Origin: Paracoccaceae bacterium
GTDB lineage: Bacteria > Pseudomonadota > Alphaproteobacteria > Rhodobacterales > Rhodobacteraceae
DNA length: 64,000 bases
Assembly (NCBI GenBank): GCA_011389955.1
Contig: JAABTI010000001.1
Coordinates: 17,589 to 81,588, forward strand
Reading direction: 5' to 3'
A program made the translations under genes and the position numbers. Under the pieces are notes generated by a model. It was not told the origin of the DNA. It saw nothing but the letters and a program-made list of their open reading frames with translations, and did not search any database. Below are positions 1 through 64,000 of the stretch, piece after piece (the stretch's first letter is position 1; each line of letters opens with the position of its first letter).

Positions 1-682
1 GGCGGTAGGCGGAATCGTTATCATCGCCGGAAAAGGCAAAGACGAAGCAGTGAATCGCGCGCGGCATCCGCCTGAACAGGCTGAGAGCGCGAGAGTCTAT
101 CCCCGGCACGAAGCGGCGCACGCGAGACACAGCATCGCCGCGGTCATCCTCGCCCAGAACCAGGACGAGGAAGTTGGGGTTGTGGTCAACCATGCGGATG
201 GAATGACCGGTCAGGTCGGCCAGGCGGGTGGTGTAGCGTGCGAGGGTGGCGCGATCTTGCTGGCGTATTTCGGGTCCGACCGTGTCGCCGAACTCGACTC
301 CGATACGCACCGGCACGTCCCAGCGGCGCAACGCGCCGGCGCGTCCGTCAGAGGACGTCAGCCCGGCGCCGCGGCGGTATTCGTCGTAGAACGCGATCTT
401 CTCGAAGTTGCGCAGCAGCATCGTGTCGGTATAGGGGGTATCCCGCCCGCCACCATCGCTGCGCAGCAATCCCTTGGCCAGCGATTGCTGTTCCAGGCGG
501 GTGTAGTAGCGTGACAAACGCGCGCTGCGCTCCGATGGCTCGACCGGGTTGGTTTGCAGGCTGTCGGGCCGCGCCTGCGGAGCAACGGGCTGCGCGCCCT
601 GGTTGAAAGGCTGGCACGCGGCCACGGCGACCAGCGTCGCGCCCAGGGCCATGCCGCGCGCGCTGCGCATGATCCGCGACAT
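1..682 (-). CDS. DUF2927-like lipoprotein (3' end runs off the window)
   Basis: Not in the ORF track because there is no stop in the window. Manual translation from ATG at 682: MSRIMRSARGMALGATLVAVAACQ...GLLRSDGGGRDTPYTDTMLLRNFEKIAFYDEY...LRRWDVPV. It has a VAAC lipobox and motifs I recognise from Rhodobacterales DUF2927 proteins. Confidence 0.8.
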   Translation of the reverse strand, partial: MSRIMRSARGMALGATLVAVAACQPFNQGAQPVAPQARPDSLQTNPVEPSERSARLSRYYTRLEQQSLAKGLLRSDGGGRDTPYTDTMLLRNFEKIAFYDEYRRGAGLTSSDGRAGALRRWDVPVRIGVEFGDTVGPEIRQQDRATLARYTTRLADLTGHSIRMVDHNPNFLVLVLGEDDRGDAVSRVRRFVPGIDSRALSLFRRMPRAIHCFVFAFSGDDNDSAYR

Positions 683-788
683 GGGACGTTTGCGGGGGCC
701 TGCGGGGGTCATCGGGCGCTCCGGGCGGTTGATGGCATCTCGCAAGTATAGGTACAGGGGCGTGAAATATCCAGCACTACGGCGCGAT

Positions 789-1610
789 TCAGCTGCGGCG
801 TTTGCGGACGGGCCGCGGGCCGGTGGCGCGCCTGGCGGTGCCGGTGGGTTGCTGCGCGGGGGCGTCGGTGCCCGCGTCGGCGTCGTAGCCCAGCTGATCG
901 CGCAGAACGCGGCGGCGCACCTCTTCCACCTGGCCGGGTTTGAGCTGCCCCAACTGGAACGGCCCGTAGGACACGCGGATCAGGCGATTGACGCTCAGAC
1001 CGACCTCTTCCATGGCGCGGCGGATTTCGCGGTTGCGTCCCTCGCGCAGCCCGACGGTCAGCCAGGCGTTGGCGCCTTGTTGCCGATCGAGCGTGACGCT
1101 CATCGGCTGGAACGTCTCGCCCTGGGAGGTGACGCCGCGACGCAGCGGCGCAAGCATGTCCTCGGTGACGCGGCCGTTGACGCGGACGCGATACTTGCGC
1201 AGCCAGCCGGTCGAGGGCAGTTCAAGGCGGCGCTTGATCGCGCCGTCATTGGTCAGCAGCAGCAATCCCTCGGAGTTCAGGTCGAGGCGGCCGATGCTCA
1301 TCACCCGGGGCATGTCGTCGGGCAGCTTGTCGAAGATTGTGGCGCGGCCCTTTTCGTCGCGCGCGGTGCTGACCAGGCCGGTGGGCTTGTGATAGAGCCA
1401 CAGGCGCGCCGGTTCGGGCGCGGCCAGCGCCTTGCCGTCCACCGCGACGCGATCGGCGGCGGTGACATTGAGCGCGGGGCTGTCGATCACGCGGCCAGCG
1501 ACGCTGACCCTGCCTTCGGCGATCAGGCGCTCGGCCTCGCGGCGGGAGGCGCGCCCGGCGCGGGCGATCACCTTGGCGATGCGTTCGCCCTTGGGGCTGT
1601 CGTTGGTCAC
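789..1610 (-). CDS. rRNA pseudouridine synthase, RsuA/RluB family
   Basis: S4-like N-terminus (ERIAKVIARAGRASRREAE), HKPTG, catalytic GRLDLNSEGLLLLTNDG and EGRNREIRR motifs. Confidence 0.92.
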   Translation of the reverse strand: MTNDSPKGERIAKVIARAGRASRREAERLIAEGRVSVAGRVIDSPALNVTAADRVAVDGKALAAPEPARLWLYHKPTGLVSTARDEKGRATIFDKLPDDMPRVMSIGRLDLNSEGLLLLTNDGAIKRRLELPSTGWLRKYRVRVNGRVTEDMLAPLRRGVTSQGETFQPMSVTLDRQQGANAWLTVGLREGRNREIRRAMEEVGLSVNRLIRVSYGPFQLGQLKPGQVEEVRRRVLRDQLGYDADAGTDAPAQQPTGTARRATGPRPVRKRRS

Positions 1611-1698
1611 GGTCGAAAACTCTTCTGTCAGGGGTGCGGCGCAGCCTTAGCGCAAAATCCGCCATTGCGAAAGCGCCGATGACGGGGCAGTCAGAGGC

Positions 1699-2148
1699 AT
1701 GGAATTCAACAGTCACATGCAGGCGGCGCTGGCCGAGGCCCGTGCCGCCGCGGCGCGCGGCGAGGTGCCGGTGGGCGCGGTGGTGATCGGGCCGGATGGC
1801 GCGATGCTGGCACGGGCGGGCAACCGCACGCTGGAGTTGCGCGACCCGACCGCCCATGCCGAGATGCTGGCGATCCGCGCCGCCTGTGAGCACCTGCGCA
1901 GCGAGCGGCTGACGGGGTGCGCGCTCTACGTGACGCTGGAGCCCTGCCCGATGTGCGCGCAGGCGATATCGGCGGCGCGCATCGCGCGGCTTTACTACGG
2001 CGCGGCCGATCCCAAGTCGGGCGGCATCGCGCAGGGGCCGCGTATTTACAGCCACGCGCAATGCCACCACGTGCCCGAGATTTATGACGGCATTGGCGCG
2101 GCGCAGGCCGAAGCCCTGCTCAAGACCTTTTTCGCCGCGCGCCGGTGA
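1699..2148 (+). CDS. tadA: tRNA adenosine deaminase / nucleoside deaminase
   Basis: GEVPVGAV, DPTAHAE and TLEPCPMC zinc deaminase motifs. Confidence 0.88.
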   Translation: MEFNSHMQAALAEARAAAARGEVPVGAVVIGPDGAMLARAGNRTLELRDPTAHAEMLAIRAACEHLRSERLTGCALYVTLEPCPMCAQAISAARIARLYYGAADPKSGGIAQGPRIYSHAQCHHVPEIYDGIGAAQAEALLKTFFAARR

Positions 2149-2166
2149 CGCCCGGGCGGTCGCGCG

Positions 2167-2862
2167 TCACAGCGTGATCGTCTCCATCACCTCGGGAGTG
2201 AGGACATCGACGCCGGGAAGGGCCGCGACCATGGCGTCGGCCGATTGTTCCAGCAGCGGAAATGTCTTGTAGTGGCAGGGGATCACCGTCCTGAAGTCGA
2301 AGAACCGCTTGGCGGCGTAGGCGGCGCGTTTCATGTCCATGGTGAAGTGTCCGCCGGCGCACAGGATCCCGATATCGGGTTGGTGCAGGTCGGCCAGCAC
2401 CTCCATGTCGGCCATCACGTCGGTATCGCCGGACACGTAGATCGTGTGCCCCTCGCCCGCGATCATGAAGCCCGATTCGTGCCCCGTATAGACCGGGGTT
2501 CCGTCATCACCGGCCAGCGAGGAGGAATGCGCCGCGTTGACCATGGTGACCGCCACGTCGCCCAGCATCACCGTGCCGCCCTTGTTGAAGCCGACGGTTT
2601 CGATTCCGTGCCGGTTTTCCAGCCATCCCGCCAGGTCGAAGATGGTGACGACGGGGATGCCCAGCTCCTGCGCGATGGGGGCGGCATCGTTGACATGGTC
2701 GAAATGGCCATGAGTGACCAGGACATGCGTGGCGCCGGCGATCGCCTCGGCGCGCCTTTCCTCGGGGAATGTCGGGTTGCCGGTGACCCAGGGATCGATC
2801 AGCAGGATCTGGTCGCCGATCTCGATGCGAAAGCCGGAATGGCCGAGCCAAGTGAGTTTCAT
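2167..2862 (-). CDS. Metal-dependent hydrolase, metallo-beta-lactamase fold (UPF0173-like)
   Basis: Start re-set to [11 protein letters not shown]; THGHFDH, SGDT and IPCHY motifs. Confidence 0.88.
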
Positions 2863-3013
2863 TGCCGTGGTCCTTCTGTCTGGTGAACAATCGTGCGGGG
2901 GACAGCCTATCACGACATGCGGCCGCGGCCAGTGGGCGAGAGCGGGGCGATACGCTTGCAGGCGCGCGGCGAGGGCGCTAAACGCGGAGGCGACAGGAAT
3001 ACGGAGCTTGGCC

Positions 3014-3301
3014 ATGTCCATCGATCTCGAAACCGCCGCCCGCGTGGCGAAACTGGCGCGCATTCGCGTGGGTGATGACGCGCTGCCGGAACTGGCGGCT
3101 GAATTCAACAACATCCTGGGGTTCATCGAGCAGCTTGGCGAGGTTGATGTCGAGGGTGTGGAACCGATGACCAGCGTCACGCCGATGCGCCTGAAGCGGC
3201 GCGAGGACGAGGTGACCGATGGCCATCAGCAAGACAAGGTGCTGGCCAATGCGCCCGATGCGCGCGAGGGCTTTTTCGCGGTGCCGAAGGTGGTGGAATG
3301 A
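3014..3301 (+). CDS. gatC: Asp/Glu-tRNA amidotransferase subunit C
   Basis: [17 protein letters not shown]...FFAVPKVVE; overlaps the gatA start (ATGA). Confidence 0.95.
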
Positions 3302-4782
3302 TGTCTGACATGAGCAAGATGACGCTGACGCAGGCGCGCGATGCGTTGCGCGCGGGCGAGGTGACCAGCGCCGAGCTGACCGAAAGCTTCCTAGGACGGA
3401 TCGATGCGGCGGGCGCGCTCAATGCCTTCGTGCACAATACGCCGGACCTGGCGCGCGCGCAGGCGGCCGCGGCCGACCGGCGCATCCAGGCGGGCGATGC
3501 GCCCGATCTGTGCGGTATTCCGCTGGGCATCAAGGATCTGTTCTGCACCGAGGGCGTGCCGAGCCAGGCGGGCAGCCGCATCCTGGAAGGGTTCGTGCCG
3601 CAATACGAATCCACCGTCACGCGCAACCTGCGTGAGGCGGGCGGCGTGATGCTGGGCAAGCTGAACATGGACGAGTTCGCCATGGGCAGTTCCAACGAGA
3701 CCAGCGTTTACGGCGATGCGGTCAACCCGTGGAAGGTGGATGACCGCGCGTTGACGCCCGGCGGCTCTTCGGGCGGATCGGCGGCGGCGGTGGCTGCGGA
3801 TCTGTGCGTCGCGGCCACGGGCACCGATACCGGCGGATCGATCCGGCAGCCGGCGGCGTTTACCGGGATCGTGGGGATCAAGCCCACTTACGGGCGGTGC
3901 TCGCGCTGGGGAATCGTGGCCTTTGCCAGTTCGCTGGACCAGGCCGGCCCGATGACCAAGACGGTACGTGATTCGGCGATCATGCTGGGCGCGATGGCCG
4001 GGCATGACCCGCGCGACAGCACCAGCGCCGACATCGCGGTGCCGGATTTCGAGGAGATGCTGACCGGGGACATTCGCGGCAAGGTGATCGGGATTCCGCA
4101 AGAATACCAAGTCGATGGAATGCCGAAAGAGATCAGTGACCTTTGGGCAAATGGCACCGAGATGCTAAAGTCTGCGGGTGCTGAAATTCGCTGGATTTCG
4201 CTGCCGCACACGAAATACGCGTTGCCGGCCTATTACGTGATCGCTCCGGCGGAAGCGTCCAGTAACCTGGCGCGCTATGACGGGGTGCGCTATGGCCATC
4301 GTGCCACGCTGGAGGCGGGCGAGGGCATCGTCGAGATGTACGAGAAGACGCGCGCCGAAGGCTTTGGCGCCGAAGTGCAGCGCCGCGTGATGGTGGGCAC
4401 CTACGTGTTGTCGGCGGGGTTCTACGACGCTTATTACAACCGCGCCCGCAAGGTGCGCACGCTTATCAAGCGCGATTTCGACCAGGCGTTCGAGGCGGGG
4501 GTCGATGCGATCCTGACGCCCGCAACGCCGTCGGCGGCGTTCGGGTTGGGCGAAATGAGCGATGCCGACCCGGTGCAGATGTACCTCAACGACGTGTTCA
4601 CGGTGACGGTAAACCTGGCTGGTCTGCCCGGAATCAGCGTGCCCGCGGGCCTGAACGCGCAGGGCTTGCCACTGGGGCTGCAACTGATCGGGCGCCCGTG
4701 GGAAGAGGGCGATCTGCTGAACACCGCCTATGCGCTGGAAAGCGCGGCGGGGTTTGTGGAAAAGCCTGCGCAATGGTGGTAG
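3298..4782 (+). CDS. gatA: Asp/Glu-tRNA amidotransferase subunit A
   Basis: Amidase signature [32 protein letters not shown] and [13 protein letters not shown]. Confidence 0.97.
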
Positions 4783-4820
4783 AACGCCGGTAAAACCACG
4801 ATCAGGCGGGATCACGAGAG

Positions 4821-5615
4821 ATGCGGTATACGACCTATGGCGCGGCCCTTGGGGCCGCCTTCGCCGTGTTGGCGGGCTGTGCCCCCACGGTGCCGGACAG
4901 CGGCGCCGGCGTCGGCTTTGGCAACTATGACAGTTATGCCCAGCAGCAGGCCGCGCGCGAGGCGCAGTTGAGCGGCCAGCAACAGTCGAGCGCGAGCGGG
5001 CTGGCGCAGCAGCAGGACGATACCATGACTGGCGCGCCGCTGTCGGCGACGGGGCAGGCGATGGCGCCGTTACCGCCCGATGAGCAGGAAGCCGATGGTC
5101 AGGAGCAGGTCGATCCGGTCGATCAACTGGCCGCCGACACCGCCGCCGCGCTCAATTCCGGCGAAGAGCCGTTGCAGGCCGATCCCAACAACCCGCCGCC
5201 CGAGGCGGTCAACGAGATGGGCATTTCCCGGGAAAACGATTTCGACGATGTGTCGGGCCTGCGCAGCATCGAATCCGATGCCGAGAGGATTGAGCGCAAC
5301 CGCGATCAATACGAGGTGGTTCAACCCGAGGCCCTGCCGGAGCGCGAGGGCAAGGAAGGGCCGAACATCGTGGCCTATGCGCTGCGCACGACCAACCCGG
5401 TGGGCACGCCGTTGTACAACCGGATGACGCTGTTCGACACCGAGGCGCGGACGAAGCGCAACTGCGCGAAGTATCCATCCGCCGACCAGGCGCAGATCGA
5501 TTTCCTGGAGCGCGGCGGCCCCGAGCGGGATCGGCTGGGTCTTGATCCCGATGGCGACGGGTTCGCTTGCGACTGGGATCCCGAGCCTTTCCGCAGCGCG
5601 CGCGACGCGGAGTGA
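4821..5615 (+). CDS. Acidic lipoprotein with C-terminal Excalibur-like Ca-binding motif
   Basis: Lipobox LAGC; low-complexity D/E/Q-rich middle; C-terminal NC...LDPDGDGFAC. Confidence 0.7.
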   Translation: MRYTTYGAALGAAFAVLAGCAPTVPDSGAGVGFGNYDSYAQQQAAREAQLSGQQQSSASGLAQQQDDTMTGAPLSATGQAMAPLPPDEQEADGQEQVDPVDQLAADTAAALNSGEEPLQADPNNPPPEAVNEMGISRENDFDDVSGLRSIESDAERIERNRDQYEVVQPEALPEREGKEGPNIVAYALRTTNPVGTPLYNRMTLFDTEARTKRNCAKYPSADQAQIDFLERGGPERDRLGLDPDGDGFACDWDPEPFRSARDAE

Positions 5616-6334
5616 TCTGCGTGCCGACGGCGGCGCATGACGGTGCGTTGTGGCATCCCTCGCCCAATTGCGGCGCGCGCCGCGGCGGGGCCCTGCCTGA
5701 TACGGTGGTTGTGCATTACACCGCGATGGCCAGCGCCGAGGCGGCGCTGGCGCGGCTGTGCGATCCGGGTGCGGAGGTGTCGGCGCATTACCTGATCTGC
5801 GAGCGCGGGCGGCTTTGGCAACTGGTGGCGGAGGCGGATCGCGCTTGGCATGCGGGGGCCGGCCGGTGGGGCGCTGTGGGTGATGTGAACTCGGCCTCGA
5901 TCGGTATCGAGCTGGCCAATCGCGGCGATCATCCGTTTCCCGATCCGCAGATGCGCGTGCTTGAGAAGGTGCTGAGCGGGGTCATTGGGCGGTGGAGCAT
6001 CCGGCCCGAACGTGTCATCGCCCATTCCGACATGGCGCCCGAGCGCAAGCGCGATCCCGGCGCGCGGTTCGACTGGCGGCGACTGGCGCGGGCGGGGCTG
6101 TCGATCTGGCCCGAGGCGGCGCCGGCGGCAGAAGAGCGCCCCGACGCGGCGCGGTTGCGGAAACTGGCGGAGCGGATCGGCTATGACCCGCGGGCCAGCG
6201 ACGCGGCGCTGTTGTCGGCGTTGCGGCTGCGGTTTCGGCCATGGGGACGCGGGCCGCTGTCGGCGGCGGATATGGGCGTGGCCGTTGACCTGGCGCGCCG
6301 CTTTCCCGTTGACCGGGGCGATGTGAGCGCATAA
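5612..6334 (+). CDS. N-acetylmuramoyl-L-alanine amidase (Amidase_2/AmpD-like)
   Basis: VVVHYTA, VSAHYLI, RAWHAG, NSASIGIEL and HSDMAPERKRDPG motifs. The in-frame GTG at 5612 overlaps the upstream TGA; exact start is uncertain. Confidence 0.9.
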   Translation: MICVPTAAHDGALWHPSPNCGARRGGALPDTVVVHYTAMASAEAALARLCDPGAEVSAHYLICERGRLWQLVAEADRAWHAGAGRWGAVGDVNSASIGIELANRGDHPFPDPQMRVLEKVLSGVIGRWSIRPERVIAHSDMAPERKRDPGARFDWRRLARAGLSIWPEAAPAAEERPDAARLRKLAERIGYDPRASDAALLSALRLRFRPWGRGPLSAADMGVAVDLARRFPVDRGDVSA

Positions 6335-6336
6335 AT
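6309..6336 (+). promoter_or_regulatory. Putative sigma70-like promoter for rnpB within the amidase 3' end
   Basis: TTGACC at 6309-6314, then ATAAAT at 6331-6336, about 9 nt before the RNA 5' end. Confidence 0.45.
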
Positions 6337-6344
6337 GCCGAGAC

Positions 6345-6751
6345 GCGCGGAGGGCTGGATGGCCGCGGCGCGGCATCGTCCGCGTCGAGGAAAGTCCGGA
6401 CTCCACAAGGCAACGGTGCCGGGTAACGCCCGGCCGGGGAAACCCGAGGGAAAGCGCCACAGAGAACAGACCGCCGGCCACCACGGCCGGTAAGGGTGAA
6501 ACGGTGGGGTAAGAGCCCACCGGGGGGCTGGCAACAGCGCCCGCATGGCAAGCCCCACCGGGAGCAATGCCAAATAGGGGCCCCGCGCGGGTTGATCGGG
6601 GCGCAAGCGCCGATATCACCGCAGGGCACGTCTTGGCCCGGGGGCCCGGGTTGGCAGCTTGAGGCGCGCGGGTAACCGCGCGTCCAGAGGAATGGTCATC
6701 CACCGCGCCGTAAGGTGCGGGGACAGAATCCGGCTTACAGGCTCTCCGCGC
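6345..6751 (+). ncRNA. rnpB: RNase P RNA, class A
   Basis: Conserved GAGGAAAGTCCGG, GGGTGAAACGG..GGTAAGAGC, GAGCAA..CCAAATAG and 3' ACAGAATCCGGCTTA; the 5' and 3' ends pair as P1 (GCGCGGAG...CTCCGCGC). Confidence 0.97.
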
Positions 6752-6857
6752 TTCATTTATGGCGGTTAAGCGGTTGACTCGCGCCGCGCCATGCGTAAAA
6801 GGCGAGGTTCATGAGAATTTCACGGGCGGAGCGTCTGCCCGGCGCAGGAGAATACCA

Positions 6858-7025
6858 ATGGCGAAGCCGACGACCATCAAGATCCGTCTGAACTCGACCG
6901 CGGGCACGGGCCATTTCTATGTGACCAAGAAGAACGCCCGCACCATGACCGAGAAGATGACGGTGCGCAAATACGACCCCGTCGTGCGCAAGCATGTTGA
7001 GTACAAGGAAGGCAAGATCAAGTAA
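6858..7025 (+). CDS. rpmG: 50S ribosomal protein L33
   Basis: [26 protein letters not shown]...[18 protein letters not shown]; AGGAG SD upstream. Confidence 0.97.
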
Positions 7026-7053
7026 GTGATCGATGCCTTTCGTGATGCGGATC

Positions 7054-7078
7054 AGGCCACGCAGAGCGTGGCCTTTTT
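7054..7078 (+). terminator. Rho-independent terminator after rpmG
   Basis: AGGCCACGC-AGA-GCGTGGCCT hairpin followed by a T run. Confidence 0.8.
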
Positions 7079-7117
7079 CATGTCCGCCTCTTTGAAAATG
7101 AGACGCAGGATCAGGCC

Positions 7118-7816
7118 ATGCCGAAGGAAGGGCATTACGTGAACCGCACGGGGTGGCTGAGGGCTTCGGTTCTTGGCGCCAATGACGGGATCGTGTCCAC
7201 GGCCAGCTTGCTGGTCGGGGTGATCGCGGCGGGGATGGACCATGCCAACGTGGTGTTGACGGGGTTGGCGGGGTTGACCGCGGGGGCGTTTTCGATGGCG
7301 GCGGGGGAGTATGTTTCGGTCTCGGCGCAATCCGATACCGAGGCGGCCGACCTGGAGCGCGAGCGCCGCGCCTTGCGCGAGGACCCGGACTACGAGTTGG
7401 ACGAGTTGACGGCGCATTTCGCCGATAACGGCGTGCAGGGCGCCCTTGCCCGCGAAGTCGCCGTGCAGATGACCGAGCATGATGCGCTGGCCGCGCATGC
7501 GCGTTCGGAACTGGGCCTGTGGGAGGAAAGCGCGGCAAATCCGTTACAGGCGGCGTGGTCATCTGCGGTGAGCTTTGCCGTGGGGGCGGGATTGCCCCTG
7601 CTGGGGGTGTTGATGATGCCGGACGCCTCGGTGCCCGTGGGCATCGCGGTGGTGGCGGCGATGACCCTGCTGGCGCTTCTGGCACTGGGGGCGATGGGCG
7701 CGCATATGGGCGGCGCGCCGATCCGGGCCGGGGTGTTGCGGGTGCTGTTCTGGGGGTCGGTGGCGATGGCGGTGACCGCCGGTGTCGGACGACTGTTCGG
7801 GGTGACCATGGCCTGA
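7118..7816 (+). CDS. VIT1/CCC1 family Fe/Mn transporter
   Basis: WLRASVLGANDGIVS and AGAFSMAAGEYVSVS motifs; multiple TM segments. Confidence 0.92.
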   Translation: MPKEGHYVNRTGWLRASVLGANDGIVSTASLLVGVIAAGMDHANVVLTGLAGLTAGAFSMAAGEYVSVSAQSDTEAADLERERRALREDPDYELDELTAHFADNGVQGALAREVAVQMTEHDALAAHARSELGLWEESAANPLQAAWSSAVSFAVGAGLPLLGVLMMPDASVPVGIAVVAAMTLLALLALGAMGAHMGGAPIRAGVLRVLFWGSVAMAVTAGVGRLFGVTMA

Positions 7817-7850
7817 GACGCTGCGGGCCTGCGCGATCGCGCCGCGCAGC

Positions 7851-7881
7851 AAAAAGGGCCGGTCGCGTCGCGCCGGCCCTT
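7851..7881 (-). terminator. Terminator hairpin between the convergent VIT and yccA genes
   Basis: AAAAAGGGCCGG...CCGGCCCTT inverted repeat with a T tail on the minus strand. Confidence 0.7.
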
Positions 7882-7907
7882 GGCTAATGTCTGGAGGTGT
7901 GGCTGCG

Positions 7908-8684
7908 TTATTCCTGCTGGCCCATGAACATCAGCAGGAACTGGAACATGTTGAGGAAGTCCAGGTAAAGACTGAGTGCTCCATGAATGGCGGACTTGTC
8001 CAGCCAGTCCTGATCGCCATGCGCGGCATGTTGCAGATACTGGTTCTTGATGTGCTGGGTGTCATACGCGGTCAGTCCGGCAAAGATCAGCACACCGAGC
8101 GCCGAGATCGCGAACATGATCGCCGAAGACGCCAGGAAGATGTTGACAATCATCGCCACCAGCAGGCCGATCACGCCCATGATCAGGAACGATCCCCAGC
8201 CCGAGATATCCTTTTTCGTGGTGTATCCCCACAGCGACAGCCCCGCAAAGGCGATGGCCGTAACCAGAAATGTCTGCACGATCGAGAAGGAGGTGTAGAA
8301 GATGAAGATCGAGCTGAGAGCCACGCCGATCAGCGTTGCGAACACGAAGAAGAACAGCTGCGACGCCTGCGCCGATGCACGCTGCATCACAGTGCCGAAG
8401 CCGAAGACCATCAACAGCGGCGCGAACATGATTACCCATTTCAGCGGTGTCGTGTAGATCAGCGCGCCGAAATTCGTCAGCATCTTGCCGTTGCCGATCT
8501 CGCCCACCGCCATCGCCGGGTCGGTCGTGGTTGCCAGGCCCGAGATTGCCCATGCCGCCAGCGCCGTGATGAGCATGCCCCCGGACATGGTCGCGTAGAC
8601 CTTGTTCATGTGGGCGCGAAGCCCCGCGTCAATCTGGGCGGCGCTTCTGCCGGCCGCCGACCGGATCGTGTTCAAATTAGCCAT
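7908..8684 (-). CDS. Bax inhibitor-1/YccA family membrane protein
   Basis: IDAGLRAHMNKVY, GYTTKKDISGWG, TAYDTQ and ALSLYLDFLNMF motifs. Start re-set to MANLNT with a GGAGG SD. Confidence 0.92.
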   Translation of the reverse strand: MANLNTIRSAAGRSAAQIDAGLRAHMNKVYATMSGGMLITALAAWAISGLATTTDPAMAVGEIGNGKMLTNFGALIYTTPLKWVIMFAPLLMVFGFGTVMQRASAQASQLFFFVFATLIGVALSSIFIFYTSFSIVQTFLVTAIAFAGLSLWGYTTKKDISGWGSFLIMGVIGLLVAMIVNIFLASSAIMFAISALGVLIFAGLTAYDTQHIKNQYLQHAAHGDQDWLDKSAIHGALSLYLDFLNMFQFLLMFMGQQE

Positions 8685-8795
8685 TCGTGCCTCCGATGAT
8701 GAACCTTTGATCCCCTTTGAGGGGTCCAAGGCGAATATCGTGCACGGGGGCTCTGTTTTCAAGGCTTTCCGGCGGCGGGGGCGTTGTTTTTCGCC

Positions 8796-9017
8796 TCAGC
8801 GCAGCCAGTTATGCGGCACGTCCCAGACCGGGCGGCGCGCCTCGGACAGAGCGGTATCGCGGTTCAGGCCGATATCGTCCAGGGCGCGGTCGTCAAGCCG
8901 GGCCAGGGCGCGGCGCTGGGCGCGCAGCGAAAGCATGTTGCGCAAGCGCGCCAGAAGGCTGGGCTGGTGCGCGGTCACACGGGCGGCATCGCGGTGGATC
9001 GAGGTCAGGGTCGACAT
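8796..9017 (-). CDS. DUF1127 small Arg-rich protein
   Basis: RRALARLDDRALDDIGLNR motif; 73 aa. Confidence 0.9.
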   Translation of the reverse strand: MSTLTSIHRDAARVTAHQPSLLARLRNMLSLRAQRRALARLDDRALDDIGLNRDTALSEARRPVWDVPHNWLR

Positions 9018-9088
9018 GGCGGAGACTTTCGTGAATGTGATATGGATTCAGGTTTGCATCATCTGTGGTGATGTATATGGGGATTGTA

Positions 9089-9138
9089 TTCCATATTGGA
9101 AATGAATATTTTTTCGAAAACCCATCAAGTTTGGTGAT
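9089..9138. promoter_or_regulatory. Putative LysR T-N11-A boxes in the DUF1127/LysR divergent spacer
   Basis: TTCCA-N3-TGGAA (9089-9101) and ATCA-N7-TGAT (9124-9138) in an AT-rich spacer. Confidence 0.55.
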
Positions 9139-9141
9139 AGT

Positions 9142-9990
9142 ATGAGAAACCTCGATGTCACGACCCTGCGCTCGTTCATAGCGGTCGCCGATACCGGCGG
9201 CGTGACCCGCGCGGCGGGGCAGCTCAACCTGACGCAATCGGCGGTGTCGATGCAGGTCAAGCGGTTGGAGGACATGCTGGGCCAGTCCTTGTTGGAGCGG
9301 GCCAATCGCAGCGTGTCACTGACCGCCTCGGGGCAGCAGTTGCTGGGTTACGCGCGGCGTATCGTGGAGACGAACGACGACGCCATCGCGCGCCTGACGG
9401 ACCGGGTGTTTGAAGGCGAGATCGTTCTGGGCGTGCCGCATGACGTGGTCTACCCGGTCATTCCCACCGTCTTGAAGCGGTTTCACGCGCAGTATCCGCG
9501 CATGAAGGTCAACCTCCAGTCTTCTTACACGAACGGGCTGAAGCGACAATATGCGCGCGGCGAGGTCAACGTTATCCTGACCACCGAGACCGGCGTGGAC
9601 GCAGGCGGCGAAACTCTGGACGAGGTGCCGCTGCGCTGGATCGGGGCGCCGGGCGGCAGTGCGTGGAAACGGCGGCCACTGCGCCTTGCCTATTGCCGCT
9701 ACTGCAAGTTTCGTGATGGAGATATCGCGAGGCTGGATGAGGCGGGAGTCGATTGGGAAATGGCGGTGGATTCAGATTCCGACCGCACCATCGAGGCCAC
9801 GGTCAGTGCTGATCTGGCGATCACCTCGATGCTGGAAGGTCACGAGCCGCCGCACCTGGAATGTATCAATACCGGCGGTGGCCTGCCCGATCTTGGCGTG
9901 CAGAAGATCAACCTTTACGGCGGGCTGGCGCGGGACGAGATCCAGCGCGAGCTGTGCGCGATGATCCGCGAGGGGTTCGCCGCCCGCTGA
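9142..9990 (+). CDS. LysR family transcriptional regulator
   Basis: N-terminal HTH LRSFIAVADTGGVTRAAGQLNLTQSAVSMQVKRLE. Confidence 0.93.
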   Translation: MRNLDVTTLRSFIAVADTGGVTRAAGQLNLTQSAVSMQVKRLEDMLGQSLLERANRSVSLTASGQQLLGYARRIVETNDDAIARLTDRVFEGEIVLGVPHDVVYPVIPTVLKRFHAQYPRMKVNLQSSYTNGLKRQYARGEVNVILTTETGVDAGGETLDEVPLRWIGAPGGSAWKRRPLRLAYCRYCKFRDGDIARLDEAGVDWEMAVDSDSDRTIEATVSADLAITSMLEGHEPPHLECINTGGGLPDLGVQKINLYGGLARDEIQRELCAMIREGFAAR

Positions 9991-10047
9991 GACCGGTTGC
10001 GACGCCCGTCACGTTGCTGCGACCGCTTGCGCCGGGGTGCGCAACGG

Positions 10048-11007
10048 TTACATGGTGATGACCACCTTGCCCGTGGCGCGCCGTTCGCGCAGCAGGGCGA
10101 GTCCCTCTTCGGTGCGATCCAGCGGCAGGATATGGCTGACATGGGGTTTGATGCGGCTCTGCTCATACCAGTCGAGAAGGGTTCGCAGGCTATCGGTCAG
10201 AACTTCGGGCCGGAATTTCAGGTATCCGCCCCAGTAAAGGCCCAGAACGCTGAGATTCTTGACCAGGAGGTGATTGGCAGGGATTTGCGGCACCTCGCCG
10301 CTGGCGAAGCCGATCGGCAGCAGGCGCGCCTCGGGGTTGCAGGCGCGAAAGGCGGCTTGCCACTGCGCGCCGCCAACGGGATCATAGACCACGTCGGCGC
10401 CGCCAAGCGCCTTGACCTCGGTGCGGATATCCTGCGTGGCGGCGTCGACAAGGTGGTCGGCACCGGCATCGGCCGCCACGGCGAGCTTGTCCGCTCCGCG
10501 CGCACAAGCGATCACGGTGGCGCCCATAAGCTTGCCGATCTCGACGGCGGTCAGCCCCACGCCGCCGGCGGCGCCCAGCACGAGCAGGGTTTCGCCCGGC
10601 TGCATCCGCGCGCGATGATCCAGCGCGACATGGCTGGTGCCATAGGCAATCTGGAACGCGGCGGCGTCGGTGACTGACATGCAATCGGGCAGGGGCACCG
10701 CGCGGGCGGCGTCGAAACACCCCCATTCGGCCAGTCCCCCGTGGCCGCCGAACACCGCGACACGGGTGCCGGGTGCGGGGGATTCGACACCGGGGCCGAG
10801 GGCATCGACCGTGCCGGCGACCTCCATCCCGAGGGTGAATGGCGGTTCGGGGGTGTCCTGATACTGGCGTTCGAGCATCAGCAGGTCGGCAAAGTTCAGG
10901 CCGCATGCCTCTATCCGCAGGCGCACCTGGCCGGGGCCGGGAGTCGGACGGTCGATTTCGAGCAGTGCACCGGGCGAATCACTATCGGGAATATGGAAGG
11001 CGCGCAT
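10048..11007 (-). CDS. NADPH:quinone oxidoreductase family (MDR)
   Basis: GLNFAD, PFTLGMEVAG and GAAGGVG motifs. Confidence 0.9.
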   Translation of the reverse strand: MRAFHIPDSDSPGALLEIDRPTPGPGQVRLRIEACGLNFADLLMLERQYQDTPEPPFTLGMEVAGTVDALGPGVESPAPGTRVAVFGGHGGLAEWGCFDAARAVPLPDCMSVTDAAAFQIAYGTSHVALDHRARMQPGETLLVLGAAGGVGLTAVEIGKLMGATVIACARGADKLAVAADAGADHLVDAATQDIRTEVKALGGADVVYDPVGGAQWQAAFRACNPEARLLPIGFASGEVPQIPANHLLVKNLSVLGLYWGGYLKFRPEVLTDSLRTLLDWYEQSRIKPHVSHILPLDRTEEGLALLRERRATGKVVITM

Positions 11008-11290
11008 GGATGCTCTTTCGGATTATTGGATCGCGGGTAGATAGGCGTAGCGGCGCGGACGTGTCAAATACTGCGTGAGAGCCTTGTGGCCAAGGCCGAT
11101 GGGCAGGGAAGCCTGTTCAAAAGTATAGGCTATCGCCCATACGATGGATTTTTCATCGTCGGCGGTTACAATCGGCAGCCTTGAAAACACGAGCTTTCGA
11201 GGCAGCACTTATTGCGGCGGGAACCTGCCCGGGCAGCAATTGATCGCACGGGCAGCGGTGCTGTTGGAGTTTTTTACAAGGAGATTTCAT

Positions 11291-11671
11291 ATGCCACATC
11301 CGGTGGATCGTCACGTTGGACAGAGAATTCGGCTAAGGCGCCGGCAGATTGATGTGACCCAGGGCCAGTTGGCCGAGAACGTCGGGATCAAGTTTCAGCA
11401 GATCCAGAAATACGAAACGGGCGTGAACCGTGTCAGCGCCTCGCGCCTGTGGAAAATCGCCGGGGTGCTGGATGTGACGGTGAGCTGGTTCTTCGACGAA
11501 ATGGACGGCTCGGTCGTGTCCGAGGACAAGATCCGGCTTGCGTCCGAGCCGCGTCGCGCGGCGGTGCACGACAAGGAGGCGCTGGACCTGGTGCGATCCT
11601 ATTACGCGATACCGGCCAGTCAGCGGCGGCGCTTGTTCGACCTGGCGCAGGTATTGTCCAGCGCCGCTTGA
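11291..11671 (+). CDS. XRE family HTH transcriptional regulator
   Basis: MPHPVDRHVGQRIR...FQQIQKYETGVNRVSASRL, a conserved alphaproteobacterial XRE; AGGAG SD. Confidence 0.9.
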   Translation: MPHPVDRHVGQRIRLRRRQIDVTQGQLAENVGIKFQQIQKYETGVNRVSASRLWKIAGVLDVTVSWFFDEMDGSVVSEDKIRLASEPRRAAVHDKEALDLVRSYYAIPASQRRRLFDLAQVLSSAA

Positions 11672-11722
11672 GCGTTTGGTCCGCGCGCGGTAGTCAGGCC
11701 CGGTAGCTACAGGGGGCGGGCC

Positions 11723-12523
11723 ATGACAACAGCGGACGCAACGGAACTCACTGAAGTGGCAGACCAGGTGGCCGATGCCGCGCGGGCGGCAATATTGCCG
11801 TGGTTCCGCGCCCATGGGTTATGTGCCGACAACAAGCTGGCGGCCGGGTTTGACCCGGTGACGGAGGCCGACCGCGCCGCCGAGCGCGCCATGCGCGACG
11901 TGCTGGCGCGCCTGCGCCCCGAGGACGCGGTGATCGGCGAGGAATATGGCGCCACCGCGGGTCAAAGCGGCCTGACCTGGGTGCTGGACCCGATCGACGG
12001 TACGCGCGGCTTCTTGTCGGGCACGCCGACATGGGGCGTGCTGATCGCCGTGGGAGATGCGGGCGGCCCGGTTTATGGTGTGATCGACCAGCCATATATC
12101 GGTGAGCGGTTTCGCGGCGGTCTGGGCGTCGCGGCGATGGACGGGCCGCAGGGCGCGCGGGCCTTGTCGGTGCGTGGGGACAGGGCACTGGGTGAGGCCA
12201 TCCTGTTCACCACCTTTCCCGAACTGGGCACCGGGGCCGAAGGCGCGGCCTTTGCCGAGGTGGCGGCGCGGGCGCGGCTGACGCGCTATGGCATGGATTG
12301 CTACGCCTACGCGCTGCTGGCGGCGGGACAGATCGACCTGGTGATCGAAGCGGGCTTGTCGGATTACGACATCCAGGCGCCGATGGCGGTGATCGAGGCG
12401 GCAGGTGGCATCGTGACCGATTGGCAGGGCGGCCCGGCGCAGCACGGGGGGCGGGTGATCGCAGCGGCGGGGCGCATGCAGCATGATGCGGCGCTGGAGG
12501 TGCTGGCGAAGGTTCCCGCCTGA
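11723..12523 (+). CDS. hisN: Histidinol-phosphatase, inositol monophosphatase family
   Basis: FDPVTEADRAAE, WVLDPIDGTRGF and DCYAYALLAAG motifs. Confidence 0.8.
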   Translation: MTTADATELTEVADQVADAARAAILPWFRAHGLCADNKLAAGFDPVTEADRAAERAMRDVLARLRPEDAVIGEEYGATAGQSGLTWVLDPIDGTRGFLSGTPTWGVLIAVGDAGGPVYGVIDQPYIGERFRGGLGVAAMDGPQGARALSVRGDRALGEAILFTTFPELGTGAEGAAFAEVAARARLTRYGMDCYAYALLAAGQIDLVIEAGLSDYDIQAPMAVIEAAGGIVTDWQGGPAQHGGRVIAAAGRMQHDAALEVLAKVPA

Positions 12524-12662
12524 GCGTGCGCCGTGATGCGTCTTGATCGCGGGGCGCTGCACAGGGCATGATGAACGCATCCCGCGCGGTTCCTGGCCCC
12601 TTTCCGCCGCGCCTGCGGGCCGAAACCGGATGAGGGGGCGTTGGCCGCCGCAGGAGGGTGCG

Positions 12663-14006
12663 ATGCCCGAAACACTGATCCGCAACGCCGACCTGGTCGT
12701 TACCATGGATGACGCCCGACGCGAGTTGACCGGCGCGGATATCGTGATCCGGGACGGGATCATCGTGGAGCTCGGCGCGGGCCTGACCGCCGAGGCGCGC
12801 GCGGTGATCGATGCGGGGGGCTGCGTGGTGACACCGGGATTGGTGAACACGCATCACCATCTTTTCCAGACTCTGACGCGGGCGGTGCCGGGGGCCCAGG
12901 ACGCGCTCTTGTTCGGATGGCTGAAGACCCTTTACCCGATCTGGGCGCGGTTCGGCCCTGAGGAAATGCGCGTGTCGGCCCTGGTGGGGCTGGCCGAACT
13001 GGCGCTGTCGGGTTGCAGCCTGAGTTCCGATCATCTGTATCTGTTTCCCAACGGTGCGCGCCTGGACGACACGATCGAGGCCGCGGGCGAGATCGGAATG
13101 CGGTTCCATCCCACGCGCGGCGCAATGAGCATCGGGCAAAGCGCGGGCGGGCTGCCGCCCGACGCGCTGCTCGAGGACGAGGCGGCGATCCTGGACGACT
13201 GCATCCGAGTGATCGATCGTTATCACGATGCGGGTGAGGGGGCGATGTGCCGGGTAGGCGTGGCGCCCTGTTCGCCCTTTTCGGTCAGTCGCGAACTGAT
13301 GCGCGATGCGGCCGTTCTGGCGCGGGACAAGGGGGTGATGATGCACACACATCTGGCGGAGAACGACGAGGACGTGGCCTATTCCCTGGCCACGTTCGGC
13401 TGCCGGCCGGGCCAGTACGCGCAAGACCTGGGTTGTACCGGAACGGATGTGTGGCATGCCCATTGCGTGAAACTGGACGCACCCGAGATCGCGCTGTTCG
13501 CCAGGACGGGCACGGGCGTGGCGCATTGCCCCTGTTCCAACTGTCGCCTTGGCAGCGGTATCGCGCCGGTGCACGCGATGCGGCAAGCAGGCGTGCGGGT
13601 GGGGTTGGGCGTGGACGGATCGGCCTGCAACGACAGCGGCAACATCGCGGCCGAGGCGCGGCAGGCAATGCTGTTGCAGCGGGTGGCGCAGGGCGCCGGC
13701 GCGATGAGTGCGCGTGCGGCGCTGGAGATCGCAACGCGCGGCGGCGCCGATGTTCTGGGCCGGCCCGATTGCGGGCGGATCGCGCCGGGCAAGCGCGCCG
13801 ATATCGCCATATGGGACATGCGCGGCATCGAAAGTGCCGGCAGCTGGGACGCCGGTGCGCTGCTGTTGGCGGGTCCGACGCGGGTGCGCGATTTGCTGGT
13901 AGAGGGGCGGCAGGTGGTGCGCGATGGCCAATTGGCGACGCTCAGCCTGGGCGAGGTGCTGGGGCGTCAGCGCATAATGGCGGCGGCGCTGGCCGACGCG
14001 GACTGA
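12663..14006 (+). CDS. 8-oxoguanine deaminase-like amidohydrolase
   Basis: PGLVNTHHHLFQTLTRA, APCSPFSV, HTHLAE, HCPCSN and GVDGSA motifs; start re-set after GGAGG. Confidence 0.85.
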   Translation: MPETLIRNADLVVTMDDARRELTGADIVIRDGIIVELGAGLTAEARAVIDAGGCVVTPGLVNTHHHLFQTLTRAVPGAQDALLFGWLKTLYPIWARFGPEEMRVSALVGLAELALSGCSLSSDHLYLFPNGARLDDTIEAAGEIGMRFHPTRGAMSIGQSAGGLPPDALLEDEAAILDDCIRVIDRYHDAGEGAMCRVGVAPCSPFSVSRELMRDAAVLARDKGVMMHTHLAENDEDVAYSLATFGCRPGQYAQDLGCTGTDVWHAHCVKLDAPEIALFARTGTGVAHCPCSNCRLGSGIAPVHAMRQAGVRVGLGVDGSACNDSGNIAAEARQAMLLQRVAQGAGAMSARAALEIATRGGADVLGRPDCGRIAPGKRADIAIWDMRGIESAGSWDAGALLLAGPTRVRDLLVEGRQVVRDGQLATLSLGEVLGRQRIMAAALADAD

Positions 14007-14013
14007 ACGGACG

Positions 14014-16257
14014 TCACATTTCGCGGCGCAGCCATTCCATCACCGCGGGGCGCACGGACTGCTCGCCGCTATGCATCGCGGTTTCAATCACCTCGTACAA
14101 TGCGCCCAGATCGACGCGGCGCAGCATGTGCTTGACCGGCCCGATCGAGGCAGGGCGCATGGACAGAGTGCGCATGCCGATCGCGGCAAGGCAGACCGCC
14201 TCGACGGGGCGGCCGGCATCCTCGCCGCAAAAGGATAGGCTGGTGCCGGTGTCGGTGCAGCGCTGCACGATATCTTTCAAGAAGGTCAGGAAGCTTACGT
14301 TCAGGGTATCGTAGCGTTTGCGCACGCGCTCATTCTCGCGGTCGGCGGCGAAGAAGAACTGCTTGAGGTCATTGCCGCCGATCGACAGGAAATCGACCTC
14401 GCGGAAGAACTTGTCCGGGGCGAAGGCCAGCGATGGCGTTTCCAGCATCGCGCCGATTTCCAGGCTTCGGGGCAGGGTGTGGCCCAGGATGCGTTCGCGG
14501 GCGATGGCCTTGTCCATCTCGGCCTTGGCGGCCTTGTATTCCTCGTATTGCGCGACGAATGGGAACATGATGGTCAGCGGCCGGCCATTGGCGGCGCGCA
14601 GAAGCGCCTGCAACTGCATCCGCATCACGCCGGGCTTGTCCAGGCCGACGCGGATCGCGCGCCAGCCAAGCGCGGGGTTGGGTTCGTCATGCGGCTTCAT
14701 GTAGGGCAGAACCTTGTCCGAGCCGATATCCAGCGTGCGGAACACCACCCTTTTGCCATGCGCGGCGTCCAGGACGCGGGCATAAAGCGCGCTCAGCTCG
14801 GAGCGCTTGGGCATCTGGTTGCGCACCAGGAATTGCAACTCGGTGCGGAACAGGCCGACGCCCTCGGCTCCGGAACTGTCGAGGCTGGGCAGGTCCGCCA
14901 TCAGGCCGGCATTCATGTGCAGCCCGATACGGGTGCCGCACAGCGACTCGGCCGGTTTGTCGCGAATCGAGGCGTAGCGCTCTTGCGCCTTGGCCTGCAT
15001 GGCAATCTTGTCGCGGAAGGCGGTAGCGACGGTTTCGTCGGGACGCAGGTGAACGATGCCCTGATCGCCATCGACCATGATGTGATCGCCGTTCAGTGCC
15101 TCGGTGGTGATGTGGTTGGCGTGGATCACCAGCGGAATGGCCAACGCTCGCGCGACGATCGCGGCGTGGCTGCCGACGGAGCCTTCCTCGAGCACGATAC
15201 CCTTGAGCAACCGACCGTAATCGAGCAGTTCGCCCGGCCCGATATTGCGCGCGATCAGGATCGGGTCGGGGGGCATTTCGGCGCCGGTGTGATTGCCCTG
15301 ACCGGTGAGAATGCGCAGCAGCCGGTTGGAAAGGTCGTCGAGGTCGTGCAGGCGGTCGCGCAGGTAGGGGTCCGAGACCTGCGTCATGCGCGCGCGGGCG
15401 GTGGATTGTTCCTTTTCGGCGGCCGCCTCGGCGGACAGGCCGCGACCGATATCCTCTTCCATGCGGCGCAGCCAGCCTTTGGAATTGGCGAACATGCGGT
15501 AGGCCTCGAGAACCTGCAATTGCTCCTTGTCGCCGGTTTGCGCGCCTTCCAGCATCTGATCGACGCTGACGCGCAGGGCATTGACCGCCTCGGTCAGGCG
15601 TTCGAGTTCCTTTTCCGGATCCTCGCCGATGGGGTTGGTGACCACAACGCGCGGCTCGTGCAGCCACACGTGGCCCTGCGCCGCGCCTTCCTGAGCGGTG
15701 CTGCCACGCACCAGCACCGCCTGCTGATGGCGCGCCGACAGCGCCGCGCCTTCGCCTACGAAAGCGCCCAGTTCGGTCATCTCGGCCAGCACCATCGCGA
15801 CGACTTCGAGCGCGTATAACTCGTCCGAGGAGAACTCGCGCGCCTCCTTGGATTGTACCACCAGCACGCCCAGCTTTTCGCCCAGTCTCTGGATCGGCAC
15901 ACCGAGGAAGGACGAATACCGTTCCTCGCCGGTTTCGGGCATGTAGCGAAACCCGGGGGCCGAGGGCGCATTGGCGGTATTTATCGGCTGGCCGGTGCGG
16001 GCAACACGGCCGACCAGACCCTCACCCAGGCGCATGCGGGTTTCGTGCACGGCTTCAGGCTGCAGGCCTTCGGTGGCGCATAGCTCCAGCGTTTCCTCGT
16101 CGCGGAACAGGTAGATCGAGCAGACCTCGGTTCCCATGGAATCCGCAGTGATGCTGGTGATGTCGTCCAGTCGTGTCTGGCCGGCGTTGTCTTCGGCCAT
16201 GGCGGCACGCAGGCGGCGCAGCAGCTTTCGACTTTCCGATTCCGATTGTTCGGGCAT
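14014..16257 (-). CDS. ptsP: Phosphoenolpyruvate-protein phosphotransferase EI-Ntr (GAF + EI)
   Basis: N-terminal GAF domain, SHAAIVAR phospho-His, GLFRTE and EPNPALGWRA motifs. Confidence 0.95.
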   Translation of the reverse strand: MPEQSESESRKLLRRLRAAMAEDNAGQTRLDDITSITADSMGTEVCSIYLFRDEETLELCATEGLQPEAVHETRMRLGEGLVGRVARTGQPINTANAPSAPGFRYMPETGEERYSSFLGVPIQRLGEKLGVLVVQSKEAREFSSDELYALEVVAMVLAEMTELGAFVGEGAALSARHQQAVLVRGSTAQEGAAQGHVWLHEPRVVVTNPIGEDPEKELERLTEAVNALRVSVDQMLEGAQTGDKEQLQVLEAYRMFANSKGWLRRMEEDIGRGLSAEAAAEKEQSTARARMTQVSDPYLRDRLHDLDDLSNRLLRILTGQGNHTGAEMPPDPILIARNIGPGELLDYGRLLKGIVLEEGSVGSHAAIVARALAIPLVIHANHITTEALNGDHIMVDGDQGIVHLRPDETVATAFRDKIAMQAKAQERYASIRDKPAESLCGTRIGLHMNAGLMADLPSLDSSGAEGVGLFRTELQFLVRNQMPKRSELSALYARVLDAAHGKRVVFRTLDIGSDKVLPYMKPHDEPNPALGWRAIRVGLDKPGVMRMQLQALLRAANGRPLTIMFPFVAQYEEYKAAKAEMDKAIARERILGHTLPRSLEIGAMLETPSLAFAPDKFFREVDFLSIGGNDLKQFFFAADRENERVRKRYDTLNVSFLTFLKDIVQRCTDTGTSLSFCGEDAGRPVEAVCLAAIGMRTLSMRPASIGPVKHMLRRVDLGALYEVIETAMHSGEQSVRPAVMEWLRREM

Positions 16258-16323
16258 TGGTCTGCCTTCATTCCCGCGCCCGACCGACCGCCGGGCGCAC
16301 CTTGGGACAGGGAGTTTCCGGGA

Positions 16324-17562
16324 TCAGGCCAGTTTTTCCAGTTCAAACGCATCATGCAGCGCCTGAACCGCAAGTTCCATGTATTTCCGGTCGATCAGGA
16401 CGGAAATCTTTATCTCGGAGGTTGCAATGACCTTGATGTTTATTCCTTCATCGGAGAGCGTCTTGAACATCTTGGCGGCCACGCCCGATTGTGACCGCAT
16501 TCCGATTCCCACCGCGGAAACCTTGGCCACATCGCTATCGGCGATCAGGTCGTGATAGTTGATTGCACCGCTTTGCTTGGCGCCGGACAGGGCCTTTTCG
16601 GCGCGCTTCACCTGATCGGTGGGGCACGAAAAGGTCATGTCGGTGCGCCCCTCTTCCGAGATGTTCTGGATGATCATGTCCACGTTGACGCCCGCTTCGG
16701 ACAGGGGCCCGAAAATGGCGGCGGCAATGCCGGGGCGGTCTGCCACCGACACAAGGGTCATTTTCGATTCCTCGCGGCTGTAGGCGATCCCAGAGACGAC
16801 ACGCGATTCCATGATTTCCTCCTCGTCGCAGACCAGCGTTCCCGCGCTGTCGGACTGTTCGTTGAGACTGCTGAGCACGCGCAGCTTTACGTTGTAGCGC
16901 ATGGCCAGCTCGACCGATCGGGTTTGCAGTACCTTGGCGCCGAGCGAGGCCAGCTCGAGCATCTCCTCGAACGCGATGCGGTCAAGCTTGCGCGCCTTGG
17001 CGCTGATCCGCGGATCGGTGGTATAGACGCCGTCCACGTCGGTGTAGATGTCGCAGCGTTCGGCCCCGAACGCGGCGGCGAAGGCCACGGCGGTGGTGTC
17101 CGATCCGCCCCGGCCCAGGGTGGTGATACGGCCCTCGGGGCTGATGCCCTGGAACCCGGCGACGACGGCGACGCGCATGCCTTCGTCAAACTTGGCGCGG
17201 ATGTTGTCGGGGGGGATGTCTTCGATCCGGGCGGAGGAATGGGCACTGTTGGTTTTCAACGGCACCTGCCAACCCTGCCAGCTACGCGCGGGGACGTCCA
17301 TTTCCTGTAGCGTCAGCGCCATCAACCCGGCGGTGACGTTTTCGCCCGACGACACCACGGCATCATATTCGCGCGCGTCGTATAGCGGCGATATCTCGTC
17401 CACCCAACCGACCAGTTCATTGGTCTTGCCCGACATGGCCGATACGATGACGATCACGTCGTAGCCCTTGGCGACCTCTACGCCGATGCGTTTGGCGGCG
17501 CGCTTGATCCGGTCAAGGTTGGCGACCGAAGTGCCGCCGAATTTCATCACGAGAACGGGCAT
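16324..17562 (-). CDS. lysC: Aspartate kinase
   Basis: MKFGGTSV, TLGRGGSDTTA and DVDGVYTTDPR motifs plus ACT domains. Confidence 0.95.
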   Translation of the reverse strand: MPVLVMKFGGTSVANLDRIKRAAKRIGVEVAKGYDVIVIVSAMSGKTNELVGWVDEISPLYDAREYDAVVSSGENVTAGLMALTLQEMDVPARSWQGWQVPLKTNSAHSSARIEDIPPDNIRAKFDEGMRVAVVAGFQGISPEGRITTLGRGGSDTTAVAFAAAFGAERCDIYTDVDGVYTTDPRISAKARKLDRIAFEEMLELASLGAKVLQTRSVELAMRYNVKLRVLSSLNEQSDSAGTLVCDEEEIMESRVVSGIAYSREESKMTLVSVADRPGIAAAIFGPLSEAGVNVDMIIQNISEEGRTDMTFSCPTDQVKRAEKALSGAKQSGAINYHDLIADSDVAKVSAVGIGMRSQSGVAAKMFKTLSDEGINIKVIATSEIKISVLIDRKYMELAVQALHDAFELEKLA

Positions 17563-17669
17563 GAATCCCCCATTGTCAGGTTGCGCGGGTTTAGGCCCTG
17601 CCGGGGCAAAGGGCAAGGCTGTTTGCGACGCGTCCGTGTTGCATGGAGGGCCGTAAAGGCACGGATCGG

Positions 17670-18314
17670 TCAGAAGGGGTGGTCGTGCCCATCCCAGGTC
17701 AGGAACCGGCCGGTGGTGTCCATCGACAGCGCGTCAATGCGCGCAACAAGTCCGTCTGCCGACTGATCCGTGCTGATTGCGGCGGCGTCGCCGCCCATGT
17801 CGGTGCGCACCCAGCCGGGGTGATAGATGCCCACGGCGATGTCCAGTTGCGCCAGGTCGGTGGCCAGGTTCCGGCCGAGGTTTATTGCCGCGGCCTTGGA
17901 CGCGCGATAGACATAGCTGCCGCCGGGCGCGCGGGTGCTGCTGCCCATCTGCGAGGCGATGATCGCCAGCTTGGGCGTGTGCGACATTTGCAGGTTCGGC
18001 AGAAGGGCCTGGACGCTCATGAAAACGCCGGTGACGTTGGTCGCGAACGTATCCGCCCACATTTGCGCGGGGTAGCCATCGGCAAGGTTCTGGTGCTTGT
18101 CCGGATAGGTGCCGGCGTTGCAGATCAGTAGATCCACCGCCTTTCCGTCGAGCGCATGGGCCATCGCGCGCTGAGATTCCGGGTCGGTCACGTCGAGAGG
18201 CAGAAATTCCGCGCCTTGCCGGGCGGTCGCGGTGACCTGCCAGCCGGCGGCGCGGTAGCGCGAGTGAAGCGCGGCGCCGATGCCGCGGTTCGCGCCCGTG
18301 ATGACGACATGCAT
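17670..18314 (-). CDS. Short-chain dehydrogenase (CsgA-like SDR)
   Basis: ITGANRGIG, YRASKAA and HPGWVRTDMGG motifs. Confidence 0.88.
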   Translation of the reverse strand: MHVVITGANRGIGAALHSRYRAAGWQVTATARQGAEFLPLDVTDPESQRAMAHALDGKAVDLLICNAGTYPDKHQNLADGYPAQMWADTFATNVTGVFMSVQALLPNLQMSHTPKLAIIASQMGSSTRAPGGSYVYRASKAAAINLGRNLATDLAQLDIAVGIYHPGWVRTDMGGDAAAISTDQSADGLVARIDALSMDTTGRFLTWDGHDHPF

Positions 18315-18324
18315 CGGTGTCTCC

Positions 18325-18777
18325 TCAGTTGGATTTGTCGCGTGGACGGAACGGTAGCGGCAGAACAGGCACACCGTCTTCGAGCAGCTTGCGAGCCTCG
18401 TCCGGCTTTGCCTCGCCGTGAATGGGCCGGGCGGGGGCGGTGCCCTCGTGCATGGCGCGGGCCTGCTTGGTAAAGTCGCGTCCGACATAGCGCGAGTGCG
18501 CCTCTATCTTTTTGCGCAGGTCTGCCATGGCCTGTTCGGCGGGGGTGGCCGGGGCACTCAGCGCGCCGTGCCTTTGCGGGGCGTCCGCTGCCTGATCTTC
18601 GTCGGGCGCGCGCCCCGAGTGCAGGCGCGGAGCCATCAGCGCCTTGTCGACATTGGCCGATCCGCAAACCGCGCAGGTGACCATGCCAGAGGCCTTGAGC
18701 TTGTCGAAGGCACTGGTGGATTGGAACCAGCTATCGAAGCGGTGGTCGTTGTCGCATTGGAGGGAAAACTGGATCAT
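18325..18777 (-). CDS. DUF1178 family protein
   Basis: MIQFSLQCDNDHRFDSWF...CAVCGS...KALMAP...YVG..F...AR pattern. Confidence 0.88.
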   Translation of the reverse strand: MIQFSLQCDNDHRFDSWFQSTSAFDKLKASGMVTCAVCGSANVDKALMAPRLHSGRAPDEDQAADAPQRHGALSAPATPAEQAMADLRKKIEAHSRYVGRDFTKQARAMHEGTAPARPIHGEAKPDEARKLLEDGVPVLPLPFRPRDKSN

Positions 18778-18839
18778 GGCCCGATTTCTGATTGTGTCCG
18801 ATCAACCTATGTGTAGACGCGCAGCGGTCAAGGCCCGCG

Positions 18840-19313
18840 TCAACGCAGGCCGGAGGGATCGAAATTGCGGACGATGTGGGCCAGTTCGGGTTCAGCGATG
18901 CGGGCAGCGGCCTTTTTGCGGGTGAACCACTTGCGCCGCCGTTGATGGGATTCAGGGTAGTCATTTGCCAGCGATTTGACCTTCACGGGGTAAACCATCG
19001 CGATGCATGGCAGGGTTTCGTCCTCACCCACCACCTTGGGATAGGAGAACAGGCCAATACAGCGTTCGATCGGGCGCCCCTTGACGCCCGCCTCTTCCCA
19101 GGCTTCCTGCTGGGCGCCTTGTGCCGGGGTCATGTTCTCGATGGGCCAGCCCTTGGGAACGATCCAGCGGCGCGATCCGCGGCTGGTGATAAGCAGCACC
19201 TCTGGGCGACCGCGGTTCATGCGGTAACAAAGGGCGGCGAACTGCGTTCTGACATCGCTTTTGCGCGATGCGCGAAACTTCAGCGGCAGCTGATCCAGAC
19301 CCTGTAGCGTCAC
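18840..19313 (-). CDS. NUDIX hydrolase
   Basis: QFAALCYR, LLITSR, WIVPKGWP and EAWEEAGV Nudix box; GTG start at 19313 is uncertain. Confidence 0.85.
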   Translation of the reverse strand: MTLQGLDQLPLKFRASRKSDVRTQFAALCYRMNRGRPEVLLITSRGSRRWIVPKGWPIENMTPAQGAQQEAWEEAGVKGRPIERCIGLFSYPKVVGEDETLPCIAMVYPVKVKSLANDYPESHQRRRKWFTRKKAAARIAEPELAHIVRNFDPSGLR

Positions 19314-19669
19314 GCGATTTCCCCGTGTACATGGGCCCGCATGCGACGGGCCGTCCATAACCGCAGCGTATCCCACCGGCGCGGCCATATCCAGAGAAGC
19401 GATGTCACGGGGAGCGATTGAGCGCGGGAATCAGCGTGACCTGATGTGACACGATTAGCGGGAATGAGTCCTCAAACGGCAATCCATTATCTTGATAGGC
19501 TGTTTTCTTGTCTGAATCAGTGGATTTGGCGCTGTTATCCACAGCAGATCTGCCAGCCTGAACCGCATGGGCGCGCCAGCGGCGAAATTTCTGAGTTTTC
19601 ATCAGGAGTATGCCCGGTCATTTTGATCTGCTGCATTAACGTCCGGGCGCGACCGAGGCCGGCGTATAG

Positions 19670-20359
19670 TCAGCCCAGCGCGTAGCCCGCCCCGCGCACG
19701 GTGCGCAAGGGATCATCGCCGCCGTGACGCGTCAGCGCCTTGCGAAGCCGGCCGATATGGACGTCGACCGTGCGCGTGTCGACGTAGATGTCGCGCCCCC
19801 AAACCCGGTCGAGCAGTTGTTCACGGCTCCAGACGCGGCCGGGCTTTTCCATGAAGGTGGCCAGAAGGCGAAATTCGGTGGGGCCGAGCTTGAGCAATTC
19901 ACCGCCGCGATGGACCTTGTGCGCCTCGGCGTCGAGAATGATGTCGTCGTATTCCAGCGTTTCGCCCACGGTCGAGGGGCGTATCCGGCGCAGTTGCGTG
20001 CGCACGCGCGCCATCAATTCGACGACGGAGTAGGGCTTGATCACGTAGTCATCCGCGCCGGTTTCCAGGCCGCGCACGCGATCCACCTCTTCGGAGCGTG
20101 CCGAAAGCATGATGATCGGGATGCGGCGTGTTTCGGGGCGCATCTTGAGCCGGCGGCACACCTCGATCCCCGACACGCCAGGCAGCATCCAGTCGAGCAC
20201 GATGATGTCGGGAGCCTGTTCATCGACCAATAAAAGACCCTCGTCGCCGGTTTCGGCGCGCGAGACGGCGAAGCCCTCGGCCTCGAGGTTGTAGGCCAGA
20301 ACCTCCCGCTGGGCCGGTTCGTCTTCGATCACCAGGACGGTGGGCTGATCGGCGGACAT
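19670..20359 (-). CDS. phoB: Phosphate regulon response regulator
   Basis: REC domain (LDWMLPG) plus OmpR wHTH (RTVDVHIGRLRK, RTVRGAGY); follows phoU. Confidence 0.95.
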   Translation of the reverse strand: MSADQPTVLVIEDEPAQREVLAYNLEAEGFAVSRAETGDEGLLLVDEQAPDIIVLDWMLPGVSGIEVCRRLKMRPETRRIPIIMLSARSEEVDRVRGLETGADDYVIKPYSVVELMARVRTQLRRIRPSTVGETLEYDDIILDAEAHKVHRGGELLKLGPTEFRLLATFMEKPGRVWSREQLLDRVWGRDIYVDTRTVDVHIGRLRKALTRHGGDDPLRTVRGAGYALG

Positions 20360-21078
20360 TACTTCACATCTCCGCTGGTGGCGTCGAAGGAGGTGGAATC
20401 GCCCTTGGGACGATCTTCGTCGGGCAGCGCGCCGGTGACCAGGTAGATCGCCTGATCTGCTATCGAGGTGGCGTGGTCGCCCATGCGTTCGATGTTCTTT
20501 GCGATGAAATGCAGGTGCATGGCGGAAGTGATGTTGCGCGGGTCTTCCATCATGTGGGTGAGCAGGGAACGGAACAGCGTGTTATACATCTGATCCACTT
20601 CCAGATCGCGCTCGCGCACGCCCTCGGCCTTGTCGGCATCGCGCTGGATATAGGCATCGAGCGCGTCGGCCAGCATCCGCTCGACCATGCGCGACATGCG
20701 GCGCAGGGCCGATACCGTGCCGTTGATCTGCGGCAGATCCACAAGGACGGTGGTGCGCTTGGCGATGTTCTTGGCGTAGTCGCCGCACCGTTCGAGGTGC
20801 GAACTGATGGTCATGACCGACAGAACGGTGCGCAAATCGCCCGCTGTGGGCGAGCGGAGGGCCAGGACGCGGGCGGTTTCCTCCTTGATGTCCTCGTCCA
20901 TCTGGTCGATGATCTTGTCTTCTCGGCGGATCTGCTCGCCGAGTTCCAGGTCGCGCGCTTCGAGCGCCTTGATGGCGTTCGCCGTGGCCATTTCCACCTG
21001 TCCGCCCATTTTCATGATCATGGCCTGAAGGGCTTCGAGATCGCGGTCGAATGATGAAACGATATGTTGCGAGGTCAT
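20359..21078 (-). CDS. phoU: Phosphate signalling protein PhoU
   Basis: HIVSSFDRDL, LERCGDYAKN and IERMGDHAT motifs. Confidence 0.95.
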   Translation of the reverse strand: MTSQHIVSSFDRDLEALQAMIMKMGGQVEMATANAIKALEARDLELGEQIRREDKIIDQMDEDIKEETARVLALRSPTAGDLRTVLSVMTISSHLERCGDYAKNIAKRTTVLVDLPQINGTVSALRRMSRMVERMLADALDAYIQRDADKAEGVRERDLEVDQMYNTLFRSLLTHMMEDPRNITSAMHLHFIAKNIERMGDHATSIADQAIYLVTGALPDEDRPKGDSTSFDATSGDVK

Positions 21079-21090
21079 TATGGGGCTCCG

Positions 21091-21894
21091 TTATCCGATC
21101 CGGCCGGTGATGTAGCTTTCGGTCCGGGGGTCCTGCGGATTGGTGAAAATGGTGTTGGTGTCGTCGTATTCCACGAGGTTGCCGAGGTGGAAGAAGGCCG
21201 TTTTCTGGCTTACGCGGGCGGCCTGCTGCATCGAGTGGGTAACGATCACGACCGAGAAACGCTGTTTCAGTTCGTCGATCAGTTCTTCGACCTGGGCCGT
21301 GGCGATGGGATCGAGCGCCGAGCACGGCTCGTCCATCAGCAGCACCTCGGGGCGGGTCGCCACCGCGCGGGCGATACACAGGCGCTGCTGCTGGCCACCC
21401 GACAGGCCGGTGCCGGGCGTGTCGAGGCGGTCCTTGACCTCCTCCCACAGCGCCGCGCGGCGAAGGGATTTCTCGACGACCTCGTCAAGTTCGCCCTTGG
21501 TGCGGGCCATGCCGTGAATCTTGGGTCCGTATGCGACGTTGTCATAGATCGACTTGGGGAAAGGATTGGGTTTCTGGAACACCATCCCGACCTTGGCGCG
21601 CAGTTGCACCGGGTCGACTTGCGGGGCGTAGATGTCCTGTTCATCGAGCAGGATCCTACCTTCGACGCGGCAGCTGTCGATGGTGTCATTCATCCGGTTG
21701 AGGCAGCGCAGGAAAGTGGATTTACCACAGCCTGAAGGCCCGATGAATGCGGTCACGGTCTTGTCCTGGATGTCCACGTCGACATCCTTGATGGCCTGGG
21801 TGTCGCCGTAGAACACCTGGACGTTGCTGGCGGCGATCTTGATGTCGGTCTGATCCACGGCTGTCTCCGGTTTTGTCACGTCAAACATGGTCAT
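21091..21894 (-). CDS. pstB: Phosphate ABC transporter ATPase
   Basis: [32 protein letters not shown] and DEPCSALDP motifs. Confidence 0.96.
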
Positions 21895-21906
21895 TTGTCC
21901 CTATAC

Positions 21907-23196
21907 CTACCATTTCCGCTCAAACTTCTGGCGCAGGAAAATGGCGATGGCGTTCATCATGATGAGGAAAGTCAACAACACCAGGATGGCCGCCGATGTG
22001 CGGCTGACGAAGCCGCGTTCGGGGCTGTCGGCCCAGATGAAGATCTGCGTCGGCAGCGCGGTGGCGCTGTCGAAGGGGGTAGAGGGCGCGGAGGTGATGA
22101 AGGCGTTCATGCCGATCAGCAGCAGTGGTGCGGTTTCGCCCAGTGCCTGCGCCAGCCCGATGATCGTGCCGGTCAGGATGCCGGGCATGGCCAGCGGCAG
22201 GACGTGACCGAACACCACCTGTTGCTTGGACGCGCCGACGGCAAGCGCGGCCTCGCGGATCGAGGGTGGCACGGCCTTGAGCGCGGCGCGGGTGGCAATG
22301 ATGATGGTGGGCAGCGTCATCAGCGCCAGCGTCATCCCCCCCACGAAGGGCGCCGAGCGCGGCATGCCGAACCAGCCGAGGAACACCGCCAGCGCCAGCA
22401 GGCCGAACACGACTGACGGAACAGCGGCGAGGTTGTTGATGTTGATTTCGATCAGGTCGGAAACGCGGTTTCGGGGCGCGAATTCCTCAAGATAGATGGC
22501 GGCGCCGATTCCCAGCGGAAACGAAAGCAGGAAGCAGGTCAGCAAGGCGTAGAACGACCCCACCAGCGCGCCCTTGAGGCCGGCAAGCTCGGGAAAGCGC
22601 GAATCCGCATTCGTCAGCAGCGCGGTATTGAGCGGCTCGGTGATCGCGCCGCGATCCTTGAGCAATTCGAAATTGGCGATCTCGTCGTTCTTTAGGCGGC
22701 GATACTCCTCGGGCGTGTCGGGGTCGATCAGGCCCTTGTTGAGCTGGTCGTACGTGTCGGCCACGGGCACGTTGAACTGAACCGTCTCACCGATCAGGTC
22801 GGGGTTTTCCATCACGCGGTCACGGATCGTGAACTGCGCGCCGTTGGACAGGATCGACGTGAGCTTGCGCAGTTCCGCGCGGTCATCGGGCACGTCCGGA
22901 AACTGCGTCTTCATCGTGTCCGTCAGGATCTGGCGATAGTTGCCGCGCGCGGGCTTTGCCGGGTCGAGATGCTCGGGGTCGAGGAATACCTCGACCTTGA
23001 GATGCGTCTGCGTGAAGGCGTGATAGCCCGTCGAGACCAGCGAAGTGATCAGCAGCATCAGCATCATGAAGGCGATGGCAATCGCACCGAGGCCCAGAAG
23101 CTTGAGCTGGATCTGGCTGCGCCTGCGCTTTTTCATATGCGACTGGAACGAGGGGCTGGCCCAATCGAACCCGGTATTGTTGGTCTGGTCGGTCAT
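21907..23196 (-). CDS. pstA: Phosphate ABC transporter permease
   Basis: NINNLAAVPSVVFGLL and ALGETAPLL motifs; start at MTDQ after GAGGA. Confidence 0.94.
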   Translation of the reverse strand: MTDQTNNTGFDWASPSFQSHMKKRRRSQIQLKLLGLGAIAIAFMMLMLLITSLVSTGYHAFTQTHLKVEVFLDPEHLDPAKPARGNYRQILTDTMKTQFPDVPDDRAELRKLTSILSNGAQFTIRDRVMENPDLIGETVQFNVPVADTYDQLNKGLIDPDTPEEYRRLKNDEIANFELLKDRGAITEPLNTALLTNADSRFPELAGLKGALVGSFYALLTCFLLSFPLGIGAAIYLEEFAPRNRVSDLIEININNLAAVPSVVFGLLALAVFLGWFGMPRSAPFVGGMTLALMTLPTIIIATRAALKAVPPSIREAALAVGASKQQVVFGHVLPLAMPGILTGTIIGLAQALGETAPLLLIGMNAFITSAPSTPFDSATALPTQIFIWADSPERGFVSRTSAAILVLLTFLIMMNAIAIFLRQKFERKW

Positions 23197-23206
23197 GGCG
23201 CGATCC

Positions 23207-24580
23207 TCAATCATAGATTTCGCGGTACTTGCGCACGATGCGCAGGGCGAGGATGTTGATGCAAAGCGTCATCAGGAACAGCACCATCCCGAGCGCGAAT
23301 GCAGCCAGGGTCTTGGGGCTGTCGAAGGCAGTGTCGCCGATCAGCAGCGTGACGATCTGGACCGTGACGGTGGTGACGCTATCGAGCGGATTGATGGTCA
23401 TCTTGGCGATCAGTCCGGCGGCCATCACCACGATCATCGTTTCGCCGATGGCGCGGCTGATAGCCAGCAGGATGCCGCCGACGATGCCCGGAATGGCGGC
23501 CGGGAACAGAACCTTCAACATGGTCTCGGCCTGCGTGGCACCCACGGCGAGCGACCCGTCGCGCAGGCTGCGCGGGACAGCGCCGAGCGCATCGTCGGCA
23601 AAGGACGAGATGAACGGGATCAACATGATCCCCATCACAGACCCCGCGGCCAGCGCCGTGTTGGATGCGATAGGCAGCCCCAGATCGGTGCCGAAGGATC
23701 GGATCGCCGGCGCGATCACCAGGATCGCGAAGAAGCCGTAGACGACGGTCGGGACGCCGGCAAGCACCTCGAGCACCGGCTTGACGACGCCGCGTATACG
23801 GTTCGAGGCGAATTCGTGCAGATAGATCGCCGAAAGCAGGCCGATGGGCGTTGCGATGACCATCGCCACGAAGGCGATCACCAGAGTGCCCAGGAAAACC
23901 GGCAGCATGCCGAACGCGCCTTCGGCGGCGACCTGATCTTCGCGGATGGGAATTTGCGGTTCCCAGTTGGTGCCCAACAGGAAGTCCCAGAACGGCACCA
24001 TCTGGAAGAAGCGGAAGGTTTCGAACAGCAGCGACGCGACGATCCCGATCGTGACGAAGATCGCCACCGTGGCGCACCCCGCCATAAGGACGTGGACGAT
24101 GCGCTCGACCCCTTGGCGAGCACGGAATTCGGAGGAAACGGTGCGGCGCGACACGTACAACATCGTCGTCGCCAGCGCCGCCGTGACAGCCACCAGAAGC
24201 CACCCGGACAGGCCGCGCAGCGCGACCAGCCGCTCCGCGGCGTCGAGCTTCCATTGCTCTGGCGTGCCGAAGATGCGGCCGCCGGCAATCGAGCGGATCT
24301 CGGCCATGACGAGTTGCGTCTCGCCCGTACCCAGACCCTCGAGTTGGTCGGAGATACCGGATTTCACGATCAACTCGATTACCGTGCCCTGAAACAGCAT
24401 CCAGATGATGATTAGAAAGAATGTCGGCACCAATGTCATCAGGGCGGCATAGCCGCCGTGGAAGCTCTCGAGCGAGTGCATCCGTGTGCCGCCGTCGCGG
24501 ATGGCGCGGGCGGCGCGCAAGTTTATAACATAGCCGACCGTCACGGCGGTTAGCAGGATCACGAATGCAAGGAGCGTCAT
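23207..24580 (-). CDS. pstC: Phosphate ABC transporter permease
   Basis: EVLAGVPTVVYGFF and SRAIGETMIV motifs. Confidence 0.94.
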   Translation of the reverse strand: MTLLAFVILLTAVTVGYVINLRAARAIRDGGTRMHSLESFHGGYAALMTLVPTFFLIIIWMLFQGTVIELIVKSGISDQLEGLGTGETQLVMAEIRSIAGGRIFGTPEQWKLDAAERLVALRGLSGWLLVAVTAALATTMLYVSRRTVSSEFRARQGVERIVHVLMAGCATVAIFVTIGIVASLLFETFRFFQMVPFWDFLLGTNWEPQIPIREDQVAAEGAFGMLPVFLGTLVIAFVAMVIATPIGLLSAIYLHEFASNRIRGVVKPVLEVLAGVPTVVYGFFAILVIAPAIRSFGTDLGLPIASNTALAAGSVMGIMLIPFISSFADDALGAVPRSLRDGSLAVGATQAETMLKVLFPAAIPGIVGGILLAISRAIGETMIVVMAAGLIAKMTINPLDSVTTVTVQIVTLLIGDTAFDSPKTLAAFALGMVLFLMTLCINILALRIVRKYREIYD

Positions 24581-24605
24581 GGCATGCCTGTCGTTTCTTG
24601 TGGAT

Positions 24606-24634
24606 GACGCCCCCGCCATGGCGGCGGAGGCGTC
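24606..24634 (-). terminator. Intercistronic stem-loop between pstS and pstC
   Basis: GACGCCCCCGCC...GGCGGAGGCGTC near-perfect inverted repeat; probably stabilises or attenuates the mRNA. Confidence 0.55.
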
Positions 24635-24662
24635 GTTGAAATGAGTCGGGATGGTTCCCGAT

Positions 24663-25700
24663 TTACTTCTTCGGTTCCATCGACTTGCCGTTGATCACGG
24701 CATCCTGGAGCTTGGCGCGGCGCTCGTCGCTCAGCGGGACAAGGCCACGCTCGGACAGGTAACCACCGGGTGCCAGGGCATCCTCGGACATGTATTCCTC
24801 GACGAATTCCTGCAGGTTCGGGATGACACCGCGATGCGCGTTCTTGACGTAGAAGAACAGCGGACGCGAAATCGGGTAGGATTTGTCACCGATGGTATCG
24901 AAAGTGGGCTCGACGCCGTCGATCTCCACGCCCTTGAGCTTGTCCAGGTTCTCGTAAAGGAACGAGTAGCCGAAGATGCCCATTGCGTTGGTGTCGGTGT
25001 CAAGACGCTGAACGATCAGGTTGTCGTTCTCGCCGGCCTCGATGAAGGGACCGTCGGTGCGCATGCGCGAGCAGTTTTCCTTGACCCACTTCTTGTCGTA
25101 GTCGCCGTTCTTGACGTAGTCGGTCATCTTGCAACCGGCGTGCATAGCCAGGTCGACGAAGGCGTCGCGGGTGCCCGAGGTCGGCGGGGGGCCAAGCACC
25201 AGGATTTCGGTTTCGGGCAGTTCCGAATTGATTTCCGACCACTTGGTGTAGGGGTTGCTGACCCACTCGCCATCAACCGGAACCTCGGCGCCGAGCGCCA
25301 GGTAGATTTCTTCCAGTGTCAGGTCCCAATTGTAGTCGTTGGCGCGCGAGACGGCCATCGACAACCCGTCAAATCCGATCATTGCCTCGGAAATGTCGGT
25401 CACGCCGTTCTCGACGCACTTTTCCCATTCCGACGCCTTCATGGCACGCGAGGCGCCGGTCAGGTCGGGGTGGCTTTCGCCGATGCCTTCGCAGAAGATC
25501 TGCATGCCGCCGCCGGTGCCGGTGGATTCCACGATCGGCGAGGGGGCGCCGGTCTGGTTGGCGAATTCTTCTGCAACGGCCTGCGTGTAAGGGAACACGG
25601 TGGACGAGCCGACGATGCTGATCTGGTCGCGGGCTGCGGCCGATGTCGCGGACACGGCGGCCAGCGCCAGAGCCGAAACGGTTAGTTTGGTATAGGACAT
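24663..25700 (-). CDS. pstS: Phosphate ABC transporter substrate-binding protein
   Basis: Signal peptide; GSSTVFP, STGTGGG, PPPTSGTRDAF and YPISRPLFFY motifs. Confidence 0.95.
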   Translation of the reverse strand: MSYTKLTVSALALAAVSATSAAARDQISIVGSSTVFPYTQAVAEEFANQTGAPSPIVESTGTGGGMQIFCEGIGESHPDLTGASRAMKASEWEKCVENGVTDISEAMIGFDGLSMAVSRANDYNWDLTLEEIYLALGAEVPVDGEWVSNPYTKWSEINSELPETEILVLGPPPTSGTRDAFVDLAMHAGCKMTDYVKNGDYDKKWVKENCSRMRTDGPFIEAGENDNLIVQRLDTDTNAMGIFGYSFLYENLDKLKGVEIDGVEPTFDTIGDKSYPISRPLFFYVKNAHRGVIPNLQEFVEEYMSEDALAPGGYLSERGLVPLSDERRAKLQDAVINGKSMEPKK

Positions 25701-25756
25701 GAAAGCTCCTGCTATCAGTGTTTCAAGACAGAACGTGCCCCGGGTAAGCGGATCGC

Positions 25757-25796
25757 ATGACGCCTATGTAAGAGTTTTGTAACAGAAATATGAAAC
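25757..25796 (-). promoter_or_regulatory. Tandem Pho boxes (four half-sites) upstream of pstS
   Basis: Minus strand reads GTTTCAT-attt-CTGTTAC-aaaa-CTCTTAC-atag-GCGTCAT, an 11-bp period matching CTGTCAT-N4. Confidence 0.85.
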
Positions 25797-25918
25797 CTGC
25801 CGAATTGATGGATGGGTTCGGCGAATTTCGGGAAAATTTTTCGGGCGAAAACGAAAATTGCCCCGCCGGCACGGGGGCGGCGGGGGTCTGGACGCTTTCA
25901 CCGAAAGGATACGCAGAA

Positions 25919-26680
25919 TCAGAAATCCTTGAGCAGACGGGTGGTTTCGGGATCCAGGAAACCGGCGACGGTAGCATCGGTTTCCATTTGCAATGCGCGG
26001 TTGACATCGGCGCTGGCATTGGCGTTCAGCGTGCGTTTCATGGCGCGCACGGCCAGTGGCGGTAGGGCGGCCAGGTGACGCGCGGTGCTCATCGCCTCGT
26101 CCAACAGCGCCGAATCGGGCGCCACGCGCCATGCCACGCCGGCCTCGGCCAGTTCTGCGGCGCTGTAGCGTTGACCGAGAAAAAGCATCTCGCGTGCCTT
26201 TTGCAGCCCCACCAAAGCGGGCAGAAGCGCCGTTACCGCGCCGGTGACGAACAGGTTGAGCGAAACCTCCGGGAAAAAACCGCGCGCCCCTTCTGCCCAG
26301 ATCGGGAAGTCGCAGTTTATCGCCCATTCGAACCCACCGCCGACGGCCCAGCCATTTATCGCGCCGACAACGGGTTTGGGCCCGAAGGTGATGGCCTCGG
26401 TGGCCCGCTGGATCGCCTCGACGAGGGCGCGGGCCTGTTGCTCGGTGTCGGGATGGGTGTGATCGTGGCGGTCGTCGCCGGCGCAAAAGGCGCGCCCGTT
26501 TCCGGTGAACACAATGGCACGGGTTTGCTCATCGGCGTTGGCGTCGTCAAAGGCGCGCGCAACATCACGGATCAGGGTCGGGTTCATGGCATTGAGGCGG
26601 TCCGGGCGGTTCAGGGCGATGATGCGCACCCCGTCCCCGGCCAGTGTGCTTTCGACGGTTTCATATCTATGGTGTGTCAT
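25919..26680 (-). CDS. Enoyl-CoA hydratase/isomerase family
   Basis: LNRPDRLNAM, AFCAGDD, GWAVGGGFE and FPEV motifs. Confidence 0.9.
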   Translation of the reverse strand: MTHHRYETVESTLAGDGVRIIALNRPDRLNAMNPTLIRDVARAFDDANADEQTRAIVFTGNGRAFCAGDDRHDHTHPDTEQQARALVEAIQRATEAITFGPKPVVGAINGWAVGGGFEWAINCDFPIWAEGARGFFPEVSLNLFVTGAVTALLPALVGLQKAREMLFLGQRYSAAELAEAGVAWRVAPDSALLDEAMSTARHLAALPPLAVRAMKRTLNANASADVNRALQMETDATVAGFLDPETTRLLKDF

Positions 26681-27981
26681 TGGTCGCTCCTGATCACGCG
26701 CTTGGTCTTGCCTTGGGTCACTGGGAAATGGCCGTGCGGGTGCACCGTGACCTCGGCACTGGCACCCAGGCGATGCTTGATGGTGCTCGCCAGACGTTCG
26801 GCCAACGCGGGATCGTCAGGGACGCCCTCGGCCCGGTCCACGGCCAGCGGCAGACGGTCATGCGGGGGCGGGCCATCAAGGACAATTCGGTAGTCGCCGG
26901 TCAGTTCGGCGAATTCGTTGATAACGGCGGCGACCATGCTGGGAAACAGGTTCAGGCCGCGCACGACGACCATGTCATCGCTGCGTCCCACGACGCGGAA
27001 GCGAAAGCCGGTCCGCTCGCATTTGCATGGCTCGGTCGCGGTGACGGCGATGATGTCGCCGGTGCGGAAACGCACCAGAGGCTGGCAATCGCGGACGAGG
27101 TGGGTCAGCACCAACTCGCCCTCGGCCCCGTCCGTGAGTGGAAGCGGTTGGCCGCTATCGGGGTCGATCAGTTCGGGCCAGAGGACATCGGCGGCCATGA
27201 AATGCAGGTCGGTGTCATGTTGGCATTGTGCGGCGAAGTTGGAAAACACGTCCGAAACCCCGTAATTGGCGTTACGTGGCTCCATCCCCCACGTGGCGCG
27301 GATGCGCTCGCGGAAAGCGGGATCGTCCAGTCCGGGCTCGCCGCCGAACAGACCCAGTTCAAGACCCAGCTCGCGTGCCGCCATGCCGGGGAAAACTTCG
27401 GCAAGCGCCCGTTCCAGCACGGCGGGGTAGGATGGCGTGCAGGAAATGGCGTTTATGCCGACCTCGCGGATCGTGCGGATCAGCTGCTCGGTGCCGCCAA
27501 CGCCGTAAGGCACGACCAGTGCGCCTGTCTTTTCGAGCGTGCGATGATCTGTCAGCCCGCCCATCCACATCTGGTAGTTCAGGCAGTGCACCACCGTCGC
27601 GCCGGGGCCAAGGCCGGCCGCGCTCTGACTGCGTCCCCCGACCACCTCGGTGATGTGGCAATCGGCGGCGGACAGGGCGAGGTTCATCGCCTGCCCGGTA
27701 GTGCCCGACGTGCGATGCAGCCGGTTGGCCATGTGGCGCGGCGCGGCGAGGTAATTGCCGAAAGGTGGATGAGTGGTCTGCGACTGGCGTAGCTGCGCCT
27801 TGTCCGATAGGGGCAGTTCTGGCAGGTCCCGCAAATCGTGTGGAGGCGTACGCCCCTGCCATAGATCCCGATAGAACGTGGAATTCCGCGCAACATGGCC
27901 GGCCTGCCTTTGCCAAGCGGCCTGTTGATGCGCCAGCAGCCAAACGGGGTGCCGATACTCCGCCCGGTCAACGAGGGTCAT
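26677..27981 (-). CDS. Phenylacetate-CoA ligase-like adenylate-forming enzyme
   Basis: HRTSGTTG, CTPSY, YGVSD, RFRTGD and GRSDDMVVVRGLNLFP motifs. Confidence 0.85.
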   Translation of the reverse strand: MTLVDRAEYRHPVWLLAHQQAAWQRQAGHVARNSTFYRDLWQGRTPPHDLRDLPELPLSDKAQLRQSQTTHPPFGNYLAAPRHMANRLHRTSGTTGQAMNLALSAADCHITEVVGGRSQSAAGLGPGATVVHCLNYQMWMGGLTDHRTLEKTGALVVPYGVGGTEQLIRTIREVGINAISCTPSYPAVLERALAEVFPGMAARELGLELGLFGGEPGLDDPAFRERIRATWGMEPRNANYGVSDVFSNFAAQCQHDTDLHFMAADVLWPELIDPDSGQPLPLTDGAEGELVLTHLVRDCQPLVRFRTGDIIAVTATEPCKCERTGFRFRVVGRSDDMVVVRGLNLFPSMVAAVINEFAELTGDYRIVLDGPPPHDRLPLAVDRAEGVPDDPALAERLASTIKHRLGASAEVTVHPHGHFPVTQGKTKRVIRSDQ

Positions 27982-28667
27982 GGTTCCATTCCCTTTTGCC
28001 AGATCGTGCTGAGCGTGGTGATTACCTCGTCGCGGTCGCCCGACACCGCGGCAAGGGCGGCGTCGCGGTTGCAGTGCAGGGCGACGAGATATTGATCGAC
28101 CATGCCACCAAGCGCGTAGGCCCGGCGCATCAACTCGTCGTGCGGGGGCACCGGGCGGTTGACCCGGGAGAGGCGGCGCGCCGTCGCCTCGGCCACGATG
28201 CGGGCCCAGTCGCGGTTAAGCCGCTGAAACGCCTGCGCCGCGGCGGGGAAGGTTTCAAAGCTGGAGAGCAAACAGCGCATCAGGCCGGGATTGCGATCGA
28301 ACAGGTCGAAATAGGCCGCAGTCGCGGCGCGGGTTCGCTCGCCGCCCCGGCCCTTGGTGGCGTGGCGCATGACCGTTTGAACATGCTCCACGAAAGCGCC
28401 AAGCACATCGTCGAGGGCGGCATTCAGGTCGCTGAAATAGACATAGAAGGTGCCGTGGGCGACGCCGGCCATCGCGCAGATATCGGCCACTTTCAGCGCC
28501 TGCGCGGGACGGGTGTTCAAGGCGGTGCACAGCGCGATACGCAGCCGCGTGCGGGTGCGCTCGGATTTCTTCATGCCCGCGGGCGCCTGCTCCAGGGCAC
28601 TGGCGAACTCGAAGACGTGCTCGTCAGTGCGAGGCGGTGCCGCGGTAAATTCGGGATGCGGGGACAT
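27978..28667 (-). CDS. TetR/AcrR family regulator
   Basis: LKVADICAMAGVAHGTFYVYF HTH; ATGA overlap with the ligase gene. Confidence 0.88.
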   Translation of the reverse strand: MSPHPEFTAAPPRTDEHVFEFASALEQAPAGMKKSERTRTRLRIALCTALNTRPAQALKVADICAMAGVAHGTFYVYFSDLNAALDDVLGAFVEHVQTVMRHATKGRGGERTRAATAAYFDLFDRNPGLMRCLLSSFETFPAAAQAFQRLNRDWARIVAEATARRLSRVNRPVPPHDELMRRAYALGGMVDQYLVALHCNRDAALAAVSGDRDEVITTLSTIWQKGMEP

Positions 28668-28816
28668 ACGAAACCTTTTTTATGAAAATGACATCAATAT
28701 CAACTATTGGGGCCTGTCAACCTCTGCGACCATGCTCGTTGCGGGGATGCAACGGAACTATGTGCAATCGGAGCGAATTATACTACGCTTTGACATGAAC
28801 AGCCGAAGGGGGCCGC

Positions 28817-29287
28817 ATGATACGATTCACCGTCAATGGGGCGCAGGTCGAAACCGATTTGGAACCCGACACGCCGCTTTTGTGGTTCCTGCGCGATACG
28901 CTGAAACTGACCGGAACGAAGTATGGCTGCGGGATCGCACAATGCGGCGCATGTACCGTGCATCTCGACGGATTTGCGACACGATCCTGCCAGATGCAGA
29001 TCGGAGATCTGGAGGGGGCCGAGGTGATCACGATCGAGCATCAGGGCACGCCCGAGGCCCCGGGGCCGGTACAGCAAGCCTGGATTGAACACCAGGTGGC
29101 GCAATGCGGCTATTGCCAGTCGGGGCAGATCATGGCGGCGGCGGCATTGCTGGCCGAGGTGCCGGCCCCCGACGACACGCAGATCGACGATGCCCTGTCG
29201 GGTAACCTGTGTCGGTGCGGCACCTATCCGCGCATTCGCGCGGCGGTGCAGCGCGCGGCCGAATTGATGCGGGAGGAAGGGCAATGA
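28817..29287 (+). CDS. 2Fe-2S subunit of an isoquinoline 1-oxidoreductase-like molybdoenzyme (IorA-like)
   Basis: [24 protein letters not shown] and NLCRCGTY motifs. Confidence 0.92.
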
Positions 29288-31533
29288 GCCGCGCAGGCAA
29301 GATCACGCGCCGCGCGTTGCTGTTCGGGACGGTGGCCGTGGCGGGCGGTGTGGCGCTGGGCTATTACGTGGTGCAGCATCCGCATGACAACCCGCTCGAG
29401 CCGCGGCTGGAGCCGGGCGAGGCGACGCTCAACCCTTATGTCCTTATCGATGCAGAAGGCGTGACGATCATCACCCCGCGTACCGATATGGGGCAGGGCG
29501 CACATTCCATCCTGGCGGCTATGGTGGCCGAGGAACTGGATCTGGCGTGGTCGGATATCAGGGTGTCCGACGGCCCCCCGAGTGCGGCCTATTACAACGC
29601 CAAGGTCGCGGCCGAGGCGCTGCCCTTCGCGGCCACCGATGACGGGTTTCTGGCGCGCAATGCACGCGCCTTCGGTGGAAGCATGGCCAAGGTGCTGGGC
29701 CTTCAGGTCACGGGTGGATCGACGACCGTGCCCGACGGGTTCGACCGCATGCGCATGGCAGGCGCTGCGGCGCGGCAGATGCTGATCGAAGCGGCGGCCG
29801 AGGTGACGGGCGTGGCGCGGGCCGACCTGGACACGCGCGATGGCCATGTCGTGACGCCCGATGGCAAGGCGATCGCTTATGTCGACCTGGCGCAGCAGGC
29901 CGCCGGGATAGCCCCGCCAGACGAGGTGACACTGAAATCGCCTGATCAGTGGCGCTACCTGGGACAGCCGATGGAGCGGCTGGATATCGTCGCCAAGTCA
30001 ACCGGAACGCAGGTCTATGGCATAGATATCGACTTGCCTGACATGCTTCATGCCACGGTGCGCACCAACCCGCGTCGCGGCGGTGTGGTTCGTGGCTACG
30101 AGGCCAGCAGGGCCGAGAAAATGCCGGGGGTGAAGACGGTCGTGTCCGTCACCGGCGGCGCCGGCGTGATCGCCGACACCACCTGGCGCGCAATGCGCGC
30201 GGCGCAGGAGATCGATTTCGATTGGGGCGAAGCGCCCTATCCGGCTGATAGCGCGCAAATGTGGACGCAGCTTGAAGCATCATTCACCGAAAGCTTGCAG
30301 GATTCCCGTTTCCGCGACGATGGCGATGTCGAGGCGGCGCTGGCGCAGGCGGCTGACGGGGTGCTGGAGGCGCAATATCGCGTGCCGTATCTGGCGCATG
30401 CGCCGCTGGAGCCGATGAACGCCACCGCGCGGCTGAAGGATGGGCGCCTGGATATATGGGCTTCGACGCAGATTCCGATGTACGTGATGGCCACGGCCAA
30501 GCGTCTGACCGGGCTGGAGGCGGAAAACATCCACCTGCACAACCAATATGCCGGCGGCAGTTTCGGGCGGCGGCTCGAGGACGATTTCATCGCCGGGGCG
30601 ATCGAGGTCGCCATGGCCGCCGAAGGCCGCCCGGTCAAGATGACGTGGACCCGCGAGGAGGACATGAGCCATGATTTCCCGCGCCCGATGGCGGTGTCGC
30701 GGGCGCGCGGCGCGGTGGCGAATGGCCAGGTAGCGGCGCTCGATCTGTCGCTGGCTTCGCCCTCGGTCTCGCAGTCGCAGGGCGGGCGGGTGAACCAGCC
30801 GATGCCGGGGCCGGACGTGATGATCGTGGCTGGCGCGTGGGATCAACCCTTTGCCATCCCCGATTACCGGGTCACCGGCTACCGCGCGCAGCCGATGGTG
30901 CCGGTAAGCTCCTGGCGGTCGGTGGGGGCGTCCGGAAACGGCTTCATGCATGACTGTTTCCTCGACGAGTTGATCCATGCCGCGGGGGCCGATCCGTTGC
31001 AGGAGCGATTGCGCCTGTGCGACGACCCGTTGTCACGCGGAGTGCTGGAGGCGGTCGGCGAAATGTCGGGCTGGTCCGGGCCTGACATGGGCGACGGGCG
31101 CGGGCGCGGCGTGGCTTTCACGCTGTCATTCGGGGTGGCGGCCGCCGAGGTCGTCGAGGTCAGCCAGACCGATAGCGGGCTGCGCATCGACAAGGTTTTC
31201 GTCGCCGTCGAGGTGGGCAGAGTGCTGGACCCGGTGAATTTCGACAACCAGGTCAAGGGCGCCGTCATCTGGGGGCTGGGCCATGCGATGAACTGCGAAT
31301 TGACCTACCGGGACGGAATGACCGAGCAGCGCAATTTCGACAGCTACCAGGGGATGCGCCTGTACCAGGCCCCACATATAGAGGTGCGGGCGTTGGAAAA
31401 CGGCGATACCTTGCGCGGCATCGGGGAGCCGCCCGTGCCGCCCGCCGCGCCGGCGCTGGCCAACGCGATCTTCGCCGCGACCGGGAAGCGCATCCGCGAA
31501 CTGCCGCTGAACCGCCAGGTGAGCTTTGCATGA
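29284..31533 (+). CDS. Molybdopterin-binding subunit, xanthine dehydrogenase family (IorB-like)
   Basis: Twin-Arg-like [36 protein letters not shown] and GIGEP motifs. Confidence 0.9.
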
Positions 31534-31898
31534 GCGATGGCCGCGCCGACGACCAGCCCTGCCTGCGCCTGCGGGTCGTGTTCGGGCCGGGGGCGATGCT
31601 GGGCCCGGGCAAGGCGGACCTTCTGGCCTTGATCGAGGAGACGGGCTCGATCTCGGCGGCGGGGCGACGGATGCGGATGAGTTACAAGCGCGCATGGACC
31701 TTGGTTGAAACGCTGAACACGCTCTTCGCGGCACCGCTGGTCGCCAGTAGCCGGGGCGGCGAGGGCGGCGGCGGCGCGCGGCTCACCGAGGTGGGGCGCG
31801 AGGTGCTGGCGCGCTACCGGGCGCTGGAGCGGCGCGCGGCCGATGCGGGGGCGGATGACATCGCGGCGCTGGAGGCCCTGCGCCGGGGGAATGGGTGA
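31530..31898 (+). CDS. ModE-type winged-HTH protein (no TOBE domains)
   Basis: LGPGKADLL..IEETGSISAAGR.M.MSYKRAW...GG..GGGARLT pattern; 122 aa. Confidence 0.85.
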   Translation: MSDGRADDQPCLRLRVVFGPGAMLGPGKADLLALIEETGSISAAGRRMRMSYKRAWTLVETLNTLFAAPLVASSRGGEGGGGARLTEVGREVLARYRALERRAADAGADDIAALEALRRGNG

Positions 31899-32151
31899 TT
31901 CGGTGGTTAACGCCCCTGTTTTGCAGGGTTTGGCACGTCTGCCCCCCGGTGGTCCCACGTCGGTATCGCGTCGGTACAGGCGCCAAGCCGGGCCCGCGTT
32001 AACGCGCCGCCCGCCGGGCAACACCACAAGATATGGCAAAGGGCCGATCACGCCCCCGGCCCCGCCGCCCGGGCCGGGGGCGGGCGGGTTAAGGCTCGAA
32101 GAAGAGGGGGAGTGCGCCGCGAGGAGCGCGGGCGATCGCTCCTGAGCGGGT

Positions 32152-32308
32152 AATGACCGCTGTCAGCCCGAAGCGGACCTAAGGTCCCAGACGCCGATTT
32201 GCGATAGCTGACCTTCGCTGCGCGGGTCACGAAGTGGTAAGATGCGGGACTTAGCTGCCGTGCGGAGTTTGAAAACGAACAACTGCTTTACAGCCCGAAG
32301 CGGGCACG
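32152..32308. repeat. Left array of 4 degenerate ~30-bp quasi-palindromic units
   Basis: Right arms AGCGGACCTA (32172), AGCTGACCTT (32206), AGCTGCCGTG (32253) and AGCGGGCACG (32299); exact 13-mer CAGCCCGAAGCGG at 32164 and 32291. Confidence 0.65.
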
Positions 32309-32338
32309 CAGTTCGCGGACCAGTTCGGCATTAAATCA

Positions 32339-33562
32339 CTAGTGAAACACTCGGAATATAGCGTTTAGGAGTTGATCCAATTCAGAAAATTCGGTCCGTA
32401 GAGCGATTGGGTCTCGAGCCTCCTTCATTTTGCCCAGAAACCGCTGCGTGATTTGGTCTTTGTGCTCCAACGCTCCTTGATAGCGACCTATCTGCTTGTT
32501 CCATCCAGTCCAACGGATAGGATGAAGCCTACCATTTCCATCGCTTAAAGCTTCCCTCCCCAAGAACAGTTCAATCGAGCTGGCAGTACCATTAACATCC
32601 ATCCGTCGTTCGCCTTCGGGACCGATTGTTGGATAGTCTTTTGCCAATTCAATCTCTGGCAGCACCATCGTCTTGATATTGTTCGGCAGCTCTTTGATGC
32701 TGTTGACAAAGCTCTGTTCAGCCAAACCTGCTGCATCGTTGTCAAACAGGGCTAAGATGGGTTGATCCAGCCTGACACCTGCAAGGGTCTTCACCATTTT
32801 GGTGAGCATAGAAGCACCACCGTCAATGCTGAACTCCTCAAAATCTAGGAATTGGAACATATCGGAAAACTCAGGATACAACGCCTGGATCGCCGTAGAT
32901 AAGATCTTGGTGTCAGACCTACCTTCCGTCAGGATGAGTACTGTGCCAGTTTCGCGTAGAAACTCTTGATCGTCATCCTCAAAGATATGCAATCGCCGTA
33001 GGTTCTGGTGGACGCTGAATTCAGGGTCGAACTCGTCAGCATATGATGCGAGGTCAGTCCAAACATACTCTGGCTTAAAATACTCGAGCTCGAGCGCTAA
33101 GCTTGCGAACATATCGACCAGATCAAACTCAACAAAGCCCCTTCGTATCCAATGATCATGGCCCAACGAATTTGCTCGTTCTAGCCAGCCCTCGAAGTTC
33201 AGGCCTTTTTGCGATGCAATGTCTTGATCAAGATCGATCCCATCGCGCTCGTTCATTTCTTCGAGCTTCTCAATGTGCTTTAGATACTCACGCTCCCAAA
33301 GTTCTCGACAACGCTCGTCAGTGTAGCCTTGGATATGTAGTCTGCGCCGCACGTTCTCTGCAGGTGCCAGCAGGTATGTCAGCTCGGTCTCTTCATCATC
33401 GAACCATTCGAGCGCTTTCTTCCGCACCACAGGATGGGCGGTTTTGACGGTACGTCGATACAAATCACCATTTGCAAAACACATTGTGCAGGCGTGCTGC
33501 CAGGCCATAGAGAGATCGCCAAATGCGCGTTCATCCAGATAGACATCGTTTTCGTCGCTCAC
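32339..33562 (-). CDS. Stand-alone OLD-like TOPRIM protein with a HEPN/TOPRIM-associated-type N-terminal region (407 aa); low GC, probably acquired
   Basis: GTG start at 33562 after a GAGGTG SD. TOPRIM motifs ILTEGRSD (catalytic E), DGG and ALFDND (DxD), plus YPTIGP, DVNG..SSIELFLG and YQG. GC is about 50% against about 67% in the flanks. Confidence 0.8.
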   Translation of the reverse strand: MSDENDVYLDERAFGDLSMAWQHACTMCFANGDLYRRTVKTAHPVVRKKALEWFDDEETELTYLLAPAENVRRRLHIQGYTDERCRELWEREYLKHIEKLEEMNERDGIDLDQDIASQKGLNFEGWLERANSLGHDHWIRRGFVEFDLVDMFASLALELEYFKPEYVWTDLASYADEFDPEFSVHQNLRRLHIFEDDDQEFLRETGTVLILTEGRSDTKILSTAIQALYPEFSDMFQFLDFEEFSIDGGASMLTKMVKTLAGVRLDQPILALFDNDAAGLAEQSFVNSIKELPNNIKTMVLPEIELAKDYPTIGPEGERRMDVNGTASSIELFLGREALSDGNGRLHPIRWTGWNKQIGRYQGALEHKDQITQRFLGKMKEARDPIALRTEFSELDQLLNAIFRVFH

Positions 33563-33665
33563 GAATTCACCTCGTTTTTTTGGACTACCGATTGCACGCA
33601 TGCGGACCAAAGGCCAATAAGGCGATAATGTACTCGATTGATCTTGATGCAGAAAGACGCATTGC

Positions 33666-33872
33666 TACGTCCGCTTTTATCCCATCTATGCCACTAATGT
33701 CAGACGCAGCATCCGGAACTATGGGCTCGCACCCGGCATTAGCTGCATTTAATTTGAAGGTCCGCTGTCGGGAAACGGCCTCAAATTTGCAAACCCCGCT
33801 CCCTGCGCATAGCTGCCGTTCGTGCACATTGCGGCGTTGGTCAACATGGCTTCGAGCGGAACCTTCGCCGCA
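33666..33872. repeat. Right array of 5 degenerate ~30-bp quasi-palindromic units
   Basis: Left arms at 33666, 33711, 33757 (AAGGTCCGCT), 33791 and ~33836; right arms AGCTGCCGTT (33811) and AGCGGAACCTT (33855). Shares TAGCTGCCGT, ACCTTCGC and CCGCTGTC with the left array. Confidence 0.65.
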
Positions 33873-34004
33873 CCATGCGCCGGGGCCGCAGTGAGGCGAA
33901 GGGGGTGTTCGGGTTGGTTTTGGAGCGTGGTCGAGGTGGTCTTGAGCGGAGATGCCGTATAGCACCCTACGCGGAATCAAGGCCGCAGGCCGCCGCGCGT
34001 CGCC

Positions 34005-34059
34005 GGGCCGCCCGTCGCACCGAAGGTGCGCGGCCCATCATCGGCACGCCTCTGGCGTG
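34005..34059. repeat. REP-like double hairpin
   Basis: GGGCCG..CGCACC-GAA-GGTGCG-CGGCCC followed by CACGCC-TCT-GGCGTG. Confidence 0.45.
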
Positions 34060-34196
34060 ACGGCACGGCGATTTGGCTGGCGGCAGCGCAACGCATGAAT
34101 GTTATTCGGACCCGGCTGGCATGAAGCGCCCCGCACCGACGGTGGATCGCCGCACCGCGGCCCGGCGAGGCGCGGCTGGTCAACCGGGCGCCGCGC

Positions 34197-35339
34197 TCAC
34201 CCCACCCGCAGCCCCCGCACCCATGTGCCGCGCAGCACCGGCGTGCCGTCGATGCGGGCGACGCGCACGAGGTCGGCGCGCAGGCCCGGGGCGATGCGCC
34301 CCCGGTCCGTCAGGCCGGTGGCGCGGGCTGGCGCGTCGGTGACGGTGGCGATGCCGCGCGCCATGTCATCCCACAGATCGCCCAGCATCACCGCCGCCGA
34401 CAGCAGCGCCGAGGGCACGTAATCGGACGACATGATGTCGATCAGCCCGGCCCCGGCCAGGTCCGCGGCGGCCACGTTGCCGGAATGCGAGCCGCCGCGG
34501 ATCAGGTTGGGCGCGCCCATCATCACCGCGATCGCGTGCGCGTGGCAGGCGGCGGCGGCCTCTTGCGTGGTGGGGAACTCGGCGATGGTGGCGCCGTGGC
34601 CGGCCGATGTGGCCACCTGCGCGGCGGTGGTGTCGTCGTGGCTGGCCAGGGTCGCGCCAAGGCGGTGGGCGGCGGCCACCGCGCCGGCCTCGTGCGCGGC
34701 GCCGAGCCTTTGGCGCAAGCTGCGCTGGTTGGCGACGTGATCGGCGAATTCATCCTCGGACAGGCCATGCTTGCCGCACACGTAGGTCCGGAGCTTGTCG
34801 ATGTCGCGGAACTGGCGTTCACCGGGGGTGTGATCCATCAGGCTGACGATGCCGACGCGGTCCTCGGCGGTGAACTCGTCGAGTTCGTCGAGCAGGGTTT
34901 CCGAGCAGACCTCGGCGCGCAGGTGCAGGTAGTGGCTGATCCTCAGGGCGTCGCGCGCGCGCAGGTCCATGAGTTCGCTGGCCAGTTGGCGGGCGTATTT
35001 GCCGTAGTTGGTGCGCTCGTTGCTGACGACGGAGCCCACGCGCATCGCGTCGAACACGGTGGTGATGCCGGTGCCGGCCAGCTCGGCGTCGTGAGCGACG
35101 ATGGCGCTGGCATGGGGCCAGTTGACGCCGGGGCGCGGCGCGATGTGGCGTTCGAGGTTGTCGGTGTGCAACTCCACCAGCCCCGGCAGCAGCATGTCGC
35201 CGTGCATGTCGAGCGCGCCGCGTGGCATGGCAGCGGCGGTGTCGATGTCGTGGATCACGCCGTCGCGCAGGCAGACCGCCCCGGAGACGGTGCTGTCGGG
35301 CAGCACCAGCGTGGCGTTGGCGAGGATCGTTTCGGTCAT
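34197..35339 (-). CDS. phnM: Alpha-D-ribose 1-methylphosphonate 5-triphosphate diphosphatase
   Basis: PGLVELHTDNLE, MDHTPG.RQF, ASHDD, GAPN..RGGSHSGN and SSDYVP motifs. Confidence 0.95.
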   Translation of the reverse strand: MTETILANATLVLPDSTVSGAVCLRDGVIHDIDTAAAMPRGALDMHGDMLLPGLVELHTDNLERHIAPRPGVNWPHASAIVAHDAELAGTGITTVFDAMRVGSVVSNERTNYGKYARQLASELMDLRARDALRISHYLHLRAEVCSETLLDELDEFTAEDRVGIVSLMDHTPGERQFRDIDKLRTYVCGKHGLSEDEFADHVANQRSLRQRLGAAHEAGAVAAAHRLGATLASHDDTTAAQVATSAGHGATIAEFPTTQEAAAACHAHAIAVMMGAPNLIRGGSHSGNVAAADLAGAGLIDIMSSDYVPSALLSAAVMLGDLWDDMARGIATVTDAPARATGLTDRGRIAPGLRADLVRVARIDGTPVLRGTWVRGLRVG

Positions 35340-35379
35340 GATTGGGGGTCTTTCGTTTTGGCGCGGTGATAGGGTAGCA

Positions 35380-35399
35380 CTGTCACAAAACGGTGACAG
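35380..35399. promoter_or_regulatory. Pho box readable on both strands between divergent phnM and DUF1045
   Basis: CTGTCAC-aaaa-CGGTGAC on the plus strand and CTGTCAC-cgtt-TTGTGAC on the minus strand; perfect CTGTCAC-N6-GTGACAG inverted repeat. Confidence 0.75.
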
Positions 35400-35419
35400 C
35401 CACGGGCTAGGGCGGCGGC

Positions 35420-36109
35420 ATGGAAGATTTCCCCAGATACGCGATCTATTACGCGCCTGCCCCCGGCCCGCTGGCGGATTTCGGGGCGGCATGGCTGGGA
35501 TGGGATGCGCAGGCGGGGTGCGCCGTGCCCCACCCGCAGGTGCCCGACCTTCCCTGCCCGGTGGAAGAGTTGACGCGGCAGCCGCGCAAGTACGGGTTTC
35601 ACGGCACGCTCAAGCCGCCGTTCCGGCTGGTCGAGGGGCAAGGACCGGAGGACCTGGCAGAGGGGGTGCGCCTGCTGGCCGCGCGGCTGGCGCCAGTGCG
35701 GCTGGACGGGTTGCAACTGGACCAGATCGGCGGGTTCATGGCGCTGACGCCGGTGGGCGACGTGGCGCCGCTGGCGGAACTGGCCGGTGCGGTGGTGACG
35801 GGGCTGGACGGGTATCGCGCGCCGCTGACCGCCGGGGAGGTCGCCCGGCGCCGGCCTGATCGGCTCAGTCCCCGGCAGCGCGCCAACCTCGACCACTGGG
35901 GGTATCCATACGTCCTTGAAGAGTTCCGGTTTCACCTGACCCTGACCGGGCCGCTGGACCAGGCGCGGCTGGATGCGGTGCGCGCGGCTCTTGCGCCGAT
36001 GCTGGAGCCGGTGGTACCGCAGCCATTCGACGTGTCCGACATCTGCCTTTTCGGCGAGGGCAGGGATGGCCGTTTCCGGCTGATCCATCGCTACGCCCTT
36101 TCCTGTTGA
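35420..36109 (+). CDS. DUF1045 phosphonate-metabolism protein (2H phosphoesterase-like)
   Basis: RYAIYYAP, PRKYGFHGTLKPPF and WGYPYV.EEFRFHLTLT; two HxT motifs. Confidence 0.9.
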   Translation: MEDFPRYAIYYAPAPGPLADFGAAWLGWDAQAGCAVPHPQVPDLPCPVEELTRQPRKYGFHGTLKPPFRLVEGQGPEDLAEGVRLLAARLAPVRLDGLQLDQIGGFMALTPVGDVAPLAELAGAVVTGLDGYRAPLTAGEVARRRPDRLSPRQRANLDHWGYPYVLEEFRFHLTLTGPLDQARLDAVRAALAPMLEPVVPQPFDVSDICLFGEGRDGRFRLIHRYALSC

Positions 36110-36639
36110 AGCGCATCGAGAACGCGATCCACGGCGTCGGTCAGAGCGCCGGAATTGTCGATCTCGATCACCGGCAAACCGGGCGGCAGAGGCTGTGCCG
36201 CGCGTTCCAGTCGCGCGGCGATCTGGCTGGCATCCTCGCGCCCGCGGGCGGACAGGCGTTGCGTCAGAACGGCGACCGGGGCGGTGACCATGAGCACATG
36301 CAGGTCAGGATACCGCGCTGCCGCCTGGGCCAGTCCCGCGCGCGAGCCGTTGAACAACACGTCGCGTCCAGCGGCAAGATCCGCGTCGATGCTGGCGGGG
36401 ATACCGTAGCGCAGGCCATGCGCCTGCCAGTGGATGACGAGTGATCCCGCCTCCAGGTGGGCGTCGAAGGTGGCGTCGTCCACGCCGTCGAAGGCCTCGC
36501 CACCCGCGGACGCGGGACGGGTGATCATGCGCCGCGCCCGGACGAGATCCGGGCGCGCACGGCAGGTTGCCTCGAGCAGGGTATCCTTGCCCGCGCCGGA
36601 GGGGCCGACCACGGCAAACAGGCGCCCCGGGCGGCTCAT
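36091..36639 (-). CDS. phnN: Ribose 1,5-bisphosphokinase
   Basis: VVGPSGAGKDTL, WQAHGLRYGI and NGSR motifs. Confidence 0.93.
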   Translation of the reverse strand: MSRPGRLFAVVGPSGAGKDTLLEATCRARPDLVRARRMITRPASAGGEAFDGVDDATFDAHLEAGSLVIHWQAHGLRYGIPASIDADLAAGRDVLFNGSRAGLAQAAARYPDLHVLMVTAPVAVLTQRLSARGREDASQIAARLERAAQPLPPGLPVIEIDNSGALTDAVDRVLDALQQERA

Positions 36640-37316
36640 GCGGCCACCGGCGTGAAACGGCCGACATCGACTTCGCGATCGCAGACCTGTGCGCGCGCCT
36701 CGGCGTCGTGGAAGATCCCGACGATCGCGGCCCCGCGCGCCTTGGCTTCCTCGATCAGGGAAAGCACCACTGCGCCGTTGGTGGCATCGAGGCTTGCGGT
36801 CGGCTCGTCCAGCAGCAGGGCCGGGTAGTCATGGGCGAAGCCGCGCGCGATGTTCACGCGTTGCTGCTCGCCCCCCGAGAAGGTGGTGGGCGAGAGGGGC
36901 CAGAGATGTTCGGGGATGTTGAGCCGCGTCAGAAGCCCGCGCGCGCGGTCGCGCGCCGCCTGCGCGTCGGTGCCCAGCGTAATCAGCGGCTCCGCCACCA
37001 CGTCCAGCGTCGAGACGCGCGGAACCACGCGCAGGAACTGGCTGACATAGCCCAGGACATCGCGGCGCAGCGCCAGGATCTCGCGCGGGGCGGCGCGGGC
37101 CACGTCGGTGGTGCCCACGGTGATGCGTCCGTCATCGGCCAGGTAATTGCCATATATCATGCGCATCAGGGTCGATTTGCCGGTGCCCGACGGGCCGAAC
37201 AGCGCCACGCATTCGCCCGGCGCCACCCTCAGCGTCGCCCCCGACATGACGGGAATCGACGCGCCACCCTGGTTGTGCAGGGTGAAACTCTTGCTGACGT
37301 TTTCCAGTTCGATCAT
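36636..37316 (-). CDS. phnL: C-P lyase system ATPase PhnL
   Basis: KSFTLHNQGG, YVSQFLRVVPRV and [13 protein letters not shown] motifs; start at MIEL after AAGGA. Confidence 0.94.
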   Translation of the reverse strand: MIELENVSKSFTLHNQGGASIPVMSGATLRVAPGECVALFGPSGTGKSTLMRMIYGNYLADDGRITVGTTDVARAAPREILALRRDVLGYVSQFLRVVPRVSTLDVVAEPLITLGTDAQAARDRARGLLTRLNIPEHLWPLSPTTFSGGEQQRVNIARGFAHDYPALLLDEPTASLDATNGAVVLSLIEEAKARGAAIVGIFHDAEARAQVCDREVDVGRFTPVAA

Positions 37317-37387
37317 GGTCCGGTCCTTCATCTGGGTCATAATCCTCCGGCGGAGGGTTGCGTGATCCACGCGAGGGCGTGTTGCCC

Positions 37388-38158
37388 TTAAACCTGTAGC
37401 ACGCTGGAGACCAGCAACTGGGTATAGCCGTGTTGCGGGTCGTCCAGCACCTGGTCGGTCAACCCCTGTTCGACCACGTGGCCGTCCTTCATCACCATCA
37501 GCCGGTCGGCCAGCAGGCGCACCACGGCCAGATCGTGCGTGACGATCACCGCCGACAATCCCATCTGCCGCACCAGCCCGCGCAACAGGTCCAGCAGGCG
37601 CGCCTGCACGCTCACGTCCAGCCCGCCGGTGGGTTCGTCCATGAACACCAGGCGCGGACCGGTCACGAGGTTGCGCGCGATTTGCAGGCGTTGCTGCATG
37701 CCGCCCGAAAAGGCGCCGGGGCGGTCATCCATCCGGTCGGCGGTGATTTCCACCCGGTCCAGCCAATCCTCGGCCCGGGCGCGGATGTTGCCGTAGTTGC
37801 GCGCGCCGACCGCCATCAGCCGCTCGCCCACGTTGCCGCCCGCCGACACGCCCATGCGCAACCCGTCGCGTGCGTTCTGGTGCACGAAGGCCCAGTCGGT
37901 GCGCGCCAGCATCCGGCGCTCGGCCTCGCTCATCGTCAGGGTGTCGCGGGGGCCGTCGATGCGGGTGTCGAACAGCACTTCGCCGGTGTCGGGGGCAAGG
38001 TGGCCGGCAAGACAGCCGAGCAGGGTGGACTTGCCCGAGCCGCTTTCGCCGACGATTCCCATCACCTCGCCCGGCCAGAGGGTGAAGCCGACATCCTTGC
38101 AGCCAATCCGTGCGCCGTAGGTCTTGGTGATGGCGCGCACATCCAGAAGCGGGGTCAT
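37388..38158 (-). CDS. phnK: C-P lyase system ATPase PhnK
   Basis: GESGSGKST, VSAGGNVGERLM, FSGGMQQRLQIARNL and DQVLDDPQH motifs. Confidence 0.95.
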   Translation of the reverse strand: MTPLLDVRAITKTYGARIGCKDVGFTLWPGEVMGIVGESGSGKSTLLGCLAGHLAPDTGEVLFDTRIDGPRDTLTMSEAERRMLARTDWAFVHQNARDGLRMGVSAGGNVGERLMAVGARNYGNIRARAEDWLDRVEITADRMDDRPGAFSGGMQQRLQIARNLVTGPRLVFMDEPTGGLDVSVQARLLDLLRGLVRQMGLSAVIVTHDLAVVRLLADRLMVMKDGHVVEQGLTDQVLDDPQHGYTQLLVSSVLQV

Positions 38159-39027
38159 GCTGCGTCCTCCTTGTCGTGGCCGGCCGCGCGCCGGGTCTGG
38201 CAGTGATCGGTATCGGAACAGACGAACATGCGTGTGCCGGCGTCGTCGGTGATGACCTCGTCCAGGTAGCTGTGGGTGTCGCCGCACAGCGCGCAGGGCG
38301 CATCGGCCTTGGACGGGTCGAACGGATGATCCTCGAAATCCAGGCTGACCACGCGGGTATGGGGCGGCAGGGCATAGATGCGCTGCTCGCGTCCCGCGCC
38401 GAAAAGCTGGATCGCGGCGCAATCCGACAGCTTGGGGTTGTCGAACTTCGGGATCGGCGACGGGTCCATCACGTAGCGTCCCTCGACCTGCACGGGGTAG
38501 GCGTAGGAGGTGGCGATATGACCATGGCGCGCGATGTCCTCGTAGAGCTTGACATGCATCAGCCCGTATTCGGACAGTTCGTGCATCTTGCGGGTTTCCA
38601 CCTCGGACGGTTCGAGAAAGCGCAGCGGCTCGGGGATCGGCACCTGGTAGATCAGGATCTGGTCTTCGGTCAGCGGCGTTTCGGGAACCCGGTGGCGGGT
38701 CTGGATCACGCTGGCCTCTTGCGTGCGCTCTGTGGTGGCGATGCGCGCGGTCTTTTCAAAGAACTTGCGGATCGAGACCGCGTTGGTGGTGTCGTCGGCG
38801 CCCTGATCGATCACCTTGAGCCGGTCGTCAGGCGTCAGCGTCGCGGCGCTGAGCTGCACGCCGCCGGTGCCCCAGCCGTAGGGCATGGGCATCTCGCGGC
38901 TCGCGAACGGCACCTGGTAGCCGGGGATCGCCAGCCCCTTGAGGATGGCGCGGCGGATCATGCGCTTGGTCTGTTCGTCGAGATAGGCGAAGTTGTAGGC
39001 CGCCACATTTTCGCTCGTATTGTTCAT
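38155..39027 (-). CDS. phnJ: Alpha-D-ribose 1-methylphosphonate 5-phosphate C-P lyase
   Basis: YNFAYLDEQTKRMIRR, GWGTGG and CALCG...CSDTDHC Fe-S cysteines. Confidence 0.97.
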   Translation of the reverse strand: MNNTSENVAAYNFAYLDEQTKRMIRRAILKGLAIPGYQVPFASREMPMPYGWGTGGVQLSAATLTPDDRLKVIDQGADDTTNAVSIRKFFEKTARIATTERTQEASVIQTRHRVPETPLTEDQILIYQVPIPEPLRFLEPSEVETRKMHELSEYGLMHVKLYEDIARHGHIATSYAYPVQVEGRYVMDPSPIPKFDNPKLSDCAAIQLFGAGREQRIYALPPHTRVVSLDFEDHPFDPSKADAPCALCGDTHSYLDEVITDDAGTRMFVCSDTDHCQTRRAAGHDKEDAA

Positions 39028-39112
39028 GAAATCGACCCTTTCAGTCATCATTCCGCCGGTTTGTGGGGTTACCGAGGGCCTCGTGACTCAACCGGTAAAA
39101 GGAATTGGACAA

Positions 39113-39256
39113 ATGACAATGACAATGGTGCTCATCGCGATGGCGGTGCTTTTCACCGCCTACCTCGCAGGAAAGATCCTGATGGAGGTCTTTCCCGACT
39201 CCGGGTTCGGGAAACGCAGGGGCGCAATTGCCAAAGGCGACGAACCGGCCGAATGA
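39113..39256 (+). CDS. Putative 47-aa single-TM small protein, antisense within the phn operon
   Basis: AAAGGA SD; MTMTMVLIAMAVLFTAYLAGKILMEVFPDSGFGKRRG...; fills most of the phnI-phnJ gap. Confidence 0.5.
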   Translation: MTMTMVLIAMAVLFTAYLAGKILMEVFPDSGFGKRRGAIAKGDEPAE

Positions 39257-39270
39257 GATCGCGGCCGGGG

Positions 39271-40359
39271 TCATTCGGCCGCCTCCGGCGCGCCATCGGC
39301 CCCGGCACGCAGCTTGCGGACGAGCTCCAGTTCGGACTGGAAATCGACGTAATGGGGCAGTTTGATGTGCTCCAGGAACCCTGTCGCCTGGATATTGTCG
39401 GCATGTGACAGGACGAATTCCTCGTCCTGCGCGGGCGCGCCCTGGTCGTCTTCGCCCAGTTCCTTCCAGCGCAAGGCACGATCCACCAGCGCGACGGCGA
39501 TCGCCTTGCGCTCGGTCTGTCCGAAGCTGAGCCCATACCCGCGGGTGAACTGCGCCGGCTCGGTTTTGGAGCCGGTGAACTGGTTGACGGTTTCGCATTC
39601 GGTCAGGGTGATCTCGCCGATCTCGACGGCGAATCCCAGTTCGGGGATATCCATCTCGACGGTGACCGCGCCGATGCGCAATTCGCCCACGAAGGCGTGG
39701 TTGCGGGCATAGCCGCGCTGTGTGGAATAGGCCAGGCCCAGCAGGAACCCCTCGTCGCCGCGGGCCAGCGCTTGCAGGCGCAGGGCGCGGGTGGCGGGCA
39801 GTTCCAGCGGCGCGCGGGTCAGGTCCGGTGGAGTCTCGTCGCCGGCGGCGTCCTGCTCGATCAGCCCGTCACGCCCCAGGAAGCCCGTGATATGGGGCAC
39901 GCGCGCGGGCGCGGCATCGCGGGCTTCGGCGGCGGCGGGCACATCTTCGCCCTCGGCGGCGAGTTTGAAATCCAGCAGCCGATGCGTGTAGTCGAAGGTC
40001 GGCCCCAAGACCTGTCCGCCCGGCGCATCCTTGAACGTGGCCGAGACGCGGCGGATGCAGTCCATAGCGCCGGTATCGAGGGGCCGCGACGCGCCGAACC
40101 GTGGCAGGGTGGTGCGGTAGGCGCGGATCAGGAATATCGCCTCGATCAGGTCGCCGCGCGATTGCTTGATCGCCAGCGCCGCGAGGTCGGGATCGTAGAG
40201 CGAGCCCTCGGCCATCACGCGGTTGACGGCCAGGGTCATCTGCTCGCGGATCTGCGCGACGCCCAGCTCGGGCACGTCGGTGTCGCCCCGGCGCTGTTCG
40301 GCCAGCCAGTCATGCGCGGCGTCGATGGCGCGCTCGCCGCCCTTTACGGCCACATACAT
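39271..40359 (-). CDS. phnI: C-P lyase complex subunit PhnI
   Basis: MYVAVKGGERAI, GPTFDYTHRLL and HIKLPHYVDFQSEL motifs. Confidence 0.96.
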   Translation of the reverse strand: MYVAVKGGERAIDAAHDWLAEQRRGDTDVPELGVAQIREQMTLAVNRVMAEGSLYDPDLAALAIKQSRGDLIEAIFLIRAYRTTLPRFGASRPLDTGAMDCIRRVSATFKDAPGGQVLGPTFDYTHRLLDFKLAAEGEDVPAAAEARDAAPARVPHITGFLGRDGLIEQDAAGDETPPDLTRAPLELPATRALRLQALARGDEGFLLGLAYSTQRGYARNHAFVGELRIGAVTVEMDIPELGFAVEIGEITLTECETVNQFTGSKTEPAQFTRGYGLSFGQTERKAIAVALVDRALRWKELGEDDQGAPAQDEEFVLSHADNIQATGFLEHIKLPHYVDFQSELELVRKLRAGADGAPEAAE

Positions 40360-40931
40360 CAGGCATCCTCCAACTGTGTCGAGCGGGGTATCGCCGCGAT
40401 TTGGTCGCCCGCGGTGAAATAGAAATCCAGGCCCTGCGGAAACAGCGCGTGATTGGCCTGCAAGGCGGCCAGGTCCGGCACCGAAAAGGTGGTGCTGCTG
40501 GCGATTCCCGGTCCGGTCAGGCGCGCACCGGCGGTATCGAGGGCGTCCATCTCGACAATCAGCGTGGCGGAGCGATCGGGATAACGCGCGGTGCCGGTCG
40601 GGTAATCCGCCAGTGGCACAAGCCCCTCCCATGCGCCGATGGCAAACGTGGCCTCGGCGGGGGTTGCGGCCAGGGGGGCGCCGGTGTGGAAGGCCAGCCA
40701 TTGTCGCACCGCCTGGCTGTCATGGGCGCCGGTCAGGTGCACGGGCGTGTCGCCATCGCACAAGGTAAGCAGCAGTGAACCCGCAGCCAGGGACAGGGGC
40801 GCGGGCGGCGTGGCGCCGCGCAATGTTTCGATCCGGCCGGGCCGGGCCATTGCGTTCATGCAGGCGCGGAACGCATGTGCCGCGTCGCGGGGCGCGTCCG
40901 TGAAGCCGCCTTCGAGCGTGGTTTCGTGCAT
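40359..40931 (-). CDS. phnH: C-P lyase system protein PhnH
   Basis: AMARPG, LAFHTGAP, GTARYPDRSATL and LTGPGI motifs. Confidence 0.94.
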   Translation of the reverse strand: MHETTLEGGFTDAPRDAAHAFRACMNAMARPGRIETLRGATPPAPLSLAAGSLLLTLCDGDTPVHLTGAHDSQAVRQWLAFHTGAPLAATPAEATFAIGAWEGLVPLADYPTGTARYPDRSATLIVEMDALDTAGARLTGPGIASSTTFSVPDLAALQANHALFPQGLDFYFTAGDQIAAIPRSTQLEDA

Positions 40932-41371
40932 CAGTCCTCTCCCCTGACCATGGTGAAGAAATCGACCTTGGTGGCGGCGGCTTTTGCCGCGCGGGTGCGG
41001 CGCCGTTCGTCCAGGGCGGCCTTGAGCGGGTCGAGCACCTCGGTGCGCAGGCGGCTCTCTAGCGGGGTCTGCATCAGCGCATCGATCAGCGCGGCGGTGC
41101 GGGCGTGGGTCTTGTCACGGCCCTGCACATAGGCGTGTCCGACCGTGCCGTCATCCGTCAGCCGCAAGGCGCAGCGCGTCACGGTCATCTCGCCCAGATT
41201 GAACGGGGCGCCGCTGCCCCCCATGCGGCCCTGCACCATGGTGCTGCCGATTTCGGGGGCGCGCAGCCAGTTGAAATCAGGCGCCAGTCCGGTGCTGTCC
41301 CACAGTCGGCCAAGCGCCGTGGGCGGGGCCTTGGCCAGCAGGCTCATCCAGGTTTTGCGCGTATCGCTCAT
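40931..41371 (-). CDS. phnG: C-P lyase system protein PhnG
   Basis: GRMGGSGAPFNLGEMTVTRC and AAATKVDFFTMVRGED motifs. Confidence 0.95.
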   Translation of the reverse strand: MSDTRKTWMSLLAKAPPTALGRLWDSTGLAPDFNWLRAPEIGSTMVQGRMGGSGAPFNLGEMTVTRCALRLTDDGTVGHAYVQGRDKTHARTAALIDALMQTPLESRLRTEVLDPLKAALDERRRTRAAKAAATKVDFFTMVRGED

Positions 41372-41393
41372 TTTTTTGGACACCCTTGCATGG

Positions 41394-41432
41394 TTGTCTA
41401 GATAAATATACAACTAGACAAATATAGACATT
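41394..41432. promoter_or_regulatory. Putative PhnF (HutC-type GntR) operator
   Basis: TTGTCTAGATAA, then ATATACAA, CTAGACAA and ATAGACAT (GTNTANAC-like) in the phnG/phnF spacer. Confidence 0.65.
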
Positions 41433-41462
41433 ATTGCGCCGGTCCGTGCAAGGGGGTGCGTG

Positions 41463-41480
41463 GTGAAACTTTTGTGACGG
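41463..41480 (-). promoter_or_regulatory. Pho box upstream of phnG
   Basis: Minus strand reads CCGTCAC-aaaa-GTTTCAC. Confidence 0.7.
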
Positions 41481-41491
41481 GAAGGGCCGGC

Positions 41492-42211
41492 ATGGGCCGA
41501 ACGGCGATCTGGACATCCATTCGTGACGCGGTTTCGGCAGAAATCGCCCAAGGCCATTATGCGCCGGGTGACAAGCTGCCGACCGAGGCAAGGCTGGCGG
41601 AACGGTTCGGGGTCAACCGGCACACGGTGCGCCGTGCCCTGGCCGCCCTTGGCGATGCGGGGCTTACACATGCGCGCCGGGGCGCGGGGGTATTCGTGGC
41701 GGCGCGGCCCGCCGATTACCCGATCGGGCGGCGTGTGCGTTTCCATCAAAACCTGGCAGAGGCCGGGCGCAGCCCCGAGCGCAGGCTTTCGCGGCGCGAG
41801 ACGCGCGCGGCCGACCAGCGCGAGGCCAAGGCGCTGGACCTGGAGCAGGGCGCGCAGGTGCATGTGATCGAAGGTGTGTCGCTGGCCGATGATGCGCCGC
41901 TGGCCCTGTTCCGCAGCGTGTTTCCGGCGGCGCGGTTCCCCGGTCTTCTGGACCGGCTGTCGCGTTTGGCTTCGGTGACCGAGGCGCTGCGCGAAGAGGG
42001 GCTGGGTGACTACACCCGTGCCGAGACGCGCATCACCGCCAAGGTGGCCTCGGCCACTCAGGCGCTGCACCTGCGCCTGCCCGAATCCGCGCCGATCCTG
42101 CGCACCGTGGCGGTGAACGTCGATGCCGACGGCGTGCCGGTGGAGTTCGGTCATACCTGGTTCGCGGGTGACAGGATCACCCTGACTGTCGCGCCGGAGG
42201 ATTTGCGCTAG
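41492..42211 (+). CDS. phnF: Phosphonate metabolism regulator, GntR/HutC family
   Basis: GDKLPTEARLAERFGVNRHTVRRAL HTH plus UTRA domain. Confidence 0.93.
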   Translation: MGRTAIWTSIRDAVSAEIAQGHYAPGDKLPTEARLAERFGVNRHTVRRALAALGDAGLTHARRGAGVFVAARPADYPIGRRVRFHQNLAEAGRSPERRLSRRETRAADQREAKALDLEQGAQVHVIEGVSLADDAPLALFRSVFPAARFPGLLDRLSRLASVTEALREEGLGDYTRAETRITAKVASATQALHLRLPESAPILRTVAVNVDADGVPVEFGHTWFAGDRITLTVAPEDLR

Positions 42212-42251
42212 CGTTCGGCATCTGACACGAGCGGGCGGTGCCCTGCGGGCG

Positions 42252-42944
42252 CTATTCCGCGCGGGGCGCGATATCCGACGGCCGCTCCAGGTCAGTCATG
42301 CTCCCGGCCCCTTGCCGGGTAGCGACCCGGCCTTCGTGCTTTTCCAGGAACGCGGCGGCGGGCAGGGTGCGGAAATCCTCCAGCGCGGCGTGCAGGCGTT
42401 GGTGTGGCCAGTCCCACCACGCCAGCGCCACCATTCGTTCCGCGATGTCCTGCGGCTGGCGGCGTTTCAGCGGCCGGGCGGGCACTCCGGCGACGATGGT
42501 ATAGGGATCGACATCGCGCGTCACCACCGCGCCCGCCGCCACCACCGCGCCGTCGTGCAGTGTGACCTCGGGCATGATCACCGCGCCGTGGCCGACCCAT
42601 GTGTCGTGGCCGATATGGGCGCGTCGCCCGGCGCGGTGTTCGAAAAAGGCCGTGTCCGGCGCGGTATCGTCGAAATAGTCGTGCGAGCGATACAGGAAAT
42701 GGTGCAGCGACGCCGTATGCAGCGGATGGTCTGTCGGGCCAATGCGGCTGAACGCGGCAATGTTGGCGAACTTGCCGATGGTGGCGTTGGCGATCTCGGC
42801 GTAGCGGTCGGTGTAGCTGTAATCGCCGATGATCGCGTTGATGATGCGGCTGCCGCGGCCGATTTCGGTGTAGCGGCCCAGGGTGCTGCCGGTCATTTCG
42901 ACATCGGGATGTATCATCGGGGTGTCGGCGCTCAGACGGGGCAT
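42252..42944 (-). CDS. Phosphonate-cluster hexapeptide-repeat acetyltransferase
   Basis: IGDYSY, IGKFANIA, IGHDTWVGHGA, PYTIVAGVPA and LAWWDW motifs. Confidence 0.88.
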   Translation of the reverse strand: MPRLSADTPMIHPDVEMTGSTLGRYTEIGRGSRIINAIIGDYSYTDRYAEIANATIGKFANIAAFSRIGPTDHPLHTASLHHFLYRSHDYFDDTAPDTAFFEHRAGRRAHIGHDTWVGHGAVIMPEVTLHDGAVVAAGAVVTRDVDPYTIVAGVPARPLKRRQPQDIAERMVALAWWDWPHQRLHAALEDFRTLPAAAFLEKHEGRVATRQGAGSMTDLERPSDIAPRAE

Positions 42945-42965
42945 GGCGGGTCTCCTTTAACGTGA

Positions 42966-44309
42966 TCAGCCGTCATCGCCTGCGCGGATAAGGCGGCGAC
43001 GGATCGTTCCCGAGACCCAGTCCATGAACACCACCAGCAGCACGATCAGCACGATGTAGTAGCTGACCTTTTCCCAGTCCTGCTGGGTGATGATGGCCTG
43101 GGTCAGCAGGAGACCGATGCCGCCGCCGGTGATGGCGCCGATGATGGTGGCGCTGCGGGTGTTGGACTCAAGGTAGTAGAGCACCTGGCTGAGCAGGATC
43201 GGCGTGATCTGCGGGATGACCCCGAAGCGGTAGCGTTGAAGCGGCTTGGCCCCGGTGGACTGGACGCCTTCGATTTCGCGCGGGTCCACGTTTTCCAGCG
43301 CCTCCGAGAACATCTTGCCGAAGCTGCCGGTATCGGTGAGCAGGATTGCCAGGCTGCCGGTCAGCGGCCCAGGTCCGAAGGCGCGGGACAGAACGATCGT
43401 CCAGATCAGGGCGTCGACCCCGCGCAGCAGGTCGAACATGCGGCGGAAGGCCTGGCGCACGACTATCAGCGGGGTGAAGTTGCGCGCGGCCAGGAACGCC
43501 ACCGGCAGGGCCACCATAGCCGCGCCCATGGTGCCCAGGAACGCCATCAGCAGGGTTTCGAACAGCGCCCAAAGCACGTCCTTGTGGCGCCACATCTGAT
43601 TGTTCCAGACGTCGCCGACGATGGCGGCAAGGTTGCTCTGCCCCGGCTCGACGCGATCCCCCCAGAGGGCGAGTTCTGTCAGTTCGCCGAAGGACTTGCC
43701 GTAAAAGGGGCTGTCGAGCGTGAACCAGAACAATTCCCACCCGAAGGCGTAGCGCATGACCTCGGTGCGCGCCTTGGTGACGGTCACGCGGCCGGCATCG
43801 GTGGTGATGTTCACACGCGCGTTCGATGCGCTGATCCAGTCGGGTGTTTCATCGGTTGGCAGCGTCAGTTCGATCCCCCGCCGGTTGGCCGTGGCGGTTA
43901 CCAGCCCGTAGCCGGGCACGTCGTAGCGCATCGTGTCACCGTCGATCAGCACCTCGTGGTCGCCGGGCAGGTCGACGCGGGCGCTGTCCTCGCCCGACAT
44001 GGCGACCCATTCGGGCGACATGCCCTCGGGGTAGCGGCCCTTGGCGCTGCCTTCGACCGCCGCGGTGATGCCGCCGGTGCGGTTGTCGCGAGTGACGTGG
44101 GTCTTGTAGCTGTAGCTGTCGGCGACCAGGATGGCCGCGTTGTCCATGCGGGCGCGTTCGGCCAGGCCGGGGACGTCGAAGGCGAAGAAGACATAGACGA
44201 AATAGGCCAGCACGACCACCGGCACCGCGCCGGCAAAGAGGCGCTTGCGGGCGAACATAGCCAGTGCGGCGTCATGTTTCCGGACGATCGGGGCGTCTGT
44301 CATCGTCAT
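42966..44309 (-). CDS. phnE: Phosphonate ABC permease PhnE (long form)
   Basis: ETLLMAFLGT, FGKMFSEALE and LESNTRSATIIG motifs. Confidence 0.92.
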   Translation of the reverse strand: MTMTDAPIVRKHDAALAMFARKRLFAGAVPVVVLAYFVYVFFAFDVPGLAERARMDNAAILVADSYSYKTHVTRDNRTGGITAAVEGSAKGRYPEGMSPEWVAMSGEDSARVDLPGDHEVLIDGDTMRYDVPGYGLVTATANRRGIELTLPTDETPDWISASNARVNITTDAGRVTVTKARTEVMRYAFGWELFWFTLDSPFYGKSFGELTELALWGDRVEPGQSNLAAIVGDVWNNQMWRHKDVLWALFETLLMAFLGTMGAAMVALPVAFLAARNFTPLIVVRQAFRRMFDLLRGVDALIWTIVLSRAFGPGPLTGSLAILLTDTGSFGKMFSEALENVDPREIEGVQSTGAKPLQRYRFGVIPQITPILLSQVLYYLESNTRSATIIGAITGGGIGLLLTQAIITQQDWEKVSYYIVLIVLLVVFMDWVSGTIRRRLIRAGDDG

Positions 44310-44312
44310 CGC

Positions 44313-45185
44313 TCAGGCCTTTCCGGTCAGCTTGTTGCGGTAGTGGCTGGAGAGTTGATCGAACAAGACGATGGTGCCGAACAGCAGCAGGAAGATCGCG
44401 GCGACCTCGTCGTAGCGGCCCTGCCCCCAGCTGAAGGCGTTTTTCAGGTCATAGCCGATGCCGCCCGATCCCACGAAGCCCAGGATCGCCGAGGCGCGGA
44501 TGTTGATCTCGAACCGCAGCAGCGCGTAGCTGAGGTAGTTCGGCGCGACCTGCGGTATGACGCCCAGCCACATCCGTTGCGTCCACGATGCGCCGACCGA
44601 TTGCAGCCCGTCGAGCGGCTTGAGCGAGGCGTTTTCGTTGACCTCGGAGAACAGCTTGCCCAATGCGCCGACGGTGTGCAGGGCGATGGCGATCATCGCC
44701 GGAACCGGCCCGCCGCCGAGAATGAAGATCAGAACCAGCGCAATCACGATCTCGGGGATGGCGCGCAGCAGGTCCAGCAGCCGCCGCACCACCGCGATCA
44801 GGCGCGGCCAGCGCGCCAGCCCCCGCGTGGCCAGCAGTGACAAGACGATGGCCGCCATCGCCCCCAGCAGGGTGGACGCGGCGGCGATGTTGATCGTTTC
44901 CAGCAGCGAGGGAAAGAACTTGACCATCAGGGCGGGCAGCAGCGTGATCTTTTCGCCCGCTTCGCGCAGCACCTCGCCGGGGAAGTCGAAAATGTTGGAT
45001 ATCCCGTTGGCAAAGCTGCCGGCGCTGCGGTCGTCGGCCAGGCGGAACCCCGACACCATCAGCGCCACGAACACCGCCAGCATCGCCGCGCCATAAAGGC
45101 GCTTGCGGCGCGTCATTTCCATGTAGGCGGCCTGCACGTTTTCCACGTGCCGCTTGCCTGTCTGCCCTGCCGCCAGATCGATCAT
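44313..45185 (-). CDS. phnE: Phosphonate ABC permease PhnE
   Basis: GALGKLFSEVNE and RFEINIRASAILGFVG motifs. Confidence 0.93.
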   Translation of the reverse strand: MIDLAAGQTGKRHVENVQAAYMEMTRRKRLYGAAMLAVFVALMVSGFRLADDRSAGSFANGISNIFDFPGEVLREAGEKITLLPALMVKFFPSLLETINIAAASTLLGAMAAIVLSLLATRGLARWPRLIAVVRRLLDLLRAIPEIVIALVLIFILGGGPVPAMIAIALHTVGALGKLFSEVNENASLKPLDGLQSVGASWTQRMWLGVIPQVAPNYLSYALLRFEINIRASAILGFVGSGGIGYDLKNAFSWGQGRYDEVAAIFLLLFGTIVLFDQLSSHYRNKLTGKA

Positions 45186-45207
45186 GCCTGTCCCCCGTCA
45201 TGCGAAT

Positions 45208-45235
45208 CCGGGCCCGCGCATGGTGGCGGGCCCGG
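45208..45235 (-). terminator. Intercistronic hairpin after phnD
   Basis: CCGGGCCCGC...GCGGGCCCGG perfect 10-bp stem. Confidence 0.55.
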
Positions 45236-45256
45236 TCTTGTGTCAGCCTGAAGGGC

Positions 45257-46159
45257 TTACATCTTGGATTTGCGCGCCTCGACGATCGAGGTGTAGGCGT
45301 CGTGGTCGATGGGCTGGAAGCCCAGCGCCTCGCCGGCCATGAAGTTATAGGCGCAGTCGGGGTCCATGTAGGGCAGCGAGGCGGTCAGCGTGGCGATGTC
45401 CAGCTTGACGCGCTCGGGCAGTTCGCTGCGCAGCACGATCGGGCCTTCGGGGATCGGCTTGGACTGCCAGATCTGGACCAACTCGTTCATGTCCACGAGG
45501 CCGGCATCGGATGCCTTGCGCAGGGCGCCCGAGTTGTAGCCGTCTTCCCACTCGCCCATGCCGTCGGCCCAGGTCACGCCGCCGTCAACGTCGCCGTTGG
45601 CCACCGCGACGATGGTCTGTTCGTGGCCACCGGTGAACTTGACCTCGCCGAAATAATCGCCCGACTCCATGCTGGCGCCGGTTGCCTGCGGGATCTCGAT
45701 CGACGGGATCAGGTAGCCCGAGGTCGAGTTGGGATCGCCGAAGCCGAAGACCTTGCCGTTCATGTCATCCAGCGAGGTGATGCCGCTGTCCTTGCGGGCG
45801 AAACCGATGGAATGGTAGCCGTAGGAGCCGTCCATGTTGGTCTTGACCATGATCGGCTCGACGGCGTCGGGATCGTTCAGGTAGGTCTTGGCATAGCCCG
45901 AGGCACCCAGCCAGGCCATGTCGATGGTGTCGCCCAGCAGGCCCTGGATCACGCCGTCATAGTCGGCAGGCGTGAACAGCTTGACCGGCACACCCAGCAG
46001 CTCCTCGGCCTTGGCGCGGTAGCATTCGTTGCTGGCCAGGCGGTCCTGCGCGTTCTCGCCGCCCAGGATGCCGATGCGGAATTCGCTGATGCTGTCCTGT
46101 GCAAGCGCGGGGCTTACGAGGGCGGTTGTCATCGCGATGGTGGCAAGGAAGTGTTTCAT
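45257..46159 (-). CDS. phnD: Phosphonate ABC substrate-binding protein
   Basis: Signal peptide; IGILGGEN, DPNSTSGYLIP and GGHEQ motifs. Confidence 0.93.
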   Translation of the reverse strand: MKHFLATIAMTTALVSPALAQDSISEFRIGILGGENAQDRLASNECYRAKAEELLGVPVKLFTPADYDGVIQGLLGDTIDMAWLGASGYAKTYLNDPDAVEPIMVKTNMDGSYGYHSIGFARKDSGITSLDDMNGKVFGFGDPNSTSGYLIPSIEIPQATGASMESGDYFGEVKFTGGHEQTIVAVANGDVDGGVTWADGMGEWEDGYNSGALRKASDAGLVDMNELVQIWQSKPIPEGPIVLRSELPERVKLDIATLTASLPYMDPDCAYNFMAGEALGFQPIDHDAYTSIVEARKSKM

Positions 46160-46220
46160 GATCTCTCTCCGGTTGGTTTGCCCGCCGTGGATGTTGTTGG
46201 CGGGGCAGGGTGAAACTGGG

Positions 46221-47045
46221 TCAAACGGCTGCTTCGGCCTCGTGCAGGGCCTTGGCCGCTGCGGATTCCGGCGACTCGAGCGCTGTGCTGGTGGCTGCCT
46301 CGGAAAAGCTGGCTCCGGCGCCGTAGATGTCGCGCGCGACCCCGGTGGTCAGTTGCGCGGGCGTGCCATCGAAGACGACGCGGCCCATGCGCATCCCGAT
46401 GACGCGGTCGCAATACTTTCGCGCCGTGTCCAGGGTATGAAGATTTGCGATGACCATGCGGCCATCCTCGTCATGAATGCGGCGCAGCGCATCCATCACG
46501 ATCTGCGCATTCATCGGGTCGAGCGATGCGATCGGCTCGTCGGCCAGGATGATGCGTGGATCCTGCATGAGGGCCCGCGCGATGGCGACGCGCTGCTGCT
46601 GTCCGCCCGAGAGGGATTCGGCGCGTTTGGCGGCATGATCGGCGATGCCCAGCCTGTCGAGGATGTCGATGGCGCGGTGGATATCCGCGTTGGGATAGAG
46701 GTTGAACATCGTCGCCAGCGACGAGCGCGCGTTCAGCGTGCCGTGCAGGACATTGCTGACCACGTCCATGCGCGGGACCAGGTTGAATTGCTGGAAGATC
46801 ATCGCGCAATCGGATTGCCAGGCCCGCTTGCGCGCGCCGGACAGTTTCAGAACCTCGCGCCCTTCGAACTCGATCTGGCCCGAGGTTGCGTCGGTCATGC
46901 GATTGAGCATGCGCAGAAGGGTGGATTTGCCGGCACCCGACGCGCCTATGATGCCGATCATCGCGGGGCGGTCCACGGCAAAATCGACGTTGTCCACAGC
47001 GGTGTTGGCGCCGAAGGATTTGGTCAGGTTTCGGACCTTTAGCAT
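46221..47045 (-). CDS. phnC: Phosphonate ABC ATPase
   Basis: [30 protein letters not shown] and DEPIASLDP motifs. Confidence 0.94.
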
Positions 47046-47103
47046 TTCGCGACTCCCGCTTGATAACTTGCGGTGACGTGTGACGCCGAAATGATTCAGC
47101 GAG

Positions 47104-47132
47104 GTGTCGGGAAAATAAAGGTTTTGTAACGG
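47104..47132 (-). promoter_or_regulatory. Degenerate Pho box upstream of phnC
   Basis: Minus strand reads CCGTTAC-aaaa-CCTTTAT-tttc-CCGACAC at an 11-bp period. Confidence 0.55.
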
Positions 47133-47144
47133 ACCATCGTCGGG

Positions 47145-50100
47145 TCAGGCGGGGTCGGCGGCTTCCAGTTCGGCGCGAAGGCGCTCTTCTTCCTGTGCGC
47201 GCGGCGGTGAAAAGCGCGCCAGCAGAAGGTAGACGACCGGGGTCAGGAACAGCGTCATCACCGTGGCCAGACCCAGCCCGCCGACGATCACCCAGCCAAG
47301 CGCTTCGCGGGCCTCGGCGCCCGCGCCGGACGACAGGATCAGAGGCACGCCGCCCAGCACCGTCGAGGCCATGGTCATCACCACCGGTCGCAGCCGGATG
47401 GAGCAGGCGCGCAGGATCGCATCATGCACCTGCGCCCCCTGATCGCGGAGCTGATTGGCGAATTCGACGATCAGGATGCCGTTCTTGGCCATGATCCCGA
47501 TCAGCATCACCAGCCCGATCTGGGAATAGACATTCAGGCTTTGCCCCGTCACCAGCAGCGCGAAGACCGCGCACGCCAGTCCCAGCGGGACCGTGGCCAT
47601 CACCACCACCGCCGAGATCGTGCTTTCGAACTGGGCCGCCAGCACCAGGAACACCACGATGATGGCAAAGCCGAAGGTCAGCATCAGCCCTGACGAGGTT
47701 TGATCCAAGGTCGCGGCCTCGGCCAGCGGCACGATGCGGTTGACGGGGGCGAGCAACTCCGCCGCCTGCTGTTCGACCCGTTCCAACGCATCACCGATGG
47801 CCAGTTTTGGCGTCAGGCCGGCGGTTATCTCGATGGCGCGCTTCTGGCCCTCGCGGTTCAGTTCGGGGGAGATGGCGCGCTCCTGCAGGGTCACGAAGGT
47901 GGACATCGGCACCATCTGGCCATCGCCCGTTTGCAGGAATATCCGTTCGAGATCGCCGGGGTCGTTGACCGGGTTGGAGGTGGAGAGCATGCGAATTTCG
48001 TAGCTGGTCGCGTCGATGAACACCTCGCCGACGCTGCGGCCTTCGAGGACCGCGCGCAGCGCATCGCCGAGGCCCGTGATGTCGATGCCCAGATCGGCGG
48101 CGCGGGCGCGGTCGATACGGATGAACAACTGCGGCTGGGTGGTCTCGTAATCGACGCGCACCTGTCCCATCTGCGGATCCTGCTGAAGGCGCGTGACGAG
48201 CTCTTTGGCGACATCGGCAAGCTGCGCGTAATCGTCGCCGGTGATCGCGAAGGTAAGCCCGCGCCCGGCGCCGCGAATACCCAGCGAATTGGGCTGGATG
48301 GCATAGGCGCGCACGCCGATCACGTCGCGCAGGCGGCGGTTCATCTCGCCGACGATTTCATCCTGGCTCCGGCTGCGTTCATCCCATTTGGCCAGGCGCA
48401 TGACGATGAAGCCACGATTGTCGCCGCGATAGCCGGTGAACGAGAACACATCCGTCATCTCGCCGCTGTCCCTCAGCGGCGAGATCGCCTGTTCGATCTC
48501 GTGCAGCTTGGCGGTGGTGTAGTTCAGCGAAACGCCCTGCGGCGCGGTGATCGACATCAGGGCGATGGCGCGATCCTCGCGCGGGGTGAGTTCCTGCCGG
48601 ATCGTACCGGCGACCATCGCGGCGGTCGCGGCGAACAGAACCGCCGCTACCACCACCACGAACGGCGCTGCCAGAGCCGCGCGCAGCAGCTTCTGATAGA
48701 GCGCCGCCAGCGATTGACCCAGCCATACGACCGGACTGCGCCGTGCCGGTGCGGCGGGGGGTGGCCGGGTCAGAAGGCGACTGGCCAGCATGGGACACAG
48801 GCTCAGCGCGACGACCGATGACAGCAGCACCGCCATCGCCAGCGTGAAGCCGAATTCGCGAAACAGCCCGCCCGCCTGCCCCGGCAGGAACGACAGCGGT
48901 ATGAACACGGCTGCCAGTGTCGCCGTGGTGGTGACCACGGCGAAAAACACCTGGCCGGTTCCCAGCACCGCAGCCGCGCGCGCGCCGGTGCCATCGGAGC
49001 GCCGCCGCACGATGTTTTCCAACACCACGATGGCGTCATCGACAACCAGGCCGGTGGCCAGCACAAGCGCCAGCAGCGTCAGGATATTGACCGAAAAGCC
49101 CACTATCCAGATCGCCGCCAGCGTGCCGATGAGGGCCACCGGCATGGTCAGTGCGGGTATCAAGGTGGCGCGCACATCGCGCAGGAACGCGAAGATCACC
49201 AGAACCACGATGCCCACGGCCAGCGACAGGGTCTTGAGCACCTCGGTGATCGCGCCATTGATGAACACCGCGTCGTCGGAGGTGACGAAGATGTTGATAT
49301 CGTCCGGCAGGCTTTTGTCGAGGCTGTCCACGACCTCGTGGACATCGTGCGAGATTTCCAGCGTGTTCGACGTGGCCTGCCGGATCACGCCGATGCCGAT
49401 CCCGGTTTCGCCATTGGCGCGCAACACCGTTGCGTTGGGTGCGGGTCCGAGGCTGACGCGGGCGACATCGCCCAGCGACACGTTGGGCGCCAGTTCCAGC
49501 GCCTCGAACGCCTCGGGGGTGGTCACGGTCGCGGTGGTGCGCACGCTGACGCTTTGCTGGCCGCCGGTCAGATCGCCGGCGGGCACGTCATAGCTGACAT
49601 TGGCGAGCGCGCGGCGAATATCGGCCAGCGTGAGCCCGCGACTGGCCAGTTCCATCTGGTCGATATCCACCCGGAAGATCGCCTCGCGGTCACCGTAGAT
49701 CTGGAGATCGGCGACCCCGGGCAGGGAGACGAGGCGGTCCTCGATACGGTCGGAAACGATGCGTGTCAGATCCTGCGGTGCGCGCGTGGGCGATGTCACC
49801 GCAATGCGCACCACGGGTTGTGCATTGGCATCGGCCTTGACGATTTCGGGGGTCTCGGCATCGTCCGGAAGATCGTTGGCGATGCGCGCGACCGCGTCGC
49901 GGGTATCCGTGGCGGCGGTGTCCAGATCGACGTTGTCGTTGAATTCAAGCGTTACGCGGCTGCGTCCGAAACGGGAATTCGACGAGATCGCCCGCACGCC
50001 CGATATGCGACCGGCGGCACCTTCGATCCGGCCGGTGATTTCCTGGTCCACGCTTTCGGGCGAGGCGCCGGGAAAGTAGGTGGTGATGGTCACCACCGGC

Positions 50101-50246
50101 CGGTCCACATCGGGCAGCTCGCGGATCTCGACGCCGTACAGCCCCGCCAAACCGGCAATGGTGATAAGCGCGCTGAGCACCAGCGCCAGGATCGGGCGGC
50201 GCACGAACAGCGCCACGCCGGAGGGGGGGGTGCCGGTCTGTTTCAT
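47145..50246 (-). CDS. RND efflux permease (AcrB/AcrD/AcrF family), about 1033 aa
   Basis: LFVRRPI, GLVVDDAIVVLENI, KNGILIVEFA and RLRPVVMT motifs; true start at MKQTG, not at the 1501-aa ORF start. Confidence 0.93.
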   Translation of the reverse strand: MKQTGTPPSGVALFVRRPILALVLSALITIAGLAGLYGVEIRELPDVDRPVVTITTYFPGASPESVDQEITGRIEGAAGRISGVRAISSNSRFGRSRVTLEFNDNVDLDTAATDTRDAVARIANDLPDDAETPEIVKADANAQPVVRIAVTSPTRAPQDLTRIVSDRIEDRLVSLPGVADLQIYGDREAIFRVDIDQMELASRGLTLADIRRALANVSYDVPAGDLTGGQQSVSVRTTATVTTPEAFEALELAPNVSLGDVARVSLGPAPNATVLRANGETGIGIGVIRQATSNTLEISHDVHEVVDSLDKSLPDDINIFVTSDDAVFINGAITEVLKTLSLAVGIVVLVIFAFLRDVRATLIPALTMPVALIGTLAAIWIVGFSVNILTLLALVLATGLVVDDAIVVLENIVRRRSDGTGARAAAVLGTGQVFFAVVTTTATLAAVFIPLSFLPGQAGGLFREFGFTLAMAVLLSSVVALSLCPMLASRLLTRPPPAAPARRSPVVWLGQSLAALYQKLLRAALAAPFVVVVAAVLFAATAAMVAGTIRQELTPREDRAIALMSITAPQGVSLNYTTAKLHEIEQAISPLRDSGEMTDVFSFTGYRGDNRGFIVMRLAKWDERSRSQDEIVGEMNRRLRDVIGVRAYAIQPNSLGIRGAGRGLTFAITGDDYAQLADVAKELVTRLQQDPQMGQVRVDYETTQPQLFIRIDRARAADLGIDITGLGDALRAVLEGRSVGEVFIDATSYEIRMLSTSNPVNDPGDLERIFLQTGDGQMVPMSTFVTLQERAISPELNREGQKRAIEITAGLTPKLAIGDALERVEQQAAELLAPVNRIVPLAEAATLDQTSSGLMLTFGFAIIVVFLVLAAQFESTISAVVVMATVPLGLACAVFALLVTGQSLNVYSQIGLVMLIGIMAKNGILIVEFANQLRDQGAQVHDAILRACSIRLRPVVMTMASTVLGGVPLILSSGAGAEAREALGWVIVGGLGLATVMTLFLTPVVYLLLARFSPPRAQEEERLRAELEAADPA

Positions 50247-51430
50247 GTGCGGCGCACGCGATCGCCGGGCCGGTGGGGGGCGATGGCCGCGTCGGATGTG
50301 TCGGTGCTGCTGCGCAGGTCGACGCCCGGCCGCAGCACCTGCACGCCTTCGATCACCACCTGGTCGCCGGCGCGCAAATCGCCCTCTACCAGCACGCTGT
50401 CGCTGTTGCGTTGCCGGATCGTGACCGGCACGCGGACGGCCTTGCCGTCGCGCGCCGTCCATACGAAAGAGCCTTCGTCGGACCATTGCACCGCCAGCGG
50501 GTTGACCGACGGGAATTCCTTTCCGGGGAGGGTGAGGCTGACCTCGAAGGCCATGCCGGGGCGCAGGGTGTCGCCGCTGTTGTCCAGTTCGCCGCGCACG
50601 CGCAAGGTGCGGCTGGCGCGGTCCACCACGGTATCGATCGTGCTGATATTGCCCGTCAGGGTGCGGTCGGGCTGCGCGAGGGGGCGAAGGCGGACCGTCA
50701 TGCCGTCTTGCAGCTGTCCGATAACCCGTTCGGGCACCCGGAAGTCGATCAGCAGGTCGGAGCGATCGGTCACCGTGGCCAGCGGATCCTGCGCGGTGAT
50801 GCGATCGCCGACTTCGATCTCGTATATACCGATGCGGCCGTCGATGGGCGCGCGGATCACGCGCTGTGACAGGTCGAATTCGGCCTGCCTGACCTGCAAC
50901 TCGGCGTTGCGCCGGGCCAGGATGGCCTCGCGAAAGCGCACCTCCGAAACGGTGCCCGACACTTCCAGCCGCGACAGCCGTTCGACATCCTCGCGCGCCT
51001 TGTCCAGCGCGACGCGCGCGCTTTCCAGCGCTATGCGCTCTGCCTCGTTCTCGAGGCGGACGATCACCGCATCCCTTTCCACGACTGCGCCGGAGGGGAA
51101 TTCGATACTGTCTATCCGGCCGGTTGTCTGCGACCGGATCGTGACCGCGCGGCGCGCGCGCGCATCGCCGATCGCGGTAATCCGGTCGTTCAGAACCCCC
51201 GTGGCGACATTTTGCAACACCACGCTGACGGCGCGCGACCGTCGCCGCGCGTCGCCCGTGTTGTCCTGCGTCTGCGGTTCCGCCAGTTCGATCCCAAGGA
51301 CATCGGGCAGACCGGTGCGGTTGAGCCATTGGGCGGCGCCGGGCACGTAGGTGATCCAGCCCCAGATGGCCAAGCCGGTCAGAAGCACGATCAGCACAAG
51401 CTGTCTGAGGGCGGAAAATAGTGCGGTCAT
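50243..51430 (-). CDS. RND periplasmic adaptor (MFP)
   Basis: N-terminal TM, IRAPIDG and LRPGM motifs; overlaps the permease start. Confidence 0.9.
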   Translation of the reverse strand: MTALFSALRQLVLIVLLTGLAIWGWITYVPGAAQWLNRTGLPDVLGIELAEPQTQDNTGDARRRSRAVSVVLQNVATGVLNDRITAIGDARARRAVTIRSQTTGRIDSIEFPSGAVVERDAVIVRLENEAERIALESARVALDKAREDVERLSRLEVSGTVSEVRFREAILARRNAELQVRQAEFDLSQRVIRAPIDGRIGIYEIEVGDRITAQDPLATVTDRSDLLIDFRVPERVIGQLQDGMTVRLRPLAQPDRTLTGNISTIDTVVDRASRTLRVRGELDNSGDTLRPGMAFEVSLTLPGKEFPSVNPLAVQWSDEGSFVWTARDGKAVRVPVTIRQRNSDSVLVEGDLRAGDQVVIEGVQVLRPGVDLRSSTDTSDAAIAPHRPGDRVRRT

Positions 51431-51588
51431 GCGTCTGTTTGTCCTGCGCTGGCGTGAAACGGATCATAATGCGTTTTGAACAAAAGGCCACTCCCCGGGG
51501 CATGTCCGGAGCGCCGCGCGTGCGGGGGCTTGGATTTCCCGGACGAAGTGGGCAAGGTGCCCCAAAACAAGCAGGGGCGGAACGACAG

Positions 51589-52842
51589 ATGGATGCGAGC
51601 CAGGATAAAACCGTTGTCATAATCGGGGCCGGTATCGTGGGAGTGTCCACCGCGCTGAGCCTGCAACGTGCGGGGCATCATGCCATTCTGATCGACAAGG
51701 ACGGCCCGGGCGAGGCGGCGAGCTACGGCAATGGCGGTATCCTGGCGTCCTGTGCGGTGGTGCCGGTGACCGGACCCGGCCTGATCTGGAAGGCGCCCGG
51801 GATGCTGCTGGACCCGCGCGAGCCATTGTTCATGAAGTGGCGGGACATGCCGGGAATGCTGCCGTGGCTGCTGCGTTTCATGTCACACGCAAATGCCGGC
51901 GACACGCGCCGCATCGCCGCCGGACTGGCGCCCATCGTGGGTGACAGCCTGGCCGATCACCAGGCGTTGGCGCGGGGAACGGCGGCCGAGCGATACATCG
52001 TGCCCGGCGATTACCTGTACATCTACCGCGATCGAAAAGGGTTCGAAGACGAGGCATTTTCCTGGGACATCCGAAGTGCCCACGGGTTCGAGTGGGAAGA
52101 GATGGATGCCGCCCGCCTGCATGGCTACGAACCGGCCATCAGCAGCGACATGCAGTTCGGCGTGCGCCTGGAAAACCACGGTCGGATCACCGATCCGGGG
52201 GCTTATGTGCAGGCGCTGGCAGCGGAGGCCGAGGCGCATGGCGCGCGCGTCATCCGCGCCGAGGTGAGCGACATTGTGCGCGAGGGCGGTGGCGTTTGCG
52301 GCGTCCGCGCCGGGGGCGAGGTGATCGCGTGCGACGACATGGTGATCTGCACCGGCGCATGGTCCGGGCCGCTGAGCCGCGCATTGGGCCTGCGGGTGCC
52401 TCTGCAATCCGAGCGGGGCTATCATATCGAGTTGTGGAACCCGTCGCAGACGATCGCGGCGCCGGCGATGGTCGCGTCGGGAAAATTCGTGCTGAACCCG
52501 ATGGAGGGGCGTTTGCGGCTGGCTGGCGTCGTCGAGTTGGGCAGCATGGATGCGCCCGAGTCGCGTGCGCCCTTCGATCTGTTGATGCGCGGCGTGCGCC
52601 GGGTGCTTCCCGATCTGCGCTGGGACGAGGCGAGCGAATGGATGGGGCACCGCCCATCGACACCGGACAGCCTGCCCCTGATCGGCGCCGTGCCGGGCCT
52701 GCGCGGCGCCTGGACGGGCTTCGGGCACCATCATGTCGGCCTGACGGCGGGCCCGGCAACGGGGCGGATATTGGCGCAGATGATTTCGGGCAAACGGCCC
52801 AACCTGGATGTCACCCCCTATGACCCGGGGCGTTTTGCCTGA
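51589..52842 (+). CDS. FAD-dependent D-amino acid dehydrogenase-like oxidoreductase (DadA family)
   Basis: IIGAGIVG, ASYGNGG, ERGYH, WMGHRPSTPDSLP and FGHHHVGLT motifs. Confidence 0.85.
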   Translation: MDASQDKTVVIIGAGIVGVSTALSLQRAGHHAILIDKDGPGEAASYGNGGILASCAVVPVTGPGLIWKAPGMLLDPREPLFMKWRDMPGMLPWLLRFMSHANAGDTRRIAAGLAPIVGDSLADHQALARGTAAERYIVPGDYLYIYRDRKGFEDEAFSWDIRSAHGFEWEEMDAARLHGYEPAISSDMQFGVRLENHGRITDPGAYVQALAAEAEAHGARVIRAEVSDIVREGGGVCGVRAGGEVIACDDMVICTGAWSGPLSRALGLRVPLQSERGYHIELWNPSQTIAAPAMVASGKFVLNPMEGRLRLAGVVELGSMDAPESRAPFDLLMRGVRRVLPDLRWDEASEWMGHRPSTPDSLPLIGAVPGLRGAWTGFGHHHVGLTAGPATGRILAQMISGKRPNLDVTPYDPGRFA

Positions 52843-52847
52843 GCCGT

Positions 52848-53363
52848 TCAGAGCGACGTGGCGGCGCGTGCGGCCTGGTCGTATTGTCCCGACATCAACC
52901 TGAGCAGGCCCGCGAGTTTGCTGACCTGCTCCGGCTCCAGCCCGAGATCCTGGACCGTGCTGATAAGCAGACCTTCGCGGATTTCCCGGTATCTTTCACA
53001 AGCATCCGCACCCGCTTGGGTTGCCTCTACCGTCTTTTCCTTGCCGCTACGGCCGGTTTGAACCAGCCCGGAGCGCGTGAGCTTCTTGATCGCGTAGGTG
53101 ACGGTATGGGTGTCCTCGACGTTCAGCACCAGACAAATGTCGGCCAGCTTCTTTGGCCGACCGCGGTGCCGCACCGTGTGCAGCACCAGAACGTCCAGCG
53201 CCGACAGGTCCGGATACCCCGCCGCCGACATCGCGCGGACGATCCAGCGGTCGAAGGCATGGGAGGCGATGATCAGGCCGAACTCGAATTCCGACACCTG
53301 GGCAAACGACCCTTCGGCAAGGTGGGATGAGGAAACAACGGGGCCGATCGAAGATTTGGTCAT
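52848..53363 (-). CDS. MarR-type winged-helix regulator
   Basis: PVVSSSHLA...SEFEFGL...KKLADICLVLNVEDTHTVTYAIKKL pattern. Confidence 0.85.
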   Translation of the reverse strand: MTKSSIGPVVSSSHLAEGSFAQVSEFEFGLIIASHAFDRWIVRAMSAAGYPDLSALDVLVLHTVRHRGRPKKLADICLVLNVEDTHTVTYAIKKLTRSGLVQTGRSGKEKTVEATQAGADACERYREIREGLLISTVQDLGLEPEQVSKLAGLLRLMSGQYDQAARAATSL

Positions 53364-53392
53364 GAAGGCAGGATGGCTGACGAGGTGAATAT

Positions 53393-53419
53393 GTCAACAA
53401 AATGTTGACGTTTCGTCAA
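53393..53419. promoter_or_regulatory. Overlapping palindromic operator(s) between the MarR-type gene and dctP
   Basis: GTCAACA-N3-TGTTGAC (53393-53409) overlapping TTGACG-N3-CGTCAA (53405-53419). Confidence 0.65.
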
Positions 53420-53604
53420 TGTAGGCCAGAATGAAATCAGGGAATCGGCTTGCGATTGCCGTGAGCGGCGCCTTTTGCATCGGCGGGATCACGGGGGTGC
53501 TTGACCGGTTGCTTTCATCCCGCCACCGTTCGATGGGCGGGCAACCAAGCATGCGGCCGGAAAAACGGCCGATCTTTCCAACACGTCAAGGGAGTTCGAC
53601 TATC

Positions 53605-54582
53605 ATGAAAACGCTTACCAGTCTGGCCACCGCGACAGCGCTTACAGCTGTCAGCATGGCCCCCGCATTCGCTGAAACCTGGGATATGCCGATGGCGTAT
53701 TCCGGTTCGAATTTCCATTCGCAGGTCGGTGCCGAGTTCGCCAACTGCGTGACCACGGGCACCGGCGGCGAGATCGAGATCAAGACGCATCCGTCCGGCT
53801 CGTTGTTCGCGGGCAACGACATCAAGCGCGCGGTGCAGACCGGGCAGGTGCCCATCGGCGAGCGGCTGCTTTCCGGTCACCAGAACGAGAACCCGCTGTT
53901 CGGGTTCGACAGCGTACCGTTCCTGGCCACCTCTTTCGAGGAAAGCCAGAAGCTGTGGGAAGCCGCGCGCCCCACCATCGAAGAGGTGCTGGAAGACCAG
54001 AACCTGACGCTTCTTTATGCCGTGCCGTGGCCGCCGCAGGGCATGTATTTCAAGAACGAGGTGCAGGCCGTCGCCGACATGGAGGGGGTCAAGTTCCGCT
54101 CCTACAACACCGCGACGGCGCGGCTGGCGGAGCTGACGGGCATGTTGCCGGTGCAGATCGAGGCGGCAGAAATCAGCCAGGCCTTCGCCACCGGCGTCGC
54201 GGAGGCGATGATTTCCTCGGGTGCGACGGGCTATGACCGCAAGGTCTGGGAAAGCCTTGATTACTTTTACGAGGTCGATGCATGGCTGCCGCGCAACTAC
54301 GTGTTCGTGAACTCGGATGCGTGGGAGGGCACCTCGCAGGAAAACCGCGACGTGATGCGCGGCTGCGCGGAACTGGCCGAATATACCGGCCTGTGGCGGT
54401 CCAAGGAATACACCGGCTTTACCGTGCAGGGACTGCGCGACGGGGGCATGACGGTTGAAGCGCCCAGCGACACGCTGCGTCAGGAGCTCAAGCAGATCGG
54501 TGAAACGATGACCGAGGAATGGCTGGAGCAGGCAGGTGCCGAGGGCAAGGAAATCGTCGAGGCTTATCGCGAAATGCAATAA
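53605..54582 (+). CDS. TRAP transporter substrate-binding protein DctP
   Basis: Signal peptide; WDMPMAY..SNFH, HPSGSL and KFRSYN motifs. Confidence 0.9.
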   Translation: MKTLTSLATATALTAVSMAPAFAETWDMPMAYSGSNFHSQVGAEFANCVTTGTGGEIEIKTHPSGSLFAGNDIKRAVQTGQVPIGERLLSGHQNENPLFGFDSVPFLATSFEESQKLWEAARPTIEEVLEDQNLTLLYAVPWPPQGMYFKNEVQAVADMEGVKFRSYNTATARLAELTGMLPVQIEAAEISQAFATGVAEAMISSGATGYDRKVWESLDYFYEVDAWLPRNYVFVNSDAWEGTSQENRDVMRGCAELAEYTGLWRSKEYTGFTVQGLRDGGMTVEAPSDTLRQELKQIGETMTEEWLEQAGAEGKEIVEAYREMQ

Positions 54583-54656
54583 TCCGGTCATGGTGCGTGG
54601 CCCCCGATGCGGCCGGGCCACGCGCTTTTCCATCAATCCAGCCAGGGAGAGCCACC

Positions 54657-55184
54657 ATGGCCGCCTTGCGTATCCTGCGCCGTTTCCTCGACGGGCTATA
54701 CACCGGGGCGGGGATCCTGGCCGCGCTGTGCCTGATCGCGATCCTGGTGTTGATCCTTCTGCAAATGCTTGCGCGCTGGACCGGCGAGGTGTTCCCCGGC
54801 GCCCCGGAATACGCCGGTTACGCCATGGCGGCGGCATCGTTCCTGGCCTTTGCCGGGGCGTTGAACAACGGCGCGCATATCCGGGTGGGTGTTCTGCTCA
54901 ACGCGGCGGGACCGCGCATGAACTGGCTGCTGGAGGTGTGGTGCTTTGCCATCGGATCGGCGGTCGCGTGGTATTTCGTCTGGTTTGCGCGCCGCTTCGT
55001 CTACTGGTCCTGGAAATTCGGTGACGTCAGCCAGGGGCAGGACAAGACTGCCTTGTGGATGCCGCAATCACTGATGCTGGTGGGGGCGGTAATCCTTGCC
55101 ATAGCGCTGACCGACAACTTGCTGAGCCTGATTTTCACCGGCCGTCACCGCATGCGCCAGAACGTCGTGGGCGAGGAGAACTGA
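54657..55184 (+). CDS. TRAP small permease DctQ
   Basis: Four TM segments and the GAHIRV motif. Confidence 0.88.
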   Translation: MAALRILRRFLDGLYTGAGILAALCLIAILVLILLQMLARWTGEVFPGAPEYAGYAMAAASFLAFAGALNNGAHIRVGVLLNAAGPRMNWLLEVWCFAIGSAVAWYFVWFARRFVYWSWKFGDVSQGQDKTALWMPQSLMLVGAVILAIALTDNLLSLIFTGRHRMRQNVVGEEN

Positions 55185-55188
55185 GCGC

Positions 55189-56502
55189 ATGGAAGATCTG
55201 TCTATCATCATCCTGTTTCTGTTCGTCTTGTTCCTGCTGCTTGGCAGTGGTGTCTGGGTCGGACTTGCCCTGATGGGGGTGGCCTGGGTCGGGATGGAGC
55301 TGTTCACCACGCGCCCGGTGGGCGACACGATGCTGACGGTGATCTGGACCGCGTCGAGCAGCTGGACGCTTACGGCGCTGCCGCTTTTCATATGGATGGG
55401 CGAGATCCTGTATCGCACGCGCCTGTCGCAGGACATGTTTCGCGGGCTGGCACCGTGGATGTCACGGCTGCCCGGGGGGCTGGTGCATACCAACATCGTG
55501 GGCTGCACCGTCTTTGCCGCCGTTTCGGGCAGTTCGGCCGCCACGCTCAGCACGGTTGGCAAGATGTCGATCCCCGAACTGCGCCGCCGGGACTATCCCG
55601 AGCGCATGGTCATCGGCACGCTGGCCGGGGCGGCGACGCTTGGTCTGATGATCCCGCCATCGCTGACGCTGATCGTCTATGGCGTGACCATCAACGAAAG
55701 CATATCCAAGCTGTTCTTCGCGGGGATCGTGCCGGGTATCGTTCTGGCGGGCATGTTCATGGCCTTCGTGGCGATCACCAGCCAGGTGTCGAAAGGCTGG
55801 GCCCCCAAGCAGGATCCGGTCATGAGCTTCGGTCAGAAGCTGGCGAATTCGCGCTACCTGATCCCGGTATTGTTGCTGATCTCGGTGGTGATCGGGTCGA
55901 TGTATCTGGGCTATGCCACCGCGACCGAGGCGGCGGCGTTTGGTGTGGTCGGGGCGCTGGTCCTGGCGATATCGCAGGGGTCGCTGAACCGGGCCACCTT
56001 CACCGAGTCGCTGATGGGGGCGACGCGCACCTCCGCGATGATCGCGCTGATCCTTGCGGGGGCGGCGTTCCTGTCGCTGTCAATGGGGTTTACGGGATTG
56101 CCGCGCGGGCTAGCCGACCTGATCGCCGGTTGGGATCTGAGCCGGTTTCAACTGCTGATGGCGCTGCTGGTGTTCTATATCGTGCTGGGTATGTTTCTGG
56201 ACGGTATTTCGTCGGTCGTTCTGACCATGGCGGTGGTCGAGCCGATGGTGCGTGAAGCCGGGATCGACCTGATCTGGTTCGGTATCTTCATCGTCGTGGT
56301 GGTGGAGATGGCGCAGATCACGCCACCCATCGGGTTCAACCTGTTCGTGTTGCAGGGCATGACCGGCCACGGCATGGGGTTCATCGCGCGGGCGGCCTTT
56401 CCGATGTTCCTGATCATGGTGGTGATGGTGTTCGTTCTGATCGCCTTTCCGGAGCTTGCGACGTGGTTGCCCGACAACATCAGGCAGAGGCCGGGAGGCT
56501 GA
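55189..56502 (+). CDS. TRAP large permease DctM
   Basis: ALPLFIWMG, SGSSAAT, LGLMIPPS and ITPPIGFNLF motifs. Confidence 0.93.
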   Translation: MEDLSIIILFLFVLFLLLGSGVWVGLALMGVAWVGMELFTTRPVGDTMLTVIWTASSSWTLTALPLFIWMGEILYRTRLSQDMFRGLAPWMSRLPGGLVHTNIVGCTVFAAVSGSSAATLSTVGKMSIPELRRRDYPERMVIGTLAGAATLGLMIPPSLTLIVYGVTINESISKLFFAGIVPGIVLAGMFMAFVAITSQVSKGWAPKQDPVMSFGQKLANSRYLIPVLLLISVVIGSMYLGYATATEAAAFGVVGALVLAISQGSLNRATFTESLMGATRTSAMIALILAGAAFLSLSMGFTGLPRGLADLIAGWDLSRFQLLMALLVFYIVLGMFLDGISSVVLTMAVVEPMVREAGIDLIWFGIFIVVVVEMAQITPPIGFNLFVLQGMTGHGMGFIARAAFPMFLIMVVMVFVLIAFPELATWLPDNIRQRPGG

Positions 56503-56507
56503 CGGTG

Positions 56508-57428
56508 ATGTTTGCTGCGTTGCGATGGCTGGCCCGTCACGGGCGGCTGGTGCTGGTCGCGGGACTGGTGGCCGGGCTTGTCTTGCCGGGGCTGGCCGCG
56601 GTGTTGCGCGACTGGCTGGCGCCGATGGTGGCGGGGCTGCTGTTCCTGACCGCCATGCGGATCGGTGCGCGCGCGGCGCTGGGCTCGCTGGCGCAGGCGC
56701 GCGGGGCGCTGGGCGCGGCGCTGGTTCTGCAAATGGCGCTGCCGCTGGTGGCGGTGTCGGCGTTCGCGGTGCTTGGGGTTCTGCAAACGCCGCTGGCGCT
56801 GGCATTGGTTCTGATGCTGGCCGCGCCGCCGGTGGCGGGCGTGCCCAGCTTCACCCTGATGATGGGCCATGACCCGGCGCCGGGGCTGCGCCTGCTGATC
56901 GTGGGCACGGCGCTGTTGCCGTTGACGGTGCTGCCGGTGTTCTGGGCGCTGCCGACGCTTGGCTCGGCGGCGGGTGTTCTGGCGGCGGCGGGGCGGTTGC
57001 TCGTGGTGATCGCGGCGGCGACGGCCGCGGGGTTCGCCCTGCGCGCGGCGATGCCCCGCACGGCGGACCGGCGCGCGACCGAGGCGCTGGACGGGCTGAC
57101 CGCCGTGGCGTTGGCGGTGATCGTGATCGGGCTGATGTCTGCGGTGGCGCCGGCACTGGCCAGTGATCCGATGCTGGTGCTGTGGTGGCTTGGTGTCGCG
57201 GTGGCGGCGAATCTTGGCTTGCAACTGTTGGCGCACATGCTGCCGGGGGCGGGTGACGTGGCGACATCGGTGGCGGCGGGCAACCGATCCATCGCGCTGT
57301 TCCTGGTGGCGTTGCCGCCGGAAATGATGGCGCCCCTTCTGCTGTTCATCGGATGTTATCAACTGCCCATGTTCCTGACACCGATCATCATGAAACGCAT
57401 CTACAGGGGGTCTCATGTCGCGGCCTGA
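56508..57428 (+). CDS. Multi-TM membrane protein, possibly bile acid:Na+ symporter-like
   Basis: About 9-10 hydrophobic segments, AAPP and GNRSIAL; family assignment is tentative. Confidence 0.65.
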   Translation: MFAALRWLARHGRLVLVAGLVAGLVLPGLAAVLRDWLAPMVAGLLFLTAMRIGARAALGSLAQARGALGAALVLQMALPLVAVSAFAVLGVLQTPLALALVLMLAAPPVAGVPSFTLMMGHDPAPGLRLLIVGTALLPLTVLPVFWALPTLGSAAGVLAAAGRLLVVIAAATAAGFALRAAMPRTADRRATEALDGLTAVALAVIVIGLMSAVAPALASDPMLVLWWLGVAVAANLGLQLLAHMLPGAGDVATSVAAGNRSIALFLVALPPEMMAPLLLFIGCYQLPMFLTPIIMKRIYRGSHVAA

Positions 57429-58161
57429 GGGGTTTCCGAAGATTGCGCCGGTCGGTTTGTGCGGCATGGCGATACGGTTTTCCGCGTCGCTGAGCGAGCA
57501 GGCGAACCGCGCCGCGCTGGCCTTTCGCGCCGGTTTGGAAAAGGCAGGCTGGGAAGGGGTGGAGGAGGTGTCCACCTCGCTGACCTCGGCCTTCGTGCGT
57601 TTCGATCCGCTGCGCCTGTCGCATGACGGGCTGGAGGCGCAGCTACGCGACATGCTGGATGCGCGGGACTGGTACGGGGCCGACCTGCCTGGCGGGCGCA
57701 AGCATTTTCGCATCCCCTGCGTTCTGGGCACCGAGCTGGGCCCGCAATTCGGCGATGCGGCCGCGGAGGCCGGCCTGTCGGAGGCGCAGGCGCGCGAAGA
57801 GCTTTGCGCGGCCCGGCCCAGGGTTCTGACCATCGGCTTCGCCCCCGGGCAGCCCTATACCGGCGAGTTGCCAGCGCATTGGGACATTCCCCGTCTCAAG
57901 GAGCTGACGCCGAAGGTGCCGCAGGGCGCGCTGGTGGTGGCGATCCGGCAGCTGATCATATTTGCCAACGACACGCCCACGGGCTGGCGCCATATCGGGC
58001 AGACGGCGTTTCGCTGTTTTTGTCCCGAGGCGGACGAGCCGTTCGCCCTGCGCCCCGGGGACGAGATCAGCCTGCGCGCCATCGATGCCGAGGAATTGCA
58101 CGCGATCCGCGCGCGCGACCGGACCGGCCTTGGCGGCGCCGAGATCGAGGTGATCGAATGA
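57415..58161 (+). CDS. pxpB: 5-oxoprolinase subunit B (allophanate hydrolase 1-like)
   Basis: IGFAPGQPY, PKVPQGAL, TPTGWRHIGQT and LRPGD motifs. Confidence 0.82.
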   Translation: MSRPEGFPKIAPVGLCGMAIRFSASLSEQANRAALAFRAGLEKAGWEGVEEVSTSLTSAFVRFDPLRLSHDGLEAQLRDMLDARDWYGADLPGGRKHFRIPCVLGTELGPQFGDAAAEAGLSEAQAREELCAARPRVLTIGFAPGQPYTGELPAHWDIPRLKELTPKVPQGALVVAIRQLIIFANDTPTGWRHIGQTAFRCFCPEADEPFALRPGDEISLRAIDAEELHAIRARDRTGLGGAEIEVIE

Positions 58162-59192
58162 GTGCGCGTTACCTGCATGTGCTGGAGGCCGGGCCGTCGA
58201 TGACGGTGCAGGATGCCGGGCGCGCCGGTTACCTGGGCGAGGGGCTGTCACGGTCCGGTGCGGCGGATGCGCTGGCCCTGGCCGAGGGCGCGGCCCTGCT
58301 GCGGCAAGGCGCGGAGTTGGCGACGGTGGAGATGGCCGGCATGGGCGGCGCGTTTCGGCCCAGCCACGACATGCGCATCGCGCTGAGCGGTGCGCCGATG
58401 CGCGCCGATGTGGACGGCGCGCGCCTGACATGGAACGCCAGCCACCTGTTGCCCGCCGGCGCGGTGTTGCGCATCGGCGCGGCAGAGGCCGGCACCTACG
58501 GCTACCTGCACCTGGGCGGCGGCGTGGCGACACCGTCGGTTCTGGGTTCGCGCGCGGCCCATCTGGCCGCAGGCGTGGGCGGGGCCCTGAAGGTGGGCGA
58601 CGAGTTGCCCGTGGGCGACGAGACCAGCGATGCGGTCGGCCTGACACTGGACCCCGCGCCGCGCTTCACCGGGGGCGAGGTGCGGGTGACGGAGTCGATG
58701 CAGACGGCGCTGTTTTCCGGCGAGACGCTGTCGCGGTTCGAAAGCACGGAATTCACCCGCGATGCGCGCGCCAACCGCATGGGGGTGCGCATGGCCTTCG
58801 ACGGCGCGCCCTTTGCCGCCGAGGGGCAGTTGGCGATCCTGTCCGAGGTGATCGTGCCCGGCGACATCCAGATGACCGGGGACGGCACGCCCTTCGTGCT
58901 GTTGCCCGAGTGCCAGACCACGGGTGGCTATCCGCGCATCGGCACGGTGATCCCGCCTGACATGCCGCGCGTGGCGCAGGCCGGGCCGGGGGCGGCGTTG
59001 CGGTTCCGGTTCATCAGCCAGCAAGAGGGCGTTGACGCCCTGCGGCGTCACCGCGATGCATTGGCCGCGCTTCCGCGTGGCGTGCGCGCGTTGTTGCGCG
59101 ACCCGGCGCAGATGTCTGACCTGCTATCGTACCAGTTGATCGATGGCGCCGTATCGGCCCATGATCCGGACCCGAAAGGAGACCACGAATGA
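58158..59192 (+). CDS. pxpC: 5-oxoprolinase subunit C (allophanate hydrolase 2-like)
   Basis: TVQDAGR, NRMGVR, PGDIQ and QTTGGYPRI motifs. Confidence 0.85.
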   Translation: MSARYLHVLEAGPSMTVQDAGRAGYLGEGLSRSGAADALALAEGAALLRQGAELATVEMAGMGGAFRPSHDMRIALSGAPMRADVDGARLTWNASHLLPAGAVLRIGAAEAGTYGYLHLGGGVATPSVLGSRAAHLAAGVGGALKVGDELPVGDETSDAVGLTLDPAPRFTGGEVRVTESMQTALFSGETLSRFESTEFTRDARANRMGVRMAFDGAPFAAEGQLAILSEVIVPGDIQMTGDGTPFVLLPECQTTGGYPRIGTVIPPDMPRVAQAGPGAALRFRFISQQEGVDALRRHRDALAALPRGVRALLRDPAQMSDLLSYQLIDGAVSAHDPDPKGDHE

Positions 59193-59950
59193 CGCTCACC
59201 GTCGATCTCAATGCCGATATGGGGGAAAGTTTCGGCGCCTGGAAGATGGGCGACGACGCGGCGCTGCTGGATATCGTCACCTCGGCCAATATCGCCTGCG
59301 GGTTTCACGCCGGTGACCCGGATGTGATGTTCGACACCATGCGCCGCGCGGTGGCGTGCAACGTCGGGATAGGGGCGCATCCCGGCTTCGACGACCTGGC
59401 CGGGTTCGGACGGCATCGCCGCGATGTGCCGCATGCGAGCTTGGCCAACCAGGTGCGCTACCAGGTGGGCGCGGCGCTGGCGATGGCGCGGGCGGCGGGC
59501 GGCGCGGTGCGGCACCTGAAGCTGCACGGCGCGTTGGCCAACATGGCGTCGGAGGATGCCGAACTGGCACGGGTGTGTTACGATGCGGCGCTGTCGGTGG
59601 CGCCGGACCTGCGCATCATGGTGCTGGCCGCGACGGCGCAACAGCGGGCCGCCGAGGCGCTGGGCTGCGCATGGGTGGGCGAAATATTCGCCGACCGTGC
59701 CTATGACGACGATGCCACGCTGGTGGACCGGTCGCAGGCGGGCGCGGTGATCCACGATCCGCGTATCGCCGGGCCGCGCATCGCCGAGATGGTCAGGAAA
59801 GGGGCGATCGTCACCGAAAGCGGCAAGGAAATCCCGACGCGGATCGATACCATCTGCCTGCACGGCGATACCACGACCGCGGTGCAGATCGCCCGGTCGG
59901 TGCGCGACACGCTGGAAGCGGCGGGCGTGACGGTTCAGACCTTCGCGTGA
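59189..59950 (+). CDS. pxpA: 5-oxoprolinase subunit A (LamB/YcsF)
   Basis: DLNADMGESFG, ANIACGFHAGDP, HGAL.N, FADRAY and TICLHGD motifs. Confidence 0.9.
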   Translation: MTLTVDLNADMGESFGAWKMGDDAALLDIVTSANIACGFHAGDPDVMFDTMRRAVACNVGIGAHPGFDDLAGFGRHRRDVPHASLANQVRYQVGAALAMARAAGGAVRHLKLHGALANMASEDAELARVCYDAALSVAPDLRIMVLAATAQQRAAEALGCAWVGEIFADRAYDDDATLVDRSQAGAVIHDPRIAGPRIAEMVRKGAIVTESGKEIPTRIDTICLHGDTTTAVQIARSVRDTLEAAGVTVQTFA

Positions 59951-59951
59951 G

Positions 59952-61184
59952 TCAGTAGGCGCTGCGCGGCGCAATGCGCGCGCCATCGCTCAGGCCCGCG
60001 GGCGGATACATCACGATGCGCGCGCCATCTTCCAGCCCCGAGGTGACCGCCGCGGTCACGCCGTTGTCGGCGGCGATTTCAACCGGGGTGCGGTGCGCGG
60101 TGCCCTCGCGCACCTCGAACAGCGCCCAGCCGCCGCCATCGCGGAACAAGGCGCCCGACGGCACCTTCAGCGCGTCGTCATCCGACCATTCCACGATCCG
60201 CACCTCGACGCGGTAGCCGTGGCCGAGCGCGGCGCGTTCCCGGTGCGGGCCATCGAAGCTGACGGTGACGGTCACGCGCTGCTCCTCGACCCCCAGGGCC
60301 GAAACGCGCGTGAACCCCCATGGCGCAATCCTGGTGACCGTACCGGAAAGGGGGTGCGGCCCGCCCCAGTCGTCGATGATGACCGGGTCGCCGCGGGCGA
60401 TGCGCACGGCATCGCGGCTCAGAAGGTCGGCCTGCACCTCGAGCCCCTCGGCGATGTTGCCGATTTCCAGCACCGGGGTGCCGGCGGGCAGGGTGGTTTC
60501 ACTTTGTTGCATGACGCGCAGGATACGCCCGGAAATCGGGGCACGCAGCGCGATGATCTGTGCATCGGCGTTGCCGGTGGCGGCCGGATCCGCGGATTCG
60601 TCGAAACTGCGCAGTTGCGCGCGGGCATTGTCGAGCTGCGCCACGCGCATCGAGATACCGGCGCGCGCGGTGTCGAGCGCCGCCTCGGCGGCGCGGGCGG
60701 CGCGTTCGCTGGCGTCCAGCGCTGCCTGGCTGACGATGTCGCGGTCGAACAGCTTGCGCGTGCGTTCCAGATTGGCCTGCGCCAGGTCGCGGTCGGCCTG
60801 CGCCTTGTGCAGATCCGCCTGCGCGAGGCGCAGGGCGGCCTCGGCCGCGGTGACGTTGGCGCGGGCCTGCTCGCGGGTGCGCGCGTCCAGCGCCACCGAC
60901 ACCGTGGGCCGCATGCGTGCAACGACGGTGTCGCCGCGCGTGACGCTGTCGCCGGGTTCGACATCGACCCGCATCAGGCGGCCGGTGATCGGGGTCGAAA
61001 CGACGTAAGGTTCGTGCACGCGGGTGCGTCCCTCCTCGTCGATGGTCACGCGCATGGGGCCGCGTTCGACCGTGCCGATATCCACCAGGTGCGGCCTGGG
61101 CCAGAAGGCGTAACCGAGCCCGACCGACAGCAGGCCGGCGATGGCAAGGCCGATGACGAGGCGTGACTGTTTCTTGCGTGCCAT
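59952..61184 (-). CDS. HlyD/MFP periplasmic adaptor of an ABC exporter
   Basis: N-terminal TM, coiled coil, LRAPISG and VSALGVEEQRV motifs. Confidence 0.88.
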   Translation of the reverse strand: MARKKQSRLVIGLAIAGLLSVGLGYAFWPRPHLVDIGTVERGPMRVTIDEEGRTRVHEPYVVSTPITGRLMRVDVEPGDSVTRGDTVVARMRPTVSVALDARTREQARANVTAAEAALRLAQADLHKAQADRDLAQANLERTRKLFDRDIVSQAALDASERAARAAEAALDTARAGISMRVAQLDNARAQLRSFDESADPAATGNADAQIIALRAPISGRILRVMQQSETTLPAGTPVLEIGNIAEGLEVQADLLSRDAVRIARGDPVIIDDWGGPHPLSGTVTRIAPWGFTRVSALGVEEQRVTVTVSFDGPHRERAALGHGYRVEVRIVEWSDDDALKVPSGALFRDGGGWALFEVREGTAHRTPVEIAADNGVTAAVTSGLEDGARIVMYPPAGLSDGARIAPRSAY

Positions 61185-61187
61185 TTG

Positions 61188-63554
61188 CTATTCCCGTGTC
61201 TTGAGGGCCGAGACCAGATCCAGCCGTGCCAGGTTCCGCCACACCAGGGCTGCCGAGACCGCCGCCGCGATGACCACGGCCAGTATCGCGGTGCCGTAGT
61301 TGGAGGCGTGGAACACGACCGGGATCTGGTATAGGTCGGTACTGAACCCTTCGACTATTGCCCAGGTCAGGCCATAGCCCAGCCCGATGCCAAGGGGAAT
61401 GGCCAGCAGCGTCACGACGGCCAGTTCACCCAGCAGGACAAAACCAGTCTCGGCGCGGGTGAACCCCATGACCCGCAAACTGGCCAGGTCGCGGCTACGT
61501 TCGGCAAAGGCGATGCGCGCGGCGTTATAGACGATGCCGAAGGTGATGATGGCCGCGACCAGAAGCATGACGTAACGCACCGAGCCCGGCCCCGTGTTCA
61601 TGAGTTCGACCAGAGCGTCGCGCGCATCGGCCTTGAGGGTCACGCCCGCAACCGCGGGCATGTCCTTTATCTCCTGATAGAGTGTTTCGCGCAACGCGCT
61701 GTCGATGGTCAGCAGCGCCCCCGAGATGCGGTCGCGTTCATTGAGGGCATGTCCGAGCGCGCCGATTTCCATGAAGGCGGGCGCGCCCAGCAGGGTTTGC
61801 GCAACCGCCGTGACCGGCAGGTGCAGCACGGGGCGGCGGCCCTCGCGGATTTCCACGGTCAGGATGTCCCCGGTGCGCACCTTCAGGATATCGGCCAGCG
61901 GTTCGGCCAGGGTGATCCCCCCGCCGCGCAGGGCAAGCGGCGCCGCGTTGGAATCGATGATGCGGTTGAGGGCCGGTTCGCGCGGCCGCCCTTCCAGCGC
62001 GCCGCGATAGGTGTTGGTGCCGTTGCGCAGGATCGCGGGCACGATGCGGACCGGTTCGGTGCGCTGCACCCCGTCCAGGCGGCCCAGCTCCAGCAGGGCC
62101 TTGCGGGGAACGGGGTGGGTGAAGGTGACGGTCATGTCGGAGCGGTTCATCACCGTGAAGGACAGGTCCACCGCCGATGTGAAGCCGCTCACCACGGTAA
62201 GGGTCGAGGCCGACAGCGCCATGCCTGCCGCGATGCCCAGAACACTGCCAAACATGCGGCCGGGATAGCGGCTCAACCGGCGCAGGACCATGCGGCTGGG
62301 CTGGTCGAGAAGGTGGCGAAAGGCGCCGGCCAGATCGAAGCTGCGGCTATAGTCCGGCGGCGCGGGCGGACGCATTGCGACCGCCGGAGTCAGTGCGAAG
62401 ACATGGCGCAGCACCGCCAGCCCGCCCATCGTCGCGGCAAGGATGCTGATGGCGAAGCCGGTGACGAAGCTGACCGGATCGAGGGTGAATACGAGGAAGG
62501 GAAACTTGAAATAGGTCTGGTAGAACACGGCCAGCGCGTGTCCCGCCGATATCCCGGCGATCGAGCCGGCGATCGCGCCCACAACCGCGATCAGCGCCAC
62601 CAGCTTGAGGTAATGCGCGCTGACCTCGGTTCCGGTGTAACCGAACGCCTTGAGCAGGCCGATCTGTTCGCGTTCGGCCTGGACGATGCGCGCGACCACG
62701 ATATACAGCAGGAATGCCGCGATCCCCAGGAAGATCGGCGGCACCGTGGCGGCCGATGATTTCAACCCGCGTATTTCCTCGGTGACAAAGCGGTTCGAGG
62801 GCAGGTCGGCCAGCCCGTAGGCCCCGGTGGCACCATGGGAGGCGAGCATCCGGTCGGCGGCGTCGATGATGGCCTTGGGGTTTGTGCCCCGCTCCGACGC
62901 CAGCAAGATCTCGTTGAAGGCACCGCGCATGTCGAACGCTGCGGCGAGGGCCGCGCGCCGCATCCAGAACACGGCGAAGCGGGCGTCATCGGGCACCAGT
63001 TCGCCTGGCGCGGTGGTGTAGAGAAACTCGGGCGCGCGGGCCAGGCCAACGATGCGCAGGGAATGGCGCACGCCGTTCATCGTCACGTCGAGGGCGCCGC
63101 CGGGGGACAGGCCGCGCGCCTCGGCGAACCCTGCCAGCAGGACGATCTCGTTCGCGCTGGCGGTGCGCGGCAGCCGCCCCGCGGCCAGGTAGATGTCATT
63201 GAGCCGCGGTGTGCCCGCATCGGGCAACGACAACGCCTGCGCCCTTATCGGGAGCTCCCCTGCGCCGGGGTCGATCAGGGCGTGCCCCTTGATGCGCGTG
63301 GTGTGCGCCGCGACCCGCCGATCATCGGCCAGCCGCGCCGCCATCCGTTCGGGCGCGCGGGTGACCGGGACGAACACATCGGCGAGGCGGTAGCGGTCGT
63401 AATAGGCGCGACGGGTTTCATCCAGCGTATTGACCAGCCCGGTCATCATCACCAGCATCATAACGCCCAACCCGATGACCAGGACGATTGCCCCTGCCTG
63501 ACCCTTGATGCGCCACAAATCGCGCATCAGCTTGCGGTCGAGCGGGGCTACCAT
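61188..63554 (-). CDS. FtsX/MacB-like ABC transporter permease
   Basis: [21 protein letters not shown] and [13 protein letters not shown] motifs; duplicated FtsX topology. Confidence 0.9.
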
Positions 63555-64000
63555 TCGATATCGGTCGCGCTGAGCGGGGTGTCGTTATGCACCACCTCGC
63601 GGATATCGCCATCGGCGAAATGAATCACGCGGTCGGCCATGGCGGCGGTGGCGGCGGCGTGGGTGACGATCAGAACCGTGGTGCCCAGCCGCTTGTTCAC
63701 ATCCGACAGCACCTTGAGCACCGCCCGCCCCGTGGTGCTGTCCAGTGCGCCGGTGGGTTCGTCGCAGAACAGGACGGTGGGTTGCTTGGCGACGGCGCGG
63801 GCGATGGCGACGCGCTGCTGCTCGCCGCCCGACAACTCCGACGGGTAGTGATGACCGCGCGTTTCAAGACCGACCAGCGCCAGCGCCTCGCGCGGGTCCA
63901 TCGGGTTGGTGGCGATCTCGGTCACCAGTTCGACGTTTTCATAGGCGGTCAGGCTGGGCATCAGGTTGTAGAACTGGAAAACGAACCCGACGTGATCGCG
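63548..64000 (-). CDS. LolD/MacB-like ABC ATPase (5' end outside the window)
   Basis: [29 protein letters not shown] and DEPTGALD motifs. Confidence 0.9.

Follow-up and report, generated by a model that had tools for sequence, protein, structure and literature searches.

The gene and its insertion site

A gene encoded in a contig of a Paracoccaceae bacterium is described here; the window is the whole stretch of DNA analysed, with a length of 64,000 nucleotides. A single uninterrupted frame of 407 amino acids with a GTG start codon lies at 32339-33562 on the minus strand, between two genes of the host core and with a cluster of short repeats on either side. The features of the locus are the following.

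31530..31898, plus strand: ModE-like wHTH gene, host core flank (ModE repressor domain TIGR00637, E=8e-25, below the cut-off)
32154..32260 (up to 32305), plus strand: repeat cluster of the left border, on the 3' side of the gene, with motifs at 32154, 32211 and 32244 and a partial second copy at 32291; also present at this site in the congeners and scattered through the host family
32339..33562, minus strand: HEPN/Toprim-NTD1 and TOPRIM gene, candidate single-gene defence nuclease, 407 aa
33567..33573, minus strand: Shine-Dalgarno sequence GAGGTGA, 4 nt upstream of the GTG start
33759..33875, plus strand: repeat cluster of the right border, on the 5' side of the gene, with motifs at 33759, 33789 and 33861
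34197..35339, minus strand: phnM, host core flank (TIGR02318, above the cut-off)

The GTG start is preferred to an alternative in-frame TTG start at 33610, since most of the close homologs are 405-408 aa long. The first-pass annotation had described an open frame of this length with a Shine-Dalgarno sequence of its own, lower in GC content than its surroundings and placed between a modE-like gene and phnM, and it is borne out on all these points. The gene has a GC content of 0.492 and a GC3 of 0.53, as against 0.74 and 0.89 in the ModE-like flank and 0.715 and 0.92 in the phnM flank, and lies between the two within some 1.6 kb of lowered GC content. No sigma70-like promoter of the gene was found. 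In two other studies, sequencing runs yielded contigs that cover most of the gene, and it is therefore no artefact of assembly; runs X4 and X6 have zero letter differences from the window gene in the listed pieces, and run X9 carries a slightly diverged variant with 17 differences across a 910-base piece. Comparison with four homologs at 71-76% identity gives a dN of 0.13-0.25 and a dS that exceeds 1.2 or is saturated for both halves of the gene, so that both encoded domains are under purifying selection. The gene is horizontally acquired and foreign to its host.

Within the genus, the content of the modE-phnM junction varies, and the junction is an insertion hotspot. All three congeners match the window up to about 32154-32247 and then carry different cargo, that of G001 comprising NERD/Zn-ribbon and VIT1 genes and that of G002 and G003 being, as judged by eye, IS-like sequence. 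The assemblies of the congeners all break at this junction (G001 at L096/L097, G002 at L100/L101 and G003 at L098/L099), so that none of them displays an empty site.

Arrays had been proposed to flank the gene; the borders are made up instead of short dispersed repeat motifs, and tandem arrays are not present. The same left-right bracket encloses a pair of HTH_17 and PIN genes elsewhere in the source genome and a HEPN_AbiU2 gene in G090, and the repeat sites beyond the window lie at G000:C148:8830-10270 (L212), G090:C1:2610211-2611086 (L164) and G073:C12:280708-298988 (L158, L159). The left motif occurs in G073 in 18 copies, as against 1 for the reversed control, and several of these cluster between accessory genes. 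The longest adjacent frame is directed toward the motif in 15 of 23 copies from five genomes, which places the motif mostly at the 3' ends of genes. Low-GC accessory genes of the host family are bracketed or punctuated by the repeats, and include the TOPRIM gene, HTH and PIN, HEPN_AbiU2, NERD, VIT1, GST, adenylate cyclases and DUF805. The motifs have no match in Rfam, and no attC-like core was seen by eye in the flanks of the gene in the source genome, which is 59% complete; the repeat family resembles an integron-like cassette system with no evident attC.

A profile made of the host-family copies only gave 0 nhmmer matches (E<=1) in the 1.1 Mb surrounding homologs of the gene at 80 loci (the best 80 of 109). 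The repeats are therefore considered to belong to accessory-gene sites of the host, and the idea that they are a part of the gene family was rejected. They were rejected also as the ends of an integrase-IS91 element, as the motif is present in 2 of 22 such loci and an identical copy of the integrase lacks it. The middle motif is located just upstream of a pair of tyrosine recombinase and IS91-like transposase genes at L116/L182 (G069:C2) and at L183, where it may mark a target site and not the end of an element. Scans of the genome with loose regular expressions gave shuffle-level counts for three of four patterns, and the flanks fold no better than shuffled sequences, bar one 61-nt piece with a z of -2.5. 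A joint of 33822 to 32200 in a contig of run X7 (37 nt on its side) was considered as an excised circle and set aside, a paralogous repeat being the simpler explanation.

At 33899-34192 of the window lies a further repeat, GC-rich, dispersed and about 250-290 nt long; G001-G003 carry copies at 72-82% identity, and C151 and C164 of the source genome carry partial ones. The sediment runs X4, X6 and X7 reach a depth of 2,000-8,000 in the bins 33948-34215, which suggests that the repeat is very abundant among related organisms.

Domain organisation and the lineage of the TOPRIM domain

The 407-aa protein comprises two domains, the second of which carries the residues expected of a nuclease. Conservation is given for a set of 405 sequences, which are all the retrieved proteins of at least 360 aa, duplicates included.

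32951..33562, minus strand: N-terminal domain, aa 1-204, PF18871-like; candidate sensor or inhibitor
32339..32950, minus strand: TOPRIM domain, aa 205-407; nearest is the TOPRIM domain of retron Eco2 (type I-C)
32912..32926, minus strand: E213-G-R-S-D217 motif, matching E374/D378 of Eco2; both residues 405/405
32735..32743, minus strand: D274-N-D276 (DxD) motif, matching D460/D462 of Eco2; 404/405 each, profile-aligned
32570..32578, minus strand: S329-I-E331, matching S513/E515 of Eco2; E331 403/405 and S329 341/405, the IE profile-aligned
32459..32461, minus strand: K368, candidate catalytic lysine and putative equivalent of K562 of Eco2; 400/405

The sole Pfam match of the protein is HEPN_Toprim_N (PF18871), at an E-value of 6e-4 and 20.3 bits as against a cut-off of 25. 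This family has been assigned to 72 of 93 full-length aligned homologs (best E-value 1.9e-25), the nearest Atlas clusters (0.98) are PF18871 proteins, and a profile of the N-terminal domain of the family recovers five PF18871-positive proteins with E-values of 1e-8 to 1e-15. The first-pass annotation had likened this region to the N-terminal domain associated with HEPN and TOPRIM, and the likeness holds, with the window protein in a divergent alphaproteobacterial branch that falls under the Pfam cut-off. Modelled alone, the N-terminal domain has a pLDDT of 89.5; it has no Foldseek match at E<=0.001 and its best VIA Z-score among 48,161 chains is 3.6, which is not proof of a new fold. The domain is acidic, with 47 D and E residues to 24 K and R and a net charge of -23 (the median of the family is -16). 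TOPRIM is its dominant partner, being present in 89 of 91 new matches of the N-terminal domain (the other two proteins are of 250-258 aa) and in five of five PF18871 matches in genomes; no fusion to HEPN or Mrr was recovered among these 91 and five matches.

An AF2 model of the entire protein (pLDDT 89, pTM 0.88) has a TOPRIM fold at residues 205-407. The TOPRIM assignment made earlier is supported by the model and by matches to TOPRIM structures in Foldseek and VIA-align; in place of the OLD-like character that had been ascribed to the domain, a retron type I-C-like affiliation is the better supported, the fold being shared with OLD but the profile match to it poor. The five top rows of Foldseek are all Eco2, with 9lm3 as the best (E=4e-5). 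In VIA-align, Eco2 (9i2f) has a Z-score of 9.0 with 163 residues aligned at 3.5 A, followed by OLD of B. pseudomallei (7.6, 144 residues, 3.6 A), OLD of T. scotoductus (6.7) and GajA (6.5), while small Toprim and primase chains have scores of 6.4-7.0; the margin of 9.0 to 7.6 is modest and the identity to the Eco2 domain is about 20%. HHalign of the family against nine type I-C retron TOPRIMs gives a probability of 96.4 over 173 columns (95.8-96.4 across the comparisons made), as against 19.7 over 60 columns for 12 OLD-type TOPRIMs. PADLOC at E<=0.01 assigns at most 25 of the 93 homologs to RT-Toprim_I-C, two to GajA, one to AriAB and none to Old, and the OLD-like_TOPRIM family of Pfam (PF20469) matches two of the 93, weakly. 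A full-length system match of the 407-aa protein is absent from PADLOC-DB 2.0, in which only partial matches to RT-Toprim_I-C were obtained (E 0.03-0.06), and a sequence search of the PDB gave no significant match.

A tree of TOPRIM domains with 39 rows, in which the family is sampled by the window protein, 16 of the 80 loci and L191 (L210, L211, L199, L202, L187, L189, L190 and L130 being left out), has the NTD1-TOPRIM family monophyletic (99/99) and beside the retron TOPRIMs (93/92, unstarred and with long-branch warnings). The family has an insert of its own within the domain, YPTxGP...W...YQG. Type I-C TOPRIMs have been described as a lineage separate from OLD (Mestre et al. 2020). Structure, profile, PADLOC and tree all place the TOPRIM domain of the window protein nearer to the lineage of the type I-C retrons (Eco2) than to that of OLD, GajA or AriB.

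Eco2 requires E374/D460/D462, D378/S513/E515 and K562 (PMC12405507), and judged by the alignment the catalytic residue set of the window protein is complete. The equivalence of K368 to K562 is the least direct part of this set, because the profile alignment is 4 columns off the retron lysine. Of the motifs named in the first-pass annotation, ILTEGRSD, FDND and SIE all occur in the protein and are conserved; conservation of the fourth, DGG, is confined to its glycines, the aspartate D247 being found in 10 of 93 homologs. The absence of a Walker A motif and of a zinc finger had also been proposed: no Walker A motif occurs in the 407-aa protein, and its lone CxxC (CTMC) is not conserved.

The affiliation of the domain bears on what it may cut. 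TOPRIM effectors cut DNA in Gabija, Wadjet and the OLD of Eco8 and tRNA in others (PMC12405507, PMC12916289). The protein could accordingly be pictured as a single-gene anti-phage or anti-plasmid DNase, in which TOPRIM nicks or degrades DNA in the manner of class 1/2 OLD and GajA and the N-terminal domain recognises foreign DNA or a phage protein. The OLD and GajA domains are also among its structural neighbours, the catalytic set is common to Eco2 and class 2 OLD (PMC12405507), the N-terminal domain has been reported with an Mrr-like DNase (PMC3710099) and many homologs are plasmid-borne. We nevertheless regard this as unlikely, as Eco2 comes first in the profile, PADLOC, structure and tree comparisons and the strongly acidic N-terminal domain is unlike a DNA-binding sensor. 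RNA is the likelier substrate because the nearest nuclease is the type I-C retron TOPRIM of Eco2. The N-terminal domain does not by itself fix an RNA substrate, since it has been reported in fusion to the Mrr DNase too.

Spread of the family and its neighbourhoods

The family profile retrieves 2,107 clusters at 50% identity, with matches in Pseudomonadota, Actinomycetota, Bacillota, Bacteroidota, Acidobacteriota, Chloroflexota and Cyanobacteria, on 50 plasmid records and on one phage record. In the host family it was absent from all 400 genomes sampled, and PF18871 was found in five of 400 genomes of the phylum. The family is thus wide yet sporadic in its distribution, and mobile. An intact homolog of 445 aa (WP_050296630.1; L130:5314-6651) is encoded in the E. 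coli IncX7 plasmid NZ_CP067270.1, adjoining an AbiEii gene, and a Yersinia ruckeri plasmid has a homolog with alignment statistics equal to those of this protein.

Gene organisation was studied in the best 80 of 109 genome loci. Proteins of 381-488 aa, and none longer, are encoded in 71 of these 80, the remaining nine having shorter, split or contig-end-cut proteins. Among the broken copies, that of L009 is truncated by an IS, as seen by eye, and those of L011 and L048 are split into two frames, which is consistent with the turnover of a costly gene. Tandem divergent copies were observed in Pseudovibrio (L003:8001-10662) and Micromonospora (L076:7380-9960), the two copies sharing 138 and 114 identical residues respectively over about 410-430 aa. 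A C4 antisense RNA and a tRNA lie upstream in L003, suggestive of a P4-like satellite hotspot, and a WYL gene lies upstream in L076.

No neighbour family recurs in more than four of the 80 loci (best 80 of 109). The top neighbours, which are IS21 genes, SDRs, kinases and a pair of genes of the Clostridium clade, are found in four loci each at most, and a conserved partner gene was rejected. Reverse transcriptase was detected neither in the window protein nor in the ORFs of the same 80 loci, and no fused form of 812-2315 aa was found, the last being weak evidence. The stand-alone organisation that had been proposed for the gene is therefore supported within this sample.

The pair of the Clostridium clade comprises a conserved gene of 565-595 aa closely downstream in four loci of Clostridium and Intestinibacter (L022, L031, L032, L035) and a 395-aa gene in three of them; neither matches PADLOC and the association is clade-specific. 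Small uncharacterised genes are located directly beside the homolog in two to three unrelated loci (L040, L043 and L060, of 250-286 aa; L007:9230-9808 and L009:8693-9328), and such recurring small neighbours may be additional genes of defence islands.

The contexts of the gene are not conserved (neighbour families in at most four of 80 loci, best 80 of 109) and so do not constitute a shared housekeeping setting. This bears on the idea of a housekeeping or RNA-processing TOPRIM resembling RNase M5, or of an inactive relic carried as cargo. TOPRIM folds do include housekeeping enzymes, and the small Toprim and primase chains are among the structural neighbours of the domain. We consider this idea very improbable in view of the absence from the 400 sampled host-family genomes, the foreign GC content and the varying contexts; the relic reading in particular is disfavoured because the catalytic residues are strictly retained and the gene is under purifying selection.

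Defence genes were sought among 282 neighbouring ORFs, at most two per side within 3 kb, which were picked mechanically and are in some cases spurious. A system-specific PADLOC match (E<=1e-20) within two ORFs was obtained at 19 of the 80 loci and at none of the other 61 (best 80 of 109), cross-matches to IstB, kinase, protease, Fic, WYL and partial MzaA being discounted. The neighbours include genes of CBASS, Avs4, LmuA (Lamassu), QatC, DndC, DrmMI (DISARM) with IetAS and Old, and further AbiE, SoFic, restriction-modification (RM) genes and PDC candidates. Four of 100 control ORFs from the window and the loci of related genomes match PADLOC, all as generic ATPase or helicase; these control ORFs are housekeeping genes of one host family and are not matched for mobility. 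With this reservation on the control, the defence context that had been expected of the homologs is corroborated. An effector role in the CBASS of L067 was considered and rejected, as that system has a membrane-type gene of its own upstream.

The same neighbourhoods may be read in terms of a self-contained toxin-antitoxin, addiction or stress module, or of an orphan effector that needs an unlinked factor of the host or of a mobile element, with no primary anti-phage role. Homologs are carried on plasmids and adjoin IS elements and recombinases, the repeat bracket of the source genome encloses an HTH-PIN pair as well, and 61 of the 80 loci (best 80 of 109) are devoid of a close system-specific defence match. 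In a fused single protein, however, classic post-segregational killing is impossible unless the protein is cleaved. The range of defence systems among the neighbours also speaks against such a module, as does the lack of a recurring antitoxin-like partner at these loci (best 80 of 109), and we judge it rather improbable.

Proposed function and relation to known systems

The reading that we favour, with slightly better than even confidence, is that of a nuclease for abortive defence that is encoded by one gene and most likely acts on RNA, in which the N-terminal domain would be both brake and sensor. The anti-phage role is suggested by the genomic context. By analogy with Eco2, the protein is likely to be a nuclease and RNA its likely substrate. 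The isolated TOPRIM domain of Eco2 is toxic and is an RNase, and the full-length Eco2 is not toxic (PMC12405507); the active site is kept closed by an msDNA cage, and tRNA cleavage follows once a phage nuclease has stripped this cage away (PMC12916289). A protein that stands alone and has the catalytic set of Eco2 would need a brake of its own, and the N-terminal domain, as the only conserved candidate, is therefore read as this brake. From the toxicity of the bare Eco2 domain and the absence of any other regulator we infer that the N-terminal domain may both restrain the nuclease and sense infection. It would hold the nuclease inactive until a phage signal frees it, and the freed nuclease would likely cut host RNA, for example tRNA, and bring translation to a halt. 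As a matter of speculation, the acidic N-terminal domain may stand in for the msDNA cage of Eco2.

A more far-reaching form of this proposal, which we hold only tentatively and consider doubtful as a whole, envisages a widespread class of one-gene anti-phage tRNases. The acidic N-terminal domain of unsolved fold, a possible nucleic-acid mimic or phage-protein sensor, would replace the cage of RT and msDNA, and the effector of the I-C retrons would be sister to the family or derived from it. In the host family it would have been delivered into an undescribed, repeat-bounded cassette system, distinct from integrons, together with HEPN-AbiU2, NERD and PIN toxin genes.

The retron Eco2/Ec67 (9LM3, 9I2F, 9S1F) is alike in having the nearest TOPRIM, the layout of EGxxD, DxD and S/K-x-E and a single protein-coding gene. 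It differs in having an RT N-terminal to the TOPRIM, where the window protein has a 204-aa N-terminal domain of unsolved fold. As to the upstream msr-msd ncRNA of the retron, the flanks in the window have no Rfam ncRNA match, and the upstream regions of 13 close homologs, compared by eye, seem unrelated and show no evident conserved RNA. OLD, GajA and AriB share the TOPRIM fold and the two-metal acidic site (Z 6.5-7.6) but rely on an ABC ATPase or UvrD partner, whereas the family of the window protein has no fused ATPase, no recurrent ATPase neighbour and no UvrD partner (best 80 of 109 loci). As a system it would be a variant of TOPRIM-effector defence with a nuclease of the retron I-C type and with neither RT nor ATPase.

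The architecture of NTD1 and TOPRIM and its role in defence were already predicted in 2013. Anantharaman et al. reported NTD1 in fusion to two HEPN families, TOPRIM and an Mrr-like nuclease, in Abi-like architectures (PMC3710099); the two-domain architecture is the same as that of the window protein, and a TOPRIM lineage, a substrate or an experiment is not given in the available parts of that paper. NCBI names the related proteins, plasmid homologs included, after the HEPN/Toprim-NTD1 domain. A supplement of DefensePredictor lists the E. coli PF18871 protein WP_210764027.1 as a predicted novel defence gene with a mean log-odds of 4.08, and PF18871 is placed in its 'novel_pfams' sheet and was not found among the known defensive Pfams in the portion at hand (PMC13092281); the protein is partial, with 278 aa, and stands there as a prediction only, with no validation row among the available supplement rows. 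NTD1 goes without mention in the available text of PMC10440598, PMC13069673 and the DARNA preprint. No experimental study of the NTD1 and TOPRIM fusion was found in a literature search in which the slash-joined name was unsearchable and which left subscription journals largely outside. What is new in the current analysis is the link to the RNase lineage of Eco2, the full catalytic set, the stand-alone status (80 loci, the best of 109), the defence neighbourhood and an N-terminal domain for which no structural relative was found in the comparisons above.

The surprise is limited, because the idea of defence dates from 2013 and tRNA-cleaving TOPRIM effectors have precedents in PARIS and Eco2. 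Testing is made easy by the intact homolog on the E. coli plasmid. If the proposal is true, the family would represent a defence system that is small (about 410-440 aa), found in many phyla and uncatalogued in PADLOC 2.0; it would give PF18871 its first function and would show that an effector of the retron I-C type can be controlled without reverse transcription.
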